DNA from: Planctomycetota bacterium
GTDB taxonomy: Bacteria; Planctomycetota; GCA-002687715; DRQF01
Length of the DNA: 20,490 nt
Assembly: GCA_027001995.1 (NCBI GenBank)
Contig: JALTLO010000141.1
Location: 21,253-41,742, forward strand
Direction of reading: 5' to 3'
A program made the position numbers and the translations under genes. The first letter of the stretch is position 1. Each line of letters starts with the position of its first letter. The notes under the pieces are model-generated. The model saw nothing but the letters and a program-made list of their open reading frames with translations. It made no database searches and had not been told where the DNA came from. Shown piece by piece: positions 1 to 20,490 of this stretch.

Positions 1-1
1 G

Positions 2-109
2 GACAAGGAATCAGCGCCTCCCGCTGTTCCAGCCGAAGTCCTGGACGTGGCTGCCAACCGCTACCTGGAAATCTACGAATTACTGGTAGGCAAGCCCCTC
101 GGATTTTAA
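2..109 (+). CDS. purC: SAICAR synthetase, 3' end (partial, runs in from the window edge)
   Basis: Manual translation from base 2: DKESAPPAVPAEVLDVAANRYLEIYELLVGKPLGF-TAA(107-109). Resembles the PurC C-terminus (WDKxxPPPxLPxEV...RYxExYExLTG) and lies directly upstream of purE. Confidence 0.8.
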   Translation, partial: DKESAPPAVPAEVLDVAANRYLEIYELLVGKPLGF

Positions 110-173
110 TCGCCTCGGACCAAGAACAAACGAACTATTGACCACTGACCCAACATAAACGGAGTGACCAAGA

Positions 174-683
174 ATGAGTGATCCAAAAGTCTTGATCTTA
201 ATGGGCAGCGAATCTGATTTCGAAGCCATGAAACCTTGCATTGAAGTGTTAGCGGAATTCGACGTAGCCAACGAAGTCACTGTTGCTTCGGCCCATCGAA
301 CCCCTCACGTTGTGGAACGCCTAGCAAGAGAAGCGGAAGGAAGGGGAATCAAAGTCATCATCTGTGCTGCGGGTATGTCAGCCCACTTGGCCGGAGTTGT
401 GGCGGCTTACACCATTCTCCCCGTCATTGGTGTTCCCATGGAGGCCGCCGCACTGAAGGGCCTGGATGCTCTTTATTCCATTGTCCAGATGCCTGGGGGC
501 ATTCCTGTGGCCTGCATGGGCATTGGCAAACACGGAGGTAAGAACGCTGCCTATCAGTCAGTTCAAATCTTAGCTCTCAGTGACACGAAACTCCGTGATC
601 GCCTGTTTGCCTATCGTGACGAGCTATCCGACAAGGTCGCAGCCATGGACCAACGTGTTCAAGCTCAACTAGGCCGAGAATAG
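174..683 (+). CDS. purE: N5-carboxyaminoimidazole ribonucleotide mutase (class I PurE)
   Basis: Motifs MGSESD, SAHRTP, AAGMSAHLAGVVA, LPVIGVP, GLDALYSIVQMPGGIPVA; GGAG upstream of the ATG. Confidence 0.97.
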   Translation: MSDPKVLILMGSESDFEAMKPCIEVLAEFDVANEVTVASAHRTPHVVERLAREAEGRGIKVIICAAGMSAHLAGVVAAYTILPVIGVPMEAAALKGLDALYSIVQMPGGIPVACMGIGKHGGKNAAYQSVQILALSDTKLRDRLFAYRDELSDKVAAMDQRVQAQLGRE

Positions 684-691
684 GACAAGAA

Positions 692-1747
692 ATGGGCCCT
701 TCAAACCCCACGCTTACTTGGGAAGGGGACGTAGGTGGCTACGTTTCCATGATCGACCAAACTCGCTTACCCCAAGAGTTGCTCTACGTGGCCATACGAG
801 ACAAAGAAGCAATGTGGGACGCTATCCAGCGCCTCGTCATTCGCGGTGCTCCCGCCATTGGGGTAGCAGCCGCCTACGGCGTGGTGCTCGGCGCCCAGGA
901 GTTTGAAGGGTCCGACGTCCATCTGTTCCAAAAACATGTCCGCTCAGTGATGGACTACTTAGCCACCTCCAGGCCCACGGCAGTCAATCTATTTTGGGCT
1001 CTTGAGCGAATGAGAACCCGCCTCAAAGCCCTTGATGGCCAAGACCCCAGGGACCAAAAGGCCGCTCTCTTCCTGGAATCCTGCCTCATTCACCAAGAAG
1101 ACAAAGCCATTTGTGCTGAACTTGGCCGCGTAGGGGCTCAACTGGTGGAATCGGGAGATACCCTGCTCACCCATTGCAATGCAGGAGCCTTGGCCACAGG
1201 GGGATCAGGCACGGCCCTCAGTGTCATGTTCCACGCCCATGAGGAAGGCCGAAGATTTCGGGTCTTCGTTGATGAGACACGGCCCCTGCTCCAAGGTTCT
1301 CGCCTCACAGCTTGGGAATTGATGCAGGCGGGGATCAACGCCACTTTGATTTGCGACAACATGGCGGCCCATGCCATGAAAACCCAGGGAATCACCCGCA
1401 TTTTCGTCGGGGCTGACCGTATCGCGGCCAATGGGGATGCTTGCAACAAAATAGGCACTTATGGCGTCGCCATAGCGGCCCAGGCCCACAATATTCCCTT
1501 CTATATCGTAGCTCCCAAATCTACTTTCGATTTATCCCTGTCCACAGGGGCGGAAATCCCCATCGAAGAACGAGCATCCGAAGAAATCACCGCCTTCTAT
1601 GGTCACAGGTGTGCCCCTGAAGACGTGCAAACATGGTCTCCCGCCTTCGACGTCACACCTCATCAGCTCATCACCGGTATTGTGACGGAGAAAGGGCTCA
1701 TTAGCCCCCTGAGCCCCGAAGCAATCGAAGAAACTCTCAACTCTTAG
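692..1747 (+). CDS. mtnA: S-methyl-5-thioribose-1-phosphate isomerase (methionine salvage)
   Basis: Motifs IDQTRLP, IRGAPAIG, SRPTAVNL, LTHCNAGALAT, DETRPLLQGSRLT, GADRIAANGD, NKIGTY, PAFDVTP. Confidence 0.95.
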   Translation: MGPSNPTLTWEGDVGGYVSMIDQTRLPQELLYVAIRDKEAMWDAIQRLVIRGAPAIGVAAAYGVVLGAQEFEGSDVHLFQKHVRSVMDYLATSRPTAVNLFWALERMRTRLKALDGQDPRDQKAALFLESCLIHQEDKAICAELGRVGAQLVESGDTLLTHCNAGALATGGSGTALSVMFHAHEEGRRFRVFVDETRPLLQGSRLTAWELMQAGINATLICDNMAAHAMKTQGITRIFVGADRIAANGDACNKIGTYGVAIAAQAHNIPFYIVAPKSTFDLSLSTGAEIPIEERASEEITAFYGHRCAPEDVQTWSPAFDVTPHQLITGIVTEKGLISPLSPEAIEETLNS

Positions 1748-1882
1748 TACCCAGAGCGCTGAGTAATCATTCCCCCAATCATTCTTTTAAGATATAGATC
1801 ATTCTGAACGATACTGGTATTGAGAGACTTTGAAACCACGCTGTCCATCCTTCGGGCTGGTCGGTCTTGTGGAGAGAGACGA

Positions 1883-2086
1883 ATGGCGATTCCCGATCGT
1901 GACACGGAGATCGCAATGACGACACCCAGCTCAGGCCGAAAAATTTCGCACTACGCCACACCGGTGAAAGATGATGAACTTGAGTTCATCCGCGCCATCA
2001 AAGCGTTTCAGGACGAAATGAACGTACCATTCCCCAGCTGGAGCGAGGTGTTGCAGGTCTTGAAGAACTTGGGCTACCACAAGTAG
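1883..2086 (+). CDS. Small hypothetical protein (67 aa)
   Basis: ATG at 1883 preceded by GGAGAGAG. The C-terminal ELEFIRAIKAFQ...PFPSWSEVLQVLKNLGY resembles a small uncharacterised protein type I recall from planctomycetes (not verified). Followed by a terminator. Confidence 0.7.
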   Translation: MAIPDRDTEIAMTTPSSGRKISHYATPVKDDELEFIRAIKAFQDEMNVPFPSWSEVLQVLKNLGYHK

Positions 2087-2110
2087 ATCCAAGTCTTCGC
2101 CGTAGAATCT

Positions 2111-2168
2111 GAAATGGTGGCTGATTCCCTGGTGCCTTTTGGGGATAAGTCACCATTTCTTTTTTTTT
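2111..2168 (+). terminator. Rho-independent terminator between convergent genes
   Basis: GAAATGGTGGCT (2111-2122) pairs with AGTCACCATTTC (2148-2159), with inner TCCC/GGGA pairing, followed by T9 (2160-2168). Confidence 0.8.
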
Positions 2169-2210
2169 GGCCGCCTTGGGAAGAGCTGACCAAAAACGCT
2201 CGACTTAGGA

Positions 2211-2444
2211 TCAGTCGGCGGCTTTTTCGGCCTCAGCACGTTTAGTCATGTAAACCAATGTGCCGATAGTACCCCCAACCATAAGAACCGGCAAAGAAAC
2301 CATCATAACGATGGACATGAACCACTCTTTGGTATCTGGCTTGTTCTCAGCAGAAGCGACCGCTTCCCCACAATTCGGTCAGGCAAAAACATCACTGACC
2401 AAAAAGAGCCACACGGCGATGGTAATGAAGACAAGTCGTTTCAT
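2211..2444 (-). CDS. Candidate small exported, membrane-anchored selenoprotein with UxxC motif (77 aa with UGA read as Sec), last gene of the oxidase operon
   Basis: ATG at 2444-2442 overlaps the cyoE stop (ATGA). Translation: MKRLVFITIAVWLFLVSDVFA-TGA(2381-2379)-PNCGEAVASAENKPDTKEWFMSIVMMVSLPVLMVGGTIGTLVYMTKRAEAEKAAD-TGA(2213-2211). Signal-peptide-like N-terminus, then UPNC, then a TM helix, with a SECIS-like hairpin after the TGA. Confidence 0.72.
2352..2381 (-). promoter_or_regulatory. Putative bacterial SECIS element with its UGA codon
   Basis: mRNA UGA-CCGAAUUGUGG(11 nt)-GGAAGC-GGUC-GCUUCU: a 6-bp stem starting 11 nt after UGA with a GGUC apical loop. Similar geometry and GGUC core to the E. 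coli fdhF SECIS. Confidence 0.62.
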
Positions 2445-3313
2445 GATTGACGATCCACAACCAACAAAAACATCAAGATCGTGATGTGAACAATCGTTCC
2501 CCTCAGCAGAAGTCGAGCCACCATTTCGTCTCGACGGCGATAGAAGAACACACCGAGGCCTAACAGTCCGAGGCCAAGCAGAGGCGCCACCACCCCATAG
2601 GTGACACCGGCCCAACCCAATCGGGCTGGAAGCAGCGTGACCAAAGTCAAAAGACATGAGTTGATCAGAACTTGTCGAGCCGTTCTTTCTCCATCGGGGT
2701 CAACGGAGGACAACATGCGATAGCCTGCTTGGGCGTAGTCTTTGCGATAGATCCAGCCTAAAGCCAAAAAGTGAGGGTATTGCCAAACAAAGAGAATGGT
2801 GAACAGCACCCAAGCTTCTAAGTCGATGTTGGCAGTTACCGCTGTCCACCCCATCATCGGCGGGATAGCACCAGGAATTGCGCCCACGGCCGTGTTCCAG
2901 GGGGTCAGCCGCTTCATCGGTGTATACACCAAGACATAGGAGAGAACGCAAAGGCCTCCCAAGATAGCCGTGAGCCCATTCACGCCCACGGCCAACCAGC
3001 CGACTCCCACAACACTCAGAAGAATGCCATAAATGAGAGCATAGGTTGGCGTCACCTGCCCGGAAGGTAAAGGACGATTTCGAGTGCGCTCCATCAAGCT
3101 ATCGTGACCTCGCTCCAAAAATTGGTTGAGGACGATGGAGCCCCCTCCAGACAAGCCGGCCCCCATGAGCAGATGAAACAGCCTCATCCATTCAACCGCA
3201 CCGGTTTTGGCCAAGAAAAAACCAGCAGCCGTCGTCACAAGAACGACAACCATAGCCCTTGGCTTGGTCATAACCAGATATTTGGCAACAAGAGGACGCA
3301 TCAATGGGATCAA
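2441..3313 (-). CDS. cyoE: Protoheme IX farnesyltransferase (heme o synthase)
   Basis: TKPR, LNQFLERGHDSLMERTRNRPLPSG, YTPMKR, GAIPGAIPPMMGW, WQYPHF, DYAQAG; multiple TM helices. Start is TTG 3313 or ATG 3301. Confidence 0.95.
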   Translation of the reverse strand: MIPLMRPLVAKYLVMTKPRAMVVVLVTTAAGFFLAKTGAVEWMRLFHLLMGAGLSGGGSIVLNQFLERGHDSLMERTRNRPLPSGQVTPTYALIYGILLSVVGVGWLAVGVNGLTAILGGLCVLSYVLVYTPMKRLTPWNTAVGAIPGAIPPMMGWTAVTANIDLEAWVLFTILFVWQYPHFLALGWIYRKDYAQAGYRMLSSVDPDGERTARQVLINSCLLTLVTLLPARLGWAGVTYGVVAPLLGLGLLGLGVFFYRRRDEMVARLLLRGTIVHITILMFLLVVDRQS

Positions 3314-3330
3314 TACCTATTCGCTTGACC

Positions 3331-3354
3331 GGGAAGCGACCATTGTCGCTTCCC
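3331..3354. repeat. Perfect 10-bp intergenic hairpin between the subunit I gene and cyoE
   Basis: GGGAAGCGAC-CATT-GTCGCTTCCC; no U-tract on the transcribed (minus) strand. Confidence 0.7.
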
Positions 3355-3373
3355 CTCGGGCAGATTGCTTAGC

Positions 3374-5188
3374 TTAGTTCGCTGCTTCGACTGTAGTAGA
3401 AGAAGGAACTGGCGTGCCGTCTTCGATGTGCTGAGGAGCAAAATCTTCCTTCATATCAGGATGACTGAACTCGTAAGGACCACGATAAACTTGGATGGGG
3501 CCGACAAAGTTGCCATGGGGTGGAGGCGTCGGTGCTGCCCACTCCAAGCTGTTTGCTCGCCATGGGTTGTCAGGAGCCTTGGCACCACGATAGAGGCTGG
3601 CAAAGACGTTGATGAAGAAGGGGATTTGGGAAAGGCCCAAACAAATCGCCGAAACTGTCATGAACTGGTTTGCCCAGTGGAAATCAGCCAAGAACTCGTA
3701 ACCCGCGCTGTGCTCTTCACTCCAAGCACCCACAGCGATACGGCGGGGATGCCCTTGGGTTCCCACGTAATGCATCAACATGAACGTGCCGTTCAAGAAC
3801 AACAGTGTCAACCAGAAATGAATCTTGCCCAAGGTCTTATTCATCATGCGGCCAAACATCTTGGGGTACCAATAGTAAACCGCAGCAAAGATAGACATGA
3901 CCGTGGAGGCGAACACCACGTAATGAATGTGAGCAACAATAAAATAAGTGTCATGAATGTGGATGTCCACCGGCGTTGCGGCCATGAAAATACCGGACAA
4001 ACCACCAATGATGAACATACCCACGAAGGACAAAGCAAAGAGCATGGGTACTTCGAAGTGAAGTTGACCCCGCCAAATGGTGCCCAACCAGTTGAATACT
4101 TTGACCGCACTGGGGAGAGCAATAAACATGGTCGACACCATGAAAGTCAGACCAAGGTAAGGGTTCATGCCTGATTGGAACATGTGATGTCCCCAGACGA
4201 AGAAACCTAAACCGGTGATTCCTGCCATGGAGAAGACCATCGGCTTGTAACCAAAAATTGGCTTCCGAGAGAACGTTGCCAGGATGTCGGAGACAATACC
4301 CATGCCTGGGAGAATCATGATGTAAACAGCCGGGTGGCTGTAGAACCAGAAAAGATGCTGAAACAAGAGGACCTGCCCGCCACCAGCTTTGACCACTTGG
4401 CCAACACCGTCTGGACCAGAGTAAATCTGACCAGCCTTCACCAATCCATCTGGGCAGAAGAAACTGGTGCCAGCGACGCGATCCATGAACACCATGATCA
4501 AGTTGGATGCCAAAACGGGTGTGGCCAAAAGCGTCAAAATCGAAGTGATGAAGATGGACCAAACAACCAAAGGCATACGGAAGAGTGTCATGCCAGGAGC
4601 ACGGAACTTGAGCACAGTGGTGATGTAGTTGACAGCACCCATGACACCAGAGAAACCAGTGAAGAGAACACCTAAGGCCCAAAGGGTCACACCGTTGCCT
4701 TCTTGAATGGCGGATAGGGGTGGATAGGCCGTCCAACCAGCTCCACTTGGTCCCCCTTCAACAAAGAATCCAGCCAGCATGAAGATGGCCCCAGGCCAGA
4801 ACATCCAGAAACTCCACATGTTCAGGCGAGGGAAAATCATGTCCGGTGCCCCCAACATGAGGGGAATACACCAGTTACCGAAAAAACCCACCAAGAGCGG
4901 AATAATGACCAAAAAGATCATGACCGAAGCATGCATGGTGACGGCGGCGTAATAGTTCTCAGGAGAGAATTTGCCAAACATAGGAACACTGGTGAAAGGC
5001 CACGCCAGTTGCCAACGCACGGCAATGGCAAGGAGACCGCCCAAGATGAAAAGCAGAATACCGGAGAACAAGAATTGCTTGGCAATCATCTTGTGGTCAA
5101 CAGTGAAGAAGTACTTCTGAATGAAGCTCTCTTCGTGGTGACCGTGATCGCCGTGGTCGGATGCTGCTGCTGAAGCTGCTGCGCTCAT
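3374..5188 (-). CDS. ctaD: Heme-copper (cytochrome c) oxidase subunit I, A2 type
   Basis: DHKMI, TMHAS, PDMIFPRLN (D-channel), GWTAYPPLS, WFYSHPAVY (YS motif of A2), VWGHHMF, AVKVFNW (K-channel), HDTYFIVAHIHY, PRR. Confidence 0.97.
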   Translation of the reverse strand: MSAAASAAASDHGDHGHHEESFIQKYFFTVDHKMIAKQFLFSGILLFILGGLLAIAVRWQLAWPFTSVPMFGKFSPENYYAAVTMHASVMIFLVIIPLLVGFFGNWCIPLMLGAPDMIFPRLNMWSFWMFWPGAIFMLAGFFVEGGPSGAGWTAYPPLSAIQEGNGVTLWALGVLFTGFSGVMGAVNYITTVLKFRAPGMTLFRMPLVVWSIFITSILTLLATPVLASNLIMVFMDRVAGTSFFCPDGLVKAGQIYSGPDGVGQVVKAGGGQVLLFQHLFWFYSHPAVYIMILPGMGIVSDILATFSRKPIFGYKPMVFSMAGITGLGFFVWGHHMFQSGMNPYLGLTFMVSTMFIALPSAVKVFNWLGTIWRGQLHFEVPMLFALSFVGMFIIGGLSGIFMAATPVDIHIHDTYFIVAHIHYVVFASTVMSIFAAVYYWYPKMFGRMMNKTLGKIHFWLTLLFLNGTFMLMHYVGTQGHPRRIAVGAWSEEHSAGYEFLADFHWANQFMTVSAICLGLSQIPFFINVFASLYRGAKAPDNPWRANSLEWAAPTPPPHGNFVGPIQVYRGPYEFSHPDMKEDFAPQHIEDGTPVPSSTTVEAAN

Positions 5189-5236
5189 ACTATTTCCTCA
5201 GAAGTGTCGTTGGCAACAAACCAACGCCCCTTTGTG

Positions 5237-6073
5237 TTATTTCTTCTCATCAAATTCCGATGGGCGCCAGAAACGAAAGTTCTGGGTCGGGCTCTCGTAA
5301 TCTATGCCACCTTGTTTTGCCGAAAGCTCAGCCATTTTGGCGTCCCAATCGTCAGGCTCTAAGACTTCCATGCCAGCACGCATCAGGTAATGGGAAGCGC
5401 CGCAAAGCTCGGCGCAGGCAATTTCGTACTTGCCAGCTTTGTTGGCCTCAAACCAGCCTGTGATGGTGAGTCCCGGAACCAAATCTTGCTTAAAGCGCAA
5501 GACAGGCATGTAAAGGGAGTGAATCACATCAATGGAGCGCATCTGAAGAACAACGGGACGATCCTTGGGGACAATCAACTGGTTCTCCACGGTGAAATCG
5601 TCATCTGTGCCCCACTCGCCATCGGGCCCTTGATAACGGAAATTCCAACTGAATTGTTGGGCCAAGACATGAACTTGGACAGCACCATCTTCGGCGGTTG
5701 GAAAAGTCTCTGGGTCTTTGATGTCTTGCCAGACGCCAAATTGAATCACCGCCAAGAGCATCAGGATGATAGCAGGGATAGCCGTCCAAATGACCTCTGT
5801 CTTATAGTGACCATGGGTATGGTAGGCCTTGCCGCCTTCCTTGGCTCGATACTTGATGATGAAGTAGATCAAGAGCCCTTCTGTGCCAATGAAAACAACA
5901 CCCGTGAGCCAAAAGATCAACCAAAACAGATCGTCGATCTTTTCGGCATGCTCAGAGATCGCCTCAGGAAGAAGGAGACCATGGCCACTTTCTTGGCCAA
6001 AAGCAACCGAGCTCAGGCTTAGGATCGTCAGGATCGGCAAGAGGAGCCGAGCTCCAAAGCGTTTCCAGTTCAT
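5237..6073 (-). CDS. ctaC: Cytochrome c oxidase subunit II (CuA), no fused cytochrome c
   Basis: EVIWTAIP, QQFSWNFRY, DVIHSL, CAELCGASHYLM CuA ligands. Start set at ATG 6073 (MNWKRF) because AAGGAG lies just upstream and a signal peptide follows. Confidence 0.95.
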   Translation of the reverse strand: MNWKRFGARLLLPILTILSLSSVAFGQESGHGLLLPEAISEHAEKIDDLFWLIFWLTGVVFIGTEGLLIYFIIKYRAKEGGKAYHTHGHYKTEVIWTAIPAIILMLLAVIQFGVWQDIKDPETFPTAEDGAVQVHVLAQQFSWNFRYQGPDGEWGTDDDFTVENQLIVPKDRPVVLQMRSIDVIHSLYMPVLRFKQDLVPGLTITGWFEANKAGKYEIACAELCGASHYLMRAGMEVLEPDDWDAKMAELSAKQGGIDYESPTQNFRFWRPSEFDEKK

Positions 6074-6144
6074 AGGGTGATTCTCCTTTTGAGTCCCTAT
6101 TGAGTTCTTCACGGCCCTCGGGCCGTTGTGAGTGAATTTGAACA

Positions 6145-7044
6145 TCAGCGACGGAACTCCGCATTGATGCTTGCGACTTTACCCGCTTCGACAACGATCG
6201 TCTGTGGCGTGGTTTTCATGTCCGCACGCTCATGGGCAAAGCTGATTTCATAGGTGCCAGGGGGCAAATTCTTGATCTCAAAGGAACCATCTTCGCTGGT
6301 CACAGCGTAGAAAGGATGAGTCAGAATAAACACCGGGGCACGCATCCAAGGGTGGATATCGCAAGAGAAGCTGGCGCCCAACTCAGGTTGAGCCAAGAAC
6401 TCGCTGTCCGATTGAGGGCCAGGCTGTGTGTTGTTGATTTCAGGGTTGCCCAGACCAGTGAAGTGATAATTGTGACTGGTATTGTCACTGTTGCGAACCT
6501 GCAACTCTTGCCCAGTCATAGCAGCCACAACATGGGGAACGTAACGGCAACCGTTTTGGTCAACCAATTGGGACTTGGAATAGGGCTCGAAGGTAAAACG
6601 ATTGAAACCCTTGGAGACATAGACCACGACGTTCTTGAGCCCCCCGGCATTCGAGACCAAGAGGTCTTCGGTCCGGAGCTCCCCAGATTGAACGCAAAAA
6701 GGAGTCTTGGAGGTGTTGATCAATTTCGTCTTGGCTGCTTTACCAGCGTATTTGATCAAACCCTTGACTGCACCGGAGTTAGCGATACCTCCGCCAGCGA
6801 TGGCATCCGCCGACAAAACAGCCATGTCCCCAGAAGCCGGGCCAAACTCGCCGTCATCAGAGCTAAAGCCGGCCCCTTCAGTCCCTTTATCTCCCCGATA
6901 GCGAGGATCATGGGCAGCCCGGTACTCTCTGTAATTCTGTGGACCACGACGCTTAGGGGCCCCGCCGTCACAGCCCACGAGGGGCAGTAAACAGGCCAAC
7001 AGAGCCAGTGTGATCATTTGTGATGCGAATTTGCCGTGAGACAT
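6145..7044 (-). CDS. Lipoprotein with cupredoxin-like domain nested in a carboxypeptidase-regulatory-like beta domain
   Basis: Lipobox LVGC; DQNGCRYVPHV, NSDNTSHNYH, CDIHPWM (His...Cys-x2-His-x2-Met, type-1 Cu ligand pattern); DGSFEIKNLPPGTYEI. Start ATG 7044 preferred over TTG 7068. Confidence 0.75.
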   Translation of the reverse strand: MSHGKFASQMITLALLACLLPLVGCDGGAPKRRGPQNYREYRAAHDPRYRGDKGTEGAGFSSDDGEFGPASGDMAVLSADAIAGGGIANSGAVKGLIKYAGKAAKTKLINTSKTPFCVQSGELRTEDLLVSNAGGLKNVVVYVSKGFNRFTFEPYSKSQLVDQNGCRYVPHVVAAMTGQELQVRNSDNTSHNYHFTGLGNPEINNTQPGPQSDSEFLAQPELGASFSCDIHPWMRAPVFILTHPFYAVTSEDGSFEIKNLPPGTYEISFAHERADMKTTPQTIVVEAGKVASINAEFRR

Positions 7045-7353
7045 CAAAATCCCTTTTTCCTGCGACAAGCCGTGGAGCCAAACTACGAAGCAAACGGTTC
7101 AAGAGTGACATGAAGCCGAATCAGACAAAATGGACGGACCATCTCCCTAAGTCGGGCCTCCATGCCCCCCACATCTATAGCGATTTCAGGGAATTTAGCA
7201 AGGCTTAGGCTCTCTAACTAGGGCTGCAGGGGGGTGCGTCTTTTTGTCCCTAAGGTGCTTCCCCTGGCACATTTCCCCAGCTCTTTGATGGGGTCTCCCC
7301 CAACGGCTGGATAAGGTAGGGAAAGCTTCTTTATTCCCTCAATAGGAAAAGTC

Positions 7354-8040
7354 ATGAGCGAATCCTCCGACAGCAACAAAATCGTGATCGGCGTGGTGAC
7401 CACCGCTTGCATTTTCTTGGCCCTTGTGGCGGCCTGGAGTCTCTCATCCCAAAAACTCGACTTAAAGAAGGAGCTCCGAGACCGCAAGAATGTGGAATCT
7501 CCCATCTCCAAGGGGAAGACTGAGACCCTGGGGGCTGACAAGATCAATATTCCCGTCCCACCTTTCCGCTTTCCATGTGCAACTGGGGGGGAATTCGGCT
7601 CTGACGACCTAAAAGGAAAACTCTGGGTGGCGGAGTTCATGTTCACCAGCTGTGGCGGTTTCTGCCCAGAAATGAGCAAAATGACGGAATTGCTCCAAGA
7701 TCGGACAGAAGATCTCCCCGACTTGCATTTTGTCAGCTTCACGGTGGACCCTGAGCGAGACACACTTTTAGCACTGAAAGAATATGGCGAGGAATATCAC
7801 GCAGACAACAAGCGCTGGCATTTCTTGCGGGCCAAATTAGAAGAAGTCCATGCTCTGGGCAGAAAGGGCTTTTTTCTCCTCAATGACACCGACTCCCTGG
7901 TTCACTCTAAGAAAGTGGCCTTGGTCGACCGAAATGGGAGAATTCGTGGTTACTTTGATGGCGCTGGCCCAGAGCGCGTCTCCGACTTCAAGGCTTTGGA
8001 GCTTCTGATTCGAGACATCTATGAAGAAGGTGACCAATAA
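7354..8040 (+). CDS. SCO1/SenC family copper chaperone
   Basis: N-terminal TM anchor; FMFTSCGGFCP (CxxxC), SFTVDPERDT, conserved His in LVHSKKVALVDRNGRIRGY. Confidence 0.93.
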   Translation: MSESSDSNKIVIGVVTTACIFLALVAAWSLSSQKLDLKKELRDRKNVESPISKGKTETLGADKINIPVPPFRFPCATGGEFGSDDLKGKLWVAEFMFTSCGGFCPEMSKMTELLQDRTEDLPDLHFVSFTVDPERDTLLALKEYGEEYHADNKRWHFLRAKLEEVHALGRKGFFLLNDTDSLVHSKKVALVDRNGRIRGYFDGAGPERVSDFKALELLIRDIYEEGDQ

Positions 8041-8465
8041 TGGACCTTGTCGCCGTTCTACCTGCGGTAGACGCAACCCTCAATTTCGTTGCCTTCTGCC
8101 TGTTGATGCTGGGATATCGCCAAGTCAAAGCCGGCGAAGTTAAAAAACACAAAAAGACGATGCTCATGGCCCTCACGGTCTCGGCGCTCTTTTTGATCTG
8201 CTATTTGACTTATCACGCCCTGGGTGAAGAAAAGAAATTCAGCGGAGAAGGGTTCATCCGCAACATTTACTTCTTCATTCTCATCACCCACATCCCCTTG
8301 GCCGCCCTCATGGTTCCGCCAATCCTATTCTTGGCTCACGCCGGAATCACCGAGCGCATTGAACGCCACAAAAAACTGGCCAAGTTCGTGCTTCCGGTAT
8401 GGATGTATGTATCCGTGACCGGTGTCTTGATCTACTTGCTCTTACATGTGCTGTATGGCGAGTAG
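8040..8465 (+). CDS. DUF420 family membrane protein (CtaM-like oxidase assembly factor)
   Basis: LPAVDATLN, HKKTML, LFLICYLTYH, YFFILITHIPLA, HKKLAK, WMYVSVTGVLIY; TAATG coupling with the SCO gene. Confidence 0.9.
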   Translation: MDLVAVLPAVDATLNFVAFCLLMLGYRQVKAGEVKKHKKTMLMALTVSALFLICYLTYHALGEEKKFSGEGFIRNIYFFILITHIPLAALMVPPILFLAHAGITERIERHKKLAKFVLPVWMYVSVTGVLIYLLLHVLYGE

Positions 8466-8493
8466 GACGTGAGAATCTGGCTTGGGCCGGTTA

Positions 8494-9168
8494 CTACTTG
8501 GCGTGCAAGAACCAAAACAGGCAATACCAAACAACGCCGACGAAATGCCAGTAAAGCATGCAATTGCCGCAGCTGGCTTTGAAATCTTGAAAATCGGCTC
8601 CCGCCCGACCGCGCAAAAAGCATTTTCCCATGAAGAACATGCCCCCCAAGACGTGAAGAACATGGAGAGCGGTAATCATATAGAAGAGCGCGGTGAAATT
8701 GGGGGAACCTTCCAGCACCACCCCAGCTCCGACCAAAGATTTCCACAAGAATACCTGGGACAGGCAAAACCCCAGCCCCAAGACCCAGGTGAGGCCCACC
8801 CGTTTCACCAGCTGAGTACGTTGTTCAGGACGTTTGGCCCCCATGGACCAGAAACCGACCAAGCTCGATGCCAGGATGAAGCAGGTGCTGATCCAAAGAT
8901 CACGGACCAAAGTCGGGGCGTCCGCAGGAGGCCAAGCGCCCGAGTCGCCCCGCAGGATGACTAAGGCCGAGAGAATTCCAGCAAAGAGCATCACCACTGT
9001 GCCGCAGAAGACGACAACTGCTAAGCGGGTGGCGGACACCGGAGGTCCGCTATCATTGGGTTTCTGTGGACCACCCCCTCCACCGCCGCCTCCACCTTCG
9101 CTTGGCGGCCAAGCAACGGGAGGGTCTACGATCTGAGGGTCGTCGAGTATGGCTGATGAACTTGACAT
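8494..9168 (-). CDS. Heme-copper oxidase subunit III family protein (copy A) with Pro/Gly-rich N-terminus
   Basis: MLFAGILSA, WPP, FYMITALHVLHVLGG, YWHFVGVVW; about 5 TM helices; G9 tract at the N-terminus. Confidence 0.88.
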   Translation of the reverse strand: MSSSSAILDDPQIVDPPVAWPPSEGGGGGGGGGPQKPNDSGPPVSATRLAVVVFCGTVVMLFAGILSALVILRGDSGAWPPADAPTLVRDLWISTCFILASSLVGFWSMGAKRPEQRTQLVKRVGLTWVLGLGFCLSQVFLWKSLVGAGVVLEGSPNFTALFYMITALHVLHVLGGMFFMGKCFLRGRAGADFQDFKASCGNCMLYWHFVGVVWYCLFWFLHAK

Positions 9169-9326
9169 GGTCCACCATCATAGCCTCAGATCCCCCTCCT
9201 TGGCAACCCACTGGGGTCATGCGACAATTTGGGTATTCATGCAGTCCTTTGCCTGAAGCCAAATAGCCCCTCTGAATAAAGGCAAGCCGAACCTTGGCAG
9301 TTCTCCCATGATCTCGAATGGCGTCC

Positions 9327-9355
9327 AAAAAAAACGCCGCCCGAGGTGGGCGGCG
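9327..9355 (-). terminator. Rho-independent terminator of the Rieske/cytochrome b/octaheme operon
   Basis: Minus strand CGCCGCCC-ACCTC-GGGCGGCG-T8, about 30 nt after the stop at 9388. Confidence 0.88.
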
Positions 9356-9387
9356 CTTCTAAAGACTTTTGCTAAGCGAAACTTAGA

Positions 9388-12300
9388 TTACTTCGGCGTC
9401 ACAATCGGAACTTCACCAGCGTTATACGCTTCATGCAAGTAACGCATCATCAAGTTGAGATGATCACCCTTGTATGTCTTCAAGTCACCGGTGATCGACG
9501 AAGCCAAGTAGCGCACAAACATACGCTCCTTAATGGAGTCCAATGGAATCTTGAGGGACTTGCCAGTAGCGCTGTCCTTCAAGCGTAACTGCCCCCGCAC
9601 TTCTTTCGGACCGGTTCCCACGATGATGGAACCATCGGTCTTAATAACACGCCATTCTTCTAAGAAGTTAGAAGGCATGTTGGTGCCCGGTAAGAGAGCC
9701 GCAGGATCCGCCAACCAGCGTGACGTCCACTCGGAGCGCAACTTCCGTCCAGCCCACTCCAAGTTAGGAGCGATCACACCTTTTTGAGCCGGATCTCCCG
9801 TTCCGTGGCAACTATTGCAATTCACTTCTTTGAAGACATTTCGTGCCATTTGCAATTCTTGCGCTGTCAATGGAGCTAAGACAGGAGCAACGTAAGGGAT
9901 GGATTGAGAATCCAAAGCGCCAAAGAACTTGACCAAGGTTTGAATCTCACCTTCGCTCATGCGGAAGGTGGGCATCCGAACGTCCAAGTAGTCGCGCAAA
10001 CCGTTGCCATGTAGCTTGGCTTGAGTCTGCGTCGGGTTGCGCAAGAAGTCCGCCAACCATTTTGGATTAGTTCTAAAGCCAATGCCCAACAAAGAAGGTG
10101 GCCTGCTATCGGAGCGCTTGGCCCCTTCATCGGTCTTGCCAACATATTGGGGCAGTGCCCAAAGATCTGGTTCAACTCCAGCTTCAATTTGATGGCAACC
10201 AATGCAGTTGTACTTCTTGACGACCCACCAACCCTTCTGGATGGCCTTGCCCCGCTCGTCTGGGTTATAGCGGAACTCCTCAGGGATCTGAGTTTCCACA
10301 CTGCCTTGGAGGAAGGTCGAGAGAGCCACGATCTCCTTCTCAGACAAACCGAAATCTGGCATCTTGAGACGATCAAGACCATCGGGATCTTCGTAGACCT
10401 TACCCTTGCCGAAAACACCTGGATTCCGAAGCTTCTCTTCGAAGAATGCTTTATGGGTGTAGCGATGGGCCCGCTTGAAACCATGCTCCAAGCGACCAAA
10501 ATCAAGACGTTCTTTTGGCTTCGAACCTTCTTTTGTCAGCTCAGTACCAATGCGGCCCTCGGTTTCATGATCTTTGATCTCATGGCAACCGGAGCAACCG
10601 TAATTGGAAACCAACGCTTTGCCCTGTGCTGCAAATGCTGGATCATTGAGGTTTGCGATTGTCTCGTAATTCACCCCGGAGCCCGTCTTGCTCTTGAGGA
10701 AGGTTGCCACGTTTCTCGCATCTTCCTCTGAGAGTCGAAGATTCGGCATGACGCCGCTGTCTGGCTCCATAATCCACTTGACCAAAAAGTTGTATTCAAC
10801 TTTGTCGCCAACGTAGGAGAGGTCAGTCCCGAAGCCATCGCCAATAGTGACGCCATTATCTTCGATCGTATGACAACCTAAACAACCCCGTTTCTTGAAC
10901 AGAGCCTCACCCATGGTGGCATTGCCTGGAGCATAAGTTCCCACATCCTCACGGATATCGGACTGCTGCCACAAGTACGCCGCAATTTTCATGGCATGCT
11001 CTTTGGCCTGAGCTTCATCCAGATTCTTGAAGAACTGGGGCATTTTCGTCGTTGGACGGAACTCTCTGGGATTGAGCAACCAAGGCAAAAGCCAATCTGG
11101 ACGCACCTTGCTCTTCAAGTTCTTCAGGTTAGGTCCGACTTTTTGCCGCTCTTTCTCCAAGTCCATGCTCTTGGCAACGATTTCGTCACGGCGAGTTTGG
11201 ATACCAGAGATTTGCATGTTCAGCTTGCGCTTGGCATTCAAGTCCCGCTCGCTCTTGAGTGAAACCGCCAAACGGGATTCCTTGTCATCAAGAGTCAAAA
11301 GCTCGCTCTTGATCTTCAAGATCTCTTCGCCTTGAGTGTCAACACCTTCATAACGGTGACAGCCCCAGCATCCTTTGAACTGGAACAAATGGCGAGCTTC
11401 GTTGAAGGCCGAAACTCGTTCGTATTCGACAAGGTTTCCTTTGTCATCCCGAACCCCGTGACCTTTTTCATCCATCTCCACGTAAGGAGAGGGTGTGTAA
11501 TTCAGGTAGATGTCATCTTTGTGGCACTGAATACAACCGGCTTCGAAGCTACCCATCTCTTTTTCAACCGCATCAGGATTGCGTTGAGTCAGTGGGAACA
11601 ACCAGTGGTGGTTCATGCCGTGAGCCAAGTGCTCAGATGTCACCGAGCGTCCGTTACCGTTGTGGCACATGGAGCAGCCGAAACGGCTTGGGTCATGGAT
11701 TTCCAATAAACCCTTGTGGGGATGTGTGGTCCAAACCCCGGCCATTTCCACAGGCTCATCACCAGGCGTGGTTTCATTGATATCCCATTCACGCATGGTG
11801 ACGGGTTCCCTGGCACCAGCGTGGCAGCTTTCGCAACGGTCCACCCAATCAAACTCACCAATGTGAATTTGCAGGATGTCCGTCACACCTTTGCCCTCAG
11901 AACCAAGAAGACCTTTATTGGTCTTCTCCATCAACTTGGCGACGTTCGCGGGCAAAGGGCCATCCAGATTCTTGACGACAAAGTCGTCCAGTTGTTTCTG
12001 TAGAGCACTGGATGGCTTGCTCAAAGCAGCACGCTGGCGATCCAACTTTGATTTGCGAGCCTTGTAAGCATTGAGCTTGGTGGTGATCTCATCAAAGTCG
12101 AGAGACAAGTCTTTGGACTCGCCATCTGTAACCAGGGTGACCGGCAACTTTGTCGCCTTCACGTCAGCCATGAGGCCAAGGATAGTCTCACGGCGTTCGT
12201 CGCTGCGGGCTGTTTCGAGAGAATAACGGTAAGCGCCCAGCTGGGCCCGCGCATTCTTGAAAGCCCCTTGCAAGCTGTCAATGTTGCCCTGTAGTTCCAC

Positions 12301-12618
12301 CAACTCATCAGCGATGGCGGGCACCTTGGCATCCATCGCTTCCTTGGCGGCCTCAAGTTTCTCTTCCAATGCCTTGTAAGCCTTGGAGTCTTTGAGCTTT
12401 GCCAGTTTCTTTTCTTGGGCGGGCTTAAGCACGTCCAAGTAGTTGGAATATACGGTTACGAAATTTTCCTGAATCGCCTTGTATGGGCGGCGTCCAAAGA
12501 ATTCGTCGTATCCTGCCAGGACAACCGATCCCATGAGCACAGCCGACGCCAAAAAGATTGGCAAGCTGAGGGATTTGGTCTGTATTGGGTCCTTGGGGAC
12601 GGGCTGCTTCTCAGCCAT
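9388..12618 (-). CDS. Membrane-anchored octaheme c-type cytochrome (1076 aa) of the Rieske/cytochrome b operon
   Basis: Eight CxxCH motifs (CESCH, CSMCH, CIQCH, CWGCH, CLGCH, CSGCH, CIGCH, CNSCH); N-terminal TM; long helical/coiled-coil segment; repeated GPxL...W...P...MP class-I cytochrome c signatures; AAGGAG upstream. Confidence 0.93.
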   Translation of the reverse strand: MAEKQPVPKDPIQTKSLSLPIFLASAVLMGSVVLAGYDEFFGRRPYKAIQENFVTVYSNYLDVLKPAQEKKLAKLKDSKAYKALEEKLEAAKEAMDAKVPAIADELVELQGNIDSLQGAFKNARAQLGAYRYSLETARSDERRETILGLMADVKATKLPVTLVTDGESKDLSLDFDEITTKLNAYKARKSKLDRQRAALSKPSSALQKQLDDFVVKNLDGPLPANVAKLMEKTNKGLLGSEGKGVTDILQIHIGEFDWVDRCESCHAGAREPVTMREWDINETTPGDEPVEMAGVWTTHPHKGLLEIHDPSRFGCSMCHNGNGRSVTSEHLAHGMNHHWLFPLTQRNPDAVEKEMGSFEAGCIQCHKDDIYLNYTPSPYVEMDEKGHGVRDDKGNLVEYERVSAFNEARHLFQFKGCWGCHRYEGVDTQGEEILKIKSELLTLDDKESRLAVSLKSERDLNAKRKLNMQISGIQTRRDEIVAKSMDLEKERQKVGPNLKNLKSKVRPDWLLPWLLNPREFRPTTKMPQFFKNLDEAQAKEHAMKIAAYLWQQSDIREDVGTYAPGNATMGEALFKKRGCLGCHTIEDNGVTIGDGFGTDLSYVGDKVEYNFLVKWIMEPDSGVMPNLRLSEEDARNVATFLKSKTGSGVNYETIANLNDPAFAAQGKALVSNYGCSGCHEIKDHETEGRIGTELTKEGSKPKERLDFGRLEHGFKRAHRYTHKAFFEEKLRNPGVFGKGKVYEDPDGLDRLKMPDFGLSEKEIVALSTFLQGSVETQIPEEFRYNPDERGKAIQKGWWVVKKYNCIGCHQIEAGVEPDLWALPQYVGKTDEGAKRSDSRPPSLLGIGFRTNPKWLADFLRNPTQTQAKLHGNGLRDYLDVRMPTFRMSEGEIQTLVKFFGALDSQSIPYVAPVLAPLTAQELQMARNVFKEVNCNSCHGTGDPAQKGVIAPNLEWAGRKLRSEWTSRWLADPAALLPGTNMPSNFLEEWRVIKTDGSIIVGTGPKEVRGQLRLKDSATGKSLKIPLDSIKERMFVRYLASSITGDLKTYKGDHLNLMMRYLHEAYNAGEVPIVTPK

Positions 12619-12674
12619 CTGTCGCTCCTTAAATCCTGCTATTGTTCGTTTCGGCCACGGCTATGAACCGTGGG

Positions 12675-13661
12675 TTAAATATTGAACCAAGGGGTTACCC
12701 AAACGTACTTCACGTTAAACGCGAGTCGCAGGATCATTTTGACTGGTAATGACATCATGGTAATCATGAAAATCTGCAGATGAATGTACTGCATGAGACT
12801 CATGCGTGCATACATCGTTGACTTTCGAAACAGGGCATGAAAAATCCCCCCTGCCACCGCACTGTAGGCTAAGCAGACGGCCCCCCCGAAGAGGCCTTTC
12901 CCCATCGCGCTGGTGATGCCGAACATCTCATGAAGATCTACGTTGATTTCGTAGACAACCTTCAAATGATCCCATGTCTCACCAGGATAGAAGAACATCC
13001 ATCCTGGACCTCGCATGAATGTTCCCAAGATGACTAAAGCCACCCATAGGACCAAGAATCCGAAGAGAAAGATAGAAATGGCAAACTTGCGCTGCTTCCA
13101 TGTGTAGTAGCCGTTCCCCATGGGGTTGGGATCGATGTAGGGAATAGCCATCAAGCCACCCACAATGATTCCCGGCAAGATCACCCCAGCAATCCACGGA
13201 TCGAAGTACACCAAAATCTCTTGGAGACCCAAGAAATACCAAGGTGCCTTCGACGGGTTCATGGTTAGGGTCGGATTTGCCGGTGATTCCAAAGGTGCAT
13301 CCAAGAACACCGACCACACAATCAAGAAAGCCGTGACGATAATCGCCGCCAAGAATTCTCGTTTGAGTAGATGGGGCCAGACACTCACGGTCTTGTCCCA
13401 GCTTGGGTGCCAAGGGGCTGTTTTTCTGTGGTGGGTCTTGGCCAAATTCGGATCAGCTTCCAACTGTTCGATCAAACGATCGTTGGCGAAAGCCTGGCGA
13501 AATGCCAGCCACATATAAAAGATCAACAAGACCAGCATGAGGACGATGGGCACGTTGTCTGGCAACGCAATCAAATCCCACAACTGTTGGCCGTCAAATA
13601 TTGCCGGTGGATGAACTTCGAGTTCTGGTTTCATCCCGGACGGTTCACTGAGGAAGAACAT
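12675..13661 (-). CDS. Cytochrome b C-terminal part (subunit IV / QcrC-like) with extra TM segments
   Basis: VWPHLL, APLESPANP, KAPWYFLGLQE (PEWY-equivalent), IPYIDPNP; directly downstream of the cytochrome b6-like gene. Confidence 0.85.
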   Translation of the reverse strand: MFFLSEPSGMKPELEVHPPAIFDGQQLWDLIALPDNVPIVLMLVLLIFYMWLAFRQAFANDRLIEQLEADPNLAKTHHRKTAPWHPSWDKTVSVWPHLLKREFLAAIIVTAFLIVWSVFLDAPLESPANPTLTMNPSKAPWYFLGLQEILVYFDPWIAGVILPGIIVGGLMAIPYIDPNPMGNGYYTWKQRKFAISIFLFGFLVLWVALVILGTFMRGPGWMFFYPGETWDHLKVVYEINVDLHEMFGITSAMGKGLFGGAVCLAYSAVAGGIFHALFRKSTMYARMSLMQYIHLQIFMITMMSLPVKMILRLAFNVKYVWVTPWFNI

Positions 13662-13701
13662 TCAGCCTTCTCTCCCTTAAACAGAATGCCAAAGGCAATC
13701 G

Positions 13702-14556
13702 CTACTTCTTGACTGGTTTCATTTCGCTTTCGAGCATGACAGGAGAAGGGCCAGAAATGGCTCCGTCTTTGCGCACACGCCAGAAGTGAACAATCATCAA
13801 CACACTGGCCATGATGGGGATGGCAATACAGTGCCAGATATAGGCACGGAGCAAAGCATTGGCGTCCACAATGGAGCCACCCAACAAGGCAAAGCGCACG
13901 TCATTGAACGCATTGATTCCGAACTCAGCCGCCAAAGGACCTTCATGCCCCAAGATCGGCGTAGCCCGCGCCATGTTCGTTCCCACGGTGACCGCCCAGA
14001 AACCCAATTGATCATCAGGCAAAAGGTAGCCAGTGAACGACAACAACATGGTGAACAACAACAACTGAACACCGATGGCCCAGTTGAATTCACGAGGGGG
14101 CTTATAGGAACCGGTCATGAAGACACGGAGCATATGGAACCAGGTCGTCATGACCATGGCATGAGCCGCCCACCTGTGCATGTTCCGCAAGATGTTGCCA
14201 AAGGGCACGTCATTCATGATGTAGAGAATGTCGCGAAAGGCCTGCACCTTGGACGGATGATAATAGAACATCAGCAAAACGCCGGTGAGCGTTAGGACAA
14301 TGAACAGATAAAACGTGATACCGCCCATACCCCAAGTGAAGTTGTACCTCACTGCATCTCGGTTGATGCGAGCTGGGTGAAGGTGCAAGAAAACGTTCGA
14401 CAAGACCGCCAAGGAGCGGTTTCTCGGGGAATCGTCAAGCTTGTGCCTAAATACGGATTTCCAAATTTGGCCTTCTTTGAGCTGTTTTTCCAGCTCGGCC
14501 AATTTGTCTTTGTTCGACTTCTTGCCGGAACCTTGGTCTGACTTTGACATGGTCAA
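13702..14556 (-). CDS. Cytochrome b N-terminal part (cytochrome b6 / QcrB-like)
   Basis: TGVLLMFYYHP, RNMHRWAAH...FHMLRVF, YKPPREFNW, FTGYLLP, WH...VHFWRVRK. Start TTG 14556 (GGAGG upstream) or ATG 14550. Confidence 0.93.
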   Translation of the reverse strand: MTMSKSDQGSGKKSNKDKLAELEKQLKEGQIWKSVFRHKLDDSPRNRSLAVLSNVFLHLHPARINRDAVRYNFTWGMGGITFYLFIVLTLTGVLLMFYYHPSKVQAFRDILYIMNDVPFGNILRNMHRWAAHAMVMTTWFHMLRVFMTGSYKPPREFNWAIGVQLLLFTMLLSFTGYLLPDDQLGFWAVTVGTNMARATPILGHEGPLAAEFGINAFNDVRFALLGGSIVDANALLRAYIWHCIAIPIMASVLMIVHFWRVRKDGAISGPSPVMLESEMKPVKK

Positions 14557-14620
14557 TCCCGTCCTCCATTACGGGGTTGGACTCGCTCATTCACGGGCCA
14601 ACTGCAGGTGTTATTAAACC

Positions 14621-15220
14621 TTAAACACCGAGCAACTTAGCACCGGCTGCGTCGAATTTGTCCGCACCATAGAGCTTCAGTTTGTCAACAATAATGGCAC
14701 CGGTGGCATCCAGCTCAACATGGCAACGATCGAGGGGCCGAGGTGCCGGTCCTTCGAAGTTGATGCCGTCCCGGGTGAATCCACTACCATGACATGGACA
14801 TTTGAATTTGTCCTCTGCCTCTTTCCAATCAGGGGTGCAGCCCAAGTGGGTGCATTTCGCAAAGATGACAAATAGTCCCTCTGCGTCCTTCACCACCCAG
14901 ATTCTCTGCCTTGCCTGCCAACTGGTATCCACGCCAATTTCGTAATCGGCTGGAGTCCCAATTGGGAATTTTGTCTTGGGTTCAAACAGCGTCCGTGGGA
15001 AGAAAAACCGCATGAACGCCCCTAATAAGACGAAAAAGAAGCCGCTCATCATCAAACTGACGAAATTACGGCGTTGCTCCCGTGCCATGTCGGCACGCTT
15101 CTCGTCTTCATCATCTTTTACCAAGCGCGCTTTGGGCTTCGTTGGCTTGAGGGCCGCCGCTGCCTGCTGAGGCTTTTCTACCCCATCTGCATTCGCTTGA
15201 TCTTTGTTTTCCTCGGTCAT
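14621..15220 (-). CDS. Rieske [2Fe-2S] subunit of the Rieske/cytochrome b complex
   Basis: RRNFV twin-arginine-like motif plus TM; CTHLGC, CPCHGS, GPAPRPL. Start set at ATG 15220 (GGAG upstream). Confidence 0.95.
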   Translation of the reverse strand: MTEENKDQANADGVEKPQQAAAALKPTKPKARLVKDDEDEKRADMAREQRRNFVSLMMSGFFFVLLGAFMRFFFPRTLFEPKTKFPIGTPADYEIGVDTSWQARQRIWVVKDAEGLFVIFAKCTHLGCTPDWKEAEDKFKCPCHGSGFTRDGINFEGPAPRPLDRCHVELDATGAIIVDKLKLYGADKFDAAGAKLLGV

Positions 15221-15492
15221 CAAATGGCTCCAAGGTCCATCTTTGACCAACTTTTGCGCAATTGTGCGCCAAAGTCGGCAGTTTCATCTATTGCTAAGGC
15301 TCAGGTTAGAAAACACGAAATGCATCTCAACCCGCCGTAGACCACATTCTGTGGCCTTTTAGGTAGTTGGGTCGCGAGTTGCCGACGTTTCCTAACCTGT
15401 TGCCTTGGAATTTACGGAGGATCGGGGCTTTGTGCAACCAGTGAGCTAGGACCTAAATCACTTCTTTCAATAATTCATCTGGCCCAGCGGGA

Positions 15493-15520
15493 TTGCGCCT
15501 GACGCCTGAACGCGTACAAT
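15493..15520 (+). promoter_or_regulatory. Possible sigma70-type promoter for the subunit III/IV operon
   Basis: TTGCGC-16 nt-TACAAT in the divergent intergenic region, about 110 nt upstream of the TTG start. Confidence 0.3.
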
Positions 15521-15628
15521 TGGAGCCACACACCTGCGACAAACTGTCAAGGTAGTTTATTGACGTAGAAATACGATAAGTTAGGTCGCAAGTTACTTAA
15601 ATGTGAACCGGATTGAGGAGGCTGAAAT

Positions 15629-16249
15629 TTGTCTTCAGCAGTTGCAGCTGGCGTAGGAAAAGACGCCCGTGAGTTTTTTGGCATGACACCAGGCAAGTTT
15701 GCCATGTGGAGCTTTATCGCCTCCGATGGCATGGGCTTCGCTGGCCTGTTTGCTGCCTATGCCGCAACCCGCGCCCACGCGGATTGGTGGCCGAATCCAA
15801 ACGACACAGGTGTGCTCAATGTCGACCTGACAGCGCTCAACACCTTCATTCTGATTTGCTCCAGCGTGACCATGGTCTTCGCTCTGCAGGCCTGCAAAGC
15901 GGGCAACCGTAAAGCGCTCAGCGGATGGCTCTTGGCAACGATCTTGGGAGGTTCCGGCTTCCTCGGCATTCAAGTGTACGAATACTATCATTTGGTACAC
16001 GACGGCGTCATTCCTTGGGGCGACAACTTCTCTGCTACCTTCTACTCGCTCACCTGCTATCACGGTTTGCATGTTCTCAGCGGCGTGATCTACCTGACTT
16101 GTATTTGGATCGCATCCCTGCGAGGTCGATACGGACCAGATAACTCGATGCCCATCGAAATCGTCGGACTATTCTGGCATTTCGTCGATCTGGTTTGGAT
16201 TCTTTTGTTTACCTTTGTCTATCTCTTTGAGCCGCTTCCGGCCGGGTAA
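15629..16249 (+). CDS. ctaE: Heme-copper oxidase subunit III family protein (copy B)
   Basis: GAGGAGG then TTG start; GKFAMWSFIASD, NTFILICSSVTM, GIQVYEY, FYSLTCYHGLHV, GLFWHFVDLVW. Confidence 0.9.
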   Translation: MSSAVAAGVGKDAREFFGMTPGKFAMWSFIASDGMGFAGLFAAYAATRAHADWWPNPNDTGVLNVDLTALNTFILICSSVTMVFALQACKAGNRKALSGWLLATILGGSGFLGIQVYEYYHLVHDGVIPWGDNFSATFYSLTCYHGLHVLSGVIYLTCIWIASLRGRYGPDNSMPIEIVGLFWHFVDLVWILLFTFVYLFEPLPAG

Positions 16250-16304
16250 TCAACAGCCTTCAACAACCCCCAATCACGGGTTTCAAACAAAAGGACACGA
16301 GGTG

Positions 16305-16841
16305 ATGAGCAACGCAAAGATTGCAAAACTTGAGGCGAAAGTAAACGAAATCATGGCTAGGCCCACGTATAGCGTGACCCCTGCCTGGCAAGCGGAAGTA
16401 GCCGAAATTCGGGTGCAGGTTGAAGCCATACGCACCGGTCAAGATGTGGAACGTCGAGAATACAACCGCCCCACAATCCATGGGGGGGGCGGTGCCGCTT
16501 TGGCCGCTGCCGGAGGCGCCACGATTGAGGCCGACCATGATGATTCAGATCATCACGCTCCCTACATGGCGATTTTCTTGGCACTGTTGGTTTTGACAGT
16601 TCTGGAATGGAAATGTGATGCTTGGTTTGGCCTGAAGGGCACGACCCTTTGGTCAGCCCTCACCATCATGGCCTTGGTCAAAGCCGTTATGGTGGCCATG
16701 TTCTTCATGCACATGAAGTTCGAACGCAAGACATTCCATCTGCTGGCCATCATTCCCATCGTTTTGATCATTCTGATGTTGGCCTTGGTCTCACCGGACA
16801 CCCACCAACACCTGCTGCAATATCTCCGTTTCCTTCAATAG
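16305..16841 (+). CDS. Cytochrome c oxidase subunit IV family protein with long N-terminal extension
   Basis: YMAIFLALLVLTVLE, ALVKAVMVAMFFMHMKFE; three TM helices; ATG 16305 after GAGG. Confidence 0.88.
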   Translation: MSNAKIAKLEAKVNEIMARPTYSVTPAWQAEVAEIRVQVEAIRTGQDVERREYNRPTIHGGGGAALAAAGGATIEADHDDSDHHAPYMAIFLALLVLTVLEWKCDAWFGLKGTTLWSALTIMALVKAVMVAMFFMHMKFERKTFHLLAIIPIVLIILMLALVSPDTHQHLLQYLRFLQ

Positions 16842-16864
16842 GATCACGAGAAAATTCGAATAGT

Positions 16865-16905
16865 GAGGCCCTGGGGAGTGAAATTCCTCAGGGCCTTGTT
16901 CTTTT
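16865..16905 (+). terminator. Rho-independent terminator after subunit IV
   Basis: GAGGCCCTGGGGA...TCCTCAGGGCCTT followed by GTTCTTTT. Confidence 0.75.
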
Positions 16906-16945
16906 CCCCTCTGGCTCCGTCCAAGATCCTCGTTAATCTGGGGCC

Positions 16946-17764
16946 ATGAGTATGCCACCCACAAAAGCGCCAGGCCGTGCCAATTCGATCATGAGTGTAG
17001 TCATCATGCTGGTGATTATCGGATTCAGCTGGCGTTCATGTTGGTACGCCACCAAACTGAGCGATGATGACATGGTGGAGCTTCTGGGGGGTGAAGGCAG
17101 TGATAGCCGCATCCACAAGGCTCTTTCCCAGTTCGTTGACCGAGCCGAAAACAAAGATCCAAGAGTCAAGGACTGGTATGATTTGGTTGCCAAGCTGGGA
17201 CGGCACAAAACGTCTCAGATTCGCTCTACAGCCGCTTGGGCCATGGGCTACATCAAAGATTACCCCCCATTCATCCCTATCCTCACAGCCATGTTGGACG
17301 ATGAGGAGTTGCAAGTGCGCTACAATGCCGCTGTTGGTTTGGGTGCAGCCAAACAAAAAGTTGCCCGCCCGATCCTCAGACTCATGCTCAACGAACACGC
17401 CATCAAATCCCCCATCGACGGCACCTTGGAAGAACCACGGGCTCAGGGGGAATATATCCGATTTGGCAAAATCTTAGCCCGCCTCAGGACTCAAGATGGC
17501 AAGAAAACAAACATCATTGCTCCTTTGGATGGTCGCCTCTCCCTGTCCCGGGTCCGCCATGGCAAAGCCGTGAAAATGGGCGATGAGCTTTTTGTCATCG
17601 AACCCAGCGAAGGGCAGCTCAAGAACGCCATCATCGCTTTGGCCAGATGTGGCAGCGCCGACGACTTGGATGTCTTAGCCCCCATCAAGGAAGGCCGATT
17701 CGGAGCGAATACGTCCACCCAGGAACTGGCCCAGGAAGCCATCAAAGCTCTTTCTGCCCAGTAG
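16946..17764 (+). CDS. Membrane-anchored HEAT-repeat protein with inserted biotinyl/lipoyl-like domain
   Basis: N-terminal TM; IRSTAAWAMG, LDDEELQVRYNAAVGLG, LKNAIIALA HEAT-like repeats; KSPIDG...G and IAPLDG...V..G..V..GDELFVIE hybrid motifs. Confidence 0.75.
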   Translation: MSMPPTKAPGRANSIMSVVIMLVIIGFSWRSCWYATKLSDDDMVELLGGEGSDSRIHKALSQFVDRAENKDPRVKDWYDLVAKLGRHKTSQIRSTAAWAMGYIKDYPPFIPILTAMLDDEELQVRYNAAVGLGAAKQKVARPILRLMLNEHAIKSPIDGTLEEPRAQGEYIRFGKILARLRTQDGKKTNIIAPLDGRLSLSRVRHGKAVKMGDELFVIEPSEGQLKNAIIALARCGSADDLDVLAPIKEGRFGANTSTQELAQEAIKALSAQ

Positions 17765-17792
17765 ACATAACCAATTACCCCCTAAACATGCA

Positions 17793-17827
17793 GAAAGCCC
17801 AATCATGATAGTCATGAATGGGCTTTC
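17793..17827. terminator. Long hairpin between convergent genes, likely terminator
   Basis: GAAAGCCCA-A-TCATGA-TAG-TCATGA-A-TGGGCTTTC; lacks a strong U-tract. Confidence 0.6.
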
Positions 17828-17911
17828 GATGGCGTATTCTTCCCTATGGGACTGATGCAGAGACGGAGCTGTGCCGTCCCAGTTAGGGGCTGCAAGGTCG
17901 CGAATTATTCC

Positions 17912-18223
17912 TTAGAAAGGCAAATCGCCGTTGTCTGCTTCCCACTCTTTGGTGGGAGTCATGACGATGGAATCCCAAGGGCAACCATCCAAACGCATGT
18001 CCATGGGGCCCTTGGTGATACAACGGCGGCAGCCGATGCACTTCAATGGGTCAACCCAGATGTGACCAGCAGGATTGTCATCCGTCTTGATGAGCTGCAT
18101 GCAGTTGTCCACTGGGCAAAGCGGTTGACAGACGGGAGAACCGCCACAACCTGTGCAGGAATCGTAGATTACCGCAATATCCTTGGGTTTCTTCTTGCGT
18201 TGCGTCGTCAGTAAGTCAGCCAT
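17912..18223 (-). CDS. 2x[4Fe-4S] ferredoxin-like protein (103 aa)
   Basis: CTGCGGSPVCQPLCP and CIGCRRC-x12-CP; ATG 18223 preceded by GAGGA; no signal peptide. Confidence 0.88.
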   Translation of the reverse strand: MADLLTTQRKKKPKDIAVIYDSCTGCGGSPVCQPLCPVDNCMQLIKTDDNPAGHIWVDPLKCIGCRRCITKGPMDMRLDGCPWDSIVMTPTKEWEADNGDLPF

Positions 18224-18316
18224 GTGATCCTCATGTTCTAAGTGCAAACAAAGTGTAGGCTCTCGATTCACTTTGACAAGGGTATGCTTTCTTTGCTCTT
18301 TGAGGGCCGTCTCGAG

Positions 18317-18817
18317 CTATCCCCGTTGATGACGTTCCATTAAATCCATCAATTCGGCGTGAACATCTTCCCCATCAAAAACACCACGGCTCTGAAACAC
18401 ACGTTCACCATGAATAAAAAACATGAGTGCTGGAGATTCGACGTTCTTGTAGCGCTTTAATAGAATTTCATTTTTGTCTGCATTGACAAACCCGACCTCG
18501 TAGGGCGGTTTACGACTGGCCATGTTCTCGACTTGTTCGATCATGCATTGGTCGCCGATGCTCCACGCACGATAGAAATGAACCAAAACCGGATGTTCCG
18601 CCTTCAAGACACCCGCGTCAAAGTCAGCGTCCGTAAACTCCCGAACCGTTTGCTTGGGTTTCCTGTTCCAGATGGCCACGACAAACATCACCACCAAAGG
18701 CACAATCATGACAAACCAAATGGTGTTGTCGAAGAATCCATCTTGGCTATCTGTGGCTGGAGAATGGCGAACTTGGTCTTGAAGAAAAAACACCGTTATG
18801 TAAAAAGCGAGGTTCAA
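18317..18817 (-). CDS. Membrane-anchored thioredoxin-fold protein lacking CxxC
   Basis: TDADFDAGVLKAEHPVLVHFYRAW, VNADKN, SPALMFFIHGE typical of thioredoxin; active site reads WSIGD. TTG start at 18817 overlaps the upstream TGA, with AAGGAG before it. Confidence 0.78.
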   Translation of the reverse strand: MNLAFYITVFFLQDQVRHSPATDSQDGFFDNTIWFVMIVPLVVMFVVAIWNRKPKQTVREFTDADFDAGVLKAEHPVLVHFYRAWSIGDQCMIEQVENMASRKPPYEVGFVNADKNEILLKRYKNVESPALMFFIHGERVFQSRGVFDGEDVHAELMDLMERHQRG

Positions 18818-19293
18818 GGCAAGACTCCTTCTTCTTGAGCTGCCAAATACTGTCTCTTGAGAATGCGCCAGCGATATAACGTGAGGGCCCACAGGAGGGT
18901 CCCTGGCACAACTTGAAGCAGCAAAATGCCATGGACGGCCCTATCGGACCAAGCAAGAGGGTCAGTGAAGAGTGGCGGGAGCAAGCTCAACACGCCTAAA
19001 GCCATTAACAGGCCGCCGCTGTAAGAGCGAAACCCCATGTCTCGAAGCAGTGTGCCATAGAAGACGGTCCACGCTCCCAAGAACTGGCCAAGGTAGAGTT
19101 CCGTCCCCCAAGAGTACATGGCCGGGTGGGTCTGAAAAAACGACACCAAGACAATCTGGACCAGGACATAGAATGCCACGACGTGGATCTTTCGCAGAAC
19201 CATATCCCAAACCCGATCATTGAAGTCTGTGACTTCCTCTCGGGTCCTGGGTACATCTGACTTCGACGATTTCGAGGTTTCTTCATAAGTCAT
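18814..19293 (-). CDS. Hypothetical membrane protein (about 4 TM)
   Basis: Four hydrophobic segments; stop overlaps the thioredoxin-like start. Start uncertain (ATG 19293 chosen); the longer ORF call is antisense to the + strand lipoprotein. Confidence 0.65.
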   Translation of the reverse strand: MTYEETSKSSKSDVPRTREEVTDFNDRVWDMVLRKIHVVAFYVLVQIVLVSFFQTHPAMYSWGTELYLGQFLGAWTVFYGTLLRDMGFRSYSGGLLMALGVLSLLPPLFTDPLAWSDRAVHGILLLQVVPGTLLWALTLYRWRILKRQYLAAQEEGVLP

Positions 19294-19312
19294 AACGGGG
19301 TACTTTAGCTCC

Positions 19313-19732
19313 ATGAGACCTCGAGCAACAACTGAGACCATTGGGCGCACCCTTTTGCTGGCGTTTTGCGCCATCGCCTTCGTAGCCTGCGGAGGTTCCC
19401 CCTCCAAGAATCCCTCAAAGGGCGACGACGCCAAGGCTGAAACATCATCGAAAGCAGACACTAAAACCGTATCAGATAAGAATTTAGCGCAAAGCGTTGC
19501 GATCCGGAATGGGGCCAGCTGGCACATCCAAGTGACTCTTCCCCCATCTCTACCTTCGGGACTTCCCATCGAGCAGGTTACTTGCTCCACGTCAAAAGAA
19601 ACCCACACCTGGACCAGAAACGCTGACCAGACTCGTCTGTCTTTCAATTTGAAAGACGAAACTTTGGGTTATGAGATCGTGATAACGGACACCCAAGGCA
19701 GCACCTTTGTCACCAAGGCTCAATTCGAATGA
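19313..19732 (+). CDS. Hypothetical lipoprotein
   Basis: LLLAFCAIAFVAC lipobox, Ser/Lys-rich linker, beta-rich C-terminal domain; ATGA overlap with the next gene. Confidence 0.7.
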   Translation: MRPRATTETIGRTLLLAFCAIAFVACGGSPSKNPSKGDDAKAETSSKADTKTVSDKNLAQSVAIRNGASWHIQVTLPPSLPSGLPIEQVTCSTSKETHTWTRNADQTRLSFNLKDETLGYEIVITDTQGSTFVTKAQFE

Positions 19733-20433
19733 GCTCCCACTCCCAAACAAAAACGCCCCCTGTCATTTACTTCCTGGCCTTCCTGGTGGTGGCTGCCACA
19801 TGGTGGTTTTGGCAGAATTCTCGCAATGCCCCTGGTGAGCAGCACAAGCGATGGGAAGAGGAGACGCTCTCCCAGTCAGAGATCAGTGAGCACTTGGCGA
19901 ACCATGACATGGGCGAAATCTGCCATGCCTTGGTGCAACTCAAGACCCGACTCGTTTTGTTTCCCGAAAAAGACCTGCCCTGGAAGTTAGAACAAAGTCC
20001 TTCGGTCCTCGCTCTCAAGGATCATGAGAATCCCAAGGTTCGAAGTTATGTGGCCTATTGTTTGGCCTACTGGCCAGGAGAAGCCCAAGAAGAAGTGAAA
20101 GCCCTAATGGAGCTCTTGGACGATGACGTGCCATTGGTGTCCCTCAACGCTGCCATCGCCTTGGCCGCAAGAAAAAACTCTGCGGGGGCAGATCGCTTGG
20201 CCCAGGCCATTTCCGACACCAAAGGTGAACAAGTGGCTATGCGGCGCAGCTTACTGGCCGATTTCTACAAAGTAGCCCAAGAAAAGCATCTCACTTTCAT
20301 AGAAAACGAGCGTGATCGGGCGAAGCTCGACCATGATGAGGAGCGCTTGCGCTACTGCCAAGAAGCCATCGACCGCCTTCATGAGGCGAGAATTTCGACC
20401 GCAGACAGTCCAAATCCAAAGTCGGACAAATAG
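19729..20433 (+). CDS. Membrane-anchored HEAT-repeat protein
   Basis: N-terminal TM; LKDHENPKVRSYVAYCLA, LLDDDVPLVSLNAAIALA; similar to 16946-17764. Confidence 0.75.
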   Translation: MSSHSQTKTPPVIYFLAFLVVAATWWFWQNSRNAPGEQHKRWEEETLSQSEISEHLANHDMGEICHALVQLKTRLVLFPEKDLPWKLEQSPSVLALKDHENPKVRSYVAYCLAYWPGEAQEEVKALMELLDDDVPLVSLNAAIALAARKNSAGADRLAQAISDTKGEQVAMRRSLLADFYKVAQEKHLTFIENERDRAKLDHDEERLRYCQEAIDRLHEARISTADSPNPKSDK

Positions 20434-20490
20434 CCACAGTTTCTATCTTCGAGTCATTTGACCTTGGGCCACAAGGGTTTAGGGATCCAC

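Follow-up and report, generated by a model that had tools for sequence, protein, structure and literature searches.

A putative family of small, membrane-anchored selenoproteins encoded beside cytochrome c oxidase genes in Planctomycetota

Does a TGA codon that interrupts a short reading frame at the end of a cytochrome c oxidase operon stop translation, or is it read as selenocysteine (Sec), and what would the resulting protein do? The question is raised by a planctomycete locus that was analyzed here as one stretch of DNA of 20,490 nucleotides (the window). A preliminary description had proposed that the small gene closing the operon encodes an exported, membrane-anchored selenoprotein. We conclude with high confidence that the minus-strand interval 2444..2211 is a real gene. 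The account that explains the data best as a whole, judged from comparative sequence evidence, would combine a Sec-decoded UGA, an exported product and a copper/redox role in oxidase maturation; taken together, this account is probable.

The small gene and its surroundings

The features of the small gene and of its neighbors are the following.

2211..2444, minus strand: candidate selenoprotein gene, 77 codons plus stop; orthologs in 115 of 401 genomes of the phylum
2444-2442, minus strand: start ATG, overlapping the ctaB/cyoE stop TGA at 2443-2441 (ATGA)
2382..2444, minus strand: codons 1-21, signal-peptide-like by sequence and hydropathy (MKR, hydrophobic core, V-F-A)
2379..2381, minus strand: in-frame UGA, candidate selenocysteine, residue 22; TGA within the motif in 54 genomes, 41 of them at the residue-22 position, Cys in other members
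2370..2372, minus strand: Cys25 codon TGT, second position of U-x-x-C; column C25 invariant in alignment A1, TGA here in the C-x-M-U subgroup
2352..2367, minus strand: SECIS-like hairpin GGAAGC-GGUC-GCUUCU; stem from 11 nt after UGA, GGUC loop at nt 21-24 (numbering from the U of UGA)
2247..2324, minus strand: transmembrane helix, residues 41-66, with conserved S44, I45, M48 and P52 (alignments, hydropathy, AlphaFold2 model)
2201..2217, minus strand: terminator-like hairpin across the stop codon, then a T-run (consensus match only)
2441..3313, minus strand: ctaB/cyoE (UbiA family, haem O synthase type), 290 residues; PF01040, 192.6 bits; translationally coupled to the small gene
3374..5188, minus strand: cytochrome c oxidase subunit I (coxA); PF00115, 481.8 bits
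5237..6145, minus strand: cytochrome c oxidase subunit II (coxB); PF00116, PF02790
7354..8040, plus strand: SCO1/SenC with a C-G-G-F-C motif (Pfam scan and motif)
8040..8465, plus strand: DUF420 membrane protein, which the small gene directly follows in most other lineages

The minus-strand text at the start of the gene is GTCAATCATGAAAC, and around position 2444 it reads ATCATGAAAC. With the TGA taken as U, the read-through product is MKRLVFITIAVWLFLVSDVFA-U-PNCGEAVASAENKPDTKEWFMSIVMMVSLPVLMVGGTIGTLVYMTKRAEAEKAAD, 77 residues, with the parts MKRLVFITIAVWLFLVSDVFA-U-PNCGEAVAS...WFMSIVMMVSLPVLMVGGTIGTLVYM-TKRAEAEKAAD; the gene stop is a TGA at 2213-2211. From its N terminus, the product comprises a predicted signal peptide and the U-P-N-C motif; ~15 linker residues then lead to a transmembrane helix, behind which comes a charged tail. 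In the hydropathy profile, two hydrophobic stretches stood out, one near residues 4-20 and one near 42-66, and an AlphaFold2 model on 21 family members contained helices at 2-18, 25-30 and 38-76 with a mean pLDDT of 82. The elements named in the preliminary description, from the ATGA overlap with the cyoE stop through the TGA at 2381-2379, the P-N-C that follows it, the transmembrane helix and the charged tail to the total of 77 residues, were all recovered. An Rfam scan of the window gave no match, and a tRNA scan of the window found none.

The window is a respiratory gene cluster. On its minus strand a CarboxypepD_reg-like open reading frame (ORF) is followed by coxB, coxA, ctaB and the small gene; SCO1 and DUF420 are located on the plus strand, divergent from coxB-coxA-ctaB-small gene. 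Farther along are genes for COX3, a multihaem cytochrome c of 1076 residues, a split cytochrome b and a Rieske protein, and then another COX3 with COX4 behind it. The ATGA stop/start overlap would allow the small gene to be translated as the final cistron of the coxB-coxA-ctaB operon. The ORF at 18317-18892, the sole one in the window with a thioredoxin domain, was considered as a TlpA-like partner; it is without CxxC, and the assignment was not supported. The genome from which the window derives (5.2 Mb, 204 contigs) carries a CtaA/COX15 gene elsewhere, and the idea that DUF420 and the small peptide replace haem A synthase was rejected for this reason. PCuAC and Cox11 were not found in this genome, which is 92% complete.

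Conservation and decoding of the in-frame TGA

Standard ORF calling ends the gene at the in-frame TGA, a truncation that had been foreseen, and a word-indexed protein search with the full-length read-through product returned no near-identical entry. Both observations suit a TGA that is an ordinary stop, in which case the locus would be a pseudogene, an assembly error, or a leader peptide of 21 residues with an unrelated short ORF behind it. Comparison with an independent assembly bears on the second of these: a 158-nt contig of run X3, which represents another sample of the same study, spans 2348-2505 with zero differences, TGA included, which confirms the codon at the level of assembled contigs, not of raw reads. 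The window itself may derive from run X1.

A six-frame search of 101 related genomes detected the gene in 21, with the in-frame TGA in 17 and without it in four. Since 16 of the 20 other matching genomes keep the TGA, the codon is not a nonsense mutation unique to this locus, a case that the preliminary description had considered. The TGA forms of this first set read U-P-[N/S/G]-C or U-x-G-C, with TGA at the first motif position; the remaining four are C-P-x-C, with Cys aligned to the TGA (alignment A1, column C22). A profile search was then extended to 401 species genomes of the phylum, and 115 of them matched (121 rows). TGA was present in 55 rows, one of them a junk row with TAA as well. 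Among the 37 new TGA loci of the survey are 24 U-x-x-C, 12 C-x-M-U, where the TGA occupies the second motif position, and one S-C-U. The motif of one genome (G002) is U-P-S-U, with candidate Sec codons at both positions. Both searches together place the TGA form in 54 genomes belonging to 18 GTDB families.

Conservation runs past the TGA. The pN/pS ratio after the TGA was 0.09-0.30 in six of six pairs; G000 and G001, for example, differ by 24 synonymous and 10 nonsynonymous changes over 49 codons. By this measure the frame downstream of the TGA is under purifying selection. Cys-form relatives are widespread: a profile search of 1.84 billion representative proteins yielded 3697 clusters at E<=0.001 (1071 at E<=1e-10), and the best 25 of the 3697 are all A/G-C-P-x-C, all Cys forms. 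In an alignment of 65 Cys forms, C27, P28, C30, S49, I50, M53 and P57 are invariant. Because standard calls cut the gene at the TGA, protein databases probably lack the Sec forms. With the TGA conserved across 54 genomes and 18 families, purifying selection on the frame behind it, Cys homologs in existence and an identical TGA in the independent contig, the ordinary-stop reading is already contradicted by the comparative sequence data, and we regard it as extremely improbable.

The window's genome contains the Sec machinery that the preliminary description had singled out as a check: selA (510.9 bits), selB (334.3 bits), selD (357.2 bits) and tRNA-Sec (selC, 68.2 bits) all score over cut-off. 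selA, selD and tRNA-Sec share one contig, and selD itself has one in-frame TGA. Among genomes that are related to each other, selA is over cut-off in 53 of the 54 with a TGA form vs 19 of the 42 Cys-only genomes tested; the sole TGA-form genome without it is a 67%-complete assembly. Elsewhere TGA acts as a normal stop, as had been noted at the outset, ending both ctaB and the small gene itself.

Next, the nucleotides downstream of the UGA were compared between 40 UxxC genes and 40 Cys-form genes, in 38 of which the motif could be placed. Numbered from the U of UGA, GGUC occupies nt 21-24 in 34 of 40 UxxC genes vs 1 of 38 Cys genes, and the 6-bp stem around it begins 11 nt behind the UGA. All six pairs form in 31 of 40 UxxC genes vs none of the 38 Cys genes, no Cys gene having more than four of the six. 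The stem occurs in variants that differ by compensatory changes: GGAGGC/GCCUCC, GGAAGC/GCUUCC, GGCGGC/GCCGCC, GGACGC/GCGUCC and GGACGU/ACGUCC. At pair 17-28, 23 sequences have A-U and 13 have C-G; at pair 18-27, 24 have G-C, five C-G and four A-U. Part of these changes fall at synonymous third positions (Glu GAA/GAG together with Ala GCU/GCC). Over the 40 UxxC genes the covariation score was 0.379, vs 0.116 ± 0.021 in shuffles (0 of 500 reach 0.379) and at most 0.133 with slid partners. RNAalifold run on 40 sequences recovered four of the hairpin pairs unaided, each with compensatory changes; with the first 17 sequences as input it failed to detect the hairpin. Single-sequence folding energies were no better than those of shuffles (z = 0.62 for 71 nt, z = -1.04 for 33 nt).

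The published bSECIS model calls for an apical loop of 3-9 nt, a stem of 4-16 bp, a G in the first two loop positions, a UGA-loop distance of 16-37 nt and an MFE (minimum free energy) no higher than -7.5 kcal/mol (PMC13188914, Fig. 2 legend). A strict version of it is passed by 30 of the 40 UxxC genes; the corresponding figures are 3 of 12 for C-x-M-U and 4 of 42 for Cys genes. The hairpin of the window, a weaker A-U variant, agrees with the published model at the borderline, with a GGUC loop, a 6-bp stem, 17-nt spacing and a 33-nt MFE of -9.4. Taken alone it has -7.1 kcal/mol and fails the strict hairpin-only energy test; the value of -9.4 includes one more outer pair.

The UGA of the C-x-M-U group is placed 9 nt deeper in the gene and, by our reading of the folding output, apical loops with G-G/U are again found 22-29 nt from it. 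The loops shift with the displaced UGA, and the element therefore tracks the UGA and not the protein coordinate. The C-x-M-U stems are interrupted and constitute weaker evidence than the UxxC hairpin. Nine of the 40 UxxC genes are without the full six-pair hairpin at the expected position and have a different fold there. The UGA might accordingly be read through as another residue (Cys or Trp), via near-cognate decoding or a suppressor, a reading suited by the many genes without a textbook hairpin (nine of 40 UxxC and most C-x-M-U) and by a case for Sec that is built from sequence. Against it stand a hairpin specific to TGA forms, whose spacing to the UGA is maintained, the near-universal presence of selA in TGA-form genomes, and the use of TGA to end the adjoining ctaB and the small gene. 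We therefore consider read-through as a residue other than Sec very improbable. The in-frame UGA at 2381-2379 is very probably decoded as selenocysteine, with the hairpin at 2367-2352, inside the coding sequence, presumably assisting. The original proposal of Sec in a U-x-x-C motif is thus sustained by the TGA in 54 genomes, by Cys in homologs, by the hairpin and by the sel genes.

Genomic context of the family and its possible role

According to the preliminary description, small A-C-P-x-C proteins with a transmembrane helix occur in planctomycete/Bacteroidota oxidase clusters near SCO/DUF420. For this phylum the link was verified, with the reservation that neighborhood and co-occurrence counts come from related genomes and are not mutually independent. 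In the first set, cox, SCO1 or DUF420 genes lie within 1.5 kb at 20 of 21 loci. The small gene directly follows DUF420 at 11 loci, 10 of which also have SCO1 upstream. At six loci, which make up the window's own family, the order is COX1, ctaB, small gene; at one it is COX3, small gene, SCO1, DUF420. Two loci are divergent from COX3-COX4, and one is cut by a contig end.

The second set consists of 37 loci examined by local tblastn with the proteins of the window. Cox, SCO1 or DUF420 genes were within 1.5 kb at 29 of them (SCO1 and/or DUF420 at 27, COX2 or COX3/COX4 at two). The eight loci without such neighbors include two at contig ends, five from one genus, and G243. Unrelated neighbors were found at L067 and L077, the two of six isolated loci that were scanned against Pfam. 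The commonest position of the small gene is directly after SCO1-DUF420. DUF420 is present in 170 of 401 genomes, and 109 of the 115 small-gene genomes hold it; among the 231 genomes without DUF420 a small-gene match was obtained in six, two of them junk or weak. No family member was detected in 61 of the 170 DUF420 genomes. PCuAC is encoded in 13 of the 401 genomes, just one of which has the small gene (1 of 115), and many genomes have neither.

Ala is nearly invariant at -3 and -1 before the first Cys across the 65 Cys forms, and Cys or Sec is preceded by A-x-A or A-x-G, where x is bulky or charged (F, Y, E, W, Q, H). The lipobox consensus is of the L-[AS]-[GA]-C type. By sequence, the residues before Cys/Sec suit signal peptidase I better than a lipobox. 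Because of this near-invariant A-x-A or A-x-G, we infer that the product is exported; signal peptidase I would probably cut after V-F-A, leaving Sec22 as the first residue. The mature form would then present a periplasmic stretch of ~20 residues that starts at or beside the Sec/Cys pair. According to the topology predicted from sequence, the C-terminal helix, with its invariant Ser, Ile, Met and Pro, would tether this stretch, and the charged tail would be cytoplasmic.

Candidate Sec codons at either or both motif positions imply that both residues are chemically active, and leave copper and redox chemistry undistinguished. The gene context suggests that Sec22 and Cys25, perhaps with Met48 at the outer end of the helix, form a copper(I) and/or selenol-thiol site serving SCO1/DUF420 oxidase maturation, a proposal whose chances we judge to be about even. 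In such a scheme the pair would bind Cu(I) and/or cycle between selenol-thiol and selenylsulfide, and would act with SCO1 and DUF420 in maturing the copper centers (CuA/CuB) of the aa3-type oxidase. The peptide lacks a thioredoxin fold that could tune a cysteine, and Sec would provide it with a reactive nucleophile or a soft ligand. That the role is copper handling in particular has a probability a little short of even.

The same pair might instead be a pure selenol-thiol redox relay that carries no copper, a minimal TlpA/DsbA-like device that would hold the cysteines of SCO1 or CoxB reduced or oxidized. The redox active sites of DsbA (CPHC) and glutaredoxin (CPYC) resemble C-P-x-C with its invariant Pro. 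Candidate Sec codons occur at either position, and at both in one genome; Sec at either position is a pattern also reported for thiol oxidoreductase families in the GOS paper (PMC2398784). A relay would also be in keeping with the lack of CxxC in the window's sole thioredoxin-domain ORF. The small protein, however, has no thioredoxin fold and an ectodomain of ~20 residues, its invariant Met beside the site suits a copper ligand, and the failure to find PCuAC and Cox11 in the genome points to a gap in copper delivery. These points are not decisive; they leave a pure relay somewhat unlikely. The gene would be a real selenoprotein gene if its product were a pure relay, too.

A role other than copper handling or a pure redox relay is unlikely overall. 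Within that range, the protein could belong to the oxidase itself as a small structural subunit, or be a general MerT-like membrane metal/stress factor, and not an assembly factor. In favor of this view, the gene closes the coxB-coxA-ctaB operon in one family and adjoins COX3/COX4 in other lineages, and six loci have no cox-related neighbor within 1.5 kb. Sec-containing MerT-like and heavy-metal ATPase motifs are listed in Table 1 of a recent inventory (PMC13188914). The position directly after SCO1-DUF420, the commonest one, and a presence that tracks DUF420 speak for assembly instead, and no MerT or oxidase-subunit family of Pfam was matched by any of the 21 members; a subunit or general metal factor is thus improbable. 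A predicted complex of a Cys-form member with the adjoining DUF420 protein gave no verdict, neither for nor against binding.

Returning to the maturation site at Sec22/Cys25, its most far-reaching version is offered tentatively, as possible with the chances somewhat against it. No earlier selenoprotein would have been devoted to the construction of an aerobic respiratory oxidase: this one would be a fold-less peptide with Sec at its N terminus after signal-peptide cleavage, holding at the membrane surface a Cu(I) site completed by Cys25/Met48 or a selenylsulfide switch. The site would supply SCO1 and the CuA/CuB centers and, in Planctomycetota, stand in for PCuAC, Cox11 or TlpA. Sec would have shifted freely between the motif positions among lineages, as UxxC, CxxU and UxxU.

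Relation to known protein families and systems

Searches with Pfam and NCBIfam models gave none over cut-off for the 21 members or for 25 Cys forms, PF02630 (SCO1/SenC) being among those without a match in members. The sole curated model near the family is DUF6814 (PF20664), which always remained below cut-off, so that no relationship is shown: 24.3 bits against a cut-off of 25 for the Cys form P0092, 22.8 bits for G012 and an E-value of 5.6e-05 for L035, with 0 of 21 members, 0 of 25 Cys forms and 0 of 5 genomes over cut-off. Database names for family members were limited to 'hypothetical protein', one from a Planctomycetota MAG, and the ESM Atlas likewise returned 'hypothetical protein' clusters only, from Planctomycetota and Acidobacteriota. 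The name of that MAG, together with those on DUF420 relatives of G025, a genome of the same phylum as the window, points to Planctomycetota as the phylum.

The May 2026 inventory of prokaryotic selenoproteins holds 119 families or subfamilies in its Table 1 (PMC13188914); that table lists no such family, and cytochrome c oxidase, Planctomycet and SCO1 gave no hits in the text of the inventory. None of the Pfam, NCBIfam and TIGR models of the inventory families scored over cut-off for the 21 members. Passages of PMC9312934, PMC2398784 and PMC12013277 describe no such family either, and full-text literature searches, with passages of PMC12808453, yielded nothing relevant on selenoproteins or selenocysteine combined with Planctomycetota, cytochrome c oxidase assembly or DUF420. 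The earlier statement that no selenoprotein with such a role has been described agrees with these sources, with the nuance that Table 1 of the inventory includes a Sec-containing TlpA-family disulfide reductase (PMC13188914).

On the sequence evidence, we propose that the small proteins are a new selenoprotein family with a Sec/Cys-variable motif and an oxidase-assembly context. The family, which has no thioredoxin fold and accepts Sec at either motif position, would add to the prokaryotic selenoproteome from 54 of 401 species genomes of one phylum, in a setting of aerobic respiration. It points to an unstudied partner of SCO1/DUF420 where PCuAC and Cox11 were not found, and makes the copper loading of oxidase in such bacteria a directly testable question.

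Sec has already been described in TlpA-type reductases and in CxxC motifs that bind metal; the small family and its context have not. Among known systems, SCO1/SenC (PF02630), a copper chaperone/thiol-disulfide protein of CuA assembly, shares with the small protein a membrane-tethered Cys pair that faces the periplasm, and its gene shares the operon of the small gene in most lineages and is present in the window here as well. SCO1, however, has a thioredoxin fold, CxxxC plus His and an N-terminal anchor, whereas the small protein has no fold match, [U/C]-P-x-[C/U], an ectodomain of ~20 residues and a C-terminal anchor. The Sec-containing metal-binding CxxC families in Table 1 of the inventory (PMC13188914), some of them membrane proteins, likewise have Sec for Cys in a short motif, but no model of theirs is matched and the context of the small gene is the respiratory oxidase, not mercury or efflux genes. 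TlpA-type Sec reductases (PMC13188914, Table 1) are exported Sec redox proteins as well; they have a thioredoxin fold of more than 150 residues, in contrast to 77 residues and no fold match here. PCuAC (PF04314) and Cox11/CtaG (PF04442), which deliver copper to the oxidase in the periplasm, are possible functional analogs with no similarity in sequence or fold, and the distribution of PCuAC nearly excludes that of the small gene. In some bacteria TlpA-type proteins reduce Sco and CoxB.

Selenocysteine machinery of the source genome and other genes of the window

The genome from which the window derives (G000) carries selA, selD and the gene for tRNA-Sec adjacent to one another on contig C148 (positions 21750-24409; loci L001, L010 and L012), with selD itself containing one in-frame TGA. 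In the window, the following features were annotated in addition to the small gene:

8494-16841: bc-type complex, comprising Rieske protein, split cytochrome b and multihaem cytochrome c (1076 residues)
18317-18892, minus strand: membrane-anchored thioredoxin-domain ORF
1820-2086, plus strand: 88-residue ORF between the small gene and an IF-2B-family gene

The bc-type complex lies between flanking genes, two coding for COX3 and one for COX4. The thioredoxin-domain ORF lacks CxxC, the sequence there being W-S-I-G-D-Q-C, and no family match was obtained for the 88-residue ORF.

Subgroup with the C-x-M-U motif

Twelve genomes of the phylum survey encode small-gene family members with an A-Q-C-x-M-U motif (loci L064, L065, L067-L073 and L075-L077), in which selenocysteine would occupy the second motif position. 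Half of these loci (6/12) are located downstream of SCO1-DUF420 or DUF420. No cox-related neighbour was found within 1.5 kb at five loci belonging to one genus and at the locus of genome G243. A Pfam scan of neighbours, which covered two of these six loci, showed that L067 adjoins genes for an MFS symporter and for a propeller of the PQQ/BamB-like type, and that L077 adjoins DksA.

Other motif variants and paralogues

A G-S-C-U-K-Q variant, with cysteine directly preceding selenocysteine, is encoded next to COX3/COX4 in genome G210 (L074). Some cysteine forms contain three cysteines, C-x-A-C-P-M-C (L092, L098 and L109). Two genomes of one genus, G185 (L042/L104) and G262 (L049/L100), each harbor two small-gene paralogues, the first a selenocysteine form, U-P-S-C, following DUF420 and the second a cysteine form, G-C-A-M-C.

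Orthologue with two TGA codons and a second matching contig

The orthologue from G002, a genome of the window's own genus, has TGA at both motif codons (U-P-S-U; L022:1546-1557). None of its hairpins passed the strict SECIS test, a hairpin-only version of the published bacterial model (PMC13188914 Fig. 2 legend); inspection by eye revealed a weak CGU-GGUC-ACG hairpin 27-30 nt past the second UGA. The U-P-S-U motif could represent a diselenide form, or it could stem from gene decay or from an error in sequencing.

Among contigs assembled from X1, a sequencing run of the same study, a second, 601-nt contig matched the window only at positions 2345-2387 (43 nt covering the UGA and hairpin), with 3 differences. 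This contig probably carries the small-gene orthologue of another organism present in the same sample.
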